This document shows, piece after piece, positions 1 to 64,000 of a stretch of DNA of 64,000 nucleotides. Position 1 is the first letter of the stretch; each line of letters starts with the position of its first letter. This stretch comes from an uncultured bacterium. GTDB taxonomy: Bacteria; CSSED10-310; CAZUFC01. The notes under the pieces were generated by a model. That model saw only the letters and a list, made by a program, of their open reading frames with translations. It was not told where the DNA came from and did not search any database. Both the position numbers and the translations under genes were made by a program. Where the stretch lies: contig CAZUFC010000021.1 of assembly GCA_964619725.1 (NCBI GenBank), forward strand, positions 1 to 64,000, written 5' to 3'.

Positions 1-184
1 AAAGTATAAGCGCCGCCCCTGCCTCGCAAATCCTTACCATCCATGTCTTAAGAAAGATTCGCCCGTTTATGGATCAAAAACCGCAGTGACTGTCCAGCAT
101 TAAATTTTGAATCGAGATTCGAGTTTATGGACAGACACTAACTCGTAAATTTTTGCCTTTCTCGTCTGAAAAATTCGGCTATCA

Positions 185-210
185 TGTAACTTTTTAAAGG
201 ATGAGAAGTT
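185..210 (+). promoter_or_regulatory. Candidate ECF-sigma-dependent (autoregulatory) promoter
   Basis: TGTAAC (185-190), 16-nt spacer, AGTT (207-210) just upstream of the ECF gene and its GAGGAG RBS; fits the general ECF AAC-n16-xGT pattern. Confidence 0.45.
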
Positions 211-229
211 TTACTAATGAGGAGCGGCG

Positions 230-784
230 ATGAAACTGGGCGATGAAGAATTAATGATAATGTTTAAGTCAGGAGCAGATGAAGCTTTCGATATGCTCTA
301 TGAAAGATACAAAGAGAGAATTTACCGGTTTGCTCTGACCTCGACCAGGAGCCGTGAAGAGGCTAAGGATGTGGTTCAGGACGTATTTATGCGAGTAATT
401 ATTTCCGCATCACGCTATCAATCCCGGGGAAGATTCAAAGAATGGATTTTTCAAATAGCGGGAAATCGAATCAGAACATTGATGAAAAAAAGGAGAGATG
501 AAAAAAGCGCCCGTCCAAACGGCAAAATTGACGTAACCACCCCAATGAACAGCGAACAAGGCAATCAACTGAAAAGAATGCTGCACCTGGAGCTTCTTGG
601 GGAATCATTGAGCTGCCTGTCGGATACTCAGAGGATGATTCTTCTTTTAAAAGAAGTTGAAGGCATGGATGTGCGCAGTATAGCGAACTGCCTGGATATG
701 TCGTCTGGAAACATCAGGGTTCATTTGCACAGGGGAAGAAAAAAAATGATCGATGTTTTGAATAACCTGGAGAAAAAGCAATGA
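230..784 (+). CDS. RNA polymerase sigma-70 factor, ECF subfamily
   Basis: Region 2 (AFDMLYERY..AKDVVQDVFMRV..FKEWIFQIAGN) and region 4 (LLLKEVEGMDVRSIANCL..IRVHLHRGRKK); RBS GAGGAG. Confidence 0.93.
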   Translation: MKLGDEELMIMFKSGADEAFDMLYERYKERIYRFALTSTRSREEAKDVVQDVFMRVIISASRYQSRGRFKEWIFQIAGNRIRTLMKKRRDEKSARPNGKIDVTTPMNSEQGNQLKRMLHLELLGESLSCLSDTQRMILLLKEVEGMDVRSIANCLDMSSGNIRVHLHRGRKKMIDVLNNLEKKQ

Positions 785-1308
785 GGGAAAAAGAGGATAG
801 AGAACATTGTAGGTTAATCCAGAGATATTTAGATAATGAGCTTGATGAAATTCAAGCTGATGGGTTTGAAAAACATATGAAAGCTTGCAGGAAATGCAGG
901 AAGCGATTTGAGTCGTTTAAGCAATTGTCTGAGAGGCTCCCTGAACTTTTTGATTGCAGGCTTCCTGATGAGGTAGACCTGGAGATAAGACGGAGATTGA
1001 ATGCCGCCCTGAGCCGGTGGTCAGAGAGGGACTCCGTATTAGACCTCGAAGGTGCGGCGCGCCTGTTAAGTTTACCGGTGACCGCTCTGGCGGATATGCT
1101 GGATGAACTGCCTGCTTTTGAGGTTAACGGTCGGATAAGGTTTCTCAGGGAGCGACTTCTTGAATGGGCACGAGAGCGTGAACGCAAGCTTATGATGGAG
1201 CGGGCGGCGCATACATTCGGTTCGGAGAAAAGGTTTTTCGTTATCGAAGGGGGAGCGGAAGAACCTGATGTCGACGCTCAGGAGAATGGAATTTTATGGA
1301 AAGGATGA
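781..1308 (+). CDS. Zinc anti-sigma factor (zf-HC2) fused to an excisionase-like HTH_17 domain
   Basis: N-terminal IQRYLDNEL..HMKACRKC (HxxxCxxC); C-terminal VLDLEGAARLL..LPAFEVNGRIRFLRERLLEW; no hydrophobic TM; ATGA overlap with the sigma gene. Confidence 0.8.
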   Translation: MREKEDREHCRLIQRYLDNELDEIQADGFEKHMKACRKCRKRFESFKQLSERLPELFDCRLPDEVDLEIRRRLNAALSRWSERDSVLDLEGAARLLSLPVTALADMLDELPAFEVNGRIRFLRERLLEWARERERKLMMERAAHTFGSEKRFFVIEGGAEEPDVDAQENGILWKG

Positions 1309-1312
1309 TGTA

Positions 1313-2884
1313 ATGAATAAAGAAGAATCAAGGGAATTCACGATTGAGCTTTTTGAAAGATTAGGAAGATTGTTGACTAACGGCGCTCCATTAGTGTCTG
1401 CGATGAGAGTTCTGATGAAGGAAAGGTTTACGGAGGGGAAGGCTTCTGAGCTGATGAATTTTATGACCGACAGTATAGAATACGGCAGAACTTTTTCTGA
1501 AGCTGCAGGCGCTGTAGGGATGTTCCCGGATGAGCTTCTGACGCTGCTGGCGAATGCGGAGGAGAAGGGGCGTCTGGATGAGGTTCTTTCATCAGTGACG
1601 GACTGCATAAGAAGCGGTGATTTCGCGGTAGGATTGCCCTTGAAAACGGCGAAAATCGCTGAAAAGGCGATATCGGATGAGAGTGAAAAGGCGCCTGATC
1701 TGGTAGAGGAAATTATACGAAAAGCGTTCGGCGCCGGGGCGACGGATTTACACATTGAGCCTGATGGAGCCGGGGCCGCTATCAGGTACAGAATCGACGG
1801 AAGGCTTCATCCGCGACCGGAGAGAGTAAAGGCAGGGATATTGCGAGCTGTCGTAAGCCGTATAAAGATAATGTCGGGTATGGACGCAGCGGAGAAAAAA
1901 CTTCCTCAATCCGGGAAAATAACAGTATCGAGAAGCGAATTGGGCGGCATGGATAAAGAAAAAGGAAAAATGCATCTAAGCGTATCGATTTGTCCTTTCT
2001 TTCATGGCGAAAAAGTCGTTATCAGGTTTCTGGATCAGAATGTGTTTCCGGACAGGCTTGAAAAGATAGGATTAACGGGCGATAAACTTAAATCAGCAAA
2101 AAACTTCATCGAACGTCCGGATGGATTGCTGGTGGTCACGGGGCCTTCAGGATCAGGCAAGACGACTACACTGCTGATGCTTCTAAGCGAGACGGCAAAG
2201 CAGCAAAACAGAAACGTAATATCCCTGGAAGAACCTGTGGAGGTTCTATTGCCGGGCGTCAATCAGATGCGGATAAATCCGTCGATTGGACTTACTTTTT
2301 CATCCGCCGGCCGTTCGATATTGCGTCAGGACCCTGACGTGATATGTATCGGGGAGGTCAGAGACCCGGAGACTGCCCTTCTGATAGCGAAAATCGTGCA
2401 AACGGGACATCTGGCATTGACTCAACTGCATGCCGGAGATTGCGTATCGGCTCTTAGGCTGCTGAAAGACCTCGGTGTTCCCGCTTATTTGTTAAATGGA
2501 ATGAATATGATGATTATAGCGCAGAGACTGGTGCGTAAACTGTGCGATAAGTGCAAGAAATCGCTGTCAGCAAATGAGCGGCAAGAATTACCGGAATATC
2601 TGAAAAATTCGGAAGCGACGTTTTACAAGCCTGTGGGATGCAAGCAATGCAATAATATTGGATTCAAGGGAAGAATTCCGCTGCATGAATTCCTCGAACC
2701 TGACAATGCACTGAAGTCGCTTCTGTCGCGAAACGCTGCGGCAGATGAAATGAGAAAATCACTTCCCGATAAACATCGCTTTCTTCTTGATGACGGGATC
2801 ACTGCGGTAATGAACGGTGTAACGACTCTCTCAGAAGTTATTTATGAAACCGGGGCATTGAGTCAGACCGCCGACCGCTCTTGA
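1313..2884 (+). CDS. GspE/PilB-family secretion ATPase with an N-terminal T2SSF (GspF/PilC cytoplasmic) domain
   Basis: Walker A GPSGSGKTT, SLEEPVE, Walker B DPDVICIGEVRD, TGH..LH, CxxC..CxxC; N-terminus LGRLLTNGAPLVSAM..GRTFSEA..FP..AEEKGRLDEVL. Start moved from 1268 to ATG 1313 (AAGGA RBS, no overlap with the upstream gene). Confidence 0.85.
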   Translation: MNKEESREFTIELFERLGRLLTNGAPLVSAMRVLMKERFTEGKASELMNFMTDSIEYGRTFSEAAGAVGMFPDELLTLLANAEEKGRLDEVLSSVTDCIRSGDFAVGLPLKTAKIAEKAISDESEKAPDLVEEIIRKAFGAGATDLHIEPDGAGAAIRYRIDGRLHPRPERVKAGILRAVVSRIKIMSGMDAAEKKLPQSGKITVSRSELGGMDKEKGKMHLSVSICPFFHGEKVVIRFLDQNVFPDRLEKIGLTGDKLKSAKNFIERPDGLLVVTGPSGSGKTTTLLMLLSETAKQQNRNVISLEEPVEVLLPGVNQMRINPSIGLTFSSAGRSILRQDPDVICIGEVRDPETALLIAKIVQTGHLALTQLHAGDCVSALRLLKDLGVPAYLLNGMNMMIIAQRLVRKLCDKCKKSLSANERQELPEYLKNSEATFYKPVGCKQCNNIGFKGRIPLHEFLEPDNALKSLLSRNAAADEMRKSLPDKHRFLLDDGITAVMNGVTTLSEVIYETGALSQTADRS

Positions 2885-3211
2885 TCAGATACGAAACAGA
2901 GCGGTTCGGGAAGGATAGTGAATTCACGGCAAACCCTCTTTTTCATATATTTCGGTCGGGCCGACCATGATTGAGGATAACTGCTTGCCGTCATTCTTTC
3001 GATGGTCTTATAAAGATCAGGCGGCGCCTGTCCATAAAGTCGTATGCAATTAAAATTCTGCTGCCGGACGGAGCAGCAGGAAAGATTCGCCGCTTACGGA
3101 CAGAGACCATTCAGGTATAATGCAGTCCGGGAACTTGAAAACAAGCAGGTTTTGAATTAAAATTTGTAATGTTGAAACGCCGCCGGAAGGCTTTCGACCT
3201 GACGATTACAT

Positions 3212-4852
3212 ATGATTGTCCGCCGACGAAATGAACGTGCAAGGGTAAAATATTTGGAATATGAAAGTAAATCAAAGGAAGAGTTGATATCCGATATCAG
3301 AGCGCTTATGAAGCGTCTGGAAACTTTTGAGTTATCGGCTCAGCTTTTCGGGCATCCAGATGATCCTTCCCTAAATGAAAGCGACCGGATGCAGGGATTA
3401 AACGGCATTCTTAACGCCATTAACGACGGCGTTTTCATATTGAATGAAAAGGGCGATTTTACTTTCATCAATGAGGTGATTGAAAAGCGTTCAGGGATTC
3501 CAGGCCGGGAATTTACTCAATTAAATTTCATGGATGTCGTGATTCCGGAAGAAAGGCCGAAGATAGAGGAAAAATTTAAACGGTTAATGGCCGGAGAAGA
3601 TGTGGGGCCGTACGATCTCACTTACAAGACCGTCAAGGGTGAGAATATGCTTGTCGAGATCAACTGCAAACAGCTTTACAGGAACGGCAGGATCGTGGGA
3701 ATGCTCGGAATTTCCCGCGACGTGACCGCAAAGCGCAGAGCCTTGAAAGCATTGAATCAGGAGCGTAAGCAATTGTTGTCGATCTTCGACAGTATAGACG
3801 AGCCGATTTATGTGAGCGATCCGCAGGATTTTGAGATACTTTATGCGAATAAGGCATTGCAGAAAGTGGTGGGCGATGCTGTCGGACGTAAATGCTATAA
3901 AGCGCTCCAGGGCCTGGATGCTCCATGTTCTTTCTGCACGAATAAATATATTTTCGGGGAAAACCGGAGCGAGGTATATATTTGGGAATTCCGGAATAAA
4001 ATCAATAACCGGTGGTATCACTGCATAGACAGGGCGATAAAGTGGCCGGACGGTCGTGAGGTGAGATACGAAATGGCGATCGACATAACGGACAGGGTAA
4101 CTGCAGAGGAGGAATTGTGTCGAGCTTACGAGCAGATGGAGGATAGGGTAAGGCAGAGGACGGAGGAGCTGGAAAATGCTGTAAAGGATTTAAAATCTTT
4201 CACTTACACGGTTTCCCACGATCTCCGGTCACCACTAAGAAGCATACACGGGTATTCGGAAATGCTTCTGCAGGACCATTCTGAAAAGCTTGACGGGAAA
4301 AGTGAAATTTATCTGACCCAGATAAATAATGAAGCAGTCAGAATGGGGCAGCTTATAGACGACCTGTTGACTTTTTCCAGGCTGGGCCGTCAGGAATTAA
4401 TCATGACGAATATCGATATGGATAAACTTCTGGAAATTGTTCTGAAAGAGACAACTCAGCATGCAAATACCAAAAATGCAATATTTGAATGCAGTAAATT
4501 GCCTCGCGCCTTAGGGGATCAGTCCCTGATAAGGCAGGTCCTGGTTAACCTGATTTCCAATGCTCTGAAGTTTTCCGGCAAGGAGCAGAAATCCATCATA
4601 AAAATTAAAGGTCATGCTGAACGGGATCAAAACGTTTATTCCGTTGAAGACAACGGTGTGGGATTCGACATGATATATGCGGATCGTTTGTTTCAAGTTT
4701 TCTATCGATTGCATCCTCAAACAGAGTTCGCGGGTACGGGCGTAGGACTGGCGATAATAAAAAGGATAATCGAAAAGCACAAAGGTCAGGTCTGGGCAGA
4801 GTCTGAACCGGGCAAAGGGGCCATTTTTTATTTTACTCTTCCGACTTTTTAA
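3212..4852 (+). CDS. Cytoplasmic PAS-PAS sensor histidine kinase
   Basis: Two PAS domains; H-box TVSHDLRSPL; NLISNALKF, DNGVGFD, GTGVGL boxes. The true start may be the TTG at 3254. Confidence 0.92.
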   Translation: MIVRRRNERARVKYLEYESKSKEELISDIRALMKRLETFELSAQLFGHPDDPSLNESDRMQGLNGILNAINDGVFILNEKGDFTFINEVIEKRSGIPGREFTQLNFMDVVIPEERPKIEEKFKRLMAGEDVGPYDLTYKTVKGENMLVEINCKQLYRNGRIVGMLGISRDVTAKRRALKALNQERKQLLSIFDSIDEPIYVSDPQDFEILYANKALQKVVGDAVGRKCYKALQGLDAPCSFCTNKYIFGENRSEVYIWEFRNKINNRWYHCIDRAIKWPDGREVRYEMAIDITDRVTAEEELCRAYEQMEDRVRQRTEELENAVKDLKSFTYTVSHDLRSPLRSIHGYSEMLLQDHSEKLDGKSEIYLTQINNEAVRMGQLIDDLLTFSRLGRQELIMTNIDMDKLLEIVLKETTQHANTKNAIFECSKLPRALGDQSLIRQVLVNLISNALKFSGKEQKSIIKIKGHAERDQNVYSVEDNGVGFDMIYADRLFQVFYRLHPQTEFAGTGVGLAIIKRIIEKHKGQVWAESEPGKGAIFYFTLPTF

Positions 4853-4874
4853 AAATAGAATTCGTCAATGATCG

Positions 4875-4937
4875 AAAACGGGTAGATCAGGAAAGCAATA
4901 CATTTTGTCATCCTGTTCTGATCAGTCCCGTTTTTTT
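4875..4937. terminator. Probable intrinsic terminator between convergent kinases
   Basis: AAAACGGG-TA-GATCAG...CTGATC-AGT-CCCGTTTTTTT imperfect hairpin with A/T tracts on both sides. Confidence 0.5.
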
Positions 4938-4982
4938 CAACCAGCGTCTGAACGATCTCACATTTTTAAGGCGGGACAGGCG

Positions 4983-6134
4983 CTAGTCAGCGTCCCGAAG
5001 CGCCGGGATGGAGAAAACGAACCGACTTCCCTGTCCTTGAGGACCGTCTTCGACGTAAATGTATCCCCCGTGTGATTCTACGGCCATGCGGCAGAATGCC
5101 AGCCCGAGTCCTGCTCCTTTCCTGGCGCCTTTTCGTCCCGGCAGATGCGTAAACTTCTCGAATATCCTTTTTCTTTCGTCCGGAGGAACGCCAGGCCCTT
5201 TGTCCATTACGTGAAACTCGACGTAATCGTTTTTATCTGAGGCTTCAATGACGATATTTTCACCGGTCGGAGTATATTTTGCGGCATTGTCCAGCAGGTT
5301 GAACAGTATTCGTTGAAGTATTTCCTGATCGGCCTTAATGCGGGGCAGATTTTCCGGAATTTCAGTACGAACGGATATTTCATCGTCCTCCAGCAGTATT
5401 GACTCATCTTCGATGACCTGATCGATTATTTCTTTAACCGCGATAGGCTGAAGGTCCAAATGCATTTTCCCTTCTTCAAAGCGGGCCATCTGCAGGAGCG
5501 TCTCCACGAGCCTCAACATTCGTTTTACGGACCGTTCGATAGTTCCAAAGAGTTCATCAGTTTCGTCGGTTTGATTTTCCGAAGGCATCAGATGTTTGAG
5601 TATGGAAAGGCTGCCGGAAATCAAACCTAAAGGGTTCTTGAGATCATGCACGATCATGTCGGCCAGTTCTTCCCTTAGCCTCAGCATTTCTTTCAGACGT
5701 TCCTTTTCCGTATACAGGGCTTTTACTCGACCTTGAGCCAGCACGAAGGAGCGCCCCAGGCTTATACGCGATACGTCTGATTCTGAAAGTCGATCCATAA
5801 GGCGAAACACCAGGGTTATCGCTAGTTCGGGATTCTCATTTAGGGCTTTCCTGAACTGTTCCTTCGGCAGCATAAAGATGTTCGATTTTTCTTTCGCCAT
5901 AACGGTAATCGAACGTACGTGCCCCGGTCTGACCGCGGGTTCTCCGACGATTTCTCCCGGCATGATGTCGGAAAGGTAATGAAATGTGTTCTTCTCTTCC
6001 CGATACATCCCCAAACGGCCGCTTTCCAGGTAGTATATCGAATCGCCCATCGTTCCTTGTCGTATTATAACTTCACCGGGCGCTACGGTAAGGGATTTTC
6101 CGAATTTCTTGAGAGCTTGCGTGAATTTGTTCAT
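4983..6134 (-). CDS. cNMP-binding-domain histidine kinase
   Basis: N-terminal CNB (GEVIIRQG..PGEIVGE..RSITVMA); H-box VHDLKNPL; NLLDNAAKY, DKGPG, GAGLGLAFC. Confidence 0.9.
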   Translation of the reverse strand: MNKFTQALKKFGKSLTVAPGEVIIRQGTMGDSIYYLESGRLGMYREEKNTFHYLSDIMPGEIVGEPAVRPGHVRSITVMAKEKSNIFMLPKEQFRKALNENPELAITLVFRLMDRLSESDVSRISLGRSFVLAQGRVKALYTEKERLKEMLRLREELADMIVHDLKNPLGLISGSLSILKHLMPSENQTDETDELFGTIERSVKRMLRLVETLLQMARFEEGKMHLDLQPIAVKEIIDQVIEDESILLEDDEISVRTEIPENLPRIKADQEILQRILFNLLDNAAKYTPTGENIVIEASDKNDYVEFHVMDKGPGVPPDERKRIFEKFTHLPGRKGARKGAGLGLAFCRMAVESHGGYIYVEDGPQGQGSRFVFSIPALRDAD

Positions 6135-6628
6135 TTTTCTGATATGAATTTATCTTTCTTGACGCCGCATACCGGGCATACGTCCGGAAGATGACCATCC
6201 GCGATATAGCCGCACACGGTGCAGATATAATAGGTGGTTTCCGTTTCCTCCATCAGATGAGCCATAGCTTTTTTGTATAATTCGGCATGCACGTTTTCAA
6301 CGTCTCTGGCCTGAGCGAATATTATGCCTGCTTTAGAATCATTGGCTTCAGCGGCCAGTTTAATGAATTCATCATAGGCTACTCCCGCAATCTGGGTTTC
6401 AGCTTCGAAGCCCGATTCCAGGTTTTCCTCGGTACTTTTTATCGGCGCCAGCATCTTGTAGGTGCGTTCTCCGTGAATTTCTTCCGAACGCGCTATAGCT
6501 CTGAACAAACTCGCTATTTGAGGATAGCCTTCTTCGTCAGCCTTTTCCGCGAAAACTTTCAGCCTTAATGCGGCTTTGGCTTCTCCGACATAAGCATCAT
6601 AAAAAGCTTGTTTGAGATCATCTTTCAT
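6131..6628 (-). CDS. rbr: Rubrerythrin family protein
   Basis: Diiron motifs GEAKA..EEGYP..EEIH..ENVH and C-terminal rubredoxin CTVC..CPVC. Confidence 0.92.
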   Translation of the reverse strand: MKDDLKQAFYDAYVGEAKAALRLKVFAEKADEEGYPQIASLFRAIARSEEIHGERTYKMLAPIKSTEENLESGFEAETQIAGVAYDEFIKLAAEANDSKAGIIFAQARDVENVHAELYKKAMAHLMEETETTYYICTVCGYIADGHLPDVCPVCGVKKDKFISEK

Positions 6629-6710
6629 CGTAATTTCCTTCCTCTCGTCATGCAGTGGACTTTAGCGGTTATTTCAGCATCAGTCAGCGATACGATTCTA
6701 CACCCTTCCG

Positions 6711-9700
6711 TCAGGATAAAACAGCCCTTTCCGAATTAATCGATTGATAAAGTTGTTTGAGATATTCAGCAGGTTCGCAATCCAGTTCCTTGCGCAGGAA
6801 TTCAGCGAATTGATGATAGGCGGCTACGGCAGCGGATGAATGACCTGATTGTGCATGAGCCTTCATTATGACGGCAACGACGTCGTCATTAAGGGGGTCG
6901 ATGTTGTGGATGAGTTCGGCGACTTTGAGAGCATCGTGCGTGAATCCGGCTTTAAGCGCTTTTTCAGCAAGCGTCAGTCCTGTGTTGGCGAATTCCAGGT
7001 TAAACCGGGTACGATAAGGTTCTATCCAGGATTCATATCTGTCTTCGGAGAGAAATTCTCCCTGGAACAGTTCGGCGGCGTCTTTAAATTTCCTGTAGCC
7101 GGAAACGGGGTCACCCTGTTCCAGAGCGCTTTTGACGGACTGGATTCTATTCTCGAACATGGTGTAATCGACTTTGGAATTTTCCGGCAGAAGAAAAGTG
7201 TAGTGGTGATCGCAGTTAAGGATATAGGGTGACTGAGCGTAACTGGAGAGTTTGGGCTGAAGGGCTCGCTTAATGTAATAAATGGCGTTTCTGAGTTTAT
7301 TGTAGCCCTGTTTCAGATCGGAATCCGGCCATATGATGTCAATAAGCACTTCTTTGTGAACAGGTTTTCTTCTGTTTATAAGCAGATACTTGAATATGCT
7401 CTTGGCCTTGGCGGTCACCCACATCGAATTTTCAATGGGCTTGTCTGAATCGCCGATCCATACCTGGAATTTCCCAAAACATTTTATCTTTAGCGGCTTA
7501 ATCGATTCAGCCCGGTCCCGGACTAAGATTTCGTTCGCTGCTTTTTTTACGGATGGGGCTCCTTCAGATGCTAAATGTCGTATCGCTGGATAGAGGTCAT
7601 CCAGTTTCCCCAGATTCTCCAACGCAGCAAGAGCCGCCTTTTGTATACGTTGATTTTTATGAGCCAATAGTTCGCTGAGGAACTTCCTGTTTTTCAACTG
7701 AAGAAGAAGACCGGCGGCATAATCCGTTTCAATGTCCTTCTCCAGGGCCCTGACCAGGATTAGGGAGCTTCGTGTGCCGGAACCGGCGGTGAATATGTGA
7801 TGAAAACCGTGCATGCGGGTTAGCTCAAGACATTTTTTCATGTATTTTTTCAGTCCAGGTTCGGCATTCTCATTCATACAATTCACGGCCAGGAGATAAT
7901 ATATTGATGCGACCATAAGATAGTTCTCTCGTTTTTTGAAAATATCGAGGCTTTGGAGCAGCCTTTTTTCTGTTTCCGCCGGATTTTTATGAAAATCTAT
8001 CGTTGTTCTGGCTTTGGCATAAAGGGCCATACCGAGGTATTCGTCATTTCCTGACTGTTCTGCTGAACGGAGATATTCATCAGCATAAAAAAGCGCCGAA
8101 GCTTCTTCTTTCGTATGTTTAAAGTAGTTCTGCATGCCTGACAGATAAAGGACTTTAGGGCGGGAGAAAGGCCTGGGGCTGAGACGCTTTTTCATCCGGT
8201 TCAGCAGCGAGAAAGCCTCGGCGGACATATTTTTTTTCAACGCGATAAGGACAAGCGAATAAAGCGATTCGAACCAATATGGTTTCGATCCGTATTTTAC
8301 AGCCAGTTCCAGGACTTTTTCGAATTTATTTTCAGCTTCGTTGAGTCTCCCCATATCGCGAAAAGCGACTCCTGCCGTTGAGAGGCAATCGCAGAGCATA
8401 TCGATACGGCCGAATTTTTCAAATATCGGCGCCAGAGATTCACATTGCCTTACGACGATTTCATTTTGTCCCGCTTCGGCATGACAGAGTTTGACGATAT
8501 CCATGGATGTTTTGGCATAGTCCAGTTTATCATTCGTTTGCAGGGCGAATTTCAGGTTTTTCTCCAGTATTCTTTTTTTATCCGAGATGCTGCAACCAGC
8601 GGCAGGGCATAGACATTGAAGCGTTTCGAGGAACAAGGAAGATTTGGTTACCTTATCGCCGGCGATTTCCAGCGCTTTACTGCACAATTCGGTCAGTTCA
8701 TCATATTGCAGAGTGTATTGATAAGAGTATCCTTTCAGGGCATAGGCGTTCAGCATACCTTCAACGTTGTTCTGATTTTTGAAAGTATCCAAAGCTCTAT
8801 CGATGAGTTTACGGGCTTGATCCAGATCGTCGTTCCGAATGAGCGCTCTGGCTTTTACAAGGAGAATATCCGGAAGACATTTCAAATTTTCCTCTGGAAG
8901 TTCAGCGCATATATTCTGCAGCCGGTTAATGCCGAAACATTTCAACTCATTGACGGAATAACCGTTAAAGACATCTGCAGCCTCAGAAAGCATACCGGCT
9001 TTAATAAAGTGCTCGGCGGAAAGAGACGGGTTCTTTTTTTTCCTGAACATCAGAGCCGCTTTCCGGTGCAGTTTTTGAACATGGGAATTTGAGGTTTGTT
9101 TTTTCAGGAGGTTATAAGCGTTTGTGCGCAAAAAGTCATGATAGCGATATTCAAGCGGCTGGGATGAAACTTTGAAAGTCAGGAGATTATTGTTTGCCAG
9201 TTGTTCCAGTAGATCATGGCTGTCGTTTCTGTTCAGTATTTCATTCAGCTCGTCAGGAATCAGAGGATCGAAAAGAGAAGAAGTGAGGACGAAATCTTTC
9301 AGATTCTGAGGAAATCCGTTGAATGTTTCTTCCAGAACATAGGAGGATATTTGCATTTCATCATTGCCTGGCAATAGGTTGTCCAGGTATTCCGACGGAT
9401 TGGAAATCGTTTCCATTCGTTCCAGCAGGAGCATAATCAGACCTGCGTATCCCCTGGAAATTTGATGGAGCCGGTTGGCTTTGAGCCTATGAGGTTGAGG
9501 GACATTTCTGAGTGAAAGCAGCATCTTTATGTCTGTTTTTGTGAGGATGAGGTCATTGTCGAATATTTCGTTCAACCATTGCCTGGATCGGTTTAGAGAA
9601 ATGTTCTTGAACGAAAAACTGCGTCTGTTGCTTATAATGAGGTGCCCGTCTGGGGGGAAAAGACCGACGATACGATCCATCAGTTCACTAATGCGTTCAT

Positions 9701-10211
9701 TGTTCTCGACTTTATGGAAATCTTCTATTACGAGCAGGAAAGAAGGCAATGAAGCGAGGATGTCCGCCAATAATCCGCCGATGAGTTCAATATTGTCTTC
9801 CAGGTTGAACATAGTGATCATGTAGCGGGATAAAACGTCCGAAGATAAGGGATTTTTTTGCCGCACGGCCTTAAGGATAAGATAAATGAAACGGAGAAGT
9901 TCATTATCTTTCTCGTCCAGGTTAATCCAGTAGATGTCTCTATCAATCGATCCGATCAGCCGGGTGAGGAAAACCGACTTACCGGCTCCTGCACCGGCGG
10001 AAATCAGCGTTGCTTTGCGGTGCAGATTCTTTAATATTTTTTCAGTCGGCTTCGGGCGCTCTATTACGTTTTTGAGAGAATCGATTGAGGGAGGTGAAAT
10101 TTTAGCGGCGGGAATGATGAAAAACTCTTTTTTTATCTGACCGGTTTGCATGAGAATCCCATTCTGCCTCACGTAGGCTTCAATATATGTATTATAAGCA
10201 TTTGGATTCAA
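6711..10211 (-). CDS. Large MalT-like STAND/TPR regulator with C-terminal SARP (wHTH + BTAD) domain
   Basis: IERP..AGAGAGKS P-loop, LVIEDFH, YRYHDFLR, TPR-like helices, then IKCFGKFQV..LIDIIWPD..LFQGEFL..W..DPLND..ELDCEP. Start may be ATG 10151. Confidence 0.88.
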   Translation of the reverse strand: MNPNAYNTYIEAYVRQNGILMQTGQIKKEFFIIPAAKISPPSIDSLKNVIERPKPTEKILKNLHRKATLISAGAGAGKSVFLTRLIGSIDRDIYWINLDEKDNELLRFIYLILKAVRQKNPLSSDVLSRYMITMFNLEDNIELIGGLLADILASLPSFLLVIEDFHKVENNERISELMDRIVGLFPPDGHLIISNRRSFSFKNISLNRSRQWLNEIFDNDLILTKTDIKMLLSLRNVPQPHRLKANRLHQISRGYAGLIMLLLERMETISNPSEYLDNLLPGNDEMQISSYVLEETFNGFPQNLKDFVLTSSLFDPLIPDELNEILNRNDSHDLLEQLANNNLLTFKVSSQPLEYRYHDFLRTNAYNLLKKQTSNSHVQKLHRKAALMFRKKKNPSLSAEHFIKAGMLSEAADVFNGYSVNELKCFGINRLQNICAELPEENLKCLPDILLVKARALIRNDDLDQARKLIDRALDTFKNQNNVEGMLNAYALKGYSYQYTLQYDELTELCSKALEIAGDKVTKSSLFLETLQCLCPAAGCSISDKKRILEKNLKFALQTNDKLDYAKTSMDIVKLCHAEAGQNEIVVRQCESLAPIFEKFGRIDMLCDCLSTAGVAFRDMGRLNEAENKFEKVLELAVKYGSKPYWFESLYSLVLIALKKNMSAEAFSLLNRMKKRLSPRPFSRPKVLYLSGMQNYFKHTKEEASALFYADEYLRSAEQSGNDEYLGMALYAKARTTIDFHKNPAETEKRLLQSLDIFKKRENYLMVASIYYLLAVNCMNENAEPGLKKYMKKCLELTRMHGFHHIFTAGSGTRSSLILVRALEKDIETDYAAGLLLQLKNRKFLSELLAHKNQRIQKAALAALENLGKLDDLYPAIRHLASEGAPSVKKAANEILVRDRAESIKPLKIKCFGKFQVWIGDSDKPIENSMWVTAKAKSIFKYLLINRRKPVHKEVLIDIIWPDSDLKQGYNKLRNAIYYIKRALQPKLSSYAQSPYILNCDHHYTFLLPENSKVDYTMFENRIQSVKSALEQGDPVSGYRKFKDAAELFQGEFLSEDRYESWIEPYRTRFNLEFANTGLTLAEKALKAGFTHDALKVAELIHNIDPLNDDVVAVIMKAHAQSGHSSAAVAAYHQFAEFLRKELDCEPAEYLKQLYQSINSERAVLS

Positions 10212-10364
10212 AAATCAATTTGCCTGCAACCTCAAAATGAATCGCATAATTCAAAATTCAAAAGCCGGTCATGAAAAAATAAAAAAAATGAGCCCAAAGC
10301 TTGCATAAGAATAAAAAAGGCGCTAGTACGAAAATGGAACAATTAAGCATTGGGAGGAGAAGAA

Positions 10365-12593
10365 ATGAATTTTATGAAGGTTGACGACTTTAATATTTTT
10401 AGAGCGGGGAAGAGAATTTTTGCCTGTATTTTAATGATCGCCTTATTGCTTATAACCGGTGAAGGATATACGTCGACGGGGATGGGTGACGGAGAATTGA
10501 AGCCCTCTCATTATTGCTATGCCGACCGGGAATCGGGATTGATGATTGAGTCCCGATGCAGCCAATACGGAGATTATGATCATATTACTTACAATCTGGA
10601 TTTTCCGGGGACGCCTCATGTGGTGGCGAGCGCTCAGTATGGTTTTGATCCCAAGATGGCGGCAGCGATGAACATTTCATCGACAGGTTTTGATATAGCC
10701 GTTCGCGACCATAATGGAAATGCAGTGGACAATGCCTGGGTTTTATGGATAGCCGTTTATCCTCATGAATATCATGATCCTGATACAGGATTGACGATTG
10801 AGACGAGGTGCGGAGTAGTCGGAGACGGGGATTCCATTTCATACAATCAGTCATTTGCGGGAACTCCGAATGTAGTATCTTCGGCTCAATATTCCGGGGT
10901 CGCCAAAATGTCATGTCCTGTAAATCATTCTGCGAGCGGTTTTTCCATCGCTATTCAGGATCATGACGGCAATTCGGTAAGCGATGCGTGGCTGCAATGG
11001 ATAGCGGTGTATCCTCATAATTACGTGGACCCGGATTCTGATTTACGGATAGAGGCAAACTGCGGACAGCGGAGCCATAACGACAACGTAGCGTACAACG
11101 TTTCGTTTCCCGGGAAACCGAATGTGGTGACCTGTGCTCAATATGTCTGGGAGCCGAAAATGGCCTGTCCGGTGAATCATACTTCAGGCGGTTTCACGTT
11201 GGCGTTAAGGGATCATGACGGCAATGATTTTTCCGATGCCTGGACTTTTTATCTGGCCGTGTATCCTACTCAATACGAGGAGGCTGAACCGCAGCCGAGC
11301 ATATGTTTAAGTCCGACGTCACTGGTGAATTCCTGTTATGAGGGGCAGGATGCGTCTGCCCAATCTTTTGAGGTCTGGAATTGCGGGGATGCGGTTTTGA
11401 ATTATTCGATAACCTGCAATGAGACCGGAGGAGACTGGCAGCCTTATGGAGACAGGTATGCGATAATCGTCATGGGTGGAAACGTGACGGGTCAGATGTA
11501 TGTATGGTATTGGGGAGACACGTATGGGATGTATACGGAACTGACGGACAGAGGATTCACTGCGGAGAACATTCAATTTCTGTCGTATGGACCCAGCGCT
11601 GACGAGCATCCCGAAGCTGTCGACGGAGTGAGCACGACGGCCAATATAATTGCGGCCTATCAATGGGCTGAACAGAATTGCACAGCGGACGATCTTCTGT
11701 ATATTTACTGGGTGGACCATGGCTCCCCCAGTTATTTCGTGGCTCATGACGGCAATATAACGCATTCTCAACTCGGCAACCTGATGGACCCGATCACGGC
11801 GAAACAGATCATCGGCGGTTACAATCCCTGTTACAGCGGCGGCGTTATTGATGATATTTCTGATGACGACGTTATTACCGTCACCTCCCAGGACGCCTCG
11901 CATCCCAATTCCTGGGGATGGGCCGGAAAATGGCGTCAGTCTCTTCGAGGAGGTACAGACACTGATCCTTCTGATACAAATGACGACGGTTACATATCAT
12001 TGACCGAAGCATACGAATGGATCGCCCCCAAGTCACAGGCCGCCGGCGAGCATTCCATGTACGACGATAACGGCGACGGCTCAGGAAGCGAATGGGGAAC
12101 ATCAGCCTTCGATCCCGATGACCCGGCAAAAGATGGTTACAAAGGCAATTTCTATTCGCTCAACGGATGGATACCGGCAGCAAACAGCATAAACAGAGAA
12201 GTCGACTGGATGGTTTGCAGTCCGACAAGCGGCACTTCTTCAGGAGAACATGACGTCATCGACGTCATTTACGACACAGACCAACTGGCCGCCGGCGAGT
12301 ATTCCGCGGTCATTACCGTTTCAGACCCGAATGCCGATAATAATCCGCAGACCATCAACGTTTCATTAACGGTGCAGAGCGTTACCGCTACGCCTACGAA
12401 CACACAGCAGCCCTCACCGACAGGAACGCCTACATACACTCCAACTTCCGTACCGCCAACCTGGACTCCTACGCTCACTCCCGCGCCCACCGAAGCGCCT
12501 GTCCCCTCTATGACTCCTGCTGGAATAATCCTGGTTGTTTTTCTGCTGGGCGGCATGCTCTCCTTATCCAGAAAAAAACTGACGCATGGATAA
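10365..12593 (+). CDS. Surface protein: 3 H-lectin/gp53-like repeats, clan CD (C13/caspase-like) peptidase, Ig/BACON domain, PT linker, IPTL-CTERM-like anchor
   Basis: Signal-like N-terminus; three 84-aa repeats; YAIIVMGG, YWVDHG and NPCYSGG His-Cys dyad; EF-hand-like DTNDDGYISLTE; C-terminus VPSMTPAG + TM + SRKK. Start set at the ATG after GGAGGAG. Confidence 0.8.
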   Translation: MNFMKVDDFNIFRAGKRIFACILMIALLLITGEGYTSTGMGDGELKPSHYCYADRESGLMIESRCSQYGDYDHITYNLDFPGTPHVVASAQYGFDPKMAAAMNISSTGFDIAVRDHNGNAVDNAWVLWIAVYPHEYHDPDTGLTIETRCGVVGDGDSISYNQSFAGTPNVVSSAQYSGVAKMSCPVNHSASGFSIAIQDHDGNSVSDAWLQWIAVYPHNYVDPDSDLRIEANCGQRSHNDNVAYNVSFPGKPNVVTCAQYVWEPKMACPVNHTSGGFTLALRDHDGNDFSDAWTFYLAVYPTQYEEAEPQPSICLSPTSLVNSCYEGQDASAQSFEVWNCGDAVLNYSITCNETGGDWQPYGDRYAIIVMGGNVTGQMYVWYWGDTYGMYTELTDRGFTAENIQFLSYGPSADEHPEAVDGVSTTANIIAAYQWAEQNCTADDLLYIYWVDHGSPSYFVAHDGNITHSQLGNLMDPITAKQIIGGYNPCYSGGVIDDISDDDVITVTSQDASHPNSWGWAGKWRQSLRGGTDTDPSDTNDDGYISLTEAYEWIAPKSQAAGEHSMYDDNGDGSGSEWGTSAFDPDDPAKDGYKGNFYSLNGWIPAANSINREVDWMVCSPTSGTSSGEHDVIDVIYDTDQLAAGEYSAVITVSDPNADNNPQTINVSLTVQSVTATPTNTQQPSPTGTPTYTPTSVPPTWTPTLTPAPTEAPVPSMTPAGIILVVFLLGGMLSLSRKKLTHG
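10518..11267 (+). repeat. Three tandem 252-bp (84-aa) intragenic domain repeats
   Basis: Units start YADRESGL, YHDPDTGL, YVDPDSDL; each contains G[TK]PxVV..AQY..KM..GF..DHxGN..AW..AVYP. Confidence 0.9.
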
Positions 12594-13299
12594 AATTGAT
12601 GAATTATTGAAATCAGTTGAAGGCGGACATGTGCTGGATGTTGCCGTCGGCAAGGGAGAGTTCATAGCTTACATAAAAAAATTTAAACGGCTGGAAAAAA
12701 TAACGGCAGTCGATCTGAGTGAAAAATGCGGCGAATTGCTCGATAAAAATTACCCGGAAACAGAGGTGAATTTCATCATCATGGATGCCGCTGTCTTGGG
12801 TTTTCCGGATGATACATTCGATACGGTCTGTTTTTCTAATTCTCTTCATCATCTTCCGAATGTCAGTTCGACCCTGCTGGAGCTGAAGCGCGTTCTCAAG
12901 AAGGGGGGAACTTTTATAGTCAGAGAAATGTATTCTGATTTTACGAGTGAAGCCCAAAAAACTCACGTCATGCTTCATCACTGGATCGCTGATGTAGATC
13001 GAAGGCACGGAAGAATTCACAATTACACCTTCAAAAAACGACGTATCCGCGATATGCTCCTCGCTATGAATTTTTCGGATGTAGAGATAATTGAATATGA
13101 TTCTACTTTCGATAATCCGAAAGATGAGAATATGATTTCTCAATTGACTGCATCATGCCGTGCGGTAATGAAAAACATTTCAGAGCAATTTCCGGTTTGC
13201 GAAGAACTGAAAGATCAGGGAAACCGGATCATTTCACGATTGAAAGCAAAGGTGAGCGGCATTGATGGTCGTTCGTCGACAAGGAAATCGGAAGCGTGA
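12586..13299 (+). CDS. Class I SAM-dependent methyltransferase
   Basis: VLDVAVGKG motif I, AVDLS, MDAAVLGFPDDTFDTV..SLHHL..RVLKKGG. Confidence 0.88.
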   Translation: MDKIDELLKSVEGGHVLDVAVGKGEFIAYIKKFKRLEKITAVDLSEKCGELLDKNYPETEVNFIIMDAAVLGFPDDTFDTVCFSNSLHHLPNVSSTLLELKRVLKKGGTFIVREMYSDFTSEAQKTHVMLHHWIADVDRRHGRIHNYTFKKRRIRDMLLAMNFSDVEIIEYDSTFDNPKDENMISQLTASCRAVMKNISEQFPVCEELKDQGNRIISRLKAKVSGIDGRSSTRKSEA

Positions 13300-13835
13300 T
13301 GAGCCGGTTGAAACAGAGAAAATTTAAAAAACTGATAAATCAGTACAAGGATTTGATTTTCAATCAGGCGTATTATGTTCTGGGCAATCATGCCGATGCC
13401 TGCGACATCAGTCAGGAAGTGATGCTCAAGTTCTGGCAGAATATGGACGATGTAAACAGGAAAGCCGTAAAAGTGTGGTTGATCAAAACAACAAAAAATG
13501 CCTGCATAGACCTGATAAGGAGAAACAAAGAATGGGCATCCCCCTCAGACAGGTTTGAAGAAGGGGGCGGCGGTCTCGGTCCGTTAAAGACTGATGAAAG
13601 CGCGAACCCGGAACGGTTGACTATAACGCAGGATTTGAAGAAACATCTTCATCGGGCCATAGGATTATTGCCGCCCAAGTTGAGAACGGCCATAGTATTG
13701 AGAGAGATACAGGATTTAAAATACGAGGAGATAGCTCAGGCGATGGAAGAGCCGGTCAACACCGTGAAAAGCCATATTCACCGCGGTAGAAAAATGCTTT
13801 TTGAGATGTTACAATATGAGAGAAGAGGGAGGTAA
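13296..13835 (+). CDS. RNA polymerase sigma-70 factor, ECF subfamily (SigW/RpoE-like)
   Basis: ACDISQEVMLK..WLIKTTKNACID; LREIQDLKYEEIA..VNTVKSHIHRGR. Confidence 0.92.
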   Translation: MMSRLKQRKFKKLINQYKDLIFNQAYYVLGNHADACDISQEVMLKFWQNMDDVNRKAVKVWLIKTTKNACIDLIRRNKEWASPSDRFEEGGGGLGPLKTDESANPERLTITQDLKKHLHRAIGLLPPKLRTAIVLREIQDLKYEEIAQAMEEPVNTVKSHIHRGRKMLFEMLQYERRGR

Positions 13836-13842
13836 GGCGGTG

Positions 13843-14388
13843 ATGATGCGAGATTGCGGACATATAAAAGATTTGTTTTTTAAGGACGATCTTTCGCAAA
13901 AAGAAAAAAGCGACTTGCAGCGACATCTGGAGGATTGCGCAGACTGCCGGGAACAGTATGAAGAATATCGCGTCATGATCGATTCGCTTCACGGCATGGA
14001 AGTAAAAAAATGTCCGGAAGAAGTTGCTGACAGGGCATTCAAAATAACTGCAGCCGAGAGTAAAAACCGGGAGGGAATCGGTTCAAAATTTGCCGACCTG
14101 CTCTCTTTTAATTCGAGGAACCTGTCGATGACTTTCTCTGCAATCGCGGCAATTCTGATAATCATTATGATTATTCCTGTCGTTAAGGACAGATACTTCA
14201 ACAAGCCTCCCTACACTCAAGAAGAACTGCATCAAGGAATTAAGCAGGTTAAAATGCTGTTGGGCTACATCAAGCATGTGAATCAGAAAGCCCAGGACAA
14301 ATTTGAGGAAAAAGCTCTGAAAGAGGGCATAGCAAAACCGATGAATTATTCCGCTAAAGCCCTGGACGATGTTTTCGAACCGGGATAA
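13843..14388 (+). CDS. Membrane-anchored zinc anti-sigma factor (zf-HC2)
   Basis: HLEDCADC motif, one TM (FSAIAAILIIIMIIPVV); start reset downstream of GGAGGT (GTG 13840 also possible). Confidence 0.85.
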   Translation: MMRDCGHIKDLFFKDDLSQKEKSDLQRHLEDCADCREQYEEYRVMIDSLHGMEVKKCPEEVADRAFKITAAESKNREGIGSKFADLLSFNSRNLSMTFSAIAAILIIIMIIPVVKDRYFNKPPYTQEELHQGIKQVKMLLGYIKHVNQKAQDKFEEKALKEGIAKPMNYSAKALDDVFEPG

Positions 14389-14548
14389 GCGGACATTAGT
14401 GGGCTTCGTCGCAGGCGAAGCGGCAGGGATGCGGTTGTTTGTGCGGTCCGAAGCGGTTCAAAGAACCAAAGGGGCCTGGCGACAGTAAACGCGGCAGAAT
14501 GAACATGAATTCCGTTTATATTTTGGTCCTGAAAAAGCGCTGAAACGT

Positions 14549-17497
14549 TTATTGTGTCGCCTGATAGACTTTTTCCAGGTCGAAAATCTGGATGCGATGA
14601 TTGTCGCAGTCGACGATATAGAGTTTTCCGTCTTTAATGTCCATTCCTCTCGGACGGTTGAATTGCCCCGAACCTGTCCCTTTTCTTCCCCAGACCTTTT
14701 CCAGTTCTCCATCAGAGGAGAATTTCATGATTCTGTTATTGGATGAATCGGAAACGAAAAGCGTGCCGTTGTCATCTATGACGACGAAGGGTTCGGTATA
14801 AAAGTCGTTCCATCCCCAGACTTTATATTGATCGAGTGGTTTAAGGTCTTTCGAGAAGACTTGTATTCGGTGATTAGCCGTATCGCAGACATATATTTTT
14901 TGATTTGGTCCGACGGCGAGTCCTACAGGTTCATGCAGTCCGCCGAGCACGTCGGTGTCCTGAGCCGACTTGTAGCCTGCTTTCTTGATGGGCGCCCCAT
15001 CTTTAGTGAACTTATGAATCTGATGGCAACCGGTGTTTGTCAAGTAAATGTTGCCGTCTGCATCGAAGTCCATGCCTTTGGGCGCCCAGAATGCGGTATC
15101 AGGTCCGCAACCTGATTCGCCCCAGGTTTTCAGAAAATTACCTTCCGGATCAAAAACCTGGATACGGTGATTCCACGTATCGCTCACATAAACATTACCG
15201 TCAGGACCGACGGCAATACCCTTGGGCTTGTCGAACTGTCCCTGTTCTTTGCCGGCTTCACCCCAGGCCTTGAGAAATTCGCCCTGGGGAGAAAACTTCT
15301 GGATGCGATGATTCAGAGTATCAGCTACGTAAATATTACCCTGCTGATCCACAGCAATAGCTCTGGGTTCATTGAATTGCCCCGTTCCGTCTCCACGGGA
15401 ACCGAACGTCGATTCCGACGTTATGAATACCGGTTTCAGCGCCCTCGCTCTTCTTTCAAACTCTTCCTTGGCCTTCGTATCCTTCCCGAAATCCTTGTCG
15501 TATCGTCCCTCGGCCACATCATTCCTGATGTAAACAGCAACATCGACCGAACCGGTCGGTACAAGCGGTTCCCTTTCCAGCCGGAACAGCATGTAACGAA
15601 GTACCTTGTTGAAAGAAAGCTGCTCCCGTGATTTATGAAGATTCGGCAGAACGCACCAGGATCGCAATTTTCTCCTTTCCATGACGTAACGATCTCCGAA
15701 AATATAACCGTAATCATTCTGTTTGTTCCAGTCCATGATGGCTATGATGGCGTCCGCCGGGGGAGTGACGTTCTGTCCGTAGAACCATCGCTTGTAATGG
15801 CGCAGATACCACGAATAGGGCCAGGTCGCATCACCTTGAACCGACATGGGCATGTCATGCCCCAGGCCGGTTACTTCATCTGATGCCGTGTAAATTATTT
15901 CATTCAATTCTTCTATCTCATCGTCCGTCTGAGTATAAACGATGATCTCGGCCGGATTCGCTTCGTTCACGCCATCCTTGTAAAAATTGAGCCCGTAGTT
16001 CGCATAAGCCATAAAAGCGATGCTGATTACCATCATGGGCAGAAAAATTTTTGAACTCTTTCTGACAAGGTCCCTGGAAAAAACTGCGAATCCGAGAATC
16101 AAGGGCTGATATATATGTATGGTAAGCCAGGGCACTTTCTCGCCCAGATAGGAATACAACAGAAAACTGAATACGGCCCAGTAAATGAAAAACGCCTTGT
16201 ATTTTTTGCCCTGATGAATAAGAAACAGAACGGACCAGAAACCTAATCCGGCCACGAACAGGAACAGATATACATGTCCCCAGCACTGCATATGCATGTG
16301 ATGAATCGCCTTGGAGAATATACTCAGTTCCGCCGCTTTCTGAGGATGGTCCCAAAGATGACCGTAGTCTCCCACTATTTTAAAGGCCGGTAATGGATAA
16401 TGTCCCGTGAATGTGTATAGAACGAGCAGAATGAAAGAAACGGCGAGAGCGGCGCGCAGATGCTTGAAATTATTCTTGAATACGGTCCAAAGCATCCAGA
16501 GGAATCCCACAATAAGCGGCAATTCGTATGCGATCATTCTCCACAGGTGATAATGATAATCTCCGCGAACCCTTCTTATTTTATTCTGATTCTTCCAATA
16601 AGGAATCGCTTTTCTACCCAGGCCGTCTATGAATCCTCTCGGATTCCTGAAAAAGTCCGTATATAACAGATAAAAAATGCCGAAAAAAAGTCCGAAAGCT
16701 ATAAGAACCTTGAACTTATGACGCCAGATGAATCTCAACATCCGGTTGACCCACTCTCCGAGCGTGCTGTCCGGGAAAATCTTCTTTTTCGTCAGAAGCC
16801 TGACGACTATGGGATATATTTGTACTAAAACCATAAAAGAGACGAATTCAAAAGTGTGCAGAAAGGAATTTTCCTTGGTGCAGAAGAGAAAAGCGAGAGA
16901 AAGCGTAGAAAGATACAGCCATCGCCACTGGCTGCGTTTAATGAAATAGATGAAAAAGATCATGGCGAAATAAGTGAAGGTTATGACATAGGCATCCATT
17001 CGCAGAAATCGAGTGAAATAGGTAATGCTGGGGGACAATGTCATGAAGATTCCTGCTGTCACTGCAGCGGTCGCTCCGAAAATGGGAGTCATAAGCATGC
17101 ATCCGGCGACCGTGAGAACTCCCAGGAAAGCGGGTACGACCCTGGCGGTATAATCCGAATCCCCGATATATCGCATCAGGGTGCCGTTAAGCTGAAAGAG
17201 CAAGGGACCGTGCATTAGCGGATCATATATATGTTTTCCGCCTTTTGAGTAATCCCACACATATTTTGCATAGAGGCTTTCATCATGATGAAAAACTTTG
17301 TAGTCAAGATGATAGAACCTCGTCAAAACGGCAAGAGCGATCAGAACGATGAAAATGATCTTATAATTTTTTTCGATCCACTCTCTAAGGTCAAACATTG
17401 TTTTCTGTTCCTGCTCCGTTTTCTTATTCGTTTGTGGGGCAGTTTTTACAGGTTTTTTTCGAGGACTTTGTCCTTCGGTTCTCTTGGTCATGGTCAT
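14549..17497 (-). CDS. TIGR03663-like GT-C/PMT membrane glycosyltransferase fused to an NHL beta-propeller
   Basis: HHDESLY, YDPLMHGP, TKEN, EKVPWL, VYTQT, WPYSWYLR; multiple TMs; C-terminal repeats GQFNEPRAIAVD..YVADTLNHRIQKF. Confidence 0.85.
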   Translation of the reverse strand: MTMTKRTEGQSPRKKPVKTAPQTNKKTEQEQKTMFDLREWIEKNYKIIFIVLIALAVLTRFYHLDYKVFHHDESLYAKYVWDYSKGGKHIYDPLMHGPLLFQLNGTLMRYIGDSDYTARVVPAFLGVLTVAGCMLMTPIFGATAAVTAGIFMTLSPSITYFTRFLRMDAYVITFTYFAMIFFIYFIKRSQWRWLYLSTLSLAFLFCTKENSFLHTFEFVSFMVLVQIYPIVVRLLTKKKIFPDSTLGEWVNRMLRFIWRHKFKVLIAFGLFFGIFYLLYTDFFRNPRGFIDGLGRKAIPYWKNQNKIRRVRGDYHYHLWRMIAYELPLIVGFLWMLWTVFKNNFKHLRAALAVSFILLVLYTFTGHYPLPAFKIVGDYGHLWDHPQKAAELSIFSKAIHHMHMQCWGHVYLFLFVAGLGFWSVLFLIHQGKKYKAFFIYWAVFSFLLYSYLGEKVPWLTIHIYQPLILGFAVFSRDLVRKSSKIFLPMMVISIAFMAYANYGLNFYKDGVNEANPAEIIVYTQTDDEIEELNEIIYTASDEVTGLGHDMPMSVQGDATWPYSWYLRHYKRWFYGQNVTPPADAIIAIMDWNKQNDYGYIFGDRYVMERRKLRSWCVLPNLHKSREQLSFNKVLRYMLFRLEREPLVPTGSVDVAVYIRNDVAEGRYDKDFGKDTKAKEEFERRARALKPVFITSESTFGSRGDGTGQFNEPRAIAVDQQGNIYVADTLNHRIQKFSPQGEFLKAWGEAGKEQGQFDKPKGIAVGPDGNVYVSDTWNHRIQVFDPEGNFLKTWGESGCGPDTAFWAPKGMDFDADGNIYLTNTGCHQIHKFTKDGAPIKKAGYKSAQDTDVLGGLHEPVGLAVGPNQKIYVCDTANHRIQVFSKDLKPLDQYKVWGWNDFYTEPFVVIDDNGTLFVSDSSNNRIMKFSSDGELEKVWGRKGTGSGQFNRPRGMDIKDGKLYIVDCDNHRIQIFDLEKVYQATQ

Positions 17498-17670
17498 CCT
17501 CCGCTGCAGGCCTGATATTTATGAGTTACTCACAATTTCGCATGGCGGTGAAATGGGCCATTTCAAAAACGCCAAAGAGGAACATAGCATATTTCTGTAA
17601 ATTGATCATCAGAAAAAATCCTTTTTTTACTCATATAAAGATAAAAAATTAAAAAGAATGACTTTTTTCC

Positions 17671-17699
17671 TTGATCCGAAGTGAAGTTTTTCCTATGAT
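17671..17699 (+). promoter_or_regulatory. Sigma70-type promoter of the EF-G-like gene
   Basis: TTGATC, 17-nt spacer, TATGAT, with an A-rich upstream tract. Confidence 0.55.
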
Positions 17700-17768
17700 T
17701 GCATTTTCATGGGGGCAAGCGGAGATTTTCCGTTGTTCCCGACAGAATTGGAGAATGGAGGCAGAAAA

Positions 17769-19778
17769 ATGGCAAATTACCAGACAACTGATTTGAGAAA
17801 CGTGGTGCTCGCCGGGCATGGATCATCGGGAAAGACGACTCTGATGGAAGGGATGCTTTATAAGGCTGGAGTAACGAATCGACTGGGTCGCGTGGAGGAC
17901 AAGAACACGATCAGCGATTACGAACCGGAAGAAAAGGAACGCACTCATTCCATCAATTCTTCTGTTTGCCATATTAATTATAAGGGCAAAGAAATAAATT
18001 TCATCGACGTGCCCGGTTACCAGGATTTTTACGGCAGCGCCATCGGGCCGTTTCGGGCGGCGGATTTAGCCGTAATAACGATTGATGCATCGAAGGGCAT
18101 CGAATTCGGGACCCGTCGGTTTTGGGACCTGGCGATCCAGAATGACTTGCCGACGGTTTTTGTTCTGACCAAGAGCGATCACGAACATGCAAAGTTTGAT
18201 GAGGTAGTAAGTGCAATAAAGGACCTTTTCGGGAATGAATGTCAGCCTTATGCGGCTCCGGATTCTTCCGGCGGAGGATTGACGAAGATCGTCTCTGTTC
18301 TGGACCCTGCGGCTGCAGACGAAATGGAAGAGTATAAGGGAGAATTTTTGGAGTCGGCGGTTGAGGCGGACGACGAATTGCTGGAGAAATATCTTGAGGG
18401 TGAGGAGCTGACGCTGGATATTTTGGGCGACCTTGTTCCCAAGGCATTGACAGCCAAGACGGTCATACCTGTTATACCTGTTTCCGCGATAAAAGACATC
18501 GGACTCGATGTTTTACTCGATTTTCTGGCCTCATACGGACCTTCGCCCGTCAGAAGAGAGCGAACAGCTATAAAAGATGAAGAAGAAATCACGCTGGAGC
18601 AGAGTTCTGATGGACCTGCATCGGCATTCGTTTTCAAAACCATAGTCGATCCGTTTGTAGGAAAGATTAATATATTCCGCGTATTTTCCGGAGTAATAAA
18701 ATCGAATTCGACCGTATGGTTATCGGCAACGGACAAGACGGAAAAAATAAGTCAGTTGACCAAACTGAACGGGAAAGAGATGACCAATGTGGATGAATTA
18801 ATCTGCGGCGATATCGGAGCGGTATCGAAGGTGGATAATCTGGGCATTGGGGATTCTTTTGGGAGTGATGCGGAGAAATTGAGGTTTCCAGAATTACGGT
18901 TCCCCAATCCTATGATATCGCTGGCTATCGAACCGAAAACGAGGGGCGACGAACAGAAGATGACGACGGCCTTAAAGCGTCTGTCCGATGAGGACGTGAC
19001 GTTCCAGGCCGAAAGAAATCGTCAGACGAAGGAACTGGTGATGAGCGGTCTCGGAACGTTGCATTTGGATGTTATGCTCCAGAAAATGAAAAGGAAATAT
19101 GATGTGGAAGTGACGACCAAACCGCCGAAGATTCCTTATCTTGAAACGATAACGAGCGGAAGCGAGGCCCGGTATCGTCATAAGAAGCAGAGCGGCGGCG
19201 CCGGACAATTCGCTGAGGTAGCCATTAGGATTGAGCCGAATGAACGGGGAGAGGGCTTTGAATTTCTGGATGAGATCGTGGGCGGAGTCATACCCAATCA
19301 GTTCATACCGTCCTGCGAAAAAGGAATTGTAAATATAATGGAAGAAGGAATTCTGGGCCGTTACCCTATTGTGGACGTAAAGGTGCATTTATGGGATGGA
19401 AAGCATCATCCTGTGGATTCAAAGGACATAGCTTTTCAGATCGCTGCCAGGGATGCTTTCAAAGATGCTTTCATGAGAGCCTCGCCCACGTTCCTGGAAC
19501 CTCTGGCTATCATCGAAGTTTCCGTACCCAGCAAATATATGGGCGACATCATTTCGGATTTGAACAGCAGACGAGGAAGGATCAGCGGTTCGGAACAGGT
19601 CGGAGACATATCCATCATTAAAGCCATAGTTCCTTATGCCGACGTTTCAAGTTACACGAACGATCTGCGTTCCATTACCGGAGGCGAAGGCACTTTTACT
19701 CTTGAATTTTCCCACTATGACACAGTTCCTGCGCATGTTAGGGAGCAACTGATCGACAAAGCGAAAAAGTCCGACTGA
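17769..19778 (+). CDS. fusA: Elongation factor G paralogue (EF-G2 type)
   Basis: Full EF-G architecture (KKQSGGAGQFA, HPVDS, LEP..DLNSRRG) with divergent G1 GHGSSGKTT; not in an rpsL-rpsG-fusA operon. Start at the ATG after GGAGG. Confidence 0.92.
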   Translation: MANYQTTDLRNVVLAGHGSSGKTTLMEGMLYKAGVTNRLGRVEDKNTISDYEPEEKERTHSINSSVCHINYKGKEINFIDVPGYQDFYGSAIGPFRAADLAVITIDASKGIEFGTRRFWDLAIQNDLPTVFVLTKSDHEHAKFDEVVSAIKDLFGNECQPYAAPDSSGGGLTKIVSVLDPAAADEMEEYKGEFLESAVEADDELLEKYLEGEELTLDILGDLVPKALTAKTVIPVIPVSAIKDIGLDVLLDFLASYGPSPVRRERTAIKDEEEITLEQSSDGPASAFVFKTIVDPFVGKINIFRVFSGVIKSNSTVWLSATDKTEKISQLTKLNGKEMTNVDELICGDIGAVSKVDNLGIGDSFGSDAEKLRFPELRFPNPMISLAIEPKTRGDEQKMTTALKRLSDEDVTFQAERNRQTKELVMSGLGTLHLDVMLQKMKRKYDVEVTTKPPKIPYLETITSGSEARYRHKKQSGGAGQFAEVAIRIEPNERGEGFEFLDEIVGGVIPNQFIPSCEKGIVNIMEEGILGRYPIVDVKVHLWDGKHHPVDSKDIAFQIAARDAFKDAFMRASPTFLEPLAIIEVSVPSKYMGDIISDLNSRRGRISGSEQVGDISIIKAIVPYADVSSYTNDLRSITGGEGTFTLEFSHYDTVPAHVREQLIDKAKKSD

Positions 19779-19798
19779 TATTTTCTGATTGAAATTAT

Positions 19799-19849
19799 AC
19801 CCGAACGGCGCCTTCAAGACGGGAAGGCAGCCGGTTCGGGTTTTCTTTT
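19799..19849 (+). terminator. Intrinsic terminator after fusA-like gene
   Basis: ACCCGAAC-GGC-GCCTTC..GAAGGC-AGCCG-GTTCGGGT followed by TTTCTTTT. Confidence 0.7.
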
Positions 19850-20023
19850 ACCGGCTGCTGAGTGCAGGAAGAATTTTGATTTATAAGGCAACCAACAGGG
19901 TCGTCAGGTTATTCCCTTTTCGATTCTGAAGCTCAGGATTTGAAGAATTCAGCATTAGAATAGAACATAAAAGTTCGTCGGATATTGTGTTATGTATGCT
20001 CTGCGTAAGAGGAGAAAGGCGTG

Positions 20024-20872
20024 CTAGAGATTCGTCAGAATGCCGTTTATTCCTTCACGGGCGCCTGACGGCAGCGAGATATGCTTTGCGGAAGGAACGG
20101 AAAAGTCACGCGGATTAATTCTGATGAGGAGAGCGTCGAGATTTTGAGCGAGACGTTCGGATTCCCAGCGGACCGTAGGAACGGCCAGACCGGCTCCGAT
20201 TTCGATTATGACAGGTTGCCGACCGGAACGAGTCAGAGAACTTATCCAGGCTTTTTTACGCGTGCTCTGCCTGTGACTGCGCTCCGGCAGCCATAACCAA
20301 TCGCCGAACATCAGAACGTTAGGTCTGGCTGTTTTTCCGCAGGTCGGACAACGGGGAAGAGGCGGGCGAGCGACGAATTTTTCTTTATTGACGATTACTT
20401 CCGTATCGGAGGCATCCCAGATATCATCATTACAAGGTTCGACGCATTGCAAATGATGAATGGAACCGTGGCATTCCTCTACTCTTTCGTCTTTATAACC
20501 GGCTTTCTGAAATTGTCCGTCGACATTGGAAGTGAAGACGAAATAGCCGCCCGGTTTTTGTTTTCCCAGTTCCAGCAAATGATAAAAGCCCTCGTGAGGT
20601 ATGGTACGGCGATAAAGGTTCAGTCTGTGTCCATAAAAAGCCCAGGCCAGTTCGGGATTACGATGGAACCAAACGGGCGAAGCCATTTGTTCAAATGATA
20701 ATCCAAGCCTGGCGATGGGCGGATACGCTCGCCAGAATCCGTGTTTCCCGCGAAAATCGGGCAATCCCGAGTCTACGCCGATGCCGGCGCCGGCCGTAAT
20801 ATAAAGCGCGTCGGAATTTTTTATCGCTTCTGCCGCCTTTTCAAACGACTCCTTCATTTCCTTGTCCGTCAT
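20024..20872 (-). CDS. Sir2-family NAD-dependent deacylase
   Basis: GAGIGVDSGLPDFRG, TSNVDG, ECHGS, Zn cysteines, RPNVLMFGD, INP; start reset to MTDKEM after GGGAGGA. Confidence 0.92.
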   Translation of the reverse strand: MTDKEMKESFEKAAEAIKNSDALYITAGAGIGVDSGLPDFRGKHGFWRAYPPIARLGLSFEQMASPVWFHRNPELAWAFYGHRLNLYRRTIPHEGFYHLLELGKQKPGGYFVFTSNVDGQFQKAGYKDERVEECHGSIHHLQCVEPCNDDIWDASDTEVIVNKEKFVARPPLPRCPTCGKTARPNVLMFGDWLWLPERSHRQSTRKKAWISSLTRSGRQPVIIEIGAGLAVPTVRWESERLAQNLDALLIRINPRDFSVPSAKHISLPSGAREGINGILTNL

Positions 20873-21134
20873 CTTCGCAATCCTCCCGCCTTTAAGTTTT
20901 TTCCTCTCATATAGCCCTTCGACGGATCGATGCCTATGCAGCATATGCTCTCCACTCGAAGACAGCTCCTTTTGTCAGGATAAAAAATAATCCGACTCTC
21001 CGCAAGACAGAAGTTTGATCAATGCCGATTTTTCTTATTGCAATGAAGGCAAGGATTTACGAAGGAGCGCCTATTGCTGAAACGTTGAATGAGCTAATCC
21101 AGAGACTGATGCAGCATCAGGGAAAAATCGCCGG

Positions 21135-22439
21135 TTATAGACTGGAATGGGGCAAACGAGGAACCAGGGCGCTTGCTGAGGGTATAAAAAGTATACGGGC
21201 GTCTGGTTTTTCCAGGATAGCGGCATTGACTGCGGCCTGCAGCGTATTGAAGGGGCGGAAGAATATGGACTTGAGAATTTCAGGGGGCAATTCAGAGACG
21301 GTCCAGATTTGCGCATATTGGAGAAGGGAAGCTAATTTCATCGATTTATGATAACCCAGGGCATACTTTTTAGTGATTCGGCGCTTAACGGCTTCAGGAT
21401 TAGAGGCTTCAGCGAGCAGTCGAACAAACGTGTCTGGTCCGATACCTTTTTCGCAGGCCGCTGCCAGGATCATTATTCCGTCGTCGGCCAGAACATGCCT
21501 GGTATTTTCAATCGATTTATGAGCCTGATAAAGGTCTCTGTCCAGTGGAGGAGCCGCTCCGGCTACAATGACGTCGGGTTTTTCTTTGATCTTAACGGTC
21601 CAGATTTCCTCCGTTTTCCGAACCGCTGCCGAGAAGGATTCCCTGATGCCGCCGGAATATGCTGCATAAATGTTTTCATCGGCATCCAGGGTCGTCATGA
21701 ATGAAAAAATCTTCCTCTCCTCAAGAAATCTCAATGCCTCATCCATATCTTCATGAACAGGATTCCCTTTCAAGGCTAAAACACGCGAATTTTCGCTCAG
21801 AGCAAGTTTGTGATTCTGTTCGATCGTTTCAAATCCAGCCGTCCCCGGCAAAAAAGCTTTACGGCCTCCAGTATGACCCGCAAAGTAGTGAGGTTCCACT
21901 GACCCGATGACAATGATTTTATCGGCTTCAGTCACCATTTTGTTCAACAAAACGGGCGTTCCGAGTCGAGTCACTCCCATCTTGACCAGGTTTTTCGGGT
22001 TATAACAATCATGGAAGAAAATTCGATCATGATAAGCGCTCAACAAATCTCCGAAAATAAAACGAAGCGCCGCTTCATCCGGTTTTGGGTGAGTCCCGGA
22101 TGCCGCCAGGAAGCGGACGGAGGATACGGACAACCGGCTGTGGAGAAGACGGAGTATTTTTGCGGTGGGCGTGGAGCGCTGGCCGTCGTTGACTAGGACG
22201 AGAGTTCTACCCGGTGTTTTTAAAAAGTTATGAAAAGAAGGACCGGAAACGGGTGTTTGCAATGCTTCCTTTAAGATTGTGTTTTCGCTGCGGAGCGGGG
22301 TTTTATTTGCGGAGATCATGCCGGCAAAATTTTTAGCTGGAATGATAACTTCAGCCGCACCGGCGTTGTAGGGGAAAACTATCCTCTTTATTTTAGAACG
22401 ATCTAAAGGCTTGCCGTCTTTATTTCCTATTATGTTCAT
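21135..22439 (-). CDS. larA: Nickel-pincer-dependent lactate racemase family protein
   Basis: VNDGQRSTP, ASGTH, HDC, EPHYFAGHTGGRKAFLPG, GNPVHEDM, DLYQAHK, CEKGIG. Confidence 0.88.
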   Translation of the reverse strand: MNIIGNKDGKPLDRSKIKRIVFPYNAGAAEVIIPAKNFAGMISANKTPLRSENTILKEALQTPVSGPSFHNFLKTPGRTLVLVNDGQRSTPTAKILRLLHSRLSVSSVRFLAASGTHPKPDEAALRFIFGDLLSAYHDRIFFHDCYNPKNLVKMGVTRLGTPVLLNKMVTEADKIIVIGSVEPHYFAGHTGGRKAFLPGTAGFETIEQNHKLALSENSRVLALKGNPVHEDMDEALRFLEERKIFSFMTTLDADENIYAAYSGGIRESFSAAVRKTEEIWTVKIKEKPDVIVAGAAPPLDRDLYQAHKSIENTRHVLADDGIMILAAACEKGIGPDTFVRLLAEASNPEAVKRRITKKYALGYHKSMKLASLLQYAQIWTVSELPPEILKSIFFRPFNTLQAAVNAAILEKPDARILFIPSASALVPRLPHSSL

Positions 22440-22979
22440 CTACTTTGCGGGAGTTCTGAGCTCCTGACGTTTCGTGAGAAAAAATTTTGAATGGTTTGAT
22501 GAAGCTGAAATCGGACAATCGAGCAGAGTTTTTATTGAATAAAGTCTCACTGCATGCAGGATAACTCAGGAGCGGCAGAAAATGCTTATTTTTCATGCCG
22601 GGATGTGCTGAAAAGAAAATAAACAGATTAAATAATTTATCTGACCCTTGTCGGGCATTCATGAGATTCTCTGTCTTATGAACTTGCTTCAGGCGAAAGG
22701 TGAGTCTGGGGCTAGAAGGGTTAAACATGTAAAAATTTAATGTTAATATCACGTTCATGGTATTGGGACAGTCAAAGCATCAAATATGCGGTAAAAGGTG
22801 AAAGCGTATAAGCGTGAGTTTGCCGCTTTCAAGTTGATATTAGGCGTTTCTTGACGAAAAATCAAACGGCGTATTATTTGAGCCGAGCATTTGGGGGAAA
22901 GCCGGCTGCCGTCCTGGATTAAATTTTGTTCGTTGAGAGAGTTACTGACGGGAGGTGGTTGGGGATAGAAATAATCGGC

Positions 22980-23050
22980 ATTGATCGAAAATGCCTCTTT
23001 TGAGGTTACGATTCTACAGAATTTCCCATCATTTTGTTTTGATTGCGATT
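22980..23050 (+). repeat. Dispersed 71-bp repeat, copy 1
   Basis: Ungapped alignment to 33092-33162 with 11 mismatches by manual count (shared TCTTTTGAGGTTA..ACAGAAT.TCCCATCATTTTGTTT.GATT). Confidence 0.85.
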
Positions 23051-23148
23051 GCGATACCGACTGCGATATCGACCCCGACCCCGATACCGATACCGGCGCC
23101 GATGCCGATACCGATACCGATACCGATACCGATATCGATACCGATACC
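23041..23148 (+). repeat. Degenerate hexanucleotide tandem array (consensus GATACC) x18
   Basis: gattgc gattgc gatacc gactgc gatatc gacccc gacccc gatacc gatacc ggcgcc gatgcc gatacc x4 gatatc gatacc x2. Confidence 0.95.
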
Positions 23149-23461
23149 GAAACAGCCGGTCATTGATGAAAAAACGGCGGTTCATTCTTCAAGGAGATAG
23201 TTTTGGGTCAGGAGCGGTTTTTACGGGAATTTCATACAGTCAAAAATTTTATGAAACAGTGTAACCCCGGTTTGATCCGTCCTGAATTATCTCATAGGAG
23301 TTTTGGGAATTTCCTGTTTTCCTGGAGGTTAAAAAGACGTACAATAGGGCGGTTAATTATCGGATTGCGATAATGGGGCACGAGGTTCAATTAAGTCGGG
23401 AGAGGGATTTGAGCGATTGAACGGTAAAGATGAGTTTTAAATTGTATTCAAGGGAGGTTCA

Positions 23462-25516
23462 ATGAAGAAGATGGGAGGCGTAGGACGAGGGATCAAGGGA
23501 ATGTTGCCGGTCATAATTCTGCTTGCGGCAGGAATGGTTGGAGGGGCGGAAGGACCGCCGCCTTACGCAGCGCCGGAAATTTCCGCCGGCTCTTTAACGG
23601 GTGAGGAAATCCGGGTGTGGGAGGCGGCGCTTCATTCCATACTGCTGGAATGGGAGGATATGCGATTCAAGAAGGATTATGTGGATGATCCTTACAGGCT
23701 TGATGCGGTACAGAGGGCTTTGGACGATCCTGTATCGCTGATTGAGTGGAATTACGGATGGGATGCGTTTTTACTGGAAGGCAAAGCGACAAGCGACATT
23801 TTGTTTCGGGCTGCCGGGGACTTGGATTGCGGCATAACGAAGAAGAAAGCCGGGAAGATTATTCCTGACGACCATACGATAAGTTCCTGGACGAGATACG
23901 GTTTTACTGCTGAATGGAGCCGCAATTTTTCGTTGACCGAGCATGCCGTTTCAAATGCTTCGGAGGCGGTGAAGGCGGAAGCTCTTGGGAGTCTGACGGA
24001 CGAGGAATTGGCGTTTTTACGGAGTTATCTGTTGTGCCGGTTCGAAGAGGAGGAAAAATTAGAGGGAGTGGAATGTCCGGAAGAGGAGGAGTACGGAGCG
24101 GATGAGATGTTTCTGGAGTCGATGGAACATTATGATATAGAGGCTTTGTTGAAAGCTGCCGTGAAGCTGGTCGGTGCGTTGGAGGAGCTGCTGCCCGGAA
24201 TAGAGGAGTATGGAGAACAATGGGGAGTAGAGACTCAGACGATGATAGAGCGTGATTACGGCAACATTTTAATGGGGACGGAGGGAGATGACGTTTGGTT
24301 GATGGAAGAATGGGGGCCTGCTGCGATACTGATCGATCCGGGGGGAAACGATATTTATCGAGGTCAGGTCTGTGCTGCCGGAAATTTTATCGGGGAGAAG
24401 AATCCGCTGATAAGCCTGTTGATCGATATTTCCGGAGACGACACGTATATCGCCGAGGGAAAACGCGCTGCAGGATCGGGCGTATTAGGCATAGCGGTTC
24501 ATTATGATCTGGATGGGGACGATATCTACCGTTCGGGCAAATTCAGTCAGGGGTGTGGTCTTTTCGGCGTCGGCATACTGGATGATCGCCGGGGAGACGA
24601 TATTTACTATGCCGATCTGCTGGTCCAGGGAGCAGGCGCTGCAGGCATCGGGCTGCTTCAGGACTCTGCCGGCAGGGATAATTACCAGGCTGCTTTTTAT
24701 GCTCAGGGTTTCGGTTACACCCTGGGATGGGGTATGCTGACGGACCGTGACGGGTACGATCATTATTACGCAGCCGGGAAATACGACGCGTGGCCGACCT
24801 GGGGGACCTGGATGCTGAGTTGTTCTCAGGGGTATGCATTCGGAATACGCCCTGTCGCAAGCGGCGGCATTGGAATATTGCATGACCGGAACGGAAAAGA
24901 TTTTTATTCGGCGGAAGTTTTCAGCCAGGGAGGCAGTTACTGGTACGGCATTGGAGCGCTGATCGACGACAATGATAATGATCAATATACTGCAGGAGTA
25001 TATTCGCAGGCAGCGGGAGTTCACCTTTCTGCGGGCATTCTGCTTGATCGGTCGGGTAATGATGATTACACATGCGATCATCAGGCCCAGGGTTTCGCTC
25101 ACGATTTCTCCGTCGGCTGGCTGATTGATGAAGCGGGAAACGACAATTACAGCGCCAAAACCAACGCACAGGGCTGCGCGGTTACAAACAGCACCGCGGG
25201 AATAATCGACAGAGAGGGCGACGACGGCTATCTGTGCCGGGATGCGAAAAAAGGATCGAGTTACGGGGAAACGACGAGAGGATACGGCAATATTGGGATA
25301 CAGATCGATATGAAGGGTAGGGACAGCTACTCTTATCCGGAAGCGGGCGACGGAAAATGGTGGACCTTGCAATCATGGTATGCCGGCATTGATGTCGGTG
25401 ATGACTGGTATGTTGTGGAAGATTCAAAGCAAAAAACAGATGAAGAGACCGGCGTTAAAGTGGAACCGCCTCGCCGGCTTATTATCCCGGGAATTGACGA
25501 TCAGGGAGGTGAATAA
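23462..25516 (+). CDS. Secreted hypothetical protein with many DxxGxDxY/QGxG repeats
   Basis: Signal peptide; repeated units such as IDPGGNDIY, DLDGDDIY, DSAGRDNY, DEAGNDNY with SQG.G spacers; RBS GGGAGG. Confidence 0.8.
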   Translation: MKKMGGVGRGIKGMLPVIILLAAGMVGGAEGPPPYAAPEISAGSLTGEEIRVWEAALHSILLEWEDMRFKKDYVDDPYRLDAVQRALDDPVSLIEWNYGWDAFLLEGKATSDILFRAAGDLDCGITKKKAGKIIPDDHTISSWTRYGFTAEWSRNFSLTEHAVSNASEAVKAEALGSLTDEELAFLRSYLLCRFEEEEKLEGVECPEEEEYGADEMFLESMEHYDIEALLKAAVKLVGALEELLPGIEEYGEQWGVETQTMIERDYGNILMGTEGDDVWLMEEWGPAAILIDPGGNDIYRGQVCAAGNFIGEKNPLISLLIDISGDDTYIAEGKRAAGSGVLGIAVHYDLDGDDIYRSGKFSQGCGLFGVGILDDRRGDDIYYADLLVQGAGAAGIGLLQDSAGRDNYQAAFYAQGFGYTLGWGMLTDRDGYDHYYAAGKYDAWPTWGTWMLSCSQGYAFGIRPVASGGIGILHDRNGKDFYSAEVFSQGGSYWYGIGALIDDNDNDQYTAGVYSQAAGVHLSAGILLDRSGNDDYTCDHQAQGFAHDFSVGWLIDEAGNDNYSAKTNAQGCAVTNSTAGIIDREGDDGYLCRDAKKGSSYGETTRGYGNIGIQIDMKGRDSYSYPEAGDGKWWTLQSWYAGIDVGDDWYVVEDSKQKTDEETGVKVEPPRRLIIPGIDDQGGE

Positions 25517-26643
25517 TGCGCCGAAAAGCCGTTATCCTGTTTTTATGCAGCGCCGTTGCGGTATACATGAGCGTTGTTTTTGCCGGATCGGAAAGTGAAG
25601 GGCGTAAGTCGGAAATAGAAGATGAGGTCCGATCTCCGGATCAAATAGAGGTCATTCGTGACGGGGAAATCGTCGAAGATGCCGTATTGGAACTATTCAT
25701 CAATGCCAGCGAATGGGACGACGAGCATCAGGACGTGAGGTACGAAAGCGAAGAGAAACTAGTTGAGCTGGGAGCTCGGATATTGCCTGTCATCCTGGAA
25801 AAATATCTGTCGTCCAGGGACCTCAGAAGACGTATTACGCTGGATTCCATCGTTAGTGAAATAGGCAGTCCTGCTGCAGATTCTCTGCTGGAATATCTGA
25901 ACAGTGAAGATATAACTGCCCGGCGGCATGCCGTTTATCTGCTTGGTGAGTGTACCTTTGTCGAAACGATGGAAAACGATGCCTTGTTGGGCCCCCTCCA
26001 GGAAGACTTGAAAATTAGAGATGCGCTTTTGAAAACCTTGAATTCAGAAAATGATCACAAGGTGATCAGGTCTCTGTTGAATTCACTCGCACGAATCAGA
26101 GACCCGGACCTTATTGAAGTGATTGCGGGTTATCTCAATCATGAAGATCAAACGCTGAGATTATCCGCTGCTGTCGCCTTAAAATATATTCCGCACATCG
26201 ATACCGTTAAACGGCTCCTCAATGCCCTTGATGATCCGCTGGGCACCGTTCGTCAGGCTGCGGCAGTCAGTTTATCCGCTGATGCCGTCGCAGATGCAGG
26301 ATTCGATTTGATAATAGACCTGGAAAATGGAAGAGAAATCAATTCTGCGGCAAACGCCTTTCGCTTTGAAATCCTTACGGATTATCTGAAAAAAAACAGC
26401 GATAAAGATTCAGAGAATCTGCGATGCCAAAAAAACAAAATATGCCGGAAGGCTGAAAGCGTTTTACATCCGAATTCAAATGCCGGCTGGAGACTCAAGG
26501 CATATGCCGCACGCGCCGCAGCATTCTGCGAAAACAGGCAGAACGCTCTTAATATGCTTCAGGGTTTGTTGAAAAAAGAGTCTCATCCGTTTTTGACCGG
26601 CGCCGTGAGACAGACTCTTGAATATCTGGAACAGGAAAATTAA
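25516..26643 (+). CDS. Secreted HEAT-repeat protein
   Basis: Signal peptide; HEAT/PBS-like units (ARRHAVYLLG, LRLSAAVAL, VRQAAAVSL); TAATG coupling to the upstream gene. Confidence 0.8.
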   Translation: MRRKAVILFLCSAVAVYMSVVFAGSESEGRKSEIEDEVRSPDQIEVIRDGEIVEDAVLELFINASEWDDEHQDVRYESEEKLVELGARILPVILEKYLSSRDLRRRITLDSIVSEIGSPAADSLLEYLNSEDITARRHAVYLLGECTFVETMENDALLGPLQEDLKIRDALLKTLNSENDHKVIRSLLNSLARIRDPDLIEVIAGYLNHEDQTLRLSAAVALKYIPHIDTVKRLLNALDDPLGTVRQAAAVSLSADAVADAGFDLIIDLENGREINSAANAFRFEILTDYLKKNSDKDSENLRCQKNKICRKAESVLHPNSNAGWRLKAYAARAAAFCENRQNALNMLQGLLKKESHPFLTGAVRQTLEYLEQEN

Positions 26644-26715
26644 AAACGTTTTATCTTGACTTGCTATTGCTTTGATGATATTCATTCCTGCTCATTTGGA
26701 AAGGATTGAGCGACA

Positions 26716-28005
26716 ATGAAAATAAAAAAAGAAAAAAATGAAAACGACGACTTTAAAACAATAACAAAGAAGATTGAGAATTCAGGGAATAAAAAAGTTG
26801 TTATCTTTTCGCATGATGATCCTGACGGAATAACTAGCGCCATAATGTTGAATCGCCTGTTGAAAAAAATCGGGGCTGTGGTGGAAGTTAAATTCCCCGA
26901 AGGTTTTGTATTGACGAGTGAGCAGGCGGCAGAAATGGGTGAGAATACGGATTTAATGTTCATATTGGATAAAGGGACATTCAAGTCTTACGATCAATTT
27001 TCCGGGTCTGCAAAAAAGGTGATTATTATAGATCATCATCCGCCGGGAGATTTGCCTGAAAAAGCGTTGTTTTATAATCCGTCGAAGTATGAATATACTC
27101 GATGTTCCAATTCGGCAGTGATTCGGCGTTTTATAGAAACGATAAATACGGCGGACGTCTGGGATGATTTTTACAGTTTGATGGGACTGACGGGCGATTT
27201 TGCGGTTAACTCTGTAACGGAAGAATATGCTGAATTTGATAGTGAATTCGTGAAGCGGATGCGGGAAAATTTTAAAAATTTATTTCAGCCGACCGTCCAG
27301 CGTCCGACTATGTTTGAAGTTGAGCAGCGGGAAAAGACGAGTCTGCTGCATCAATTGACGGAGGTTGTTCATGCTGTGAGCGGCGGAGGATTCCAGTTTT
27401 TTTATTCCGAGCGTGATCCCCGACTGCAGGATATTGATCCGCCAACCTACATATTCAAGCAATTGAGCAGTTTGATGAATTCCGGCGAAGACCCCAAATC
27501 ATGGGAATCGGTTGATCAGTTTATCGCTGCCTTACCGAATCCTGAACCGGGTCGTCTTATGTATGATTTTTACCTTCAGGATTGGGATTATTACAGCCAG
27601 TTGATTGATGCCGTTATTCCGCTTGCGAAGATCAGGGATGAGGAGATTTTTCTTTTCTGCTGCGAAAACTTCAAGTTGGGGCCGATGATAGCTCCGGTGA
27701 AGCTGCATGAACTGCATCGGAACAGGCAATTCAAAGAAGCTTTGATCATCATGTATAACATCAAAGCCGATCAGGATCGTTTTTCATTCCGGACATTCCC
27801 GGGCTCTAAAACTGTAGATGCGGACCTGCTGGCCAGGCAGTTGACGCAAAATCTTAAACAGATCGATTCTTCGGGTAATATTGCAGGAGGAGGGCATCCG
27901 GTAGCTTCGGAATGCACTGTCGTTTCCGATAAGCTTACTCCTAAAGACACATTGAAGGCATTGTTTGAAGAGATAGAGAAGTTAAAAAGCGCATTAGAAA
28001 AATAA
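26716..28005 (+). CDS. DHH/DHHA1-family phosphoesterase
   Basis: HDDPDG, ILDKG, IIDHH, GLTGD and C-terminal AGGGHPVAS. Confidence 0.88.
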   Translation: MKIKKEKNENDDFKTITKKIENSGNKKVVIFSHDDPDGITSAIMLNRLLKKIGAVVEVKFPEGFVLTSEQAAEMGENTDLMFILDKGTFKSYDQFSGSAKKVIIIDHHPPGDLPEKALFYNPSKYEYTRCSNSAVIRRFIETINTADVWDDFYSLMGLTGDFAVNSVTEEYAEFDSEFVKRMRENFKNLFQPTVQRPTMFEVEQREKTSLLHQLTEVVHAVSGGGFQFFYSERDPRLQDIDPPTYIFKQLSSLMNSGEDPKSWESVDQFIAALPNPEPGRLMYDFYLQDWDYYSQLIDAVIPLAKIRDEEIFLFCCENFKLGPMIAPVKLHELHRNRQFKEALIIMYNIKADQDRFSFRTFPGSKTVDADLLARQLTQNLKQIDSSGNIAGGGHPVASECTVVSDKLTPKDTLKALFEEIEKLKSALEK

Positions 28006-28081
28006 AGAAAATTTTAAAAAGCATCAGACGATTCTACAGCAATTTGTCGGATGGCGAACCAGAAAGTGATGAGGTTGAACG

Positions 28082-28489
28082 ATGACATGGAGCGAATCTG
28101 ATTTTCCAAAACTTTTGGATGAGTTTTTGCGAATAATAAAAAGCGATCATTCAAATTCGTTTAAAACAGGATATATTGAACTGGCCCTGAATTGGCAAAA
28201 CATTGCGCCGATTTATCCTGCGATTATTTCCGAGGTGGCGGCTAAAGCTGAAAAGCATGTTAGTGTCAATGATTTGAAGAAGGGGTGTATCGTTTCCGTA
28301 AAAAGGGGAGATGTCAAGATCACGGGTAAGTTTGAAGGTCTGGAAGAGGGTAAGATGAAATTATCTGAGGTTACTGAAGAGAAGCGTCATGATTCTTATT
28401 TTGTCGATGCGGACGACGACGTTTTGATGTTGGACAGGGATGCATTTTATGAAGATTGGTCCACTCTCGAACCCAAAGAAATAGAATAG
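28082..28489 (+). CDS. Hypothetical protein, possible Sm/SH3-like beta-barrel
   Basis: GAGGT RBS, operonic position; segment LKKGCIVSVKRGDVKITGKFEGLEEGKMKLSEV has an Sm1-like pattern (fold is inference). Confidence 0.7.
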   Translation: MTWSESDFPKLLDEFLRIIKSDHSNSFKTGYIELALNWQNIAPIYPAIISEVAAKAEKHVSVNDLKKGCIVSVKRGDVKITGKFEGLEEGKMKLSEVTEEKRHDSYFVDADDDVLMLDRDAFYEDWSTLEPKEIE

Positions 28490-28512
28490 TGAAAGCAGAT
28501 GGTGTGAATACA

Positions 28513-29754
28513 ATGAACAAAAAATATTTAAAACAGATTAAAGGCCCTGCGGAAATAGAAATACTCAAAGGAAAAGTTGAGATAATAGGATATCCTCATG
28601 AGCGCGGATACCGCTTATCGATTCCCCCCGGAAAATCAATCCCGTTAGCGCTGGATTCAGAAGATCAGATAAGATGCGAAACGGAAAACGAAGAGAACAT
28701 AACGAATTTAAAGAGTTTTACTATTCCCCAGACCTGGCTTGAGATAGTAAAACGGATAAAAGAGCAGAAGCTTCGCAAGATATTGGTATTAGGCGAAATG
28801 GACACGGGAAAATCGTTTTTTTGTACCTATCTGGCCAATTCTCTGCTCTATTCGGGGCTGGAACCTGGAATTCTGGATTGCGATCTGGGGCAATCGGATA
28901 TCGGACCTCCCGGAACTCTCGGTTTCCTGAAAGTCGTCCGTCCCCTGACTTTTATTAATGAATCAGACCCGACGCTCCTGGGCTTCATCGGCGCTCATTC
29001 TGCCGGTTTGCACATGCTAAAGGTCATAACGAGTTTTCACGGGTTGGTGACCAAGGCCATGAAGATGTGCAGTACGCTGATCGTCAATACTTCAGGCTGG
29101 GTCAACGAAAGCGGAAGGGCTTTAAAATGGGCGAAAATAGAATTTATGGACCCGGATTTAACTGTCTTTCTGCAGAGGGAAAACGAGTTGGAGCACCTTT
29201 ATAAAATGGTTCCAGAGGAGAAAGCCTTCAAACTGCATGTAAAAATCAAAAAAGGTTTAATCGCTACCAAGGCGGAAAGAAAAAATCTCAGAGAAACGGC
29301 ATCCAAAGCTTACTTCAAAGATAGCGGGGAAAAGAGCTTTTCCTTTTCAGAGTTTACTGCGGTCGGAGCTTTTTTAGGGTCCGGAACCTTTCGAAGCGAT
29401 CTTGAGAGGCGGCCGGAAATAGTTCATGCTGAAATACTGCCGAGTTTCGAAGGCGCTTATATCGTGGTGAAAAAGGATACGGACCCGGAAACGATCCAGA
29501 AAATCAAAAAAGAATTCAGGACGACCAAGGTAATTGAAGAAGGATACGAAAAGGGGACGCTGATAGGGCTGGCGAACTCGCAAAACGTATGTTCAGCTTT
29601 GGGCATAATAAAGAAAATTGACTGGAACGCCAAGGTTCTGCATTGCGTTACTCCTTTGAAAAGCTCTGAACCTATAAAATTTGTTCATTTCGGTTCTTTG
29701 AAATACAATTTTGCAGGTGAAGAAGCAGGCTTCCTGGCTCCGGGTTCCATTTGA
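28513..29754 (+). CDS. Clp1/Grc3/Nol9-family polynucleotide 5'-hydroxyl kinase
   Basis: Walker A GEMDTGKS, DCDLGQSDIGPPG, VNTSGWV, lid ERKNLRE; N-terminal KGPAEIEILKGKVEIIG domain. Start reset to ATG 28513. Confidence 0.88.
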   Translation: MNKKYLKQIKGPAEIEILKGKVEIIGYPHERGYRLSIPPGKSIPLALDSEDQIRCETENEENITNLKSFTIPQTWLEIVKRIKEQKLRKILVLGEMDTGKSFFCTYLANSLLYSGLEPGILDCDLGQSDIGPPGTLGFLKVVRPLTFINESDPTLLGFIGAHSAGLHMLKVITSFHGLVTKAMKMCSTLIVNTSGWVNESGRALKWAKIEFMDPDLTVFLQRENELEHLYKMVPEEKAFKLHVKIKKGLIATKAERKNLRETASKAYFKDSGEKSFSFSEFTAVGAFLGSGTFRSDLERRPEIVHAEILPSFEGAYIVVKKDTDPETIQKIKKEFRTTKVIEEGYEKGTLIGLANSQNVCSALGIIKKIDWNAKVLHCVTPLKSSEPIKFVHFGSLKYNFAGEEAGFLAPGSI

Positions 29755-29782
29755 CCGGGAAAGATGTACGGAGCATCCTTAC

Positions 29783-29949
29783 ATTTCTCATTCAAAACCT
29801 GTTACGAGCGTCTATATCCCGGCGCCTTCAAGCGCTGCTCCCTAAGGACTTGCTCAACATAGCGCTGCTGTTTCTCTGCAGTCCTGCAGTCCGCCACGCT
29901 TGAATTTACGGGAATCTGAACGCTCTCACTACGATTTTGTATGCGAAAT
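29783..29949. repeat. Long imperfect palindrome (REP/MITE-like)
   Basis: Arms 29783-29834 and 29897-29949 pair in blocks ATTTC/GAAAT, CAAAA/TTTTG, GAGCGT/ACGCTC, CCCG/CGGG, TTCAAGCG/CGCTTGAA; inner AGGACT/AGTCCT. Confidence 0.7.
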
Positions 29950-30285
29950 CCGGAGTAGCGGTTCGGTTATATTTGTGTGATGAGTTTCCTTCATCCTCAC
30001 CGATTCGGCGGTGGACAGATTGAGGTTGAAAACAGATTCGTTCTGGGTTTTCTTAACGGCCGAAGCGTAACTTCAAATGAGCAGAAGATTTTTAATTTGT
30101 CGAAAAATTAAAAATTTCCTGTTCGCGATTACAATTTTCAAGCTAAAGGAGGAAGGAGATTTCAACCGTATACCCGTCGAAGAAGCGAAAACGGCAGCTT
30201 GTGGATCAAAAAGGGACGTATACAAAAATAAGGTCAGACGGGGCTTCCTGCAGGCGTCTGCGGTTCACTGCGCAGAACATCATAT

Positions 30286-31800
30286 TTATTCAATCATAAA
30301 TGCGGCGACATTCAGATCACCCAGCGCTTTGTAAGTTTCCGGCTCCGTCAGTAATGCATAAAAGTGGAAAGGACCTCCTGCCGCAACATCGCCGGGCATT
30401 TCGAAATCCAGCAGCGTCATCCTTTGCGGGGTTTTCTCTTCCAGGTGTACGCTTGTGGTCTGAGGAGTCTGAGTATAATCAGGATGGAAGAAAAAGGAGC
30501 CGTTTGCTTCAAAAAGGAGGTATAAATCGGCTGATCGGTCGGGGTAATAATTTGACAGTACGATATCCAACCGGAAGTAATCCCCGGCCCTGTAGACGGT
30601 CCGGTTTAAATGCAGGTGAGGCGTCAATCGCCTGTCCGCTTCAGGGCCGCCGTACGCTCCGATATCGCTGCGGCTGCCGTCGGGGTCTTCAAATTCAGGG
30701 TCTCCCGCATCCACAAGAACACTGTCTCTTTGGGGATGAAAATCAGTTGCCGGAGTAAAACCGGGATGCTCGAACAAATTATGCTCGCCCAGAGAAACGC
30801 CTTTGTTGTCCTCTTCATTATCATAAAATAAATTAAAATCGATCGAACTCGAATAGAACCCCGCTCGAAAGGCTCCGACCTCCGAACATTCCGTTATAGC
30901 GTTATTGACGATGCATATCGAGGAACCTGGAATAGGAATCAGATTGTCGGTGTAATAGATGCCGCGACTGCACCTGTTAATGACATTATTGATTATATCT
31001 GCCTGAACGACCATTTCCAGTCTTACTCCTTCATGCGCAGGGCCGGCTGCGTCTGCGGCCCTGGTTATAACGTTGTTCGTGAAGTTGAAATACGGTACGC
31101 CGATGTTTTGTATCGCCGCTTCACCGTTGTTTTCAAAAAGGTTCCGTACCGCTTCGACTTCAGCCGAAGGATAACCGAAGACGCTAACTGTTTTAATGCC
31201 GTCTGCGCCGTTGTCAGCTATTGTGTTGTCGTGGAAAGAAGCCTGTTCGACATTATATGTGTCTATGCCTGTGTTGCCGTTGTTCAGAATGCGATTTTCA
31301 TGCATTCGGACTGATGCGCCCGTGCTTAAGACTCCATTGCTTCCGTTCCGTGCGACGGTATTACGGATCATCACCAGGCTTCCTTCTCCCAGGCAATCGA
31401 CTCCGTCATCATCGTTTTCGTATATGTAATTATCGATAAGCATAACATCCGAATTTTCAGCATCTACCCCATCGTCTGACGAACCCGTTATATTGAATCC
31501 GGTCAACTCCAGCTCCGCGTTTCTTATGCTGATTACGTCATCAGCGGTATTCTCTCCGTCAATCACCGTGGTCCCGTAACCTTCGCCTTTTATTGTCAGC
31601 TCCTTCTCCTCAACGGTCACCCCGCGACCGTAAGACCCTGCCGCTACATGAATCGTATCGCCGTCTTCTGCAGCATCCACAGCGGCCTGAATCGTTGGAT
31701 ACTCATCAGGCACATAACGGTCCGCCGAATGAACAGAAAAAGCCAGGGCAATAATCGATGACCCAAAAAACAGTTTCCGCAGTATAATATAAGCCTTCAT
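30286..31800 (-). CDS. Secreted right-handed parallel beta-helix protein with extra C-terminal beta domain
   Basis: Signal peptide, VPDEYPTIQAAVDAA, repeated NxIxxNxxxG, VDAGDP..DPDGSRSDIGAYGG. Confidence 0.88.
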   Translation of the reverse strand: MKAYIILRKLFFGSSIIALAFSVHSADRYVPDEYPTIQAAVDAAEDGDTIHVAAGSYGRGVTVEEKELTIKGEGYGTTVIDGENTADDVISIRNAELELTGFNITGSSDDGVDAENSDVMLIDNYIYENDDDGVDCLGEGSLVMIRNTVARNGSNGVLSTGASVRMHENRILNNGNTGIDTYNVEQASFHDNTIADNGADGIKTVSVFGYPSAEVEAVRNLFENNGEAAIQNIGVPYFNFTNNVITRAADAAGPAHEGVRLEMVVQADIINNVINRCSRGIYYTDNLIPIPGSSICIVNNAITECSEVGAFRAGFYSSSIDFNLFYDNEEDNKGVSLGEHNLFEHPGFTPATDFHPQRDSVLVDAGDPEFEDPDGSRSDIGAYGGPEADRRLTPHLHLNRTVYRAGDYFRLDIVLSNYYPDRSADLYLLFEANGSFFFHPDYTQTPQTTSVHLEEKTPQRMTLLDFEMPGDVAAGGPFHFYALLTEPETYKALGDLNVAAFMIE

Positions 31801-31844
31801 TTTTTATCCTCCTCCAAAATATCCGGTTTCTCATTATATTATAA

Positions 31845-31876
31845 CGGGAAACTGCGGTAAATTCCGCCGTTTCCCG
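31845..31876 (-). terminator. Hairpin downstream of the SGNH lipoprotein gene
   Basis: CGGGAAAC-T-GCGG..CCGC-C-GTTTCCCG stem; weak U tract. Confidence 0.4.
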
Positions 31877-31900
31877 CTGGTTTTTCGTTGTTGTCGATGA

Positions 31901-32773
31901 TTACTCTGTCGTAGCATCGTACCATATCTGGGCCATCATAATATGCCCCTGACAGTTCAAATGCAGGCAGTCGCAACAAACAGAACATGGTCCGGGGGCT
32001 TCAGGGAATTCATGAAAGTGATCGGCAAAATATATGCCTTCTTCAGCGCCGCCCATTGCTTCCGTCATATCCTCCAATACAAATGAAAAATATTCCAGCA
32101 ACTCATTTAAACATAAATGACAACCCTGACCGCTGCATGCCTGGAACATCTCCTTGCACGATAATCCGTGAACAGCGGTTTCTTCAATCGGATGAACTGA
32201 GCCGATCACAACTTCAGGAATCTCATGAAAATATCTGTAACGCTCCGCAATCAACCTGACGTTCTCAGTTATCTCCACCATTTTGACCGCCAGAGCATCG
32301 CTGATAAAACAATCATCAGCAGGCACAGGAGCTTCAGCAGGATTCTGCCTGAGAAAATATTGCAGATCATTGCCGCCAATGTGCATGTAAACCCTCCTGG
32401 CTCCAGGATTCTTCTCAACGGACAAATCCACTCGGGCGAACGGCTCGAAATTGCCGCGCTTTTTATGCTTCCAACCTCCCACTTCCTTATCAGCCGTATG
32501 TCCCCCTATGCCGAAGTTGGCGATTTCAGTATCAGTCAACCTTTCCAGCTCCTCTATGAAACCGCATGTCGACGAGCACCAGCCGCCTACGGCAATGCTG
32601 TCGCCGAAGCATATGTGGTCTTTGTTGGAGTTTTCAACGGGATTGAAATCAAAGATGCATTGCTGAAATTGCGACGTATCCAAATTCTTGCATTCAGGTT
32701 GCGGACAACAGCCGTTGATCAGAAATAACGATGTTGCCGCCAATGCTGCCGAAATCCAGGATATTGTTTTCAT
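31901..32773 (-). CDS. Cys-rich SGNH/GDSL hydrolase, probable lipoprotein
   Basis: FGDS, NFGIGG, IGGND, DCLH blocks; lipobox-like LINGC. Confidence 0.82.
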   Translation of the reverse strand: MKTISWISAALAATSLFLINGCCPQPECKNLDTSQFQQCIFDFNPVENSNKDHICFGDSIAVGGWCSSTCGFIEELERLTDTEIANFGIGGHTADKEVGGWKHKKRGNFEPFARVDLSVEKNPGARRVYMHIGGNDLQYFLRQNPAEAPVPADDCFISDALAVKMVEITENVRLIAERYRYFHEIPEVVIGSVHPIEETAVHGLSCKEMFQACSGQGCHLCLNELLEYFSFVLEDMTEAMGGAEEGIYFADHFHEFPEAPGPCSVCCDCLHLNCQGHIMMAQIWYDATTE

Positions 32774-33091
32774 CTTTTCCCTCCGTAATGATCGTAATTA
32801 AGTTGTTCAATAACGAGAGCGACCTCGATTTCTGATCAGCAATTTCTATGCCGTAATACAAAATTCCGTCCAGCTTATGATACGGAGGATAAACGAAAAT
32901 TCCGCTCTGAACTCCAAACACACTGTGAAATTATACAACGCCTTTCGGCAGACTTTCGTGCCTTATAAAAGTTCATCGGAGCAATACTGCTCGCCCGATG
33001 CATGCGTTTTACCGCTCAGAGGGTTTACTAGCAGGGGGTAGTGCAAACCGGCGTCTGTCGTCCCGGGTACTTGTAATTCTCATTTTTAGGA

Positions 33092-33162
33092 ATCGATCAA
33101 AGATACGTCTTTTGAGGTTATAATTCGACAGAATATCCCATCATTTTGTTTCGATTACGATT
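33092..33162 (+). repeat. Dispersed 71-bp repeat, copy 2
   Basis: About 85% identical to 22980-23050; ends in GATTAC-GATTAT hexamers. Confidence 0.85.
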
Positions 33163-33401
33163 ATCCGCTTTCGCCAATGCTTCAGCGGGACAGGCAGAGC
33201 GCCGCTTCGCTGAGTACGAGCACGAAGCCATAACGCCTGTTTGATCAGTCCGCATTTTAACCTCCTCATCCTAAAATTCAGACAATCGGAAAAAGCCTTG
33301 CCGCTTATAAAAATATTCTCTAAAATTAACGATAACTCATTCTCTTTCCGTTCAGCAAGGAGGGCGGACATTAATTTAAATTTTTTTAAGGGGGGAGGAA
33401 A

Positions 33402-34688
33402 ATGAAAAATTTGCATAAGGGCTTACGGCGTCTCACAGGACTGTTTTCAGTATCAGGAATCATTGTGTTCGTATTAATTTTACAGGGTATTGCGGCATCG
33501 ACATGCAGAGCGGGAGGTTTCTCGGTGCTCAGCATAGGTGTGCGGCGAAGCGGGATGATGACGGTCATGTCCGATGCTGACGATCCTACGGCGGTATTTC
33601 ATAATCCGGCCTGTCTGGCGGATCAGGAGGGAACCGAATTGTACCTCTACAACAAATACGTTCACGTGGAAACGACGTTCCGGCTCAGACAGGAAAACGG
33701 GGAATTATCGGAAGAGGTTAAACCGACTCTTTCTGACGGATTGACGCCGTTTATAGGGATAAGCAGCGACCTGGGCCTGGAAAGATGGCATTTCGGATCA
33801 GCGTTGTATCTGCCTAATTGTTACGGCGCTGCGCTTCCGGAGGATGCGGTAACGAGATATCACGGTCACAAGGCTTTATTCCTGACAGGTTATTATACTC
33901 TGGGAGCGTCGTATGAATTGACGGGGGACATTTCCCTGGGCGCTTCTTGTCATTTTATTTACGTTTATCTGAACATGGAGCGTAAATACGATCTTTTTCA
34001 GTACAATGATCCGGACCAGGATTACAACATCGTTATTGACGCTGACGATTCGATTTTGAGCTGGTCTTTAGGCATGCGCTGGCAGATTACGGATAAAATG
34101 AGATTCGGGATAGGTTTTTATCCTCGTGAGGATGTAGAGCCGGAAGGCGATCTGGATGTGGAAGCGCCGAACGGATCGACGTTTATTGAAACTGATGTGA
34201 CGACATCGATGCTGATCCCTATGAGCATTCGGATGGGTTTAAGTTATTGGTTTACGCCGAGGCTGCAGGCTGCGATGGACCTGAATTACTGGAAATATTC
34301 CGACTACAAGGAACAGAAGGTCGAAACGGGCGTTGATGAATTTTTCGGGGATTTCAGTTCTGAGAAGAATTATGATGATTCCTACGGGATTGGATTGGGT
34401 TTGCTGTTCCAAAGAAACGCACGTACGCAATACCTTTTCGGAATTCTCAGGGATTGGTCTCCCATTCCAGAGGAGTACTATACGCTTGACAGTCCCAATG
34501 CTGATGCGTTCCTTTTTTCTGCGGGTATTCAACATGACCTGGGTCCCAGGATGCAGTTGGGCGCTGCGGCTGTTGCGACCATATACGACAAAGTGGAAGT
34601 GACCGACTCAAAAACGAGTCCTCCGACCGACGGGAAGGCTACAGCTTATGCGGGAGAATTGAACCTGGGACTTTTATACCGGTTCTGA
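33402..34688 (+). CDS. OmpP1/FadL/TodX-family outer membrane transporter
   Basis: AGGF..G.RRSGM..ADDPTAVFHNPA hatch motif, alternating beta strands, C-terminal YRF. Confidence 0.88.
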   Translation: MKNLHKGLRRLTGLFSVSGIIVFVLILQGIAASTCRAGGFSVLSIGVRRSGMMTVMSDADDPTAVFHNPACLADQEGTELYLYNKYVHVETTFRLRQENGELSEEVKPTLSDGLTPFIGISSDLGLERWHFGSALYLPNCYGAALPEDAVTRYHGHKALFLTGYYTLGASYELTGDISLGASCHFIYVYLNMERKYDLFQYNDPDQDYNIVIDADDSILSWSLGMRWQITDKMRFGIGFYPREDVEPEGDLDVEAPNGSTFIETDVTTSMLIPMSIRMGLSYWFTPRLQAAMDLNYWKYSDYKEQKVETGVDEFFGDFSSEKNYDDSYGIGLGLLFQRNARTQYLFGILRDWSPIPEEYYTLDSPNADAFLFSAGIQHDLGPRMQLGAAAVATIYDKVEVTDSKTSPPTDGKATAYAGELNLGLLYRF

Positions 34689-36779
34689 ACCGGTCGCTGC
34701 ATTTATCCAGACTGGTCCGGCCCAACCCTGGTTTCCGTCGGTCTGTGTCGTTCTGAGGTAATAGAATCCTTTTCCTTTGAATTCGTAATCATTGAATTCA
34801 AATTCATAGTATTCTTTTTCCGGATACTCGCAAAACGCTGTATCGTATTTATTCTGATGATAGCGAACGACTTCGACCGTTTTTAAAGGAAGCGTACCGA
34901 TGACTTTTCCTTTCAAGGGAAGGGGAGAGACGAGTTCCAGTTCCGAACCCATGGGACGGCCGGCGACATAAAATTCCATGATGATCCTGGGTCCGGTGGT
35001 TCCGTAAACCAGTCCGGCATCCATGGCGTTCCACAGGTTTTCGGATTTGAGCGCTTGCATCCAGGCTGCCATGCGGCCGTTGGGATAAGACATTTTATAG
35101 TAACTGGCGTAATGGGCATCGCTTCCGCAAATGAGGGTGAATTTTCTGCCTTTGGCCAGTATTTCCTGGGCGTAGCTGTCGATCCCGGGTTCAGCGGCAT
35201 CCGTGGGTTGATAACCCTTTATGGGGATGTACCACGGCGGTTTTCTGCTGGGATTCCCGTCATCGTCGGTCCCCCTGGGCAACGCCAGGAACATAATGGA
35301 CCGGGCGTGGATGGGAAAAGGGTTCCCATGGAATTCGTCCGCTCCGTGCTGCGAATATATTTCCAGTAATTTCTGGTTTTTATGTTCGGCTTTTCCCCAT
35401 TCGATTTTATCGCCCATTTCTTCGCCGCCCCGCCAGGCCGTATGATGAGGAATAATGATTACAGGCGCATCCTTATAAGAATCCAGCAGCTTATCCGCGT
35501 TTAAACCCCGTTCGTCCAGATGATCGATGAAATGCCTGGCGGTTCCGGGTTTAAAATATATATTCCTGTGGCCCTGTTCGTGATGAGTCCATTCATAAGC
35601 GACCAGGGTGACGAATTGACCGGGGCTGTCGAATGCTTCCGCTGTCCTTTCCATGCAGCGCCATTTATAAAGTTCATGTCTGACCTTCGGAATGCGGCTC
35701 AAATCTCTGTCCTTAACCATATAATATGTTACCAAATTAAGGTCATGATCGGTGACGGCCGCAAAATCGAGATGCTCATGATCGCGCATGTGAGTGAATA
35801 CGGTTTCGGGTTTCCATTCGCCGTCGCTGAGAATGCTTTGAGTATGGATATCGCCCCAGTAAAGCCTGGGGCCTTCTTTTCTGCACTCTATGGGATTGCT
35901 TCGAGCCTGGAATCCGCCGGCTTCGTCGCGAACCGTTATCCAATACAGGCCATCCCGGGGCGCCGAAGCCTTGAAACTTTTTTGTCCGCCGTCTCCTTTC
36001 CCGATATTTACTGAGGAAGGCAATTGCAATCCGTTCGATTCAATTTGTATTTTCGCCGTATAGGTGGGGTCGGGTTCAGGATAAATATCTACGCTGCCGC
36101 TCATTACTTTGACCTGGAATTTTTCGCCGGGACGAGGCGTTGAAGGAGCAAAAACAAGCAATTCCCGGACCCTGCCGTAAGTTTTTAAAGCAGGCGATTT
36201 TTCAATCAATTGATAATCGCCGCTGCCGTCGGCATCGGTTTCAACGGCTACGTCAATTACGGTAGGATAATGGGGCGTTTTGAGCCTGTCGCCGGCGCCT
36301 ACCTGAATCGCTATTTCTTGCCCAGGAGCTAATTCTCCCTTAACCACTCGAATGCCAACCGCAGAAACGGCATGGTGCATATCTTTTAAATTGAATACGG
36401 GCTTGCCTCGCCAGGTGGTATAAAGAAATCTTCCCGTCCATTTCGCTGATTTAATCAGTCCCGTTTCCTCAATCTTTACTTTGACGCCGGCGGGGCTCTC
36501 CGTCCCATAGAATTTTTTCGTATACATCCAGGGATTCAGCGTATACCACCAGTTATTGAAGACTGGAACTTCAATCCTCTTTTTATCCTCATAATTAATG
36601 ACCTGGCACGGAAACAGAAAACGGATGCCTCCGCCTTTCCTTATGCCCGGTCCGCCGACTGTGTAAATCAGTTTAAAACTGCAATGAGAGGAGTTGGCCG
36701 GAAGCAACGAAGGTTCCAGACGCGCCTGTCCATGCCGACCCTTTTTATTTTCACTTGTCGTTTTGGCCTTCTCATTCAT
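34674..36779 (-). CDS. DUF3604/PHP-like metallohydrolase
   Basis: YWGDIHTQSILSDG, LDFAAVTDHD, AYEWT..GHRNIY, IPHH, EIYSQHG, GSDAH, YGTTGPRI, YYLR..Q.DG..W.GPVW. Confidence 0.85.
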   Translation of the reverse strand: MNEKAKTTSENKKGRHGQARLEPSLLPANSSHCSFKLIYTVGGPGIRKGGGIRFLFPCQVINYEDKKRIEVPVFNNWWYTLNPWMYTKKFYGTESPAGVKVKIEETGLIKSAKWTGRFLYTTWRGKPVFNLKDMHHAVSAVGIRVVKGELAPGQEIAIQVGAGDRLKTPHYPTVIDVAVETDADGSGDYQLIEKSPALKTYGRVRELLVFAPSTPRPGEKFQVKVMSGSVDIYPEPDPTYTAKIQIESNGLQLPSSVNIGKGDGGQKSFKASAPRDGLYWITVRDEAGGFQARSNPIECRKEGPRLYWGDIHTQSILSDGEWKPETVFTHMRDHEHLDFAAVTDHDLNLVTYYMVKDRDLSRIPKVRHELYKWRCMERTAEAFDSPGQFVTLVAYEWTHHEQGHRNIYFKPGTARHFIDHLDERGLNADKLLDSYKDAPVIIIPHHTAWRGGEEMGDKIEWGKAEHKNQKLLEIYSQHGADEFHGNPFPIHARSIMFLALPRGTDDDGNPSRKPPWYIPIKGYQPTDAAEPGIDSYAQEILAKGRKFTLICGSDAHYASYYKMSYPNGRMAAWMQALKSENLWNAMDAGLVYGTTGPRIIMEFYVAGRPMGSELELVSPLPLKGKVIGTLPLKTVEVVRYHQNKYDTAFCEYPEKEYYEFEFNDYEFKGKGFYYLRTTQTDGNQGWAGPVWINAATGSEPV

Positions 36780-36803
36780 GAATTTTCCGTCACGGGCATG
36801 GTA

Positions 36804-38297
36804 TCAGCGATAGAAAATGCGGGTCAGCAGAAATCTCAGGACGTTCACCGGGACCATAAAGGTTTCAAGCAACAGGGCTATCCATCGTTGAATCAATCCC
36901 AGCCCGGCCCACAGGGTAGTCTGAATGGTCGGTCTGATTGACGTGAAAGCCCGTTTCCATTCTTTTGCGTCGATTTTAATCTTTTTGCCGCGGGTGTTAT
37001 AAGCATAAAGGTTTTTAATGCCGCAGCGTTTCAGGTATAGAGCTGCGGCCGTATCGAATTCAGGGCTTCCTTCGATGAAGACGGCCGTGCGGCAATTGAG
37101 TTTTTTAATTTCGTGTGCCAGTTGAGGCTCCGTGACAATGGGTTTTAACATGCCGGGATTGAGCAGGAACCAGTCGATCGATGGGTGTTTCAATCTGACA
37201 CGGGTGCAAAATTCGTCTTTCCCGAGCAATACTATGGATTGCGCGGGAAAATCATTTCTGACGTCTGAAATATGACGGTAAAACGTGTCCATGTCATCAC
37301 AGGGAATAACCAGAACACATTCACCCGAAGGCTTTTCTTTGCCTCTTCGGTATAAATTTTCCAGCCCCTTTTTTATTCCCTGATTTTTATAGTAAAAATG
37401 GTATATGCGAAAGATGCGCTTCAGAATAAACCGGCGGTATTTTAACGGTAAACCCCTGATGGCAGGCCTCAGCGCCGTATCAAGTATAAAAGTCAAACGG
37501 TAAACGAAACGACGGTAAACCTCCTGGTGATAGCTGGAGAAATTATGGAGTTTCGGCCATTTTTCCTCCTGAAGGACCATCATTTCTCCCAGAAGCAGGT
37601 CCCGTTTCCTGCTGTCCTCTTCCGATGTGGGATGATAATGATAAGCGACAGCCCTGCTGTTGTAATAGAACCTCATTCCGTTCAGGGCCAGTTGAAGACC
37701 CAGGTCGGTATCCTCGCCCATGGCCGACGGATATCGCTCGTCGAACGGACCGTATTTTTCGAAAAAGGAGCGCTTAAAGGAAATATTGCATGTGATGAAT
37801 TGAAAGAAGGATATTTCTTCGCCGTGTTTCAGCGTGTGATAATAGAACTGAGGTCCCCCGTTTTCCACCCAATACATTATGTCGTTAATTTCCAGGTCAG
37901 GATGCCAGGTCGAATATCCCAGCACGACGGTTTCTTCGGCTGGAAAGCGTTCTTCCTGCCATTGGAGATGCTCGTACAGGCAGTTTTTTTCAGCAATGTA
38001 ATCGTCTCCCGTGATCCAAACGATGCGGCCGGAAGCTTTCCTGATCCCCGTGTTGCGCGCTGCAGCAGGACCCTGATTCGGCTGACGGATGTAATGGACA
38101 GGAAAATCGCCGTTTTTTAAAAAAGTTTCAACGGTTTTCGGGGTATCGTCTGTTGAGCCGTCATCTACGATTATTATTTCATAATCAGTCAGGGGGATGT
38201 CTTGCGATATGAGGGCGTTCAAACATTTAGGCAGGATATCGGACCTGTTGTAAGTCGGAATGATGACGCTGAGTCTCGGTTGCTTTTGTTCGTTCAT
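36804..38297 (-). CDS. GT2 glycosyltransferase with C-terminal extension
   Basis: SVIIPTYNR, VDDGSTD, GPAAARNTG, TGDD, GEDTDLG. Confidence 0.9.
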   Translation of the reverse strand: MNEQKQPRLSVIIPTYNRSDILPKCLNALISQDIPLTDYEIIIVDDGSTDDTPKTVETFLKNGDFPVHYIRQPNQGPAAARNTGIRKASGRIVWITGDDYIAEKNCLYEHLQWQEERFPAEETVVLGYSTWHPDLEINDIMYWVENGGPQFYYHTLKHGEEISFFQFITCNISFKRSFFEKYGPFDERYPSAMGEDTDLGLQLALNGMRFYYNSRAVAYHYHPTSEEDSRKRDLLLGEMMVLQEEKWPKLHNFSSYHQEVYRRFVYRLTFILDTALRPAIRGLPLKYRRFILKRIFRIYHFYYKNQGIKKGLENLYRRGKEKPSGECVLVIPCDDMDTFYRHISDVRNDFPAQSIVLLGKDEFCTRVRLKHPSIDWFLLNPGMLKPIVTEPQLAHEIKKLNCRTAVFIEGSPEFDTAAALYLKRCGIKNLYAYNTRGKKIKIDAKEWKRAFTSIRPTIQTTLWAGLGLIQRWIALLLETFMVPVNVLRFLLTRIFYR

Positions 38298-38323
38298 TTT
38301 TTTGCAATTCCTGTTAGGAAGTT

Positions 38324-39271
38324 TTACGAAATATTCCTGGGACCGGGAGCTGCTGTTTCACGGACGGAATAATCGCCGCTTTTTGATGCTTGTCCCTGTG
38401 ATGGACTGGACATACGGTCCAGCCTGGCGGCGAGTATTCCCCTGATTCCCATAAATAAAAAAACGAGGTTGACGGGAATCAGTTTCCAATCCCTGTCGTT
38501 CAGGGAGGTTTTCATAATCCAGCGGAACATCATGATTGTTTGTTTCAGATGTAGTCGCAGGTAAGGGACTTTATTCTTCAGATGGGCGTAATGACCCCAG
38601 CGCCACCAGCGATAAATCATGGCGGCCAGCGTGACGATGGAGTCATTGCGGTGATGGCGCACCTCGGCATAGGGGGTATAAACGAGCGTGTAACCTTTCT
38701 GACGCACTCTGATGCTGAGATCGACGTCCTCGCCGTTAGTCGCGAACAGCGGATCGAATCCTCCCAATTCCTGCAGAACCGATTTCCTGTATGAAGAACA
38801 TATCCCGTAAAGGAATTCCGGATTCTCCACGCGTTCTGGACCGAGATTCTGGGACAGATACTTGCCCCGCCAGAGGTTGGGAGCATTATCGCTTCTGACT
38901 TCGTATCCTGCGCCTCCGACGCCGCCTATTTTTTCGGAAGTATACTCAGCCAGAATATTTTCTATTAATCCGCTTTCGGCATAAGCATCCACGTCCACAT
39001 AGACGATAATGTCGCCGCGGGCTGCCTGCCAGGCGTTATTTCGGGCTGCAGGCAAACCGAGGTTCCTGGTATGACGAATAACTTTAACTTGAGTATATCC
39101 GCGAATTATTTCGTAACTGCCGTCCGTAGAACCGTCATCAACAACGATCACCTCGTCCGGCGCACGGGTCTGATTCAGCATATGTTCAATCGCTTCTCCG
39201 ATAAAGCGGCTTCCGTTATAGCAAGGTATCACTGCAGTAACGCTCAAATCTTCAGTTTTTACATTCATCAT
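38324..39271 (-). CDS. GT2 glycosyltransferase
   Basis: VIPCYN, VDDGSTD, ARNNA, DVD, GGFD..GEDVDL. Confidence 0.92.
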   Translation of the reverse strand: MMNVKTEDLSVTAVIPCYNGSRFIGEAIEHMLNQTRAPDEVIVVDDGSTDGSYEIIRGYTQVKVIRHTRNLGLPAARNNAWQAARGDIIVYVDVDAYAESGLIENILAEYTSEKIGGVGGAGYEVRSDNAPNLWRGKYLSQNLGPERVENPEFLYGICSSYRKSVLQELGGFDPLFATNGEDVDLSIRVRQKGYTLVYTPYAEVRHHRNDSIVTLAAMIYRWWRWGHYAHLKNKVPYLRLHLKQTIMMFRWIMKTSLNDRDWKLIPVNLVFLFMGIRGILAARLDRMSSPSQGQASKSGDYSVRETAAPGPRNIS

Positions 39272-39391
39272 CGCCTCTTTCTGCTTTGCACCCTACATCC
39301 TGATGATCTCTCAGATCGAAGATTACATTGATGTTGCAAAAAAAGTCAATTCGTCTTCAGACAAAAGTTCGATATGCCTCCGGCCGCCGAT

Positions 39392-40510
39392 TTATCGCCT
39401 GAGCAATTCCCGGCATTTTTTCTTGTGCGTGTTCAATAAATCCTGAATCCCGGACAATGATTTCGAATCCTTTGAATCAATGAGCATCTTCTGACGGTTT
39501 TCACGAAGCAGTCCGCTGCCGGAAAGGACTTCGTATATGGTCTCAGCATAAATGTGCGCTCCCTGTCTGTTTACGTGGATGTCGTCGATGAATAAAGAAG
39601 CGGCCCGATGAGGATGCGTCAGTTCAATTCTTTTATAGCGCCGGACGACATCAGCTTTGGGAACGCCCAGTTCTTCCGCCGCCTTAATCAAATTCGGAAG
39701 ATAATAATCATAGGAAATATCCCGCATGTTGAATCCCGACTTGATTGCCTGCGTAACCAGGATAGGTTCAATGCCCTCTCGCCTGATCATTTCAACCATG
39801 GTTCTTATATTACTGTAATATTCCTCTGGTGAAACCCTGCGTCTGACATGACCGGGATTCATTCCGTGAATTTTTAATCTGATGTTCAAAATCAGTCTTT
39901 CCAGTAAGTTGTAAAAATGCAGGCGATGAAGATAATGACTCGCTTTCGTCAGGCTGCTGGTGTTAAGTTTTCCCCGTTTTTCGTCGGTAATCGAGGATTC
40001 CAGGTAGTCGTTCAAGCCGTAAGCCAGTGTGATTATTTCGGGCTTGAGCTTCATAATATCAGGTAAATACATCATTCCCTGATAGGAAGTATGACCGGGA
40101 ACGCCCGCGTTTATCACTTCCCATTTAAGGCCGTCGCCATTTTGATCAAGGATAAATTGCAATTGAGCAGGATAAGAATCCTCCCATTCGACTTTCACTC
40201 CGTAAGTCACCGAATCTCCCATGCAGACGATCGTGCGGCGTTCGCTGTTCCTGTTCCGTTCAGGACCGCGGAAACCCTCGGTATTGATGCTTTGAACGAC
40301 TGAGCCACGCCCTCCTCCATAGTTGAACTCATGGAAATAACCGGGTTTTAAACGCCAGAAAAGTCTGTCGTCTTCCATGAAACGGGCGCCGCTGGGAAAC
40401 CTCGGCGGCGAAGGCGCTGCCGCTCCCATCAGGCGTAACGTCAGTTCTACGGCCAAAAGGAAGCCGATCGGCAGCAGAAGCGCTGTAATTTTTTTTCTTC
40501 CGTTCGTCAT
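39392..40510 (-). CDS. Membrane-anchored SGNH/GDSL protein (possible polysaccharide O-acyl enzyme)
   Basis: N-terminal TM then ELTLR, INTEGFRG, MGDSVTYG, NAGVPG, GLND, DDIH. Confidence 0.85.
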   Translation of the reverse strand: MTNGRKKITALLLPIGFLLAVELTLRLMGAAAPSPPRFPSGARFMEDDRLFWRLKPGYFHEFNYGGGRGSVVQSINTEGFRGPERNRNSERRTIVCMGDSVTYGVKVEWEDSYPAQLQFILDQNGDGLKWEVINAGVPGHTSYQGMMYLPDIMKLKPEIITLAYGLNDYLESSITDEKRGKLNTSSLTKASHYLHRLHFYNLLERLILNIRLKIHGMNPGHVRRRVSPEEYYSNIRTMVEMIRREGIEPILVTQAIKSGFNMRDISYDYYLPNLIKAAEELGVPKADVVRRYKRIELTHPHRAASLFIDDIHVNRQGAHIYAETIYEVLSGSGLLRENRQKMLIDSKDSKSLSGIQDLLNTHKKKCRELLRR

Positions 40511-40620
40511 GGCGGATGTTTTTCGTTCATTGCCCGAAAAAAATTCAATTCGGCGGGAAGACTTCAGTAAGAATATAACCAGAAAAGCATTTTCGCTTTT
40601 TCATGATGTCCGTGCCCGAC

Positions 40621-41130
40621 TCATTTCCGGCTGTTAAGATAAAAATCAAGATAAAGTTCTCCTTTGGGCGTCAATTCATAATAGGTGTGGTTTCGATGCT
40701 TGATCCATTTGTTTTTCACTATTTTTTTACGGTATTGAATCATCAGCTTTTCAACGCGGGACAACAAGCCCAGACCGCGGAGTTTGCCGTGCCGGTCGAA
40801 AACCGTTTTTCGTTTAAGTTTGAGCATGCTCGAAACCGTGATGGAATAATCGATGCCATATTCGCGATGATGCTTCAGTATGCGAAAATCGGTTTTATCC
40901 AGCGAGGCGTAATCCGGACCGGGTTTTTCAGGTTCCTCCGCCGTTATCTGATTCCATTCCAGGTCCAGGAGACGCCCGGCTTCAACTTTTTCAAGATTGG
41001 GACAGGAAGAACGGTGAGCGACAACGATGTTGTCATAATTGATATACCCTTTCAGGCGGTCTTCGGGTCCCGGATTGCAACATTTGGCTGTCTTGTAATT
41101 TTCCTTGAGTCGTAAAGATTTCCCGCCCAT
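40621..41130 (-). CDS. RelA/SpoT zinc-finger(RIS)-like domain fused to DUF2250 winged helix
   Basis: AKCCNPGPEDRLKGYI..VAHRSSCPNL..RLLDLEW, then ILKHH..GIDY..GLLSRV..KHRNHTYYELTPKGE; start reset to ATG 41130 after GGGAGAG. Confidence 0.78.
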   Translation of the reverse strand: MGGKSLRLKENYKTAKCCNPGPEDRLKGYINYDNIVVAHRSSCPNLEKVEAGRLLDLEWNQITAEEPEKPGPDYASLDKTDFRILKHHREYGIDYSITVSSMLKLKRKTVFDRHGKLRGLGLLSRVEKLMIQYRKKIVKNKWIKHRNHTYYELTPKGELYLDFYLNSRK

Positions 41131-41192
41131 CTGGACTTCTCTCCCATCACTTAAAAATAATGAAAAGTAAAGAAAAGTCAAAGAGAAAAGGT

Positions 41193-41240
41193 CTAAAATT
41201 CGGATACGGAAAAGGCCGTTTTTCCGTATCCGAATTTTAG
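41193..41240 (-). terminator. Perfect 21-bp inverted repeat, terminator-like on the minus strand
   Basis: CTAAAATTCGGATACGGAAAA-ggccgt-TTTTCCGTATCCGAATTTTAG, followed on the minus strand by pyrimidine/U-rich tracts. Confidence 0.8.
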
Positions 41241-41604
41241 TCAGCGCTCGTCTTGACTTGAAATGAGGAGGGATTTAAACTGAAAATAAACCTCCTTTTT
41301 ATAAGGAGTGAGAAGGAAGTGAGCTGGATTGGCGATGAGTTGTCGGTGTTTGGTGAAAAAGGGTGAATTATGCAGATGAGGAGCGTTTTGAAAAGCGACT
41401 GAAGATTTTGCCGGGGAATTACTCGTCCGAGAGGGTAAAAGCAAAAATATCCAGTAAACATAAACTGAATTTGAATATTGAATTATGAGAATCGAAGAGG
41501 CTGATGTGGAATCATGTCGAAGAAAAGAATACGAGTTAATTTCGAGAGCGGCTGATGACCGTCGCCTGCGAGCGGCGAACATGGCCGGCATCCGAAAAAG
41601 ATCG

Positions 41605-44600
41605 ATGAAAGTTTTTCCTGTGTGGGTTGTTTTGTCGATGATTTTTTCGATGGAGGTTCTTTGTGGCGGAGCGGGAGAGATAGTGACGATTGAGACGAAA
41701 GACGGCGGAATGATTCAGGGCGAGATACTGAAAAGGAATGAAGAGGGAGTTTTTATCTTTGTGGGAGGGTCTGTTACGGCGCTGGACCGGAAGAACATTA
41801 AGTCGATCAGGAACGCTGAAGTAAAGGAAACGGAAGCAAAGAACGGAACCGGGGAAAATTTACAAGGCGAATTTAAGCCTGACGATCCCCTGGTAAAAGA
41901 CCCTCAAAAGTATGCGGATGAACTGATTAAGGCTGTCGTGACGGTAAAGACGCCTGTGGGCGCCGGAGCCGGTTGGTTCATTGATCGCGGCGGCTACATC
42001 ATAACGAATAATCATGTGATTGAGGGCGAGCGATCCATTACGGTAACGATGTATCAGAAAGAAAACGATTGGGTGCGAAAACAGTCTTTCAAAAAGGTGC
42101 GGATAATCGCGGTAAGTCATAATCTTGACCTGGCTTTGCTTAAAATAGAGGAAGATATAGAATTGCCTTACAAGACGTTGCGATTGGGTAATTCCGAAGC
42201 GGTCAGCGTGGGCGATCAAGTATTCGTTGTAGGCAATCCCATGGGATTGGAACGGTCTACATCGGAGGGAATAATCAGCAAAAAAGCCCGTAATTTCGGC
42301 GGAAGGCTTTTCATGCAGATAACCGCGCCGGTTGCCCCGGGAAATTCCGGCGGTCCCGTATTCAATCGAAAAGGAGAAGTCATCGGCGTCGTCACGATGG
42401 GATATTTGCTTCTGGACGGGTTGGTGTTCGTTCTGCCGGCGAAATATGTGGAAGAATTCATAGAAAATGTGGAAGCCTTCGCCTATGATGAGGATAATCC
42501 CAATTCAGGCATCAAATACATGGAAGCGCCCATAATGTCGATGGACGACAGTTTTCAGTTCGTCTCATCGGATTTTATAAAAACAGGCGCCGGAGCCTCC
42601 TGTTTAACCCCTGCAGATATCGACGGAGACGGCAGGGAAGAAATCATCTACGCCGACAACATAAAATCGGAAATAGGGATAATCAGGCAGAAAACGCCTG
42701 ATCAGATAACAAAAAAGGCGCTCCCGGAATTCCATGACGTCAACGAACTCAAGGGCAGCGATTATTTGCAAAGAGATTCCATACCGGTTTCCAATCTTAT
42801 AATTTCTCTCGTAGTTGAGGATTTGAACGGCGACGGATATTCCGACATAGTATTTCTCGGCGATATGGACGGACTGGCCGTTTTGGAAGGAAACGAAAAC
42901 GGTTCGTTCAATCCGGTTCGAAAAATAGATGAAGTGGAAATGAGCGAACGTAAAGATGCTTTAAGGTTGATTGACTTTGACGGTGATGGAATGAAAGAGG
43001 TTTTCATACTGGGCAATGACTATTTCACGATATTCCGGCAGGATGCTGAACGGATGGAATATCCTTTGGGCGCATCCTACAAGAATAAAATAAAATATAT
43101 CGATTTTTTCGATGCGGATGAGGACGGATTAAAAGACATAGTCTTCTTTGCGGAGGATGATAATTTTGCAGTTTACGTCAGGCTCCAGAACAGGGAAGGC
43201 GATTTTTTAATCGATTATCCCGTAAGGTCGCAAATATCAGGGATGACTCGGTTTAACAATCTTGATCAGAAACGGAGATATCTGACCTTGGATAAAGGTT
43301 TAAATCGTATCAGAGAGTTGATCCTGGTTCCCGGTGGAGTTAATGAAAGGAAAGAAAAGAAAACCTGTTCGATGTTTTCGGTCCCGGTTCAACCCGGTCA
43401 AAGCATGGAAGGAAAAATTCAGGCAGGCCGCTTGTCGAAAAACAGCGATGAGTTCGTGCTGTTGACCTCGGAAAGACAAAAAAACGAATTTTTACTCTAT
43501 TATTTTAAAAACGGCGATTTGAAGCTCAGAAAATCTCCTTCTCCTTCTGATCTCGATCAGTGCATTCTTTACACTGGAGTCGGCAAACCCGCTGTATTCA
43601 GTCTGTCGCGAAAAGATAAAATATTCGGCGTGAGCCGGATTGAAAATGAAAGAGTCGCTTACCCCAGACCTATAGATACGGCGGGACAGGTGGAATATAT
43701 CGCGCTTGACGCAATCGATAATGAGGAATCCAAACCTCGATTATTCTGGCTGGAAAAGGCGGATTCAGATTACTTTATCCGCTCCACGTCTCTGGAGAAA
43801 ATCGTTGATGAAATTTACCGGGATCGTACAGGCTCTATAAATGTGCAGACGGATACCATAACTTTTACCTATGAAAACAGCGAAACAGACTCTCTCCGGG
43901 ACAGACCGTCAGCTTTTGAATTCGCAGATTTTAACCGGGATGAATTGAAAGACCTTCTGATCTATTGGACTTATTCCGGTAAAGAAAGCCTGTTTATGGC
44001 ACGGAAAGACGGTAAATATCGAGAAATAGTGAATCAGGAAAACCTCTTCGATCAAAATGAGGGTCAAAGGCTTATTACCGCAGATATGAACAATTCGGGA
44101 AAAAAAGACGTGATACTCGTTAAACCGGGTTTCCTGCGGATATTGAGAGTGGACGACCGAGACAAAATTTACGTTGAAAAACAGTTCAACTGGAAGTTCG
44201 GAGAAATCTCCGGTATGGCTCTCCTCAACGCTGATCAGGATAAACCTCAATTCATAGTCATGTCTGAAAAGCAGGCTTATGTCGTTCAGTTGAATCAGCT
44301 CGACAACAAATTCGATCTCATCGACAGTTTTGACTTGAACGGCTTGAACGTTAAAAACGTCATGGTCGGAGATGTGGCGGAGAATAAGGGTAATGAGATG
44401 CTTTTCAGCGGCAAAGGCGCTGTTTTTATCTTTAAAGAGGGATTGCCTGGATTAGAAGTTCATGAATCCATACGGCTGAATGCCAGGCAAAACTACTTTC
44501 AATACTGGAAAATTCACTGCGCAGACCTGGATGGAAACGGAGGGGATGAAATTTTGCTTTTCGACTCCAAAGAAGCCGTTTTTGAAGTCTATAAGCAGCT

Positions 44601-44820
44601 AAATGAGAAGGAAACCCTGGCCGTTTTGAGACACAGATTGTTTGATAAAAAACGATCAAAATACGACAAAATGGAATATGTCCGGTCTCCGGATGAAATT
44701 GCCGTCGCTGATATGGACGCAGATGGTAAAAATGATCTGATTTTCATGCTGGATGATCGAATCGCCGTTTATCTGCAAAAAGAATTTTCCTCAATGAATG
44801 ATGAAATGCGCAATAATTAG
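41605..44820 (+). CDS. Secreted trypsin-like (S1C) serine protease fused to FG-GAP/VCBS repeats
   Basis: Triad TNNHV, DLALL, PGNSGGP; repeats DIDGDGREE, DLNGDGYSD, DFDGDGMKE, DLDGNGGDE, DMDADGKND. Start reset to the signal peptide MKVFPVWVV. Confidence 0.88.
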   Translation: MKVFPVWVVLSMIFSMEVLCGGAGEIVTIETKDGGMIQGEILKRNEEGVFIFVGGSVTALDRKNIKSIRNAEVKETEAKNGTGENLQGEFKPDDPLVKDPQKYADELIKAVVTVKTPVGAGAGWFIDRGGYIITNNHVIEGERSITVTMYQKENDWVRKQSFKKVRIIAVSHNLDLALLKIEEDIELPYKTLRLGNSEAVSVGDQVFVVGNPMGLERSTSEGIISKKARNFGGRLFMQITAPVAPGNSGGPVFNRKGEVIGVVTMGYLLLDGLVFVLPAKYVEEFIENVEAFAYDEDNPNSGIKYMEAPIMSMDDSFQFVSSDFIKTGAGASCLTPADIDGDGREEIIYADNIKSEIGIIRQKTPDQITKKALPEFHDVNELKGSDYLQRDSIPVSNLIISLVVEDLNGDGYSDIVFLGDMDGLAVLEGNENGSFNPVRKIDEVEMSERKDALRLIDFDGDGMKEVFILGNDYFTIFRQDAERMEYPLGASYKNKIKYIDFFDADEDGLKDIVFFAEDDNFAVYVRLQNREGDFLIDYPVRSQISGMTRFNNLDQKRRYLTLDKGLNRIRELILVPGGVNERKEKKTCSMFSVPVQPGQSMEGKIQAGRLSKNSDEFVLLTSERQKNEFLLYYFKNGDLKLRKSPSPSDLDQCILYTGVGKPAVFSLSRKDKIFGVSRIENERVAYPRPIDTAGQVEYIALDAIDNEESKPRLFWLEKADSDYFIRSTSLEKIVDEIYRDRTGSINVQTDTITFTYENSETDSLRDRPSAFEFADFNRDELKDLLIYWTYSGKESLFMARKDGKYREIVNQENLFDQNEGQRLITADMNNSGKKDVILVKPGFLRILRVDDRDKIYVEKQFNWKFGEISGMALLNADQDKPQFIVMSEKQAYVVQLNQLDNKFDLIDSFDLNGLNVKNVMVGDVAENKGNEMLFSGKGAVFIFKEGLPGLEVHESIRLNARQNYFQYWKIHCADLDGNGGDEILLFDSKEAVFEVYKQLNEKETLAVLRHRLFDKKRSKYDKMEYVRSPDEIAVADMDADGKNDLIFMLDDRIAVYLQKEFSSMNDEMRNN

Positions 44821-44862
44821 TGAAGCCCTGCTTCTTAGTAAACAAAAACAAATAAGTAAAGG

Positions 44863-46863
44863 ATGGCTGTCGTGAAAAAAAACAGAATTGTCCGAGTCTC
44901 GGTTTTTACGGTTCTGATCTGGTGCTGCTGCGCTCAGGCCGGGTCCTCCTTCATGCAAAAAGCGCCTGAAGATGTTTTGATACTCGCTGAGTTTGATTTT
45001 GAGGTTTTCCTCAAAACCAGCGAAAAAACGCTGAGGAAAATAGACGAAAAATCGACTGACAAAATTGCATTTCATTTGAACAAGATGACCGAATGCTTGA
45101 AAGAACTCGGCAAACGCTATGATTTCAGTCCTCTGATGTTTGATTCTCTCGAAAAAATGAAAGTTTATTACCTCTTGATGCATGCTGTTGAGACTAAGGG
45201 CGGCGTTTCTAAAGATCGTCGCCTTCCTGAAGACAAGGGCGATTATGAAGCGCTTTCCGTCCTTGTATTGGAGACTGATGAGAAGATTTCGGCTGATTTC
45301 ATTGAGCAATCCAAAAAATTTGCTGTAAAGTTGAATGAAAAAAGTAACGGTCAGGAGCAGCCGGCATACAGGTCCGTCGACATGGAAAAAGGAGAAATGA
45401 TTTATATTACGAAAAGCGATTTCTATATGGGCAGAGTTGAAAAATACATCATTTTTTCAAATGGAATTCCTACAGAAATCATAAATAACATAACGGCTCC
45501 TCCAGAAAAAAATATGACTCAAAATGAAGTTTATCGACGGTTGGAAGAGGAGCCTCTCAAAGATCAGCGATATATTAAAATCATGATGAATTTCAATCAA
45601 ATCCTCGTTGCTATTGAGGATATTCTGAGAGAAGACCTGGAAAAGTCTCAGGAAGAACTCAAGAATGCGGAGGTATCGGAGGAATTCCGGAAAAAAAGTG
45701 ATGAAGAAAAGGCTATCGCACACCAGCAATACATGGCAGAAGTCGAAGAATCGAAGAAAACGCTGGATTATTTTTTGCTCTGCAGAAAACATCTGGAACT
45801 GGATAAACTGCGAACCATAGGAATCAATGCTTACCTGGTACAGAAAAACCAGAGTTACCTGGCTGAGTATAAGGTTATCTGCAAGTTCGATGAACCTGTT
45901 CCGCCCTTCTATAAAATGCTGCTGGACTCCGGTAAAAAATTGCAGGCTCCGGGAGTGCAAACGGACGAAGGATATCTTTATATGACAAGAATAGATGTTG
46001 CCGGGCTCTGGAATCTTCTGACGGGGATTCTTCCTCAGGAGATGAATCAACAGCTTATGATGGTTCTCGAAATGATCAGGATGCAGTTCGGTTACCGTCC
46101 TGCGGAAGTATTCAGCGGTCTGTCCAACGACATCTATTGTTTTATCGATGCTTATGAAACTGAACTCGATTTACCTTCCTTTGATGAGGAAACCGGGGAA
46201 ATGACTTTTCAAAAACAGAAAACCGGTCTTCCTCGTTTTCTGTTTCTTCTGGGAATAAAGAATCCGGACTCTTTTTCAACTATTCTGTCGGAAATTTTCA
46301 GCAAAGCATCAGCCAATCCGATTATCAGCGTCATGTACGAAAAGCGAAACTACCAGGGGAAAGATGTTCATGTTATGACCTACAAGAGTGAAGCAGCCCC
46401 GGGAATGCCGCTCGCCGAGGTGAATATTGCCGCGACCATATTAAAGAAGCAGGTTGTATTGGGGTCCTGGGGCTCTGTAACGGAATATATCAGGAGAGCG
46501 AAAGAGCGCCGGGGAGACGAGAGAAACATCGCCGACCGGATACTTTCTCGCAATCCCAATGCCGGGTTCGTAATGATTCAACCCCTTGAATACAAGAAAC
46601 GAATGCAAAAAATGTCGGGAGCAGACCCTTCCCTGATTCTGAAAGAAGATTTTGTAGGAGAATACTTCAGAGAGGAAGGAATAACATTTCCTGATGAAGA
46701 AACAGAGGAATGCATCGTCGGTTCCTTAACCGTTATCTTTAGAGAAATTTACAAATTGTCGGAATCGGGGGACGAAAACAAACCGGGTTATCTGGTGTTC
46801 AAGGGAGAACAAAAAGGTCAGTTTTATGAAATTGTGGGAAAAAATGAATTTTTTATCAAATAA
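44863..46863 (+). CDS. Secreted hypothetical protein
   Basis: 666-aa ORF with signal peptide (..CCCAQA), 42 bp downstream of the protease gene. Confidence 0.75.
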   Translation: MAVVKKNRIVRVSVFTVLIWCCCAQAGSSFMQKAPEDVLILAEFDFEVFLKTSEKTLRKIDEKSTDKIAFHLNKMTECLKELGKRYDFSPLMFDSLEKMKVYYLLMHAVETKGGVSKDRRLPEDKGDYEALSVLVLETDEKISADFIEQSKKFAVKLNEKSNGQEQPAYRSVDMEKGEMIYITKSDFYMGRVEKYIIFSNGIPTEIINNITAPPEKNMTQNEVYRRLEEEPLKDQRYIKIMMNFNQILVAIEDILREDLEKSQEELKNAEVSEEFRKKSDEEKAIAHQQYMAEVEESKKTLDYFLLCRKHLELDKLRTIGINAYLVQKNQSYLAEYKVICKFDEPVPPFYKMLLDSGKKLQAPGVQTDEGYLYMTRIDVAGLWNLLTGILPQEMNQQLMMVLEMIRMQFGYRPAEVFSGLSNDIYCFIDAYETELDLPSFDEETGEMTFQKQKTGLPRFLFLLGIKNPDSFSTILSEIFSKASANPIISVMYEKRNYQGKDVHVMTYKSEAAPGMPLAEVNIAATILKKQVVLGSWGSVTEYIRRAKERRGDERNIADRILSRNPNAGFVMIQPLEYKKRMQKMSGADPSLILKEDFVGEYFREEGITFPDEETEECIVGSLTVIFREIYKLSESGDENKPGYLVFKGEQKGQFYEIVGKNEFFIK

Positions 46864-46945
46864 TTACAGGTTTGGAATCCTGACATTGTTTGATGAAAAA
46901 TTGTGAATTGTTTGGAACATATTTCGAGCATGGAGGCTTCATCGT

Positions 46946-47440
46946 ATGGGCAGCTTACAGGATCAATTGCTGAAAGCTAAGCTTGTCAGCAAGAAAAAAT
47001 ATGTCAAGACAAAGCAGAAACAGAGGATGAAACAGAAGGAACTGGGAGCGGAGAAGCTGCGGGAAGAAAAACAGAGAAAAAAGCAGGAATACGAGCGGAA
47101 ACTGGAGGAGCAGAGGAAGAGAAGTCAGGAACTTGAGGAGAAAAAGAAACGAGTCGAGACAGAAAGTGATTATAAAAGAAGGATTCAGGAGACGGTTCGC
47201 TCAGGAGAAATACTGAAAGGCGCCCGGGGAAAAGAACGGTTCTATATAACGGCGCAATCCGGAAAGATAGTTCTGACCTCCATATCGGAGAATCTCGCTT
47301 CTAAACTGAAAAGGGGAGAAGCCGCATTCGTCGAGTATGAAGAAAACAAAAAAAGGAAATTCGTTCCCGTCACCGCCTCGGCAGCACGTAAGCTCCTCGA
47401 TTTAAATAAAGAAACCGTGAGATTTTTTATCCAGATATGA
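46946..47440 (+). CDS. DUF2058 (YaiL-like) family protein
   Basis: Characteristic start MGSLQDQLLKAKLVS, charged coiled coil; GGAGG RBS. Confidence 0.8.
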   Translation: MGSLQDQLLKAKLVSKKKYVKTKQKQRMKQKELGAEKLREEKQRKKQEYERKLEEQRKRSQELEEKKKRVETESDYKRRIQETVRSGEILKGARGKERFYITAQSGKIVLTSISENLASKLKRGEAAFVEYEENKKRKFVPVTASAARKLLDLNKETVRFFIQI

Positions 47441-47605
47441 AGATATGAACTCCTGACGGCATACGCGGGAATTTACCGTCGGATGAATGCAGAACGGGTA
47501 AAGCGCGTGCGACGGGTTCGGTGTTGATTTGACTTTTTCGGATCGACCATACAACATGAGGGGCGATTCTTCCGCAGCGTTTATCGGATTCAGGAGAAGG
47601 TTACT

Positions 47606-49402
47606 GTGAATTTAAAGAATAATAGGGCGCCGAAAAACAGAAAAAACGAAATTGACCGGAAATTCCTGTTTTTTTTCCTGGGTATAATTCTTTTATCCGT
47701 GGTTCTTCGCTTTTATCAGTTATCGGCCGATCCGCCGCCTTCTGTGGGTTTGCATTTTATTTCCGATGAAGGATGGTGGGTTCACAATGCCAGAAATAAA
47801 GTGTTGTTCGGAGAATGGGTGCTTGATGAATTCAACCAGTCGCTGCTGATAAGTCCGTTGTTCTGTTTCAGCGCTGCGTTTTTCTTTTCCATAATGGGAG
47901 TTGGTTTTACCTCGGCCAGGATGACGTCCGCCCTGGCCGGCACGGTTTTCGTGTTATGGAGTTCTTTATGGGCCGGAAAAAAGTGGGGAGCTAAAACCGG
48001 ACTCATAGTAGGACTTATGACTGGACTGGATTTCGTTTTAATCAGCATAAACCGGATTGCTTTCGTGGACTCGCTCATGCTTGTTTTTGTCTGGGGCGTT
48101 TACGCGTTCTGGGAGAGTTCCCGGAAACGCACTCTTTTTTCGTTCATTTCCGGTCTGTGTCTGGGCCTGGCATACGTAACCAAGTCTTACAGCCTGTTTT
48201 TCGGCCCTCTTCTGCTGCTGATCGCAGCAGCGGAAGGTTTCATAAATAAAAAGGCAATCCTTACGATCCTCAAACGTCTTTTTCTGTTCGGCGCCGGATT
48301 CCTTCTCATTATTATTGCCTGGATTCTGCTCCTGCTGATCCCCTATTGGTCCGATTTTAAAATAATGTATCATTTATGGACCGACGGCAATTTTCCTCGA
48401 TCAGGAAAAGAGGCTCTAAAAAACATCGTCAATACCTTCTTTTTTATTTCAGACGGCAAAGTTCACCCGAGAAAATTCTTCCATCTGGGTTTCTTTTATC
48501 CGCTGCTTTTCAGCCTGTTCTGGTGTAAAATGCTCCTGAAAGCGAAAAACCTGAAAAAAACCTTTACAAACCTGAACATAGAAAAACTGGATTTCCTTAT
48601 CTGGTTCCTCTGGGCTATTCTTTTCATTTTACCCCTTACCGCCAAACCTCTGCGAAGATATCTAATTCTCATATCGCCTTCCGTCATGTTGGGAGCGACC
48701 TTTCTAATCGGCAGAAAAGAATATGAAGAAAAAGGCCTGATGCGTCATTCAGAGAACAGGGTTAAAATGATCCTGGCGCTGCTCCCCCTGGGGATTACTC
48801 TGGGGACCATTTTTTCTGTTTTGCCGGCTAATCTGATTTTAAATATGATCTCACGGAATGCGCCTTTGCCCCCGCCGCATATGCACATCATGGCAATTGC
48901 CGCTGGCTCCCTTGCGGCTGCATCAGCTTTCTTCCTGTTAGTGGGTTCTCTTTTCAGAATCCAGGTGATCAGGTTTTTGCTTCATCCCCATAAAACAAAG
49001 GTCTTGATTTTGCTTTTCTTGGCCTATGTCGCAACACTGCACGGCCATGGATTCTATTACAGAACTCATTCGTTGCGTGACGTTTCCCGGGAATTGCGCG
49101 CTATTTTTAATGAATCGGTCACCGTACTGGGCGGTACCGCAGATACCCTGTGCCTTGAAAACAAGGCCAGGACTATAGCCATCTGGGGGAGGGAAGAAGC
49201 TGACAGGGTTTTGAATGAGAATCCTGTGAAGAGATTCGATCCCGATTATCTGATGATCCCGGTTAAAATGGACGGTCCCTGGATCAGAGAAGAAAGATAC
49301 GCCAGATACGCCAGGAAAGATTTGCCGGCGGATTTGATAAAAGTATTGCCTGAACCCGGGGGCGGTTACAGAGTTGAAGTGGAACTTTATCGGCTGGAAT
49401 GA
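47606..49402 (+). CDS. GT-C (ArnT/GT39-like) membrane glycosyltransferase
   Basis: LRF..ADPP..SDEGWWVHNARN, multiple TMs, LAYVTK, PLRRY. Confidence 0.82.
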   Translation: MNLKNNRAPKNRKNEIDRKFLFFFLGIILLSVVLRFYQLSADPPPSVGLHFISDEGWWVHNARNKVLFGEWVLDEFNQSLLISPLFCFSAAFFFSIMGVGFTSARMTSALAGTVFVLWSSLWAGKKWGAKTGLIVGLMTGLDFVLISINRIAFVDSLMLVFVWGVYAFWESSRKRTLFSFISGLCLGLAYVTKSYSLFFGPLLLLIAAAEGFINKKAILTILKRLFLFGAGFLLIIIAWILLLLIPYWSDFKIMYHLWTDGNFPRSGKEALKNIVNTFFFISDGKVHPRKFFHLGFFYPLLFSLFWCKMLLKAKNLKKTFTNLNIEKLDFLIWFLWAILFILPLTAKPLRRYLILISPSVMLGATFLIGRKEYEEKGLMRHSENRVKMILALLPLGITLGTIFSVLPANLILNMISRNAPLPPPHMHIMAIAAGSLAAASAFFLLVGSLFRIQVIRFLLHPHKTKVLILLFLAYVATLHGHGFYYRTHSLRDVSRELRAIFNESVTVLGGTADTLCLENKARTIAIWGREEADRVLNENPVKRFDPDYLMIPVKMDGPWIREERYARYARKDLPADLIKVLPEPGGGYRVEVELYRLE

Positions 49403-50676
49403 CCGGTTTGGATTGCTTTCCGCTTCGACCCACAGGAGTTTTCGCTTGCATGAAATGGACATCATTTTTAAAATTTCATAAATATAGACAGGAGCGTTAT
49501 CTAAAAGATGCGCCAAGCGGAATCTCGACCTTCATTAAAATGGGAAGGATCGAAGAGGGCTTGCTTGATGGTTGGCATCAGGTCGAATATTTTCACGATG
49601 CTTACCACGGCGTTCGATGGACGAGCGCAAAAGCTTCCTGCCTGCTGAAAAACGATCCGCAGGAGAGAAACTCGGTCCTCCAGTTGTTCGCCTACAATCC
49701 GCTTTTTGATCAGCCCGACAGGAAAATAACGGTAAGGGTTAACGGGAAACCCGCGGGTTCAAGTTCAGTTGATTCATCCCTGGTGCGCCGGTTTTATCCG
49801 ATTGAAACACGTAAAAAAACGATCCGAGTCGATATTGAAGTTCATAACCCCTTTACGAAAAAGACCACCGGCGACCCAAGGGAACTCGGAATAGCCGTAT
49901 TTGAAATTTCCGCTCTGGGGCGCAAAGCGTCGCATGATCCCAGGATCATTGAATTGGAAACGACTCATCGATGCAATATTAATCCTCCATGCGTCATGTG
50001 CTACCCCAGGATTCTCGCCTCTGAACAGGAACTCGCCGGCGAACTCCATGATAACATTTTAAATCAAGTCCGCCCCTTCCTTAAGAAAGCGGACGCCGTA
50101 TCCTTGCACGGCAGGGGAGACCCGCTGGCCTATTCACGGATTGAGGAAATCATCAACTCAATCGATACCGGAAAAACCAGACTCTACTTCTGCACCAACG
50201 GTCTGCTGCTGTACGATTCCCTGATTCGCGCGATGATACGAAAAAAAATCGAAATATTGAATGTCTCAGTCGATGCCGCTACAGCCGATACTTATGCAAA
50301 ATTGAGAAAGAATCGCTTGAATGTTCTGATCAGAAAATTGAAAAGAGTGCAGAAAATCAAAAAAGAAATGAAAGCTCAAAGACCCAGGCTTTCTTTAAGC
50401 TTCATCCTCATGAAGGAAAACGCTCATGAAGCAGCCGACTTCATCGACCTCGCTCAGGATGTCGGCGCTTATATGGTTCGCTTCAGTCGGCTCAATCCCT
50501 TGCCCCGGCACCACAAAAACATTATTCAGGATTACGGAGACTTCCTTTTCGATTATAACAGCCAAATTATTCCCGACACGCCCAAAAACTTCCAGGCATA
50601 CCTGGCTTCTGCTGTCGAAAAAGCTCGAACAGCAGGAATTGAAATAACTTTGCCCAGCGAGGAACTCGATCTGTGA
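49399..50676 (+). CDS. Radical SAM protein with N-terminal beta-sandwich domain
   Basis: ELETTHRCNINPPCVMC, HGRGDPL, FCTNG, VSVDAAT..TY; N-terminal GW..E..RWT..DPRELG; ATGA overlap upstream. Confidence 0.85.
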   Translation: MTGLDCFPLRPTGVFACMKWTSFLKFHKYRQERYLKDAPSGISTFIKMGRIEEGLLDGWHQVEYFHDAYHGVRWTSAKASCLLKNDPQERNSVLQLFAYNPLFDQPDRKITVRVNGKPAGSSSVDSSLVRRFYPIETRKKTIRVDIEVHNPFTKKTTGDPRELGIAVFEISALGRKASHDPRIIELETTHRCNINPPCVMCYPRILASEQELAGELHDNILNQVRPFLKKADAVSLHGRGDPLAYSRIEEIINSIDTGKTRLYFCTNGLLLYDSLIRAMIRKKIEILNVSVDAATADTYAKLRKNRLNVLIRKLKRVQKIKKEMKAQRPRLSLSFILMKENAHEAADFIDLAQDVGAYMVRFSRLNPLPRHHKNIIQDYGDFLFDYNSQIIPDTPKNFQAYLASAVEKARTAGIEITLPSEELDL

Positions 50677-50939
50677 AACACAATACTCAAAAAAAAAGAA
50701 GAATCCTGTGCACCAAACCCTGGACCTCGCTTATGATCACCGTAGACGGTAAAGTATCCTTCTGCTGCTATATGAGAGACCCGGAATATATCCTGGGAGA
50801 CCTGCAAAAATCAGATTTAAACGCCGTCTGGAACGGCCAAAAAGCACAAATCATACGAAAAACTATGCTGCAAAACGAATTGCCCGAGTGCTGCAGGAAC
50901 TGCCCTCGATATAATGAAAGAGCCGCTGAACTCAAATAA
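50673..50939 (+). CDS. Stand-alone SPASM/twitch iron-sulfur domain protein
   Basis: CTKPWTSLMITVDGKVSFCC..LGDL..VWNG..R..CRNC; GTGA overlap with the radical SAM stop. Confidence 0.85.
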   Translation: MKHNTQKKRRILCTKPWTSLMITVDGKVSFCCYMRDPEYILGDLQKSDLNAVWNGQKAQIIRKTMLQNELPECCRNCPRYNERAAELK

Positions 50940-51122
50940 TCTCTATGCGCAGGAAATTTATTACTGATTCATTCTATTAGCAGAATCTAAATATGCGGGG
51001 TCGGGAGATGATTGTTCTTCCTGGAGCTATCCTGAGCTTATGACTCGCTGCTGATGTTATCCAAACTCCTTAAAATCTCGTAACCGACAGCGAAATCTAC
51101 AATACCCGTGCCCGGTTAATTA

Positions 51123-51863
51123 TCACATCGGCGCCGACGGCAAATCGAAGGTCGAAAAATTCCACGGCGGCCAGGGCGTCGTGATCACGAAGGACCTTAT
51201 TCCCTTCGACTTGAATTCCTGCTCCAGCGATTCTACGAAATTTTGAGCATCCTGCTTCCGGCATAATATGTTTATATTCCCCATTACCTGACCGCCGGAC
51301 TTCGAAAAATCCCAGTTGAAATCAACCAGCTTTCCGTTGCCCGCCTTCCGGATTACAGGCAACAAATTCTTTAATCCCGAATCGCTGCCTGATTCCCTCC
51401 CTTCATGTGACTTCAAATATAAAGTCCCGGGACCGAATCTCAATGATATGTCGCGGGATGATGAGGAATCCGCAAATAAAAATGAATCCCCGTTCATACG
51501 GCCTAAACGTATCTTTATCCCGAACTCCACCATGCCGTGCAAACGGTCCAGACTCTCCTGGATTATCTCGCTCTGATGCTTCAACGTCTCACGCAATGAA
51601 GACGATGAACCGAATTTTAATCCGAATCGTACCGGTATCATCTCGTTCGTCTGATTAAATATCTCTCGAACAACTCGATGATGCTGAAACTCCGCCATCG
51701 AATTATCCGGGTCCAACTCCTCCTCGGTATGCTCGGAAACAATCGCCTGAAAACGGTCAACTGATACTGATACTACTCGCCTGTTCGCTATACCCGTTAT
51801 TGCGCCGTTTTTCATCGGAAATGCTCGCGTTATCCCGTAAAGGTGTATCCATAGCCCGCCCAT
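51123..51863 (-). CDS. GvpL/GvpF-family protein
   Basis: LYGIT..GI..AIVSE..HHRVV..IPVRFG..L.G.VEFGIK..GTLYL..PWPPWNF. Confidence 0.82.
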   Translation of the reverse strand: MGGLWIHLYGITRAFPMKNGAITGIANRRVVSVSVDRFQAIVSEHTEEELDPDNSMAEFQHHRVVREIFNQTNEMIPVRFGLKFGSSSSLRETLKHQSEIIQESLDRLHGMVEFGIKIRLGRMNGDSFLFADSSSSRDISLRFGPGTLYLKSHEGRESGSDSGLKNLLPVIRKAGNGKLVDFNWDFSKSGGQVMGNINILCRKQDAQNFVESLEQEFKSKGIRSFVITTPWPPWNFSTFDLPSAPM

Positions 51864-52237
51864 TTTTCCGTCCTTTCTACAAATGTTTCCGCTTTCAGCC
51901 GGCAGCCCCTCTGCCGACCTTGATCCTCAATTCAATCATTCGTTTCTTGCTGCTTTTATCGGGTTTTGTGTCTGTTCGGCGGGATTGTCCTTTCGCAATG
52001 GCGTTTCGGTATCTCTGGTTGCCGCTTCCTTCCGCCTGCGAAAATTAATGAGCCCCTGGCCCTCCCCACTTCCTTCAATATAGCGCCACAAAAACGGTAA
52101 ATCAAGCAAAAATGTAAAAAAAAGTAATTTTCGCAATTATGGCATTTGAGTCGGCCGAAAGCGCACGGCATCGGCGAGCGACGATTTTTAGTTGAACTTC
52201 ACGCATCAAGAAGCTAATTTTGAGGAAGGAGGTATCG

Positions 52238-52549
52238 ATGGAAGAAAAAATAAAAAGTTCATGGGAAATAGCGATGGAGAAGCTTGGGATGGATAAGGAG
52301 CGAGAAGGTAAGCTGACGGAGGAGCAGCGAAGGAATCTGGAAGAGTTGAGGAAGGAGTACAAGGCGAAGCGAGCAGAATTGGAGATAATGTTGAAGGCGA
52401 AGCTGGGGAAGTTGGCTGACCGGACGCGTCCTGAGGAGATACACATGAAGCGGGAGCAGATGAAGAAGGAGTATAGTGAGGAGCTGGAGAGGCTGAGAGA
52501 GGAAGAGGAAGCGAAGCGGAAGCGGATAAGGATGGGCGAGCGGGATTGA
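52238..52549 (+). CDS. Small coiled-coil hypothetical protein (KSSWEIAMEK N-terminus)
   Basis: AAGGAGGT RBS before ATG 52238; overlaps the next gene by TTGA. Confidence 0.75.
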   Translation: MEEKIKSSWEIAMEKLGMDKEREGKLTEEQRRNLEELRKEYKAKRAELEIMLKAKLGKLADRTRPEEIHMKREQMKKEYSEELERLREEEEAKRKRIRMGERD

Positions 52550-53520
52550 GGCGTTGTATATTAGACATAGGTCGCTGGTTTTTCTGGTTTCCGGTAAGGG
52601 AAGTATTATCGAGGCTGCCGATCCGTTATATACCGAAGGCGGCGCGTGTGATGGGGATGTTGCGCGGCGGCATATCGATTCGTAAGAAGAATGCGGCGCG
52701 ATCTGAATTCAGGCGGGTAACGGGGGAGGAATTGAGCGAAGGGGAGATGGACGAGATAGTGCGAAGGAGTTCGGTATTATCGATGGAGTCATTAATGCTG
52801 AGTTTCGTATATCCGCGTTTGACGGAGCGTAATATCTGCCGGGTGATAACGACGGAAGGGACGGAGTTATTGGACAGGGCTCTTGAGGGTGGGAACGGCG
52901 TCATTCTGTTATTGGCGCATTTTGGAGCGAACCAGTTATGCATGCCGGCATTGGGGTATGCCGGATATCGGATCAATCAGTTGGCTGGAGCGCCTGAGGA
53001 CTGGCATAAGCTGACGCGGGTAGTACCGCGGAAGATAGAGCGAAAGATTTTCGACGTGAGATTTCGTCTGGAGAGTCATCTGCCGGTAAATTTCATATTT
53101 GTCCGATCTACGATGAGGCCGGCGCTGGAATGTTTACGCAGGGGCGAGATATTAATCATGGCGTTTGACGGAAGGGCGGGAACGCAATGGTTGGAAACGC
53201 GATTTTTCCGTCGGAAGTTGAATATTTCGACGGGACCATTTTCGTTATCCAGGATTTCCGGTGCGCCCATTCTTCCTTTGTTCGTAATAAGAAGGCCGTC
53301 CGGCGGATTCCTGTGCAGGATTGAACCGGCTATTGAAAAGATTCCTGCAGATTCGGGACGCAAAGGCCTGTCGAAGGCGGCCAGAGAGTTTGCTTCCATA
53401 CTGGAACGATATGTGAAAATTTACCCCTGTCATTATATACAGTTACTGGCGGAGGCGAGGTTAAGGGCGAATTTTGATCCGGTTCCCCTGTTTATTGACA
53501 ATCAGGAAGGAATGTCTTAA
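52546..53520 (+). CDS. LpxL/LpxP-like lysophospholipid acyltransferase family protein
   Basis: GTELLDRALEGGNGVILLLAHFG, LRRGEIL..AFD, FF..GP..L...GAPILP, YPCHY. Confidence 0.85.
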   Translation: MRRCILDIGRWFFWFPVREVLSRLPIRYIPKAARVMGMLRGGISIRKKNAARSEFRRVTGEELSEGEMDEIVRRSSVLSMESLMLSFVYPRLTERNICRVITTEGTELLDRALEGGNGVILLLAHFGANQLCMPALGYAGYRINQLAGAPEDWHKLTRVVPRKIERKIFDVRFRLESHLPVNFIFVRSTMRPALECLRRGEILIMAFDGRAGTQWLETRFFRRKLNISTGPFSLSRISGAPILPLFVIRRPSGGFLCRIEPAIEKIPADSGRKGLSKAAREFASILERYVKIYPCHYIQLLAEARLRANFDPVPLFIDNQEGMS

Positions 53521-53532
53521 TCTGAGAAGGCT

Positions 53533-54378
53533 ATGAAGTCTCCAACCCACAGAGCCAAGCCGGATTATTCGATAGCAGTTTTTTTCTCGTTGGAAAAAGA
53601 AGCGCAAGGCATGATCAAGGCGGCCGGTTTGAAGAAATCGGATTCGCTGGTCGGATTAAAGGTTTATGAAGGGATATATGAAGGCTTGAAGTTGTTCGTT
53701 ATTTTGACGGGAGTCGGAGAACGCCGGGCGGAAAAATCGGCAAGAAAATTTCTGAACGCCATCAGGCCGTCGTTCGTTATCTCATCAGGATGGGCCGGCG
53801 CCCTCAATGAAAATTTCAGGGTAGGAGACCTGCTTATTCCGACTAGAATCACCCGATGCGCGGACGGAGTTTCCCTGGTTCTGGACGACCGTATCATTGA
53901 ACTGATTAAACCCTGCTTGAAGGAGTTGCCCATTCATTATCCCCATTCCGGGCTGACGGTCGACCGGGTTTTCGACAAGGAGCAGAAGGTTTCAATCAAA
54001 AAAAAATATCCTTATGCGGGTATGGTCGACATGGAGTCTTGCGCGGTTTTGAATGTTTTGAACTCTCAGGGGATTCCCATATTGATTCTTCGTTCTGTCT
54101 CCGATTCTTATCATGCAAAACTGCCGAAAATAGTAACGCAATTTAGTTATTATCGCGGAAAAAAGAAATGGCTGCAGCTAGCCGCTTTAATTCTTAATCC
54201 TCTTGAAGCGATGAGGATACTGAGGATTACTTTTAATTGCTGGAAAGCCGAAAGAAACCACACTCAAGCATTGCTGCGGCTGATAAAAGAATTTCCGCTC
54301 ACCGACATGGACAAAAGAAGCGCCCGTTTTCAAACGGGGTCTCAGTTTTCTGCTGGAGAAACTCCCGAAAAATATTGA
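53533..54378 (+). CDS. PNP/MTAN-family nucleoside phosphorylase-like protein
   Basis: TGVG..A, SSGWAGAL..VGDL, VDMES, LRSVSD. Confidence 0.85.
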   Translation: MKSPTHRAKPDYSIAVFFSLEKEAQGMIKAAGLKKSDSLVGLKVYEGIYEGLKLFVILTGVGERRAEKSARKFLNAIRPSFVISSGWAGALNENFRVGDLLIPTRITRCADGVSLVLDDRIIELIKPCLKELPIHYPHSGLTVDRVFDKEQKVSIKKKYPYAGMVDMESCAVLNVLNSQGIPILILRSVSDSYHAKLPKIVTQFSYYRGKKKWLQLAALILNPLEAMRILRITFNCWKAERNHTQALLRLIKEFPLTDMDKRSARFQTGSQFSAGETPEKY

Positions 54379-54391
54379 AGACATTTTTCTC

Positions 54392-54421
54392 TTGACATTT
54401 TTGACTCAGAAAGAGTAAAGT
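54392..54421 (+). promoter_or_regulatory. Sigma70-type promoter for tRNA-Val/infC operon
   Basis: TTGACA, 18-nt spacer, TAAAGT about 30 bp upstream of the tRNA. Confidence 0.55.
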
Positions 54422-54452
54422 CGCCTTACCGGTTTACTTTTTACCGGTTTTC

Positions 54453-54524
54453 AGGCACGTAGCTCAGGGGGAGAGCGCTACCTTGACGCGGTAGAAGTCG
54501 ACGGTTCGAAACCGTCCGTGCCTA
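54453..54524 (+). tRNA. tRNA-Val(GAC)
   Basis: Acceptor AGGCACG/CGTGCCT, D arm GCTC/GAGC, anticodon arm CTACC-TTGACGC-GGTAG, T arm GACGG-TTCGAAA-CCGTC; CCA not encoded. Confidence 0.95.
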
Positions 54525-54665
54525 TAGAGAAAAGGAAATCATGGGGCCGAAAGCCGAGTGATTTCGCGGATGATTGAAAAGGTCATCGGATGTTTTCATG
54601 ACGACGAGTAAAGCATGAAGGCGCTGAGTTTTAAGGCCTGTAACTCAATTAAGAAAGGTGGTACT

Positions 54666-55211
54666 TTGAGAAGAAGGAGGAGAATTGGAGGCAGAAGGAA
54701 ACCTCCGGAACCTGACGTACGGATCAACGATATGATCAAAGCGAAGGAAGTCAGGCTTATTGACAGTGAAGGCAATCAATTGGGAGTAACGAATATTGAT
54801 GAGGCTTTGAGGATAGCTTCCGAGCAGAAGCTTGATTTAGTGGAAGTAGCGCCTCAGGCAGACCCGCCTGTTTGCCGGATAATGAACTATGGGAAATATA
54901 AATTTCAGAAAAGCAAAAGAGATCAGGCCGCAAAAAAACGACAGAAGACTTTTCAGGTCAAGGAAGTCAAATTTCGACCCAAGACGGAAGAGCATGATTA
55001 TCAGTTTAAGTTAAAGCATGTACAGAGATTTCTGAAAAGCGGCAACAAAGTGAAAGCAACCATAATGTTTCGAGGCAGAGAAATGGCTTACACTGATTTC
55101 GGCCGGCAGATACTCCAGCGAGTAACGGAAGAAGTGGAGGAACTGGGACAGGTTGAATCTCCGCCCAAGTTGGAAGGCCGAAACATGAGCATGATTCTGG
55201 CGCCGAAATAG
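54666..55211 (+). CDS. infC: Translation initiation factor IF-3
   Basis: [45 protein letters not shown]; start uncertain (TTG 54666 after AAGGTGG, or ATT 54684). Confidence 0.95.
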
Positions 55212-55248
55212 GACTGAACGGATACTTACAGGAGCAAAGGGTAAAGAA

Positions 55249-55446
55249 ATGCCGAAAATGAAAACGAGCCGAAGTGCGGCTAAACGATTCAAAATAACGA
55301 GCAAGGGACGGGTTCGTTGTCAGAAAGCGTATCACAGGCATATATTGACGAAAAAGTCATCCAACAGGAAAAGGAAGTTGAGGAAAACGACGGTCCTTCA
55401 CAAGGTGGATGAAAAGAGGATAAAAAAGTTATTGCCTTATAATTAG
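55249..55446 (+). CDS. rpmI: 50S ribosomal protein L35
   Basis: [20 protein letters not shown]. Confidence 0.97.
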
Positions 55447-55591
55447 TCCCTTCAACGGGGATTTGTCTGCCGGTCGTTAATTGAGGTTCGGCTGCGAGAA
55501 ATCCCGCGTTGAGATATATTCATATTAAAACAGGATTGAAAATACGCTGGCGAATGATCGCTATGTCGGATATTGAACGAAGGAGGAATTC

Positions 55592-55957
55592 ATGGCGCGA
55601 GTGAAAGGAGCGCCGGCATCACGGCGCCGCAAAAAGAAAATCATCAAGCAGGCGAAAGGATTTACAGGATCAAGGAGACGACTGTATAAAACTGCAAAGG
55701 AGTCTGTCTGGAGGGCCAGGCAATACGCTTATATTCATCGCAAACAGAAGAAACGTAATTTCAGAAGGCTTTGGATAATCAGGATAAATGCCGCAGCCAG
55801 GCAGAACGGCATCTCTTATTCAGCTTTCATGAACGGAATGAAAGAACTCGGAATAGAAATTGATCGAAAAGTGCTGGCAGATTTATCCGTAAATGAACCG
55901 CAAGCCTTTTCAGAACTCGTTCAGCGAGTCAGAACGACGTCTTCAGCCGCCGAATGA
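55592..55957 (+). CDS. rplT: 50S ribosomal protein L20
   Basis: MARVK..AKGF.G..KKRNFRRLWIIRINAAAR..DRKVLADL. Confidence 0.97.
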   Translation: MARVKGAPASRRRKKKIIKQAKGFTGSRRRLYKTAKESVWRARQYAYIHRKQKKRNFRRLWIIRINAAARQNGISYSAFMNGMKELGIEIDRKVLADLSVNEPQAFSELVQRVRTTSSAAE

Positions 55958-56655
55958 CTCAGTATGCCGTGATAGGGTTAGGCGCTTTCGGAATGAGCGT
56001 GGCGGTCAGTCTGGCCAAGGAGCGCTGCCAGGTGCTCGGCATCGATATGAATGAAGAGAAGGTGAATGCCGTCGAAGATGCTTTGACTCAGGCCGTCCAG
56101 CTTGATGCCACCAATGCCAAGGCTTTAAAGGAAGTGGGACTGGCCATGTTCGATTACGCTGTGGTCGGCGTAGGCACAAACCTGGAAGCTTCCATTATGG
56201 CGACTCTGAATCTCAAGGAATTAGGCGTTAATCACGTCATCAGCAAGGCGACTTCGGAACATCACGGTAAAATTCTGGAAAGAGTGGGCGCAGATCGCGT
56301 GGTCTATCCGGAAAGAGATATGGGAAGACGCATTGCGCAGACACTCGCTTCGCCTACCATTTTCGATCATATACAACTCTCCAAAGAATACAGCATCGAA
56401 GAGGTCATCCCGCCGCCTCAATTTTTATCCAAAACTCTAAGGGACCTCGATTTGAGAGCTCGCTTCGGCATCAACGTCATCGGAATCAGGCATGAACCCT
56501 CCAAGGGGCTTTCCAAAACTTTTTCAAAAGGCGAAATCAACATCGCTCCGATGGCCGACGAGAGGATTGAAGCGGGCGACAAGCTGCTTGTCATCGGCAG
56601 GAACGTCAATTTTCAGGAGTTCGATAAAGAATTAAAGAGGCTGAAAAGCGCCTGA
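55954..56655 (+). CDS. ktrA: TrkA/KtrA-family RCK potassium uptake regulatory subunit
   Basis: YAVIGLGAFG, LKELGV..KA..HGKIL..GADRVVYPERDMG, TrkA_C. Confidence 0.9.
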   Translation: MTQYAVIGLGAFGMSVAVSLAKERCQVLGIDMNEEKVNAVEDALTQAVQLDATNAKALKEVGLAMFDYAVVGVGTNLEASIMATLNLKELGVNHVISKATSEHHGKILERVGADRVVYPERDMGRRIAQTLASPTIFDHIQLSKEYSIEEVIPPPQFLSKTLRDLDLRARFGINVIGIRHEPSKGLSKTFSKGEINIAPMADERIEAGDKLLVIGRNVNFQEFDKELKRLKSA

Positions 56656-56804
56656 GCAAGCTGAGCGATCGACGAAATTAATCATTTCCGGAAAAATTTT
56701 ACTTATTGCAAAGCTTGCATTATTATGAAAAAGGAAGCGTGGGAAACGCTTGAAGACATGAGTTTCTTTCACATGTTGTTTGATATTGACAGTGAGGTCG
56801 AAAC

Positions 56805-57083
56805 GTGGCGATAGAGAGTTTAAAAACATTAAAAGAGAAAGTGATCGAATTGGTCGAGCGCCATAAAGAGCTTCAAATGGAAAACGAAAAATTGAAAACC
56901 GACATTGAAGAATTGTCTGAAACGAAGAATAAACAGGATGAATTGTTGAAGAAATTTGAATCTGATAATGAAGAGCTCGAACGATTTCGGGAGAAAGAAG
57001 AGGAATGGCGGAAAGAAAGGGAGGAATTGAGGCAAAACATTGAGGAAATGTTGGAGGATTTGAATAGATCAGGTTTATTCTGA
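56805..57083 (+). CDS. zapB: Coiled-coil cell division protein, ZapB-like
   Basis: All-coiled-coil 92 aa directly upstream of zapA; GAGGT RBS, GTG start. Confidence 0.7.
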   Translation: MAIESLKTLKEKVIELVERHKELQMENEKLKTDIEELSETKNKQDELLKKFESDNEELERFREKEEEWRKEREELRQNIEEMLEDLNRSGLF

Positions 57084-57093
57084 GGTTAAAAAG

Positions 57094-57423
57094 ATGAGCA
57101 TGAACGGAGACAAAGCGGAAGTGGAAATATTCGGAAAGCGGTATATGCTTACGGGAGAAGGAATGGATCAGTTGAAAGTAGCGGCTGCGCTTGTTGATGA
57201 CAGATTGAAGAAGACGTCTCAGATTCTGAAAAACAAACCCAGAGAAGACCTGGCGGTACTGGTTGCCCTTAACCTGGCAAGCGAGATGCTTGAATTGGAA
57301 AGGGAGACGAAAAGAACAGAGAATTTTATTGAGGATACGAGTTCAGATTTAATACAATTGATAGAGGACGGAACCGGGTCAAGAATCCGCGATTCCAAAC
57401 CGTTGGATAATGGCGGCGGATAA
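57094..57423 (+). CDS. zapA: Cell division protein ZapA
   Basis: VEIFGKRY.L..AALVD..LAVLVALNLA.E; context upstream of 6S RNA. Confidence 0.9.
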   Translation: MSMNGDKAEVEIFGKRYMLTGEGMDQLKVAAALVDDRLKKTSQILKNKPREDLAVLVALNLASEMLELERETKRTENFIEDTSSDLIQLIEDGTGSRIRDSKPLDNGGG

Positions 57424-57497
57424 ACTGAAAATTTTTTATAAACGTATTTCATCACCGTTTCTGCTTGACGGAAGATGAAAGTGAGAATGACTTGAAG

Positions 57498-57676
57498 ATT
57501 CCCCTGCTGAGTTCGTGATGAGCTGGAAAATATTGAGCCAACACTTAATAAAAGGGAGCTTGAGTTTGAAAACAGCGGACATGCCTCTTTCGGGAGGACT
57601 TCCAAAATTTTCAACAGGGCGCCCACCTGGTTTTCCAGGTTCAATGACTCCGTTCACACGGCTCAAGCGGGGGATT
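57498..57676 (+). ncRNA. ssrS: 6S RNA
   Basis: About 180 nt rod: 5' TCCCCTGCTGAG pairs with 3' CTCAAGCGGGGGA; TTGAGCC, GGGAGC/GCGCCCACCTGG..GGTTCAA motifs; canonical zapA-6S-rny position. Confidence 0.88.
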
Positions 57677-57924
57677 TATTCTATCTTATATTCGCTTTTT
57701 CCTTTGACGGAAAGCTGAGACTCTTCATTTTTTTCTCATAGACTGGTCGAAGATACTTAAGTAAATCCGCCTCCCAAAGTTGTCTGGACGATGATAATGA
57801 CCGCAGTTAATTCAAGAGGTTGGATTCATAGTTGTATATTTTTTATTTCATCAAGCAAAGAAAGAATAATAACTGGAAGGCCGGAGGAATCGGAATTATT
57901 CCAACTCTAAGGAGGTGACTTCAG

Positions 57925-59487
57925 TTGAATTATGTCTTACCGTCGATAGTGTTCATAGTAGTTACAGCGGTAAGTTTTCTATTAGGACAGGTGATAAGCC
58001 GCAGGAAGACTTCGAAAATAATCGATAAAACTGAGGAGGAGCGCGGCAAAATACTGTCCAGGGCTGAGCATAAAGCTGAAACTATGATTAAAGAAGCCAA
58101 ATTGGAAGCAAAAGAGAAGTTTTTCACGATGAAGTCAGATTTTGAGAAGCAGACGAAGGATCGTCGTGAGGAGCTTCAGGCGATGGAGAAGCGATTTCAT
58201 CAGAAGGAAGAGAACATAGATCGCAAATTATGTCTTCTGGAGCAGAAGGATCATAACTTACACAAGAGAAAAAATGATCTGGATCGCCGGCAGCGCAAGC
58301 TGGAGAACAAGGAGAAAGAGGTAGATCGGATATTGAAGGAGCATCAGACGACGCTTGAGCGGATAAGCAGTTTAACGGCTCAGGATGCCAAGAAGATGTT
58401 GATGGATTCCATGGAAGAGGAAGCCCGGAGGGATGTGGCGGTATCGATCAAGCGCATAATTGACCGAGCGTCAGACGAATCGGATAAAAAGGCGAAAGAG
58501 ATAATCAGCCAGGCGATTCAGAGGTGTGCATCGGAGCATGTTGTAGAGACGACGGTTTCGGTGGTTGATTTGCCGAACGACGAGATGAAGGGCCGGATAA
58601 TCGGCCGAGAAGGACGCAACATAAGGGCATTGGAAATAGCGACAGGTATTGATCTTATCATTGACGACACTCCCGAAGCGGTTATCCTTTCGGGTTTTGA
58701 TGCTATAAGAAGGGAGATAGCGGCTATATCCTTGAGGCGCCTGGTTGCGGACGGACGCATTCATCCTGCGCGGATCGAAGAGATCGTCAAGAAGGTTGAA
58801 AAGGAGATGGAGTCGAACATAAAGGAATTAGGCGAGCAGGCCGTTTTTGAAGTCGGAATACAGGGTCTGCATCCTGATGCGGTGAAGCTGCTGGGGCGAC
58901 TGCGGTACCGGACCAGTTACGCGCAAAATGTTCTGCATCATTCCATCGAAGTCGCTTTTTTATCGGGCATAATGGCTGACGAACTGGGAGTGGATTCTCC
59001 CGTGGCGAGGCGAGCGGGTTTGCTTCATGATATCGGAAAAGCCATGGACCACGAAGTTGAGGGTTCGCATGCCAAGATCGGGGCTGATCTGGCCAGAAAA
59101 TTCAATGAATCTCCGGCAGTTATCGAGGCGATAGCGTGTCATCACGGAGAAAAACAGCCGCATTCCATCGAAGCGGTGCTGGTGCAGGCCGCTGATGCGC
59201 TTTCAGCAGCGCGTCCCGGGGCTCGACGTGAGATACTTGAGACTTACATCAAGCGGCTTGAAAAGTTGGAGTCTCTGGCGGATTCGTTCAAAGGGGTCGA
59301 TAAGTCCTATGCCATTCAAGCGGGGAGAGAAATCAGGATCATCGTCAAACCGGATGAAATAAACGACCCCGAAATGTCTGTATTGGCCAAGGACATAGCG
59401 AACAAGATTGAAGACGACCTGGAATATCCTGGAGAAGTTCGCGTTACCTGCATAAGGGAAACCAGGACGGTTGAATATGCAAAATGA
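57925..59487 (+). CDS. rny: Ribonuclease Y
   Basis: N-terminal TM, coiled coil, KH ([13 protein letters not shown]), HD (LLHDIGK); TTG start after AAGGAGGT. Confidence 0.97.
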
Positions 59488-59725
59488 TTCCTCGAAAAAG
59501 ACAGACAAGGAGGACATAAGCAGGTTAAGGTTTGAACTGGAAACTTGCGCCAGGGAATTGGAAGCGGAGGATTTATCTCTGGAAAAGGGAATAGAGATTT
59601 ACCGGCGTGGAATGACGGTGTTCGGAAAACTCAAGAGCATACTATCCCGGGATGACGGAAAAATTTACCTGGAAAAGATCGATCCCGACGGCGCCTGGAC
59701 CTCGGAATCTTTCGATGCCGTTTAG
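59477..59725 (+). CDS. xseB: Exodeoxyribonuclease VII small subunit
   Basis: LE...[20 protein letters not shown] pattern; overlaps the rny stop. Confidence 0.75.
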
Positions 59726-59764
59726 ACTCAGCGACGAAAAACGACAGCGTATTTTGGGAGCGGA

Positions 59765-60613
59765 ATGATGGGCCTGGACTTGATCAAACCATGCTTGTAC
59801 GTCGTGGGAACCCCTATCGGGAATCTGGGTGACATGACGCCCAGGGCGATTGAGGCGCTTAAGCTGGTGGATTGCGTGGCGGCCGAGGATACGCGAAGAA
59901 CGAGAAAGTTATTCTCAAAATTCAACATTCATTCGAAAATTATCGCTTATCACGACCATAATAAAACAAAGTGCGCCGGCGCTATCATCAGGATGCTGAA
60001 AAAAGGCGATAATGCGGCCCTCGTAACGGACAGCGGAACCCCCAATATTTCCGATCCGGGTTTCCATATCATCCGGGAAGCCTGCGCGGAAAATATAGAG
60101 GTTAGGCCGATTCCGGGAGTATCGGCTTTGACTGCGGCCTTGAGCGTCAGTCATGTTCCTGTTGACCGATTTATCTTTGAAGGTTTTCTTCCCAGAACGC
60201 GCGGCAAAAGAATGAAACGGCTTGCTCAATTGGCGACTCAGGGCCTTACCGCGGTCTTCTTTGAAGCTCCTCATCGACTGGAGGCGTTTCTGGATGATTT
60301 GACGGAGGCGTTTAACGATCGTGAGGCGATTATTGCCGGCGAGTTGACCAAGATGCATGAGAAGTTTTACCGGGGACGGTTGAGCGGAGCGAGGAAGCAT
60401 CTGAAGGATGTTCCGCCGCAAGGTGAATACGTCGTCATCGTGGAAGGAGGAAAAAAGAGGGAGGAAAGGGAAATCCCCGAGGAAAACCTGATAGAGGAAG
60501 CGAATATGCTTATTCAGAATTACAGGTTGAACATTAAAGAGGCTTGTGGTTTAATAGCGAAACGTTACGGCTTGCGAACCGGAGACGTTTATCGCATTTA
60601 TGTGAAACAATGA
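59765..60613 (+). CDS. rsmI: 16S rRNA C1402 2'-O-methyltransferase
   Basis: LYVVGTPIGNLGD, AEDTR, DSGTPNISDPG, FEAPHR, ELTKMHE. Confidence 0.95.
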   Translation: MMGLDLIKPCLYVVGTPIGNLGDMTPRAIEALKLVDCVAAEDTRRTRKLFSKFNIHSKIIAYHDHNKTKCAGAIIRMLKKGDNAALVTDSGTPNISDPGFHIIREACAENIEVRPIPGVSALTAALSVSHVPVDRFIFEGFLPRTRGKRMKRLAQLATQGLTAVFFEAPHRLEAFLDDLTEAFNDREAIIAGELTKMHEKFYRGRLSGARKHLKDVPPQGEYVVIVEGGKKREEREIPEENLIEEANMLIQNYRLNIKEACGLIAKRYGLRTGDVYRIYVKQ

Positions 60614-60633
60614 GAGGAAAAGAGTAAAAATAC

Positions 60634-60730
60634 GGAAGCGGAAGAGTCCTGGTGGGCTCTCTGGACTTCAAATCCAGTAACGGGCTCTAGAAAAGTCCGT
60701 GGTGGGTTCGATTCCCACACGCTTCCGCCA
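60634..60730 (+). tRNA. selC: tRNA-Sec(TCA)
   Basis: Anticodon arm CTGGA-CTTCAAA-TCCAG, long D stem, long variable arm ACGGGCT..AGTCCGT, T arm GTGGG-TTCGATT-CCCAC, ends GCCA; 97 nt. Confidence 0.93.
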
Positions 60731-60748
60731 TTTTTTCAGGCTTATTAA

Positions 60749-62269
60749 ATGAATGCTTCCGAAAATCTTTTGCCTTTCAAATGGCTGAATCCTCAATACA
60801 AAAATAGAGAATGCATCATCAGCGATTCCCTGGACGAACAAACCTCTCTTAAATCGAAAAATTATACCTATGGAGAACTCAAAAACAATATCCTTTCCTG
60901 CGCCTCCTATTTCAAAAGCCTGGATTTCCGGGATCGTGAAAAGATTCCCATAGTCCTGAAGGATCGTTTCCAGTTTATGGCTGTATTTTTCGCCCTGTTG
61001 CAGAACGGCGCATTGCCCGTATTGCTCGATCCTGCAGGAAAATCGGAACTGGATTCCGTCCTCCGTGCGGTGGAGCCTCGCTATGTCATAGCGGATTCGA
61101 CCAATCGGCAAATTTTTGAGGAATCAGCAGGAAATTTCGATTTTCGTATTATAGACCCCGATGATATCGGGATAAAAGAGGGGGGAGGATTTCATTTAAG
61201 CGGGACCTATGAGGCCGACGAGCCGATGTGCGTGCTTTTTACTTCCGGTTCCACGGGTGAGCAGAGCGGCATCGTCAAGACATACGGCAATATTATTTCG
61301 GAACTGGAGGTGTTGATTCGAATATTGAAGATCAGCGACCGGCATATCTTCCTGGGTCTGGTTCCATGGCACCATATTTACGGACTCTTGTTCACTGTTT
61401 TTTTACCTTTGCGGGTCGGCGGGGCCGTCCATTCGAAAACGCCTTTGTTGCCGCAGGAAATCATATCCGCGTTGCGAAAACGGAGAGATTTTCCGACAAT
61501 CCTGGTGGGAGTCCCGGTTCACTATGCGGCTTTAAGCAGGCTGGGGAACAAGGGGAAGGTGAGCGACTTCAGCCAATTGTCCCCCATCAGTTCCGGAGCT
61601 GCTCTGTCTAATGATATATTCCGGGATTTCTTTGTAACATACGGAAGGGGAGTACTGGAGATATACGGTTCAACGGAAACAGGCGGAATCGCCTGGCGGA
61701 TTCAGGATGATGAAGCGGGTGAAATGACGTCATGGTCCGCTTTCCCTTATACGGAGTGGAAAATTAAGTCCGGAGGCGCCGAAGGTTCCTTGATCGTTCG
61801 TTCTCCGGCCGTTTCTCATGCGCAGCTCATCCGCAACCATACCGTCAGAATAGTTTCAGACGACGGATGGTTCATCATGGGAGATATAATACGGCGCAAC
61901 GACAAGGATGAATCGCGTTTCATTTTTCTGGGTCGCGATCTGCAGATCATGAAGGTCGGGGGCAGGAGGATATCGGCCCGGGAGATCGAACAGGTGATAC
62001 TTCAAATCGATTGGGTGAAGGATTGCGCTGTCGTTGCCGAGTGTCTGGGCGGAAGCGCGGGAACAGAGCTGTTCGCCGTCATTCAAAAAAGCCGGCAGGT
62101 TGATGACGTCTCTCTGAAAACAAGGATACGTGCCTATTGCAAAGAAAAACTGGCGCAATACAAGGTACCCAAGAGAATAGCCGTCATGGAACGCATTCCC
62201 CGGAATCGAAACGGTAAAATAATTTACCCGGAAATAAAAAAATCGTTGTCTTCAGTGTGGAAAAGCTGA
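60749..62269 (+). CDS. AMP-dependent acyl-CoA/acyl-ACP ligase, aryl-polyene/xanthomonadin type
   Basis: FTSGSTG, HHIYGLLF, EIYGSTETGGIAWR, MGD..GR..KVGG, PRNRNGK. Confidence 0.88.
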   Translation: MNASENLLPFKWLNPQYKNRECIISDSLDEQTSLKSKNYTYGELKNNILSCASYFKSLDFRDREKIPIVLKDRFQFMAVFFALLQNGALPVLLDPAGKSELDSVLRAVEPRYVIADSTNRQIFEESAGNFDFRIIDPDDIGIKEGGGFHLSGTYEADEPMCVLFTSGSTGEQSGIVKTYGNIISELEVLIRILKISDRHIFLGLVPWHHIYGLLFTVFLPLRVGGAVHSKTPLLPQEIISALRKRRDFPTILVGVPVHYAALSRLGNKGKVSDFSQLSPISSGAALSNDIFRDFFVTYGRGVLEIYGSTETGGIAWRIQDDEAGEMTSWSAFPYTEWKIKSGGAEGSLIVRSPAVSHAQLIRNHTVRIVSDDGWFIMGDIIRRNDKDESRFIFLGRDLQIMKVGGRRISAREIEQVILQIDWVKDCAVVAECLGGSAGTELFAVIQKSRQVDDVSLKTRIRAYCKEKLAQYKVPKRIAVMERIPRNRNGKIIYPEIKKSLSSVWKS

Positions 62270-63828
62270 TCTTTCAGTTTTTCCATATCTTCGTCCAACG
62301 GTCTGTCTTTATCCAGGAACGGGACTGTAGAACGTATTTTTTCAAAGAATTTCGTCGATTCCGCTGATAAAAGCCGCCTGTTCCTTAATTCTGTAGCCTG
62401 ACAGCTTATCATGGCGTGAATCGAGGCTGTTTTTCTGCAAAGTTCCAGTATGGCGGCGGCTTCTCTTGCCGCAATAGTGCCCATGCTGACTTTATCCTGG
62501 TTATGGCATTCCGTGGAACGGGAAAAAGCGGAAATGGGCGCGGCCGTTTTCAACGCTTCGGCGGCAAGCGCTGATGCAGTAATCTGCAGCCCCTTGAAAC
62601 CGTGATGAGAAAAATCTGTGGATCCTTGCTCATGCGAAGGAATGAGATTATGGGGGAGGCCCCTGTTGAATCGAGAATCAACGAGCAGCGCTATCTGGCG
62701 GTCGAGGAGGTCCGCTACGTTGGCCAAGGCTGGTTTAAGGCTGTCCATGGCCTGAGCGATATGACCGCCGTAAAAGTTGCCTCCATTGTATATTTTCTCT
62801 TGAAGCGGATCGATGATGGGATTGTCGTTGACAGAATTGATTTCTGTCGTGGTAATGCGGTCCGTCCATTCGAGCACATCGCGCAGAACGCCGATGACCT
62901 GAGGCGCGCATCGAACGGAATAGGGGTCCTGCAATTGAACGTCGCATTTGTTTTGTTTGCTTTCGCTTTTCAGGCGCTGAATCAGTTCATCCTGGTTAAG
63001 AGCCAGTCTGCTGCCTTTCAGATAAGAAAATATGTTACGGGCTGAGATTATCTGGCCGGGATGAGATTTAAGTTCGTGAATTCTGGGCTCAAAAGGAATT
63101 TTACTGCCGTAAAGGGCTTCAATGCACAGGGCCGTCGAACGTTCAGCAATTTCCGCCAGTCTCCGGGAATCATAAACGGCCAGGGTCGCGAGCGCTGTCA
63201 TGACGGATGTCCCGTTTATCAGTGCCAGGCCTTCCTTGGGTTCCAGAACAACAGGTTCAAGGTTCGCTGCTTGCAGTGCAATTGCCGCATCGGTCACACC
63301 GGTTTCGGCATATACACGGCCTGTGCCGGTCAAAGCCGCTGCAATGTAAGCCAAAGGCGTCAAATCGCCGCTCGCTCCCACCGAACCCTGGGAAGGAATA
63401 ACAGGGATTATCCGATTGTTGATCAGGTCCTTCAGCGCTTTCAGCAATAGGTAGCGAATGCCCGAATATCCCTGACTGTTTGAATTCAGACGGATAAGCA
63501 TGGTCGAAATGACTGCCTCCTCTGGAAATGGTGGTCCCGTGCCGCAAAGATGATATTTAATTAAGTTGCTCTGCAGATTCCTCATGTCTGTCTGACTTAC
63601 GTTAAAACGGCATGAATCCCCGAAACCCGTGGATACTCCGTATACCGGAACTCCGGCTTCAAGGCTCCGCATTAAAAAGCGATGACCGCTGTTGATGAAA
63701 TCGACATACTCTTGCGTTTCGCGTAGCTCTACCTGGTAACCGCTGCGAGCGACGCTCACCACCTGGTCGAGCGTCAAACGAGAAGAGTCCAGAAACAGTT
63801 TTTTACGTGAGTGATCCAAAACGCCCAT
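62224..63828 (-). CDS. MIO-dependent aromatic amino acid ammonia-lyase (HAL/PAL/TAL family)
   Basis: YGVSTGFGDSC, SVGASGDL (MIO), KEGLALINGT, QDPYSVRC, DNP, GGNF, STECHNQDKVSMG. Confidence 0.93.
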   Translation of the reverse strand: MGVLDHSRKKLFLDSSRLTLDQVVSVARSGYQVELRETQEYVDFINSGHRFLMRSLEAGVPVYGVSTGFGDSCRFNVSQTDMRNLQSNLIKYHLCGTGPPFPEEAVISTMLIRLNSNSQGYSGIRYLLLKALKDLINNRIIPVIPSQGSVGASGDLTPLAYIAAALTGTGRVYAETGVTDAAIALQAANLEPVVLEPKEGLALINGTSVMTALATLAVYDSRRLAEIAERSTALCIEALYGSKIPFEPRIHELKSHPGQIISARNIFSYLKGSRLALNQDELIQRLKSESKQNKCDVQLQDPYSVRCAPQVIGVLRDVLEWTDRITTTEINSVNDNPIIDPLQEKIYNGGNFYGGHIAQAMDSLKPALANVADLLDRQIALLVDSRFNRGLPHNLIPSHEQGSTDFSHHGFKGLQITASALAAEALKTAAPISAFSRSTECHNQDKVSMGTIAAREAAAILELCRKTASIHAMISCQATELRNRRLLSAESTKFFEKIRSTVPFLDKDRPLDEDMEKLKDQLFHTEDNDFFISG

Positions 63829-64000
63829 TTAATCTCATCCCGTCCTTCCGACGCTGAAAATGCGCTGTAATTTGTCCGGTCAGGAAAACGACAAGGCCCT
63901 TGATTGCACTTCACATACAATCAAAATCGTTTACCGGCTTTCATATATCACTCAATCCGAAACGATGCAACCTGGACCGCAAGTCTCAAATTCCAGGCGG

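Follow-up and report, generated by a model that had tools for sequence, protein, structure and literature searches.

A three-gene module of an ECF sigma factor, a winged-helix anti-sigma factor and a soluble GspF/GspE-type ATPase, conserved in at least two bacterial phyla

Results

The window, by which we mean the whole stretch of 64,000 nucleotides analysed, begins at base 1 of a contig (C21) of a MAG (G000; 344 contigs, 9.17 Mb, 6.5% contamination, many T2SSE paralogues), and DNA 5′ of the promoter lies beyond view. Near this contig end stand three genes encoding a sigma factor, a predicted anti-sigma factor with a C-terminal winged helix (the middle protein) and an ATPase with an N-terminal platform-like domain (Table 1).

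Table 1. Promoter, genes and protein domains of the module, with positions in the window
Feature	Position	Strand	Description
ECF-type promoter	185-214	+	TGTAAC-N17-GTTTTAC, 15 nt 5′ of sigma ATG
Sigma gene	230-784	+	predicted ECF (group 4) sigma factor, 184 aa
Anti-sigma gene (whole)	781-1308	+	soluble, 175 aa
Anti-sigma domain, aa 1-80	781-1020	+	four predicted helices; C10, H32-x3-C36-x2-C39
Excisionase-like winged helix, aa 86-148	1036-1224	+	signature (L/I/V)PxFE + GR(I/L)RFRR
ATPase gene (whole)	1313-2884	+	soluble GspF-domain/GspE-type, 523 aa
Six-helix bundle, aa 3-100	1319-1612	+	one GspF/PilC cytoplasmic domain without membrane helices
GspE/PilB-type N2 and catalytic domains, aa 127-510	1691-2842	+	T2SSE 1.9e-97
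Walker A, aa 277-285	2141-2167	+	GPSGSGKTT

The ORF coordinates bear out the tight coupling reported in a preliminary description of this DNA, an ATGA overlap followed by a 4-bp gap: the anti-sigma ATG (781-783) overlaps the sigma TGA (782-784), and 4 nt (1309-1312) separate the anti-sigma stop from the ATPase ATG. An alternative, longer ATPase frame begins at 1268; alignments with relatives favour the start at 1313. The codons for the C-terminal FPGG of the anti-sigma factor contain a GGAGG that resembles a Shine-Dalgarno sequence for the ATPase. In 12 of the 14 loci measured, neighbouring genes overlap or are separated by no more than 22 nt. A 19-residue Kyte-Doolittle scan found no membrane segment in any of the three proteins (maximum means 0.89 for the sigma factor, 1.23 for the anti-sigma factor and 1.13 for the ATPase). 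Pfam, AF2 and hydropathy together agree with the anatomy first proposed, namely an ECF sigma factor, a zf-HC2 anti-sigma factor with an Xis-like domain and a soluble T2SSF-T2SSE chimera. The claim that the window lacks pilus and secretion genes was likewise upheld by a Pfam scan (E <= 1e-5) in which pilins, secretin and all other T2SS/T4P families were absent from 42 further ORFs, chosen from 51 non-overlapping ORFs of at least 80 aa with six short ones (84-120 aa) omitted. Elsewhere in the genome there are 27 T2SSE, 17 T2SSF, 19 N_methyl and 7 secretin matches; C21 has no N_methyl or secretin match, all 19 and 7 lying on other contigs. Pfam identified no recombinase or mobile element near the module among the window ORFs or in the flanks of its relatives' loci.

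The preliminary description had staked its reading on co-location of the three homologues in other genomes, and a synteny search found them in the order sigma factor, middle protein, ATPase in 19/19 genomes whose context was examined. This set comprises the source genome and six other CSSED10-310 genomes, L052 and L053 (contig scan), and ten more from the phylum of L052, which is recorded as Planctomycetota and is here called the second phylum. Genomes with the module amount to 7/14 in CSSED10-310 and 11/301 sampled from the second phylum, plus G042; in G011 the ATPase is interrupted by a contig end. The seven CSSED10-310 genomes matched by an anti-sigma profile are the same seven that carry the fusion ATPase, and winged helix and ATPase are found together in 19/19 genomes. 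The gene neighbours vary from genus to genus, and no pilin, secretin or PilM/N/O appears in the flanks of the other 18 modules. No protein fusing the anti-sigma domain or the winged helix to an ATPase was found among the longer proteins, a result of little weight. At least 19 genomes, from two phyla or more, carry the three genes together. A GspE paralogue placed by chance behind an ECF pair, or an assembly or annotation artefact, might be suspected from the fragmented and partly contaminated MAG, its many T2SSE paralogues and the position of the locus at a contig end; we find such a reading hardly conceivable, contradicted as it is by a gene order shared by all 19 genomes, which come from independent assemblies and at least two phyla, by the overlapping gene junctions, and by the recurrence of the fused T2SSF-T2SSE architecture in independent database proteins.

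The promoter confirms the ECF-like element placed ahead of the operon in the preliminary description, whose start position, 185, coincides with the opening T of TGTAAC. The −35 element occupies 185-190 and, after a 17-nt spacer, the −10-like GTTTTAC occupies 208-214. A TG(T/A)AAC ... GTTT-type arrangement lies just 5′ of the sigma gene in 9/9 loci of the first set compared; second-phylum loci, read by eye, have the promoter type in 9/9 (GAAAC in 9, TGAAAC in 8), and a promoter of the TG(T/A)AAC type is kept in all 18 loci with readable upstream DNA. Matched strictly, the 12-base pattern has only 6 sites in the 9.17-Mb genome, both strands counted; promoter-pattern matches across the genome are at chance level and do not define a regulon. 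Independent transcription of the ATPase, which had been named as the observation that would count against the module, is unsupported: on the + strand between 230 and 2884 there is neither room for nor a match to a sigma-70-type promoter serving the ATPase alone. From these sequence features, the three genes likely form one operon autoregulated by the ECF sigma factor.

The sigma factor matches Sigma70_r2 (2.5e-15, aa 23-89), Sigma70_r4_2 (1.3e-12, aa 121-173) and Sigma70_ECF (1.5e-6) in Pfam, with no match to region 3 or region 1.1. It scores 94.7 bits against the NCBIfam superfamily model TIGR02937 (cut-off 42.9), and no NCBIfam equivalog reaches its cut-off; orthologues are 38-51% identical. 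By sequence it classes as an ECF (group 4) sigma factor, having sigma-2 and sigma-4 only, an adjoining zf-HC2 gene and an AAC-type −35 element.

The N-terminal domain of the middle protein matches zf-HC2 (6.4e-7, 29.8 bits, cut-off 22.2), and AF2 places its helices at residues 2-17, 23-35, 37-57 and 63-80. C10, H32, C36 and C39 are invariant in 7/7 CSSED10-310 orthologues; across the module, HxxxCxxC is present in 14/19 middle proteins and the zinc motif is lost in 5/19. The NCBIfam model of the RsrA anti-sigma factor gives a weak match (2.2e-4, 21 bits, cut-off 62.5). RsrA, the soluble zinc-binding partner of the ECF factor SigR, is an example of the class I (ZAS) anti-sigma factors. With its Cys/His-x3-Cys-x2-Cys in a predicted four-helix domain, the middle protein fits this class by the features given in PMC7406223. 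The pair resembles the SigR-RsrA type in its two-domain sigma factor, its adjoining gene for a soluble four-helix anti-sigma factor with the same motif, its AAC-type −35 element and its likely autoregulation, and departs from it in the C-terminal excisionase-like winged helix and in the GspE-type ATPase that is always the third gene (19/19).

This winged helix is the best-kept part of the middle protein, its signature being found in 18/19 module proteins against 14/19 for the zinc motif, and it is kept in copies without that motif. The window copy matches HTH_17 at 1.3e-3 (19.4 bits, under the 27-bit cut-off); some orthologues pass (G008 32.6, G071 34.2 and G072 35.4 bits). In the AF2 model residues 86-148 form a winged-helix fold (pLDDT ~90) of beta-alpha-alpha-beta-beta and a further helix, a fold shared with RdfS (8dgl), Pukovnik Xis (4j2n) and BldC (6ama). 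The Foldseek matches to these three are partial, all with E > 0.07; to RdfS, Xis and 6hn7 the target-normalised TM is 0.67-0.77 with probability 0.97-1.0, yet E again exceeds 0.07. The gpNu1 DNA-binding domain is also among the fold matches. Unlike the basic RdfS, Xis and BldC, the winged helix of the module is acidic and fused to an anti-sigma domain: taking net charge as a proxy for the DNA-reading surface, its 19 copies range from −6 to 0, against +1 to +8 in seven ordinary HTH_17 proteins of the source genome, and its second helix is acidic and hydrophobic. The basic DNA-reading surface expected of the HTH_17/excisionase family thus appears to be lacking. The wing arginines (GRIRFRR) are conserved, so that some DNA contact is possible.

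These arginines, the fold shared with DNA-binding excisionases, BldC and gpNu1, and the name "excisionase family DNA binding protein" that some sources give to relatives would suit a middle protein of dual function, both anti-sigma factor and DNA-bound regulator or tether, with an ATPase whose substrate is DNA or nucleoprotein, by analogy with the small HTH subunits that recruit motor ATPases. We think this quite improbable in view of the charge difference from the HTH_17 controls, the acidic second helix in 19/19 copies and the weak, partial Foldseek matches; moreover, we know of no DNA motor among ATPases of the GspE/PilB clade. The label "Xis fusion" given to the middle protein in the preliminary description should not be taken as evidence of DNA-binding or excisionase activity.

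The ATPase core is of the GspE/PilB type in its N2 and catalytic fold and its catalytic motifs, with Foldseek matches to PilF (5oiu), PilB (5zfr/5tsh) and GspE (4pht/4ksr) at E ~1e-28 and 31-35% identity (mean pLDDT of the AF2 model 78.8). The window copy has, besides Walker A, an intact Asp box EEPVE, Walker B RQDPDVICIGEVRD and His box as well as two intact CxxC pairs, and Walker A, Asp box, Walker B, His box and tetracysteine are complete in all CSSED10-310 copies. The N1/MshEN domain docks ATPases of this type to GspL/PilM. Pfam finds no such domain (T2SSE_N, PF05157) in the window ATPase; it is present in generic database relatives, absent from the fusion family, and replaced here by a single cytoplasmic GspF/PilC (T2SSF) domain, a domain of the platform protein that GspE/PilB ATPases normally drive. 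The T2SSF match covers aa 15-99 (5.3e-11, 43 bits, cut-off 25.2; profile positions 3-88 of 125), and the six-helix bundle (pLDDT ~90) matches PilC (3jc8, 1.4e-5; 2whn, 0.0078), EpsF (2vma/3c1q, 0.015) and TcpE (4hhx, 0.052) by sequence in the PDB. GspF/PilC proteins have two T2SSF repeats linked through three membrane helices in ~400 aa, whereas the window ATPase has one partial repeat and no membrane helices. Their genes stand separately, downstream of the ATPase gene, whereas here the domain is N-terminal, so that the fusion is no mere read-through from one gene into the next. Module ATPases differ in how many T2SSF domains they have (one in 11 genomes, two in 5, none detected in 3; some relatives in the second phylum have two), so that this domain cannot be a universal contact to the anti-sigma factor.

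The ATPase falls below both NCBIfam equivalog cut-offs (GspE 366.9 against 630.25; PilB 340.9 against 675.65). In a quick tree that also held 33 GspE/PilB sequences from outside the module, including 10 paralogues of the source genome, 21/22 module ATPases form one clade inside GspE/PilB (SH-aLRT 97), that of G071 falling outside on a long branch. Unlike GspE and PilB, the module ATPase adjoins a sigma/anti-sigma pair and never pilins, secretin or PilM/N/O (19 genomes). In the second phylum the module is kept where Walker A or the His box is degenerate (G331, G310, G254) and where the ATPase is partial (G285), a pattern more in keeping with binding or regulation than with the work of a pilus motor.

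Discussion

We tentatively suggest, as a reading that is plausible if somewhat short of probable, that the operon is autoregulated and forms a self-contained cytoplasmic ECF signalling unit in which the ATPase acts on or with the anti-sigma factor and is not part of a pilus or secretion system. The sigma factor would transcribe its own operon from TGTAAC-N17-GTTTTAC and be held by the N-terminal domain of the anti-sigma factor, while the acidic winged helix may be a handle for ATPase binding, not a DNA reader. Contact from the ATPase would probably be made through its platform-like domain, and the ATPase hexamer, by its nucleotide state or conformational cycle, might set the amount of sigma factor released, making the ATPase an input or modulator of the switch rather than a mere output. 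The preliminary description had offered two functions for the ATPase, tuning a pilus or T2SS encoded elsewhere and remodelling the anti-sigma factor; we lean towards the second because the winged helix co-occurs with the ATPase throughout, is acidic, and some of the ATPases are degenerate. A bolder version, which we regard as doubtful, sees in the protein a membrane-free chimera of motor and rotor derived from the T4P/T2SS engine, now serving as a cytoplasmic switch whose ATP-driven conformational cycle would seize or release the winged-helix handle and so set sigma activity, a new class of ECF signalling, with the lineages of decayed Walker A retaining a pure scaffold.

Alternatively, the pair could be an RsrA-like redox or thiol-stress switch whose main regulated product, the ATPase, acts as a competitor or accessory free of the membrane and tunes one of the genome's many T4P/T2SS machines while the sigma factor is active; it might, for instance, titrate partners such as PilM/GspL or PilB/PilT, or offer a decoy platform domain. 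A soluble anti-sigma factor with a zinc motif can alone be a complete redox sensor, and the ATPase may therefore be a mere co-transcribed output; the complete motif is invariant in CSSED10-310, the RsrA model matches weakly, the catalytic motifs of the window ATPase are intact, and the genome has T4P/T2SS machines to tune. In the available text of PMC7406223 about 72% of soluble class I anti-sigma factors carry the zinc motif, and ECF operons often carry their own targets, as the accessible part of PMC7826278 has it. We nevertheless consider this alternative unlikely. It leaves the acidic winged helix unexplained, and the module is kept both where the zinc motif is lost and where ATPase motifs are degenerate; the ATPase lacks the domain used for docking to GspL/PilM, and no pilus gene is adjacent in any of the 19 genomes.

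Ties between sigma activity and secretion-type machinery have precedents that bear on the proposed signalling unit. The flagellar apparatus exports FlgM, which controls sigma-28. In Bacillus subtilis, according to the available portion of PMC2703783, SpoIIIA, with its GspE-like ATPase, is needed for sigma-G activity. The module may likewise tie sigma activity to a secretion-type ATPase, a resemblance of mechanism and not of family membership; FlgM/sigma-28 and SpoIIIA involve complete membrane machines, whereas here the ATPase is lone and soluble and its partner would be a winged-helix ECF anti-sigma factor. The preliminary description knew of no system with this layout, and we too found no description of it in the literature searched; neither T2SSE nor HTH_17 is mentioned in the available text of the paper that reclassified the ECF factors, or in the available part of its supplement.

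ECF sigma/anti-sigma pairs rank among the main signalling devices of bacteria. Among the inputs known to act on them are phosphorylation, redox sensing, partner switching, regulated proteolysis and C-terminal domains fused to the pair's proteins. If our reading holds, a hexameric ATPase of the secretion type, as fixed third partner, would be a mechanistically different input, and would clearly exemplify the reuse of a pilus or secretion motor off the membrane. With only three soluble proteins and a single promoter, the module is small and hence directly testable in a heterologous host. Its recognition would also improve annotation, since most of the family is nameless in databases and module-type ATPases now carry the labels GspE, PilB or TadA. 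Family matches at E <= 1e-3 number 143 proteins, of which few among the 120 listed are named, the names given being mostly "hypothetical protein"; 410 representatives at 50% identity match at E <= 1e-10, and 109 members make up the closest cluster in the ESM Atlas.

A compact operon of soluble proteins at the start of the contig

The module comprises an ECF sigma factor, an anti-sigma factor ending in a winged helix, and a GspE-type ATPase (see table). We place the ATPase start at 1313, not 1268, because alignment with relatives supports it. All three proteins lack hydrophobic segments, and the T2SSF (GspF/PilC cytoplasmic platform) match in the ATPase covers the soluble part of the Pfam profile only. 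The host genome, G000, is a 9.17-Mb MAG in 344 contigs (90.9% complete, 6.5% contamination). The window begins at base 1 of contig C21, where the view of the module's 5' side ends, and the sequencing runs containing the stretch are four DNA runs from a single microbial-mat study, with no RNA run among them.

Coordinates of the module and of other genes in the window
Feature	Position	Strand	Description
ECF sigma gene	230-784	+	Pfam Sigma70_r2 and Sigma70_r4_2
Anti-sigma gene	781-1308	+	Pfam zf-HC2 and sub-threshold HTH_17; ATG overlaps sigma stop (ATGA)
ATPase gene	1313-2884	+	Pfam T2SSF aa 15-99, T2SSE aa 127-510; starts 4 nt past anti-sigma stop
Histidine kinase	3212-4852		PAS-PAS
Histidine kinase	4983-6134	-	cyclic-nucleotide-binding
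Regulator	6711-10211	-	TPR/BTAD, 1166 aa
Second ECF pair	13296-14388		sigma gene (179 aa) overlapping a 195-aa ORF without Pfam match
DHH/CLP1_P row	26716-29754		DHH-family protein, 135-aa ORF, Clp1-type P-loop (CLP1_P) protein
Gas-vesicle family gene	51123-51863	-	GvpL/GvpF

The preliminary description held that the window carries no other pilus or secretion genes, and Pfam found no pilin, secretin or other such family in 42 further ORFs (drawn from a set of 51, with six short ORFs of 84-120 aa left out). Across G000 there are 27 T2SSE, 17 T2SSF, 19 N_methyl and 7 secretin matches, all on other contigs save the module ATPase's own T2SSE and T2SSF. PADLOC returned P-loop noise only.

The same description began the module at position 185, which is indeed the first base of a promoter-like TGTAAC; GTTTTAC follows 17 nt on and ends 15 nt 5' of the sigma ATG. 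All nine loci first compared have TG(T/A)AAC, an 18-19-nt spacer and (G)T-T/A-rich-AC just 5' of the sigma start, and nine further loci from a second phylum (labelled Planctomycetota), read by eye, have (T)GAAAC(A), about 16-19 nt and GTT(T); a regular expression for the second-phylum promoters caught only three of those nine. A strict 12-base pattern matches six times on both strands of the 9.17-Mb G000, approximately chance level by a rough estimate. With so few matches in the genome, its placement exactly 5' of sigma is not chance; the same count makes the pattern too weak for defining a regulon. A regulon search of G000 with a loose pattern gave 116 matches, 22 of them before ORFs, and nothing coherent. 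No sigma-70-like promoter was found on the + strand inside the operon.

The gene order recurs in CSSED10-310 and a second phylum

Co-location of all three genes in other genomes, on which the preliminary description had staked its reading, is borne out in CSSED10-310 and in the second phylum. Searching ATPase residues 1-146 over 41 genomes recovered fusion-type frames in G000 and 6 of 13 other genomes of its phylum; in the 27 more distant genomes there were none, the matches being ordinary PilC-like frames of about 400 aa. Sigma, zf-HC2/HTH_17 protein and fusion ATPase lie in identical order in all six relatives, amid unrelated flanks (in G011 the contig end truncates the ATPase), and an anti-sigma profile matched 7 of 14 CSSED10-310 genomes, the same seven that have the fusion ATPase. 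A 633-aa frame in genome G002, considered as a fusion without anti-sigma, proved to belong to an ordinary PilB-PilT-PilC-PilS-PilR locus. Scanning genome contigs with a sigma alignment gave 20 loci, of which the best eight carry the module (the six relatives; L052, from the second phylum; and L053, from an unclassified MAG); it is absent from the other 12, which are more distant ECF genes.

The anti-sigma profile was also run over 301 sampled second-phylum genomes, yielding 30 loci, plus 10 further matches (including one in genome G049) without an assigned locus. Eleven strong matches reach through the winged helix, and each lies between an ECF sigma gene on its 5' side and a T2SSE-type gene on its 3' side. 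Among the other 19, 17 match the zinc-motif half only and are ordinary anti-sigmas, 15 adjoining an ECF sigma gene and none an ATPase; L162 and L175 match in the winged helix only, with neither sigma nor ATPase found within about 1.5 kb. One of 301 genomes matched in the phylum of L053, namely L053's own. Of 14 loci measured, 12 have gene junctions that overlap or are separated by no more than 22 nt. Judged by sequence, the module is a conserved unit of three closely coupled genes, preceded by an ECF-type promoter that is conserved too; it encodes soluble proteins only, with pilus and secretion genes unattached.

Just upstream of sigma in G003 and G008 (L043:8887-12582, L044:1563-5312) is a gene for a Ser/Thr protein kinase joined to AAA_16 and TPR; G254 also encodes a Ser/Thr protein kinase, about 1.5 kb upstream of sigma (L187:4442-6244). 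This placement, in 3 of 19 genomes, may be coincidence.

A divergent ATPase without its docking domain

The AF2 model of the ATPase (mean pLDDT 78.8) has a six-helix bundle at aa 3-100 (pLDDT approximately 90), a linker, and N2 and catalytic domains. By sequence, the bundle matches the cytoplasmic domains of PilC, EpsF and TcpE; the core matches PilF, PilB and GspE structures (E approximately 1e-28). Every CSSED10-310 copy, the window's included, retains an intact Walker A, Asp box, Walker B and His box along with two intact CxxC pairs. Compared with a working GspE/PilB, the module ATPase misses three of four defining features, and its N-terminal domain, compared with the GspF/PilC platform, misses the membrane features. 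No N1/MshEN docking domain was found in the window ATPase, and its scores fall far short of the NCBIfam equivalog cut-offs for GspE and PilB.

A quick IQ-TREE run had 55 rows, without G285, G254, the truncated G011 and L052 with its in-frame stop. One clade (SH-aLRT 97) took in 21 of the 22 module ATPases, apart from 33 other GspE/PilB sequences, of which ten are paralogues from G000; the G071 ATPase fell outside on a long branch, and the single-T2SSF, CSSED10-310-type ATPases formed a subclade with support 100.

Second-phylum ATPases are more varied. Two N-terminal T2SSF domains are present in five genomes, one in three, and none was detected in three. G331 (L182), G310 (L188) and G254 (L187) have a degenerate Walker A or His box, and in the 587-aa protein of G285 (L183) the T2SSE domain is only partial; from their sequences, these four are probably pseudo-ATPases that keep their sigma and winged-helix partner. 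The L052 gene (L052:5922-7421) has one in-frame stop, and may be a pseudogene or be misassembled.

The winged helix as a candidate handle for the ATPase

The AF2 model of the anti-sigma (mean pLDDT 74.5) has four helices in aa 2-80, a winged helix at aa 86-148 (pLDDT approximately 90) and a disordered tail. C10, H32, C36 and C39 are invariant in all seven CSSED10-310 copies. Of 19 module proteins, 18 carry the winged-helix signature (L/I/V)PxFE and 14 the zinc motif HxxxCxxC: the middle proteins of L052, G285, G254 and G310 have the winged helix only, without a zf-HC2 match, and that of G072 has the zf-HC2 match without the strict motif. The GGAGG Shine-Dalgarno of the ATPase gene falls on the conserved C-terminal FPGG of several orthologues (window 1270-1312; L040, L042, L045), so protein conservation there may be nucleotide constraint.

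Foldseek matched the winged helix best to two excisionases, RdfS and Pukovnik Xis, and to BldC and the gpNu1 DNA-binding domain; all these matches are partial and at E > 0.07. Its net charge is -6 to 0 in all 19 module copies, whereas in seven ordinary HTH_17 proteins of G000 the matched segments carry +1 to +8. The helix that reads DNA in HTH_17 proteins is acidic and hydrophobic in module copies; the wing arginines are kept. By these sequence features, the winged helix is unlike a DNA reader.

We suggest that sigma autoregulates the operon, that the N-terminal domain of the anti-sigma would hold sigma, and that the acidic winged helix would serve as a protein handle for the ATPase, which would modulate sigma release. 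We favour this working because winged helix and ATPase co-occur in all 19 module genomes, even where zinc or ATPase motifs have decayed; it is further favoured by the unlikeness of the winged helix to a DNA reader and by the ATPase having lost its membrane-docking domain and formed its own lineage. The main alternative is that the zinc-motif anti-sigma by itself makes up a full redox switch whose output is the ATPase, which would tune a pilus or type II secretion system encoded elsewhere. Such an arrangement would suit both the intact zinc motif and the many such machines in G000, but leaves the winged helix unexplained, and we consider it less likely, though a serious contender. Complex prediction with full-length ATPase and anti-sigma scored 0.00 against a mark of 0.32, run without controls and uninformative either way. 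No longer protein fusing the anti-sigma or winged helix to another domain was found, which is weak evidence.

Family size and relation to known systems

A word-indexed search, its results dominated by generic GspE, returned nine fusion ATPases (P0002-P0006, P0010-P0012, P0098). A metagenome scan with the ATPase family alignment found no fusions in the 80 loci kept, generic GspE/PilB again dominating; L076, which seemed to be covered in full like a fusion, in fact has a GspE gene with GspF as a separate gene after it. Five metagenomic proteins of 680-905 aa (P0007, P0008, P0009, P0013, P0014), considered as anti-sigma fusions, are tandem double ATPases with two GspE-type units each.

The anti-sigma is easier to follow. 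Its profile matched 143 proteins at E <= 1e-3, most of them zf-HC2 plus HTH_17 and 150-170 aa long; among 120 listed, few are named, mostly as 'hypothetical protein'. A representative library of 1.84 billion proteins gave 410 matches at E <= 1e-10 and 28 at E <= 1e-30, the best 150 being mostly 120-200 aa with the match spanning the winged helix. The ESM Atlas holds a 109-member cluster with zf-HC2 and HTH_17 domains, commonest in Planctomycetota.

All parts of the module come from known families: ECF sigma, class I zinc anti-sigma, HTH_17 fold, GspE/PilB ATPase and GspF/PilC cytoplasmic domain. A 2012 study by Jogler et al. is said to concern planctomycete ECF groups, and might bear on novelty. 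In the literature, with that on planctomycete ECF groups covered in part, we found no description of an ECF operon with a GspE-type ATPase, nor any of a T2SSF-T2SSE fusion or a zf-HC2/HTH_17 anti-sigma. The main text and part of the supplement of the ECF reclassification (PMC7826278) contain no mention of T2SSE, HTH_17 or excisionase, and one T2SSF passage, on a different, Tad-pilus context. Within the literature covered, we rate the module as an ECF sigma/anti-sigma system whose obligate third component had not been described before.

Other genes in the window

The three regulators directly 3' of the module are not kept beside it in other genomes. The 195-aa ORF overlapping the second ECF sigma gene is likely an anti-sigma; this pair is preceded by a methyltransferase gene and the gene for a 747-aa protein that weakly matches Peptidase_C13. 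The GvpL/GvpF gene is single, with no other gvp detected in the window. The row of DHH-family, 135-aa and CLP1_P proteins may be an RNA-end processing set.

Follow-up and report, generated by a model that had tools for sequence, protein, structure and literature searches.

We found that one gene in the 64 kb window (the whole stretch of DNA analysed here) encodes a genuine fusion, in which the cytoplasmic domain of a platform protein is joined to a motor ATPase and replaces its N1/MshEN domain. Because the fusion is the third gene of a self-contained sigma/anti-sigma operon and not part of a pilus machine, the motor protein seems, judging from sequence and gene order, to have been taken over by a gene-control cassette. 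The features under discussion are the following.

185..214, + strand: ECF-type promoter-like motif TGTAAC-N17-GTTTTAC, 15 nt before the sigma ATG
230..784, + strand: ECF sigma factor, 184 aa (Sigma70_r2 E 2.5e-15, Sigma70_r4_2 E 1.3e-12, Sigma70_ECF 1.5e-6)
781..1308, + strand: soluble anti-sigma-like protein, 175 aa (zf-HC2 29.8 bits, cut-off 22.2)
808-897, + strand: ZAS motif at the N-terminus of the anti-sigma-like protein (C10, H32-x3-C36-x2-C39)
1033-1179, + strand: winged-helix, HTH_17-like domain in the C-terminal part of the anti-sigma-like protein, aa 85-133
1313..2884, + strand: fusion gene, T2SSF-type bundle plus GspE/PilB-type ATPase, 523 aa plus stop
1313..1612, + strand: N-domain, aa 1-100, six-helix PilC/GspF cytoplasmic bundle (Pfam, PDB profile, AlphaFold/Foldseek)
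1613..1681, + strand: linker, aa 101-123, 23 residues, low model confidence
1682..2032, + strand: N2D of the ATPase, aa 124-240, with the private substitutions D200S, R202K and R223S
2033..2881, + strand: C-terminal ATPase domain (CTD), aa 241-523, with Walker A, Asp box (E307), Walker B, His box and tetra-Cys motif

Architecture of the fusion protein

The open frame around the fusion gene spans 1268-2884. Since the ATG at 1313 has a ribosome-binding site (GGAAAGGA) and agrees with the aligned N-termini of homologues, 1313-2884 is the likely extent of the gene. Its product consists of a membrane-free bundle (aa 3-100) followed by a complete GspE/PilB ATPase with both N2D and CTD, and a crude hydropathy scan revealed no transmembrane segment in it. 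The linker sequence is not conserved among homologues, and its residues 111-120 have a mean pLDDT of 67 in the AlphaFold model. In canonical operons the ATPase gene is followed by the platform gene, whereas in the fusion the platform domain precedes the ATPase; thus the fusion is not a simple read-through of neighbouring genes.

The initial annotation had proposed that the N-terminus is a T2SSF helical bundle that stops before any transmembrane segment and that it stands in for the usual N-terminal domain of the ATPase, and the HMM scan it suggested agrees with this reading. T2SSF (PF00482) scores 43.0 bits (E 5.3e-11; cut-off 25.2 bits) over aa 15-99, which correspond to positions 3-88 of the 125 in the profile, and T2SSE (PF00437) matches aa 127-510 at profile positions 8-369 of 370 (326.7 bits). 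PF05157 (N1/MshEN), which most canonical ATPase matches carry, was not matched in the fusion protein, where T2SSF occupies its place.

A profile built from seven N-domains matches M. xanthus PilC in both repeats (E 3.3e-24), EpsF (E 7.6e-12), T. thermophilus PilC (E 3.5e-11), the general secretion pathway protein F of PDB entry 5nbg, also titled OutF of D. dadantii (E 5.5e-9), and TcpE (E 5.6e-4). The AlphaFold model of the domain (pLDDT 86.6) gave Foldseek matches solely to GspF/PilC/TcpE cytoplasmic domains through rank 12, with TM scores by target up to 0.82 and an rmsd of 1.5-2.0 A to the OutF, TcpE and PilC domains, the match after rank 12 standing at E 0.38. The AE..G.LD motif, the most conserved in the T2SSF family, is retained (E83, G86, L88, D89). 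A homologue search with residues 1-125 alone recovered no protein besides the fusion itself, and no resident PilC is close to the N-domain, the best scoring 52.7 bits. HMMs made from only nine sequences score the window N-domain at 25.8 bits for PilC repeat 1 and 30.3 bits for repeat 2, whereas with the same HMMs 24 of the 34 single N-domains across the clade do better with repeat 1. The six-helix bundle is the only part of a platform protein present; because there is one bundle, with neither transmembrane helices nor two bundle-TM repeats, and the profile match ends at 88 of 125, the fusion protein is not itself a platform protein.

The ATPase part resembles PilB, PilF and GspE structurally (TM by target 0.83-0.88, rmsd about 3 A), shares 35-37% identity with G. 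metallireducens PilB, G. sulfurreducens PilB and T. thermophilus PilF, and matches EpsE at E 1.7e-80, with Walker A/B, Asp box, His box and tetra-Cys zinc motif in common. The zinc motif in the CTD places it in the extension-type subgroup (GspE/PilB as opposed to PilT). GspE and PilB are also the best NCBIfam matches, but both equivalog cut-offs are missed by a wide margin (GspE 366.9 against 630.25, PilB 340.9 against 675.65).

Distribution and origin

The fusion is present in 7 of the 14 genomes of its phylum and in none of 27 other genomes of a first sample; among 387 other genomes, a single independent case beyond the phylum was found, in the genome G255 of another phylum. The N-domain is carried by 49 of the best 150 representatives of 50%-identity clusters (29 with one copy, 19 with two, one with three), so the domain-architecture search proposed earlier finds the arrangement to be a recurrent one, and three Planctomycetota genomes carry double-domain fusions. 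In an ATPase-only tree of 132 rows, made with FastTree only and from rows chosen among matches to a profile that included the N-domain, 53 of the 54 N-domain rows fall into one clade with a support of 99 and without any plain PilB/GspE row. On the strength of this tree, we take the fusion ATPases to form a single-origin clade of the GspE/PilB kind (extension-type, with tetra-Cys), in which one to three membrane-free bundles have taken the place of N1/MshEN. Their ATPase domains are about 40% identical to resident PilBs, and a more distant single-domain branch shows 31-36% identity.

A search of genome contigs with the family alignment returned at least 79 loci that were judged by query ranges to be ordinary PilB/GspE. 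One apparent full-length match (L042) proved on inspection of the locus to be an adjacent gspE-gspF pair and not a fusion; another that also starts near the N-terminus (L061, query 14-510) was judged by query range alone. Metagenome contigs searched with P0154 yielded 12 loci, and the six inspected were canonical pilB(-pilT)-pilC operons or plain ATPase loci, with no fusion among them.

The edge of the contig coincides with the start of the window, and the promoter motif is preceded, at a distance of 45 bp, by a high-copy repeat. These circumstances, together with two independent low-depth assemblies (X2 and X3) that leave nt 1413-1816 uncovered, might suggest that the gene is an assembly chimera or a frameshift-joined pair, or that a pilC-pilB region has recently been scarred by a deletion, and the initial annotation had raised the first and last of these worries. 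We give an artefact practically no credence. The same architecture and junction occur in seven genomes of the phylum, one of another phylum, three Planctomycetota and the 49 of 150 best representatives noted above, and a junction shared by homologues of two phyla and by dozens of metagenomic clusters excludes a chimera or scar. The domain order is also opposite to the usual gene order, and a 10.7 kb contig of run X1, which is possibly the source sample, covers 999-3100 without a difference.

The sigma/anti-sigma operon

The two genes upstream of the fusion have the properties of an ECF sigma factor and a class I (ZAS) anti-sigma partner: the sigma factor has regions 2 and 4 only, and the adjacent protein carries H-x3-C-x2-C. 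The former scores 94.7 bits with the NCBIfam sigma70-ECF superfamily (cut-off 42.9), no equivalog being reached, and its stop overlaps the anti-sigma start (ATGA at 781-784). In the anti-sigma-like protein, whose translation shows no hydrophobic stretch by eye, the residues C10, H32, C36 and C39 and a motif LD..P.....G..RF.R.....W are invariant in 7 of 7 sequences. Its HTH_17 match is below the cut-off in the window (19.4 bits against 27) and above it in the loci L035 and L036.

The sigma, anti-sigma-like and fusion genes have overlapping stops and starts in the window and in all six other phylum loci, and the same three-gene arrangement is found in G255; in its single-domain form, the fusion is thus coupled in translation to an ECF sigma gene and an anti-sigma-like gene upstream of it in 8 of 8 genomes examined. 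Since the phylum genomes are kin, their seven loci do not amount to seven independent observations. Within the phylum, a full-length anti-sigma protein with the winged helix (E <= 1e-65) is found in all seven genomes with the fusion, invariably encoded next to it, and in none of the seven without, where only partial ZAS matches (E >= 1e-9) turned up. The middle protein in G255 has lost the ZAS motif and kept the HTH_17 domain, and an HTH_17 protein lies directly upstream of one of the three Planctomycetota double-domain fusions, which makes the winged helix the constant companion of the ATPase. The likeness that hhalign detects between the anti-sigma profile and this Planctomycetota neighbour covers the 49-column winged helix only, at a probability of 53%. 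This operon context, which the initial annotation did not contain, suggests a role in gene regulation more than in a secretion machine.

The promoter-like motif stands at the same position in 7 of 7 phylum loci, and the G255 locus (L170) has the version TGAAAC-N18-GTTTAAC. We infer that TGTAAC-N17/18-GTTTTAC is a promoter, although the motif could alternatively be an imperfect inverted repeat serving as an operator. The strict pattern has one match in the 9.17 Mb genome, which is the operon's own site, and allowing up to one mismatch gives 22 matches against 23 for a reversed control; in five related genomes the counts were likewise not above control. Strict and relaxed patterns thus reveal no downstream regulon, and therefore the ATPase could simply be the output of the sigma factor. 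Scans for sigma-70 promoters and terminators were at chance level, and the terminator scan gave no + strand terminator after 2884.

Absence of a linked pilus or secretion machine

No pilin, secretin, platform or prepilin peptidase gene was found among 34 neighbouring ORFs at six phylum loci or among 37 further ORFs of the window, nor in the three Planctomycetota loci or in G255. Pilus and T2SS genes, pseudopilins and other machine parts included, are absent next to the fusion in all 11 loci examined. The source genome does hold many candidate machines, with 17 T2SSF and 27 T2SSE matches, and orphan genes of both types exist in it. One of the orphans, a platform gene of 333 aa on contig C12 with an FHA protein encoded after it, was considered as a partner and rejected, because the presence of its relatives in the 14 phylum genomes does not follow that of the fusion.

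The orphan genes leave room for the idea that the fusion drives a filament or transport machine whose other parts lie elsewhere and are too divergent to recognise, and the ATPase, being extension-type with GspE and PilB as its best NCBIfam matches, would suit such a task. We consider this improbable: no co-occurring partner was found, the C12 candidate included, G255 has the module in a genome of 1.6 Mb beside mreBCD/PBP2 and again without machine genes nearby, and the fixed sigma/winged-helix context would be left unexplained.

Catalytic residues of the ATPase

As the initial annotation had stated, Walker A/B and the tetra-Cys motif of the window protein are intact. Walker A (GPSGSGKTT, aa 277-285, nt 2141-2167) has its lysine, Walker B (RQDPDVICIGEVR, with GEVR) its catalytic glutamate, the His box TGHLALTQLH has both histidines, and the zinc site (C411, C414, C443, C446; nt 2543-2650) is complete and invariant in 13 of 13 close relatives and in 54 of 54 clade rows. 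The altered Asp box was also read correctly: LEEPVE has E in place of D at 307, a change unique to the window protein among the 13 close relatives. The His box had likewise been called altered, and the glutamine is indeed there, but because it is invariant in the 13 close relatives, it is a signature of the subfamily and not a private change.

Three further substitutions, D200S, R202K and R223S, had escaped the initial annotation. They fall in the N2D motifs PQDGR and DxRVS and occur in the window copy alone among the 13 close relatives; R223, for example, is unchanged in all 46 canonical comparators as well as in the 12 other close relatives. Presumably, as in the EpsE/PilT literature, the arginines of these two motifs are arginine fingers. 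With two N2D arginines and two aspartates substituted, the window protein may bind nucleotide and hydrolyse it poorly. Ten of the 13 close relatives, however, keep all 13 catalytic or nucleotide-contact positions that we checked, so most close members would seem, by their residues, to be functional ATPases, an observation that agrees just as well with an effector motor.

Across the clade, deviations at K283, E348, H366 and H373 occur 4, 5, 5 and 4 times in 54 rows, compared with none at the same four sites in 46 canonical single ATPases, and two or more deviations at the 13 key sites are seen in 22 of the 54 clade rows against 2 of the 46 canonical ones. This repeated loss of catalytic residues hints that the fold may have been re-used for signalling.

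The initial annotation had also suggested a decoy or dominant-negative motor, a subunit that would poison the hexamers of PilB/GspE or sit idle in the place where PilC binds. That the window copy alone differs at four nucleotide-contact positions conserved elsewhere (the three N2D substitutions and D307E) speaks for it, as does the loss of the Walker A lysine or catalytic glutamate in some clade members. We nevertheless regard a decoy as highly improbable. A pure decoy would not need the key positions that the ten fully canonical relatives keep, and the window protein itself retains Walker A/B, both histidines and the zinc site. Mixed hexamers are not obviously favoured, because the clade of these ATPase domains is a separate and old one, at the distance from resident PilBs given above. 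The 11 loci offer no genomic link to any machine. The accompanying proposal of an auto-engaged motor is possible on the sequence.

Possible roles of the cassette

Tentatively, and with rather less than even confidence, we propose that the three proteins are a cytoplasmic sigma switch, in which the fusion ATPase acts on the anti-sigma-like protein of the ECF sigma factor. The latter would be held by the N-terminal ZAS domain, and the extra winged-helix domain would be the handle for the ATPase. The ATPase ring would supply a platform-like bundle of its own, placed on the face of the N2D at which PilB is usually contacted by PilC, and so would be engaged in cis. Nucleotide binding or hydrolysis would then be used to bind or remodel the anti-sigma protein, setting the level of free sigma, which would amplify the operon from the operon's own promoter. 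The role of the clade would appear to tolerate loss of hydrolysis, a point that we count for the sigma switch. A more specific, mechanical form of anti-anti-sigma action, in which a soluble, self-engaged PilB-PilC mini-motor uses ATP-driven movement of the bundle to pull the winged-helix anti-sigma off the ECF sigma, seems to us somewhat doubtful.

Alternatively, the sigma/ZAS pair, possibly as a thiol- or redox-sensitive sensor, might only switch the ATPase on, and the ATPase might act elsewhere as an alternative or accessory motor, docking on a resident type IV pilus or T2SS platform with its PilC-like bundle paired to the platform bundles in place of the N1-PilM/GspL contact. Since the promoter's only detectable target is the operon itself, the ATPase would be the only non-regulatory product. 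The canonical residues of most close relatives, the tetra-Cys motif found throughout the clade, the many T2SSF and T2SSE matches in the genome and the retained AE..G.LD motif all agree with such a role, and the EpsF and PilC cytoplasmic domains are dimers in crystal structures. On the other hand, the fusion is never encoded with a machine component in the loci examined, core catalytic residues have repeatedly been lost in the clade, the resident PilCs are not close to the N-domain, the C12 platform does not track the fusion, and the strict co-occurrence of the winged-helix anti-sigma with the ATPase would be unnecessary for a mere output. We thus think an effector role of this kind somewhat doubtful.

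Comparison with known systems

What separates the fusion from PilB/GspE (PulE, EpsE, PilF) is the platform-type bundle where N1/MshEN should be, a gene location apart from platform, pilins, secretin and PilMNO, a separate clade far below the equivalog cut-offs, the Q for T in the His box of the subfamily and, in the window copy, the missing R223. Unlike PilC/GspF (EpsF, OutF, TcpE), it has one bundle, no transmembrane helices and a covalently joined ATPase, and its bundle fits neither the first nor the second PilC repeat cleanly. The N-terminus of PilB is where regulators act, among them PilZ-FimX, c-di-GMP sensing by MshE and PATAN response regulators. The common element is the variable N-terminal region of PilB-type ATPases, to which regulatory inputs are attached, but those regulators control the motor within the pilus machine, whereas in the present case a motor-like protein seems itself to have become part of a cassette for transcription control.

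Cytoplasmic ZAS anti-sigma systems include SigR-RsrA of S. coelicolor and SigE-ChrR of R. sphaeroides, the latter with an extra C-terminal domain. The cassette shares with them a soluble anti-sigma with C...H-x3-C-x2-C next to the ECF sigma gene and, probably, autoregulation from an ECF-type promoter; NCBIfam's RsrA family matches the anti-sigma-like protein weakly, with E 2.2e-4 and 21.2 bits where the cut-off is 62.5. The cassette departs from them in the nature of the extra domain, a winged helix of the excisionase/MerR-like kind (HTH_17), and in having an obligatory third gene, whose product is a secretion-type ATPase. In the main text of the ECF classification paper (PMC7826278), a search by term found neither type II secretion nor pili nor HTH_17, and the part of its supplement covered has no T2SSE match. 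In literature listings and abstracts, we found no paper on a PilC-PilB-type fusion or a sigma/anti-sigma/ATPase module.

To our knowledge, no high-resolution structure yet shows how the PilB/GspE ring engages the PilC/GspF platform. At about 520 residues, a soluble protein in which bundle and ATPase are naturally tethered, and of which versions with two or three bundles exist, is an attractive object for cryo-EM and biochemistry. The three-gene cassette of ECF sigma factor, winged-helix anti-sigma and motor-type NTPase is fixed and occurs in at least two phyla, which suggests a mode of sigma regulation, or a sigma-controlled soluble motor, that was not found in the searched parts of the ECF classification. 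If the mechanical anti-anti-sigma reading is true, it would represent a new class of sigma-factor control, and the fusion would provide a natural covalent PilB-PilC assembly with which to solve the long-sought interface between motor and platform.

Gene and domain structure

The open reading frame runs from 1268 to 2884 on the + strand of the window, which makes up the opening 64 kb of contig C21 in a metagenome-assembled genome (9.17 Mb in 344 contigs, 90.9% complete, 6.5% contamination). Since GGAAAGGA, a ribosome-binding site, precedes the ATG at 1313, and since this ATG aligns with the N-termini of all homologues, 1313-2884 (523 aa) is likely to be the gene, in agreement with the initial annotation. 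Two Pfam domains were assigned: T2SSF (PF00482), which scores 43.0 bits (cut-off 25.2) over aa 15-99 and covers profile positions 3-88 of 125, and T2SSE (PF00437), which scores 326.7 bits over aa 127-510 and covers positions 8-369 of 370. The T2SSF match stops where the transmembrane part of that family starts, and a hydropathy scan found no membrane segment in the fusion, bearing out the earlier reading of a T2SSF N-terminus that ends ahead of any transmembrane helix.

A profile of the N-domain (alignment A2, seven N-domains), searched against solved structures, matched both repeats of M. xanthus PilC (E 3.3e-24), EpsF (E 7.6e-12), T. thermophilus PilC (E 3.5e-11), GspF chain 5nbg, titled OutF in the Foldseek listing (E 5.5e-9), and TcpE (E 5.6e-4), and gave no other notable match apart from solved platform proteins. 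In an AlphaFold model of aa 1-128 (pLDDT 86.6), six helices extend across aa 3-100; among the Foldseek matches listed through rank 12 only the cytoplasmic domains of OutF, TcpE, EpsF and PilC appear, the compact ones with rmsd 1.5-2.0 A, and the next match beyond has E 0.38. In the full-length AlphaFold model (pLDDT 87.5, pTM 0.72), the ATPase part overlays PilB, PilF and GspE, with Foldseek TM scores by target of at most 0.88. Pfam, the N-domain profile and the predicted folds agree, confirming that a T2SSF bundle and a GspE/PilB-type ATPase are joined in one chain, as first proposed.

Distribution and phylogeny of the fusion

Among the best 120 matches in a first database search, 10 proteins, the window's fusion included, combine PF00482 with PF00437; their lengths are 503-538 aa in nine cases and 615 aa in one. 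Full-length matches were found by whole-genome search in 7 of the 14 species of phylum CSSED10-310, and in none of 27 other genomes sampled first. From a profile search over 1.84 billion cluster representatives, the best 150 proteins were taken and scored with a local HMM; the N-domain is present in 49 of them, as a single copy (29), double (19) or triple (1). NCBI labels one double-bundle form Planctomycetota and two close relatives candidate division CSSED10-310. Database names for the fusion proteins are generic, such as "ATPase, T2SS/T4P/T4SS family" or "TadA".

A tree of the ATPase domain alone (132 rows: 54 with the N-domain, 46 canonical, and 32 that are each one half of a tandem ATPase), made with FastTree only and from matches to a profile in which the N-domain was itself represented, placed 53 of the 54 N-domain rows in a single clade with support 99 and without any other row. 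The sole exception, P0160, falls just outside, and the window's fusion lies within a subclade of 13 rows, also with support 99. Within the extension-type GspE/PilB ATPases the fusions form a monophyletic subfamily, in which platform-type bundles replace N1.

Read-through of adjacent ATPase and platform genes is ruled out by the order of the domains, which is the reverse of that in canonical operons, where the ATPase comes first and the platform second. An assembly chimera is excluded by conservation rather than by read support: the same architecture recurs in 7 of 14 phylum species, in G255 (a genome of another phylum) and in 49 of the best 150 representatives, so that the junction is no lone scar. 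In the read data, a 10.7 kb contig from sequencing run X1, a run that may be of the source sample, covers 999-3100 with no differences; the independent low-depth runs leave the junction uncovered.

Two members of the fusion clade are more elaborate. P0152 (768 aa) has by eye a Clp_N-like stretch, then two bundles and the ATPase; P0122 (1047 aa) has two bundles followed by two ATPases, the first with a Walker A of GSGTTT that lacks the lysine, the second intact. Another well-supported clade consists of metagenomic proteins (P0125-P0139 and P0008-P0010), about 830-1020 aa long, each of which carries two GspE/PilB-type ATPase domains in tandem; the Walker B aspartates D340 and D342 deviate in 12 and 14 of the 32 rows from tandem-ATPase proteins.

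Conservation of catalytic residues

The window's fusion keeps Walker A (GPSGSGKTT), Walker B, both histidines of the His box and all four cysteines; the initial annotation had this for Walker A/B and the cysteines. Its description of slightly altered Asp and His boxes survives in part: E307 of LEEPVE is found in this protein alone among the 13 close relatives, whereas the Q of TQLH is invariant across all 13 and is therefore a subfamily signature. Three more private changes fall in N2D: the PQDGR motif has D200S and R202K, and the DxRVS motif has R223S. We take R202 and R223 to be arginine fingers, following the EpsE/PilT literature; R223 is retained in all 46 canonical single ATPases compared, and R202 is more variable, deviating in 8 of the 46. 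No other of the 13 is as derived as the window's copy, which departs on its own at 18 sites where 11 or more of the remaining 12 relatives agree. Its residues are consistent with an enzyme that may still bind nucleotide and turn it over poorly.

Deviations at 13 tabulated catalytic or nucleotide-contact positions
Deviation: N-domain clade (54 rows); canonical single ATPases (46 rows)
At least one position: 31; 13
At least two positions: 22; 2
K283: 4; 0
E348: 5; 0
H366: 5; 0
H373: 4; 0

The deviations in canonical rows are almost all at R202, and the tetra-Cys site is retained in all 54 clade rows. Judged by these positions, lost hydrolysis is tolerated in the clade much more frequently than among pilus motors, the erosion affecting part of the clade and being milder in the window's copy. 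Ten of the 13 members of the sigma-linked subclade are fully canonical (the exceptions are the window's copy, with 4 changes, P0138, with 2, and P0012, with 1), which gives most members the appearance of working ATPases. A decoy or dominant-negative motor, as the initial annotation had offered, seems very improbable.

Gene neighborhood

The fusion gene belongs to a three-gene cassette, in which stops and starts overlap or almost touch.

Features of the window
230-784, ECF sigma factor, directly upstream of the anti-sigma-like gene (Pfam)
781-1308, soluble 175-aa anti-sigma-like protein, zf-HC2/ZAS motif and HTH_17-like C-terminal domain (Pfam)
1313-2884 (+), fusion
3212-4852 (+), PAS-PAS histidine kinase
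4983-6134 (-), cNMP-binding histidine kinase
6131-6628 (-), rubrerythrin
6711-10211 (-), 1166-aa TPR/BTAD (SARP-like) regulator
13296-13835 (+), second ECF sigma (Sigma70_r2 and r4_2)
13801-14388 (+), overlapping 195-aa ORF, weak N-terminal ZAS-type match to the anti-sigma profile (E 1.5e-6)
51123-51863 (-), GvpL/GvpF gas-vesicle homologue (E 1.9e-26)

The cassette has the same order and overlapping junctions in all six other phylum genomes bearing the fusion. Its flanking genes vary among phylum loci, and the signalling/redox cluster at 3212-10211 is not kept beside it in other genomes. In the alignment of the anti-sigma-like proteins, C10, H32, C36, C39 and the winged-helix signature are invariant. 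Full-length matches to their profile (E <= 1e-65) occur in exactly the seven fusion-bearing genomes, once in each and adjoining the fusion; the seven phylum genomes without the fusion have partial ZAS matches only (E >= 1e-9). In this lineage, the three-gene cassette with an ECF sigma factor and a winged-helix anti-sigma-like protein is obligatory. The genes at 13296-14388 look like a common type of sigma/anti-sigma pair that has no ATPase, and the gas-vesicle homologue stands by itself, with no further gas-vesicle gene in the scanned ORFs of the window.

No pilin, secretin, platform, PilMNO or prepilin peptidase gene was found among 34 ORFs flanking the cassette at the phylum loci, and none of these kinds among 37 further ORFs of the 64 kb window; the fusion has no linkage to any machine. 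That it is the motor of an unrecognised machine encoded elsewhere strikes us as improbable. The main rival to the sigma switch proposed below, somewhat less likely than it, is that the cassette controls only the production of the ATPase, which would act on one of the genome's pilus or secretion machines; these are many, with 17 T2SSF and 27 T2SSE matches.

An orphan 333-aa T2SSF platform-type gene lies on another contig of the same genome (G000:C12:20454-22780; locus L161 4455-6778), with no ATPase on that contig and, downstream, a 436-aa protein with a C-terminal FHA/YscD-like domain. The orphan's relatives do not co-occur with the fusion in the phylum genomes.

The anti-sigma profile was also searched against 401 genomes; of the 387 that are not from the phylum, G255 was the single positive. 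Its operon encodes an ECF sigma factor, a 127-aa HTH_17 protein without the ZAS motif and a 504-aa T2SSF-T2SSE fusion, with overlapping junctions, and adjoins mreB, mreC, mreD and a penicillin-binding-protein-like gene (named from translations). A double-domain fusion is present in 3 of 151 sampled Planctomycetota genomes, with no pilus genes beside it at any of the three loci. An HTH_17 protein is encoded directly upstream at one locus; the winged helix, kept there, in the phylum loci and in G255, thus accompanies the fusion more constantly than any other domain. An AAA_14/DUF4143 ATPase gene, which may be a second recurring neighbor, lies directly downstream at two loci (L145 4686-5861 and L147 4826-6256, both on the - strand), one of which also has an ECF sigma gene two genes downstream. 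An ESM Atlas cluster of 109 members, commonest in Planctomycetota, has zf-HC2 in 67% and HTH_17 in 47%.

Promoter-like motif

Ahead of the sigma gene, each of the seven phylum loci has TGTAAC, a gap of 17-18 nt and GTTTTAC or a variant differing by 1-2 bases, ending 15-26 nt before the start codon; G255 has TGAAAC-N18-GTTTAAC, 14 nt ahead of its start. TGTAAC is a typical ECF -35 element. The operon's own site is the single strict match in the 9.17 Mb genome; allowing up to one mismatch gave 22 matches against 23 for a reversed control, and a looser pattern in five related genomes was no more frequent than its control. Because copies are not enriched beyond the operon's own site, the operon looks autoregulated, with no further regulon visible by this motif. 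The half-sites also resemble an imperfect inverted repeat (TGTAAC...GTTACA at phylum locus L039), and the motif may alternatively be an operator for the winged-helix domain.

The intergenic repeat TTAAATTTTGAATCGAGATTCGAGTTTATGGACAGACACTAAC (100-142, +; related half-copy at about 64-98) lies near the contig end, 45 bp upstream of the promoter motif. With up to 5 substitutions allowed, 241 copies were counted in the genome, some of them tandem copies spaced by about 80 bp. The repeat is REP/MITE-like, and its summed contig depth is about 1474 versus about 10 for its flanks.

Relation to known systems and proposed role

The fusion is clearly a T2SSE member, but differs from GspE/PilB proper in lacking the N1/MshEN domain and any machine context, in scoring below the NCBIfam equivalog cut-offs, in forming a separate clade and, in the window's copy, in the loss of R223. 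Its N-domain is the T2SSF bundle of PilC/GspF, although it is not a platform protein, since it has no transmembrane helices and only one bundle repeat. The sigma/anti-sigma pair is similar to cytoplasmic ZAS systems of the RsrA or ChrR kind, differing in the extra domain of the anti-sigma-like protein. The literature at abstract level, with the text and part of the supplement of PMC7826278, yielded no paper on the fusion or the cassette.

On the evidence of sequence and gene order, we tentatively propose a cytoplasmic sigma switch. The anti-sigma-like protein would grip sigma with its N-terminal domain, and a self-engaged ATPase would bind or remodel it via the winged helix; the sigma factor so freed would feed back onto its own operon. 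The N2D face of PilB-type rings is the side that meets PilC, and the 23-residue linker between N2D and the bundle places the latter where it could engage its own ring, much as the auto-engaged motor first suggested. The bundle also retains AE..G.LD, the most conserved T2SSF motif, which suggests that its original contact surface may still be in use. Under a bolder reading, to which we give somewhat less credence, a motor would here have been turned into a sigma regulator.

Follow-up and report, generated by a model that had tools for sequence, protein, structure and literature searches.

A conserved gene trio of uncultured bacteria and some archaea encoding a RecJ/Cdc45-like DHH protein, a small protein of a new family and a Clp1-type kinase

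The archaeal nuclease GAN has GINS and MCM as partners, and the RNA ligase RtcB joins 3'-phosphate to 5'-OH ends. RtcB represents a 3'-phosphate pathway that proceeds without the need of Clp1 (PMC6777427). In bacteria, Clp1 is described as rare, patchily distributed and active in vitro, and the text of the survey gives it no biological role (PMC6777427). A characterized bacterial example, Clp1 of Thermus scotoductus (Ts-Clp1), has polynucleotide kinase activity, favours ssRNA over ssDNA and resembles archaeal Clp1 in its biochemistry. The body of the survey is silent on operons, neighbors, synteny, DHH and RecJ, with the word "operon" occurring in one cited title. The coupling of a kinase and a nuclease has been described in yeast, in which Rlg1 kinase action is followed by 5' exonucleolytic decay by Xrn1 (PMC4102763) and Grc3 works with Las1 (PMC5900568).

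The window analyzed here is a stretch of 64,000 nucleotides from a contig of an uncultured bacterium (CAZUFC010000021.1). Three co-oriented ORFs were found on its + strand at positions 26716-29754 (Table 1), which an initial annotation had described as a candidate RNA end-processing operon. Their co-orientation and short spacing were confirmed, with gaps of 76 bp and, if the Clp1 gene starts at ATG 28513, of 23 bp. An alternative GTG start at position 28489 overlaps the TAG stop codon of the small gene by one base and yields a protein of 421 aa, which is the start used in the 421-aa Clp1 database entry. A promoter of its own had also been proposed for the trio. However, the TTGACT hexamer on which this proposal was based was not called in a consensus promoter scan, and the number of promoter-like sites in that scan (6) matched the expectation from shuffled sequences (6.1), which leaves the promoter unsupported. 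Directly upstream lie genes for a 684-aa protein without a Pfam match and for a HEAT-repeat protein. Given the gap of 72 bp between the HEAT-repeat gene and the DHH gene, these two may be co-transcribed. Both upstream genes were considered as members of the module and rejected, as neither gave a tblastn match in any of 80 loci collected with Clp1 as seed.

Table 1. Features of the trio locus in the window.
Feature	Position	Strand	Basis
RecJ/Cdc45-like DHH-DHHA1 phosphoesterase, 429 aa, predicted exonuclease	26716..28005	+	Pfam DHH, motifs, AF2 fold
Small protein, 135 aa, unnamed family	28082..28489	+	ORF listing; accompanies Clp1
Clp1/Nol9/Grc3-family polynucleotide 5'-hydroxyl kinase (predicted activity), 413 aa	28513..29754 (ORF from 28456)	+	CLP1_P, motifs
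TTGACT hexamer, proposed -35 box, unsupported as promoter	26656..26661	+	Seen in sequence; promoter scan

The third gene encodes a Clp1/Nol9/Grc3-type polynucleotide 5'-kinase, with its activity being predicted from sequence. The Pfam family CLP1_P was matched over profile positions 1-187 of 188 with 115 bits (gathering score 26.6, E 5e-33), and Cupin_NOL9, the N-terminal beta-sandwich, scored 21.1 bits, which is under its cut-off of 27. The catalytic motifs, initially noted as intact, are invariant in 30 sequences and comprise the Walker A/P-loop GxxxxGK[ST] (G94, D97, G99, K100), DxDxGQ (D122, D124, G126, Q127) and the RxxxR lid (R256, L259, R260). A profile of the kinase matched the solved structures of NOL9, human and worm Clp1 and Grc3 (E 1e-22 to 2e-6). 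While domain and motifs are those of the Clp1/Nol9/Grc3 family and the distribution is rare and patchy as reported for bacterial Clp1 (PMC6777427), the kinase belongs to a bacterial clade of proteins of about 413 aa whose identity to database proteins does not exceed 42% and whose genes are almost always preceded by the gene of a dedicated small protein.

The first gene product was matched by Pfam DHH (47 bits, cut-off 28.1, E 4e-12), and its DHHA1 match of 18.8 bits remained under the cut-off of 25.9. All motifs that define the DHH superfamily (DxD, D, DHH and D, followed by GGGH) are present. The DHH and GGGH motifs had initially been noted as intact, and motifs I-IV (H33/D35/D37, D85, D106-H107-H108, D161) and the DHHA1 motif (G391-G392-G393-H394) proved to be invariant across 23 homologous sequences. 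An AF2 model (pLDDT 92) was compared with solved structures using Foldseek, and the top matches were GAN (7e15), PfuRecJ (5x4h) and MthRecJ-Cdc45 (7bjq), all with E values of about 1e-15. Archaeal RecJ/GAN/Cdc45 entries, including MjaRecJ2 (6tvv), covered E values from 1e-15 to 1e-13 with TMq values of 0.44-0.65, and MthRecJ-Cdc45 with ssDNA reached 0.65. Entries of the NrnA, pAp phosphatase and GdpP type, which have a compact two-domain fold of about 320 aa, followed in the ranking only after the last of the RecJ type (E 7e-11 to 3e-9, TMq 0.38-0.48). The fold ranking of the model thus supports a RecJ-type nuclease rather than the pAp or c-di-AMP enzyme that had been raised as an alternative, although rank alone leaves the substrate unsettled. 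The solved structures that match the protein best by sequence are also of the archaeal RecJ/GAN/Cdc45 type. These nucleases share the arrangement of DHH and DHHA1 domains separated by a helical insert, but only about 14% sequence identity. NCBIfam models for RecJ_archaeal (58.3 bits, cut-off 360, first 120 positions only) and GAN_nuclease (23.9, cut-off 850) aligned exclusively with the N-terminal DHH domain. The protein has the fold of the archaeal RecJ/GAN branch, but is no orthologue of RecJ_archaeal or GAN. An identity as bacterial RecJ was rejected as well, since TIGR00644 scored 50.1 against a cut-off of 396.9 and the RecJ_OB domain was not detected in the Pfam scan; the protein ends shortly after the GGGH motif.

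The small protein has no family match in Pfam or NCBIfam and consists of a three-helix N-terminal part and a short beta-sheet with weak likeness to Sm/LSm. A word-based sequence search retrieved only the protein itself. An exhaustive single-sequence search at E≤1e-3 returned 11 proteins, namely the query, seven proteins of 134-148 aa and three long proteins with short matches only. The family profile found nothing below E 0.002 among solved structures, with ribosomal uL24 being the best biological match (0.016), and the best score of an Atlas search (0.82) was under the informative level. Complex prediction with Clp1 gave a score of 0.02 against a mark of 0.32, which has no bearing on binding either way. 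A search for fused forms identified one 305-aa protein (P0132) in which the C-terminal end of a DHH protein appears to continue into the small protein; as this is a single case from a 1.8-kb contig, it was treated as a possible read-through. The small protein represents a new family, characterized so far by its association with Clp1 alone.

The initial annotation had suggested a synteny search for the trio, and this search revealed a recurrent arrangement. Of the 80 Clp1-seeded loci, 78 include 500 nt or more of upstream DNA, and in 70 of these the small gene immediately precedes Clp1. Upstream DNA of 1900 nt or more is available for 70 loci, of which 47 contain the DHH gene and 40 have it directly adjacent. 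Reverse seeding on the DHH family recovered the small gene and Clp1 in 19 of 37 metagenome loci with at least 1500 nt of downstream DNA. These counts represent non-independent events, as they derive from metagenome bins of related lineages, yet the adjacency of the genes is far above chance. According to the record labels, the loci belong to Riflebacteria/Ozemobacteraceae, Elusimicrobia, Hydrogenedentes, Avigastranaerophilus, Mcinerneyibacteriota, Caldiserica and Hadesarchaea. The trio is supported as a conserved module of many uncultured bacteria and some archaea. Nuclease and kinase are nevertheless not obligate partners, as 16 loci with the small gene and Clp1 lack the DHH gene despite sufficient upstream DNA, Clp1 is missing within 5 kb in 18 of the 37 loci seeded on DHH, and the closest genome in the phylum contains Clp1 with both the DHH and small partners being absent. 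No publication on this module was found, with an earlier mention in Burroughs and Aravind 2016 (RNA repair systems) being possible, nor was literature found that joins Clp1, RecJ and polynucleotide kinase.

Clusters of neighbouring genes were named via Pfam and NCBIfam. The genes that recur beside the trio encode ComEC/ComEA, NucT-like PLD nucleases, nucleoside phosphorylases, adenosine deaminase, a HAD phosphatase, PfkB kinase and NrdDG, and at least one uptake- or nucleoside-type gene is present in 57 of the 80 loci. Four gene orders were distinguished. In order A, the N-terminal part of ComEC, ComEA and a ComEC-type MBL domain precede DHH, small and Clp1 genes, which are followed by NrdD and NrdG (ComEC in 17 loci, ComEA in 23, MBL in 26 and NrdD in 10). 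Order B begins with DHH and continues with an MTAP-type nucleoside phosphorylase, an EndoIV/CbiR-like TIM barrel, a P-loop kinase, in some cases PfkB, adenosine deaminase, small, Clp1, DUF3006 and PLD. Order C consists of CarA, CarB, adenosine deaminase, small, Clp1, PhoU_div, HAD, DUF3006 and MBL, and order D of PHO4, PhoU_div, two phosphorylases, Clp1, HAD and NucT-like PLD, with a ComEA-like gene further downstream. DHH-seeded loci without Clp1 are mostly found near purine/pyrimidine nucleoside phosphorylases, PfkB, adenosine deaminase or canonical RecJ. The genomic partners of the DHH protein are a kinase and salvage genes and not GINS/MCM as for archaeal GAN. With DNA-uptake and nucleoside-breakdown genes as the usual neighbours, the trio looks like a nucleic-acid recycling unit and not like RNA repair. 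Judged by this neighbourhood, the substrate is at least as likely to be DNA or a mixture of nucleic acids, and the RNA label initially given to the module could not be sustained.

We propose that the trio is a cytoplasmic module that would take single-stranded nucleic acid down to mononucleotides. Fragments with 5'-OH ends, either RNA or imported DNA that has passed ComEC/ComEA and been cut by MBL- or PLD-type nucleases, would receive a 5'-phosphate from the Clp1-type kinase at the expense of ATP. The RecJ/Cdc45-like exonuclease would then digest the phosphorylated fragments from the 5' end, and the resulting (d)NMPs would enter nucleotide salvage and catabolism. The small protein may serve as a substrate-binding or bridging subunit of the kinase. 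We consider the chances evenly balanced that the kinase prepares single-stranded nucleic acid for exonucleolytic digestion in the 5'-to-3' direction, which would feed nucleotide salvage. It speaks against this reading that the archaeal RecJ relatives include a 3'-5' enzyme (6tvv), to which a 5' kinase would be irrelevant. The closest parallel is kinase-primed decay in eukaryotes (Grc3-Las1-Rat1 and Rlg1/Trl1-Xrn1), in which a 5'-OH end is phosphorylated and then attacked by a 5'-phosphate-dependent exonuclease (PMC5900568, PMC4102763). The kinase of the trio is from the same family as Grc3, and the DHH enzyme is predicted to have a comparable dependence on 5'-phosphate. In contrast to these systems, the nuclease is a DHH enzyme and not of the Xrn1/Rat1 type, a Las1-like endonuclease was not seen, and the surrounding genes belong to DNA uptake and nucleoside metabolism instead of rRNA or tRNA processing.

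Other roles were weighed against this breakdown. The eukaryotic parallel could extend to function, with the kinase phosphorylating RNA whose 5'-OH ends were produced by endoribonucleases or toxins, and the DHH enzyme trimming or destroying this RNA without a link to salvage. The trio would then correspond, in bacteria, to Grc3-Las1-Rat1 or to tRNA-intron decay. The ssRNA preference of Ts-Clp1 (PMC6777427) favours such housekeeping RNA processing or surveillance and speaks against the breakdown reading, and the nearest solved relatives of the kinase (NOL9, Clp1 and Grc3) are RNA-processing enzymes. The weak Sm/LSm likeness of the small protein also fits, as does the isolated position of the trio in this window; in this genome it has no salvage or uptake neighbours, with both ComEC loci on other contigs, an observation that likewise runs counter to breakdown. 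RNA-related neighbours do occur, namely a MnmA-type tRNA enzyme (L053), an aminoacyl-tRNA synthetase-like gene (L075) and ribosomal protein S15 (L084), but they are few and differ from locus to locus, whereas DNA-uptake and nucleoside/nucleotide genes are the commonest neighbours across the four gene orders. Housekeeping RNA processing or surveillance is judged rather unlikely. An uptake context could also serve DNA repair or the processing of transforming DNA, in which the kinase would mend DNA ends that carry a 5'-OH and the RecJ-like nuclease would resect ComEC-imported DNA for recombination. The position of the trio directly after the ComEC/ComEA/MBL genes in order A and the RecJ/GAN/Cdc45 fold are consistent with this role. 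A few loci also suggest DNA repair and not breakdown, with SbcCD following Clp1 (L063) and canonical RecJ preceding the DHH gene (L034 and four DHH-seeded loci). However, families of RecA, DprA, DNA ligase and SSB are absent among the neighbour proteins scanned with Pfam, DHH genes of RecJ length (571 and 575 aa) already exist elsewhere in this genome, and nucleoside phosphorylases, deaminase, HAD phosphatase and phosphate-transport genes indicate breakdown rather than preservation of DNA. We regard DNA repair as unlikely.

The initial annotation had left a choice between end-healing and kinase-primed decay, and of these two decay fits the evidence. A 5' kinase and a phosphoesterase are the enzyme pair expected of a module that heals RNA ends ahead of a ligase, comparable to Pnkp-Hen1 or to a route of 5'-phosphate ligation such as the one in which eukaryotic Clp1 works (PMC6777427). 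No ligase family was identified among 37 other ORFs of at least 110 aa scanned in the window, out of 46 non-overlapping ORFs (E≤1e-5), in line with the initial annotation, nor among the seven ORFs adjoining the trio (E≤0.01). Hen1 and RtcA were likewise missing from these window ORFs, and neither ligase, Hen1 nor RtcA was found among the neighbour proteins scanned with Pfam. A genome-wide search for RNA ligases, which had also been suggested, detected RtcB as the single ligase family on a separate contig (C208) and did not find the Rnl2-type family PF09414 in this 90.9% complete genome. Since RtcB needs 5'-OH ends, a 5' kinase would block its joining reaction. In addition, the DHH protein is of the RecJ type by its modelled fold and probably not a 2',3'-cyclic phosphodiesterase. 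Taken together, RNA end-healing appears very improbable. The trio resembles Pnkp-Hen1 and RtcA-RtcB in containing an enzyme that modifies nucleic-acid ends, but it stands apart from both, as had been claimed, in its lack of a ligase, methyltransferase or cyclase and in a kinase from another family.

The partnership of a RecJ-like nuclease and a small protein amid uptake and catabolism genes provides a concrete and testable role for bacterial Clp1. In a broader and tentative reading, the nuclease, a dedicated Sm-like adaptor and Clp1 could form an undescribed three-protein machine that completes, in the cytoplasm, a "DNA-eating" pathway of many uncultured anaerobic phyla and Hadesarchaea, in which ComEC-imported DNA is 5'-phosphorylated, degraded to dNMPs and passed on to phosphatase, phosphorylase and deaminase. 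If true, this would be the first physiological role for a bacterial Clp1, and kinase-primed 5' decay, known in eukaryotic RNA processing, would be an old prokaryotic strategy. It would further identify a step that has been missing, the fate of the strand after ComEC when uncultured lineages from sediment and gut feed on nucleic acids. Among the sequencing runs listed, no RNA run carries the sequence analyzed here, which occurs in four DNA runs (one study labelled microbial mat metagenome).

The synteny search proposed with the initial annotation showed that the trio is conserved across genomes. Clp1 genes were collected by an alignment scan (pattern plus tblastn, one genome per species), and of the 547 stretches that it confirmed, the 80 best served as loci. 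In 70 of these 80, a small-protein profile matched a single ORF per locus, always on the Clp1 strand and with its end lying anywhere from 3 nt within the Clp1 match to 267 nt ahead of it. As upstream DNA was absent in 2 of the other 10 loci, the small gene is located 5' of Clp1 in 70 of 78. The DHH gene gave a tblastn match in 49 of the 80 loci; of the 70 whose upstream DNA reaches 1900 nt or more, 47 contain it, 40 of them as the immediate neighbour and 7 at a distance of 3.1-4.8 kb upstream with other genes between. Judged from record titles, the loci stem from Riflebacteria/Ozemobacteraceae, Elusimicrobia/Endomicrobia, Hydrogenedentes, Avigastranaerophilus, Mcinerneyibacteriota, Caldiserica and Lindowbacteria; five bins are of Hadesarchaea, and several carry no label beyond 'bacterium'. 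In a reverse test, the DHH family served as the seed on metagenome contigs. Of 37 strong matches with 1500 nt or more of downstream DNA, 19 were followed by the small and Clp1 genes and 18 lacked them; wherever a small gene with room after it occurred in DHH-seeded loci, Clp1 came next. The small and Clp1 genes were found without a DHH gene at 16 loci having enough upstream DNA, and seven or eight Clp1 loci had no small gene. In G001, the closest genome within the window's phylum, neither the DHH nor the small-protein family had a match, and Clp1 (35% identity to that of the window) is flanked by an acyltransferase-like gene and a pseudouridine synthase.

Coordinates of the trio and of further features in the window, its genome and related loci
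Feature	Position	Strand	Description
DHH gene (gene 1)	window 26716-28005	+	ORF, 429 aa
Small-protein gene (gene 2)	window 28082-28489	+	ORF, 135 aa
Clp1 gene (gene 3)	window 28513-29754	+	ORF, 413 aa
Short-period repeat	window about 22981-23264		D-T/D-C, P-I and R-Y dipeptide runs in forward frames
684-aa protein	window 23462-26643 (together with the HEAT-repeat gene)	+	abundant repeated G-D-D-x-Y-like motifs
GvpL/GvpF gas-vesicle gene	window 51123-51863
Lip_A_acyltrans gene (Pfam), then PNP_UDP_1-family gene	window 52546-54378	+
tRNA-Val	window 54453-54524
RNase Y gene	window 57925-59487
tRNA-SeC	window 60634-60730
Second DHH-family member	L106:5263-6600 = G000:C21:65262-66599	- (L106)	window's own contig, ~1.3 kb past window end
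Clp1 preceded by 326-aa ORF (G001)	L007:5733-7985	-	ORF resembles lipid-A acyltransferase (read from translation)
Apparently split ComEC	L023:1529-6043		16 similar loci
Second, different DHH/DHHA1 gene (Hadesarchaea)	L075:320-1798; L081:4561-6039; L084:4759-6165		468-492 aa, directly 5' of DHH-small-Clp1

The gaps of 76 and 23 bp reported earlier within the trio were reproduced from the ORF coordinates. An alternative GTG start of the Clp1 gene at 28489 overlaps the TAG stop of the small gene by one base, and reading of the sequence revealed purine-rich Shine-Dalgarno-like stretches 5' of all three starts (AAGGA, GAGG and a weaker GGTG). The hexamer TTGACT, suggested as a promoter element, is present at 26656 but was not called by a promoter scan, which yielded 6 promoter-like sites versus 6.1 in shuffled sequence. 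Because the upstream gene stops just 72 bp before the DHH gene, the trio may or may not have its own promoter. This upstream gene encodes a 375-aa HEAT-repeat protein and shares a one-base overlap with the gene of the 684-aa protein, for which a Pfam search gave no match. Both could be co-transcribed with the trio in the window's genome; tblastn found no counterpart of either in the 80 related loci. The dipeptide runs in three frames upstream of the 684-aa gene indicate a tandem hexanucleotide-like repeat.

Gene 3 contains a CLP1_P domain (Pfam, 115 bits) and is the sole such gene in the 9.17-Mb genome (344 contigs, 90.9% complete). Its P-loop, DxDxGQ and RxxxR motifs, previously described as intact, do not vary among 30 sequences, and its profile matched the solved structures of NOL9, human and nematode Clp1 and Grc3. 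According to a three-domain survey, bacterial Clp1 members are rare and patchy, and the one with demonstrated kinase activity prefers RNA (PMC6777427).

Gene 1 matched Pfam DHH with 47 bits (DHHA1 stayed below threshold). Its DHH and GGGH motifs were found intact as annotated, with every catalytic position invariant across 23 aligned homologues (H33/D35/D37, D85, D106-H107-H108, D161, S357/R359, G391-H394). The AlphaFold model obtained from this alignment (pLDDT 92, pTM 0.90) matched archaeal GAN, Pyrococcus RecJ, Methanothermobacter RecJ-Cdc45 and Methanocaldococcus RecJ2 best (TMq up to 0.65; one matched entry with ssDNA), followed by bacterial RecJ cores, while E values for NrnA, GdpP and pAp phosphatases were four to six orders of magnitude weaker. 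The protein is not an orthologue of archaeal RecJ (58 bits versus a cut-off of 360) and, unlike bacterial RecJ, has no detected OB domain.

Gene 2 matched no Pfam or NCBIfam family, and a word search returned no close relatives. The profile, built from ORFs 5' of Clp1 in other genomes, places it in a real family whose members are about 130-145 aa long and conserve P43, Y45, G47, G68, G82 and a C-terminal WPxLxF motif, at which the window protein diverges (WSTLEP). Its model (pLDDT 81) begins with three helices (7-56), continues with three long strands (70-101) and closes with a short helix at the C-terminus. The label 'Sm-like' is a weak lead, as a Pfam scan of all 48 family members gave scattered, sub-threshold matches to small beta-barrels only (HAS-barrel 6, eIF2_C 3, PUA_4 2, LSM 2, LSM14 2, ProQ_C 2). 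One database protein (P0132, 305 aa, 1.8-kb contig) joins a DHH C-terminal part and the small protein in one reading frame, by rare fusion or by read-through.

All ORFs of the 80 loci were clustered and representatives named with Pfam and NCBIfam, which revealed four recurrent gene orders. Order A reads: unnamed 260-aa gene, ComEC (Competence + DUF4131), ComEA, 318-aa MBL protein matching the ComEC C-terminal part (TIGR00361 positions 439-663), DHH, small, Clp1, NrdD, NrdG. At L023-type loci, ComEC appears split into a 976-aa gene with DUF4131 and Competence and the separate MBL gene, with ComEA encoded between them. Order B runs from DHH through a nucleoside phosphorylase of MTAP type, a TIM-barrel protein with weak similarity to CbiR/endonuclease IV, a P-loop kinase (AAA_33/dNK-like) and, in some cases, PfkB and adenosine deaminase to small, Clp1, DUF3006 and a PLD-family protein with weak similarity to NucT/DrmC. 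Order C is CarA, CarB, adenosine deaminase, small, Clp1, PhoU_div, HAD hydrolase, DUF3006, MBL; order D, without the small gene, is transketolase, PHO4 phosphate transporter, PhoU_div, two phosphorylases, Clp1, HAD hydrolase, NucT-like PLD protein, SpoVG and a large ComEA-like protein. A 227-237-aa ORF that follows Clp1 in seven loci, and fell into one cluster with it, was a HAD_2 hydrolase in the two cases scanned. Nucleoside/nucleotide genes occurred in 36 of 80 loci, DNA-uptake or nuclease genes in 48, and at least one of either kind in 57. Single loci carried a uridine kinase with ATP-cone (L078), Ham1 (L084), SbcCD (L063) or a canonical RecJ with RNase_T insert (L034). DHH-seeded loci without Clp1 mostly retained order-B genes, or had an MFS transporter, pyrimidine nucleoside phosphorylase and canonical RecJ before DHH; a few are archaeal, judged from nearby TYW2 and archaeal-type CCA enzyme.

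From the observed enzyme identities and motifs, gene order and gene company we infer a breakdown route for single-stranded nucleic acid that feeds salvage, a reading with about an even chance of being correct; the inference extends to polarity, substrate, protein contacts and dependence on a 5'-phosphate. Clp1 would phosphorylate single-stranded nucleic acid at its 5' end, the RecJ-like DHH nuclease would convert the 5'-phosphorylated strand to mononucleotides, the HAD neighbours would release nucleosides, and phosphorylases, deaminase, PfkB and transketolase would yield bases and sugar phosphates; alternatively, products might return to nucleotide pools via NrdDG and kinases. Given the ComEC/ComEA link, one source of substrate may be imported DNA. 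The kinase would be useful provided that ends are 5'-OH and the nuclease requires a 5'-phosphate. Bacterial RecJ reportedly has a 5'-phosphate pocket, 5'-OH ends are left by some PLD-type and other nucleases, and Helicobacter NucT is linked to purine salvage from DNA. The same kinase-then-5'-exonuclease logic is established for yeast tRNA introns, where a kinase is followed by Xrn1 (PMC4102763), and for ITS2, with Grc3 and Las1 (PMC5900568).

Several findings speak against salvage: the window genome's trio is without salvage neighbours and its two ComEC loci are on other contigs, in many genomes nuclease and kinase occur apart, and one archaeal RecJ relative is, by its structure title, a 3'-5' enzyme. 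The RNA preference described in PMC6777427 also counts against it and, with a few RNA-related neighbours, argues for housekeeping RNA processing or decay, which we regard as a minor possibility. The ComEC link and, in a few loci, SbcCD or RecJ neighbours would also fit DNA repair or transformation, an unlikely role. RNA end-healing ahead of ligation, an option raised by the initial annotation, is very improbable: no RNA or DNA ligase, Hen1 or RtcA was present among the neighbour proteins scanned, RtcB is encoded on a contig other than the trio's, PF09414 was not found in the 90.9% complete genome, and RtcB uses a 3'-phosphate pathway in which Clp1 is not needed (PMC6777427).

The Clp1 kinase and DHH nuclease families are both already well known. 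In the body text of PMC6777427 the words 'neighbor', 'DHH', 'RecJ' and 'synteny' are absent and the sole 'operon' stands in a cited title. Full-text literature searches found neither the combination of Clp1, RecJ and polynucleotide kinase nor Clp1 with DHH and gene neighbourhoods; an earlier mention in RNA-repair comparative genomics is possible. The new aspect would be a kinase-plus-5'-exonuclease pair from a Clp1 kinase and a RecJ-like DHH nuclease, with a new small-protein family, in nucleic-acid salvage.

Many DHH homologues (e.g. L023, L038, L057, L075) have a tail, visible in the C-terminal alignment columns, that closes with a conserved A-x-x-L-G-L-x-Y-L-like motif; this tail, missing from the window protein, might be a docking peptide. 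The second DHH-family member on the window's contig (44% identity to gene 1) looks, from its decayed motifs, like an inactive paralogue (FSHDDPDG to FLSDNPDG, DKG to GKG, DHH to DNH, GGGH to TTGY), and its neighbours are unrelated: a cytochrome c7-like protein, a sulfatase-NHL protein and an aromatic amino-acid lyase.
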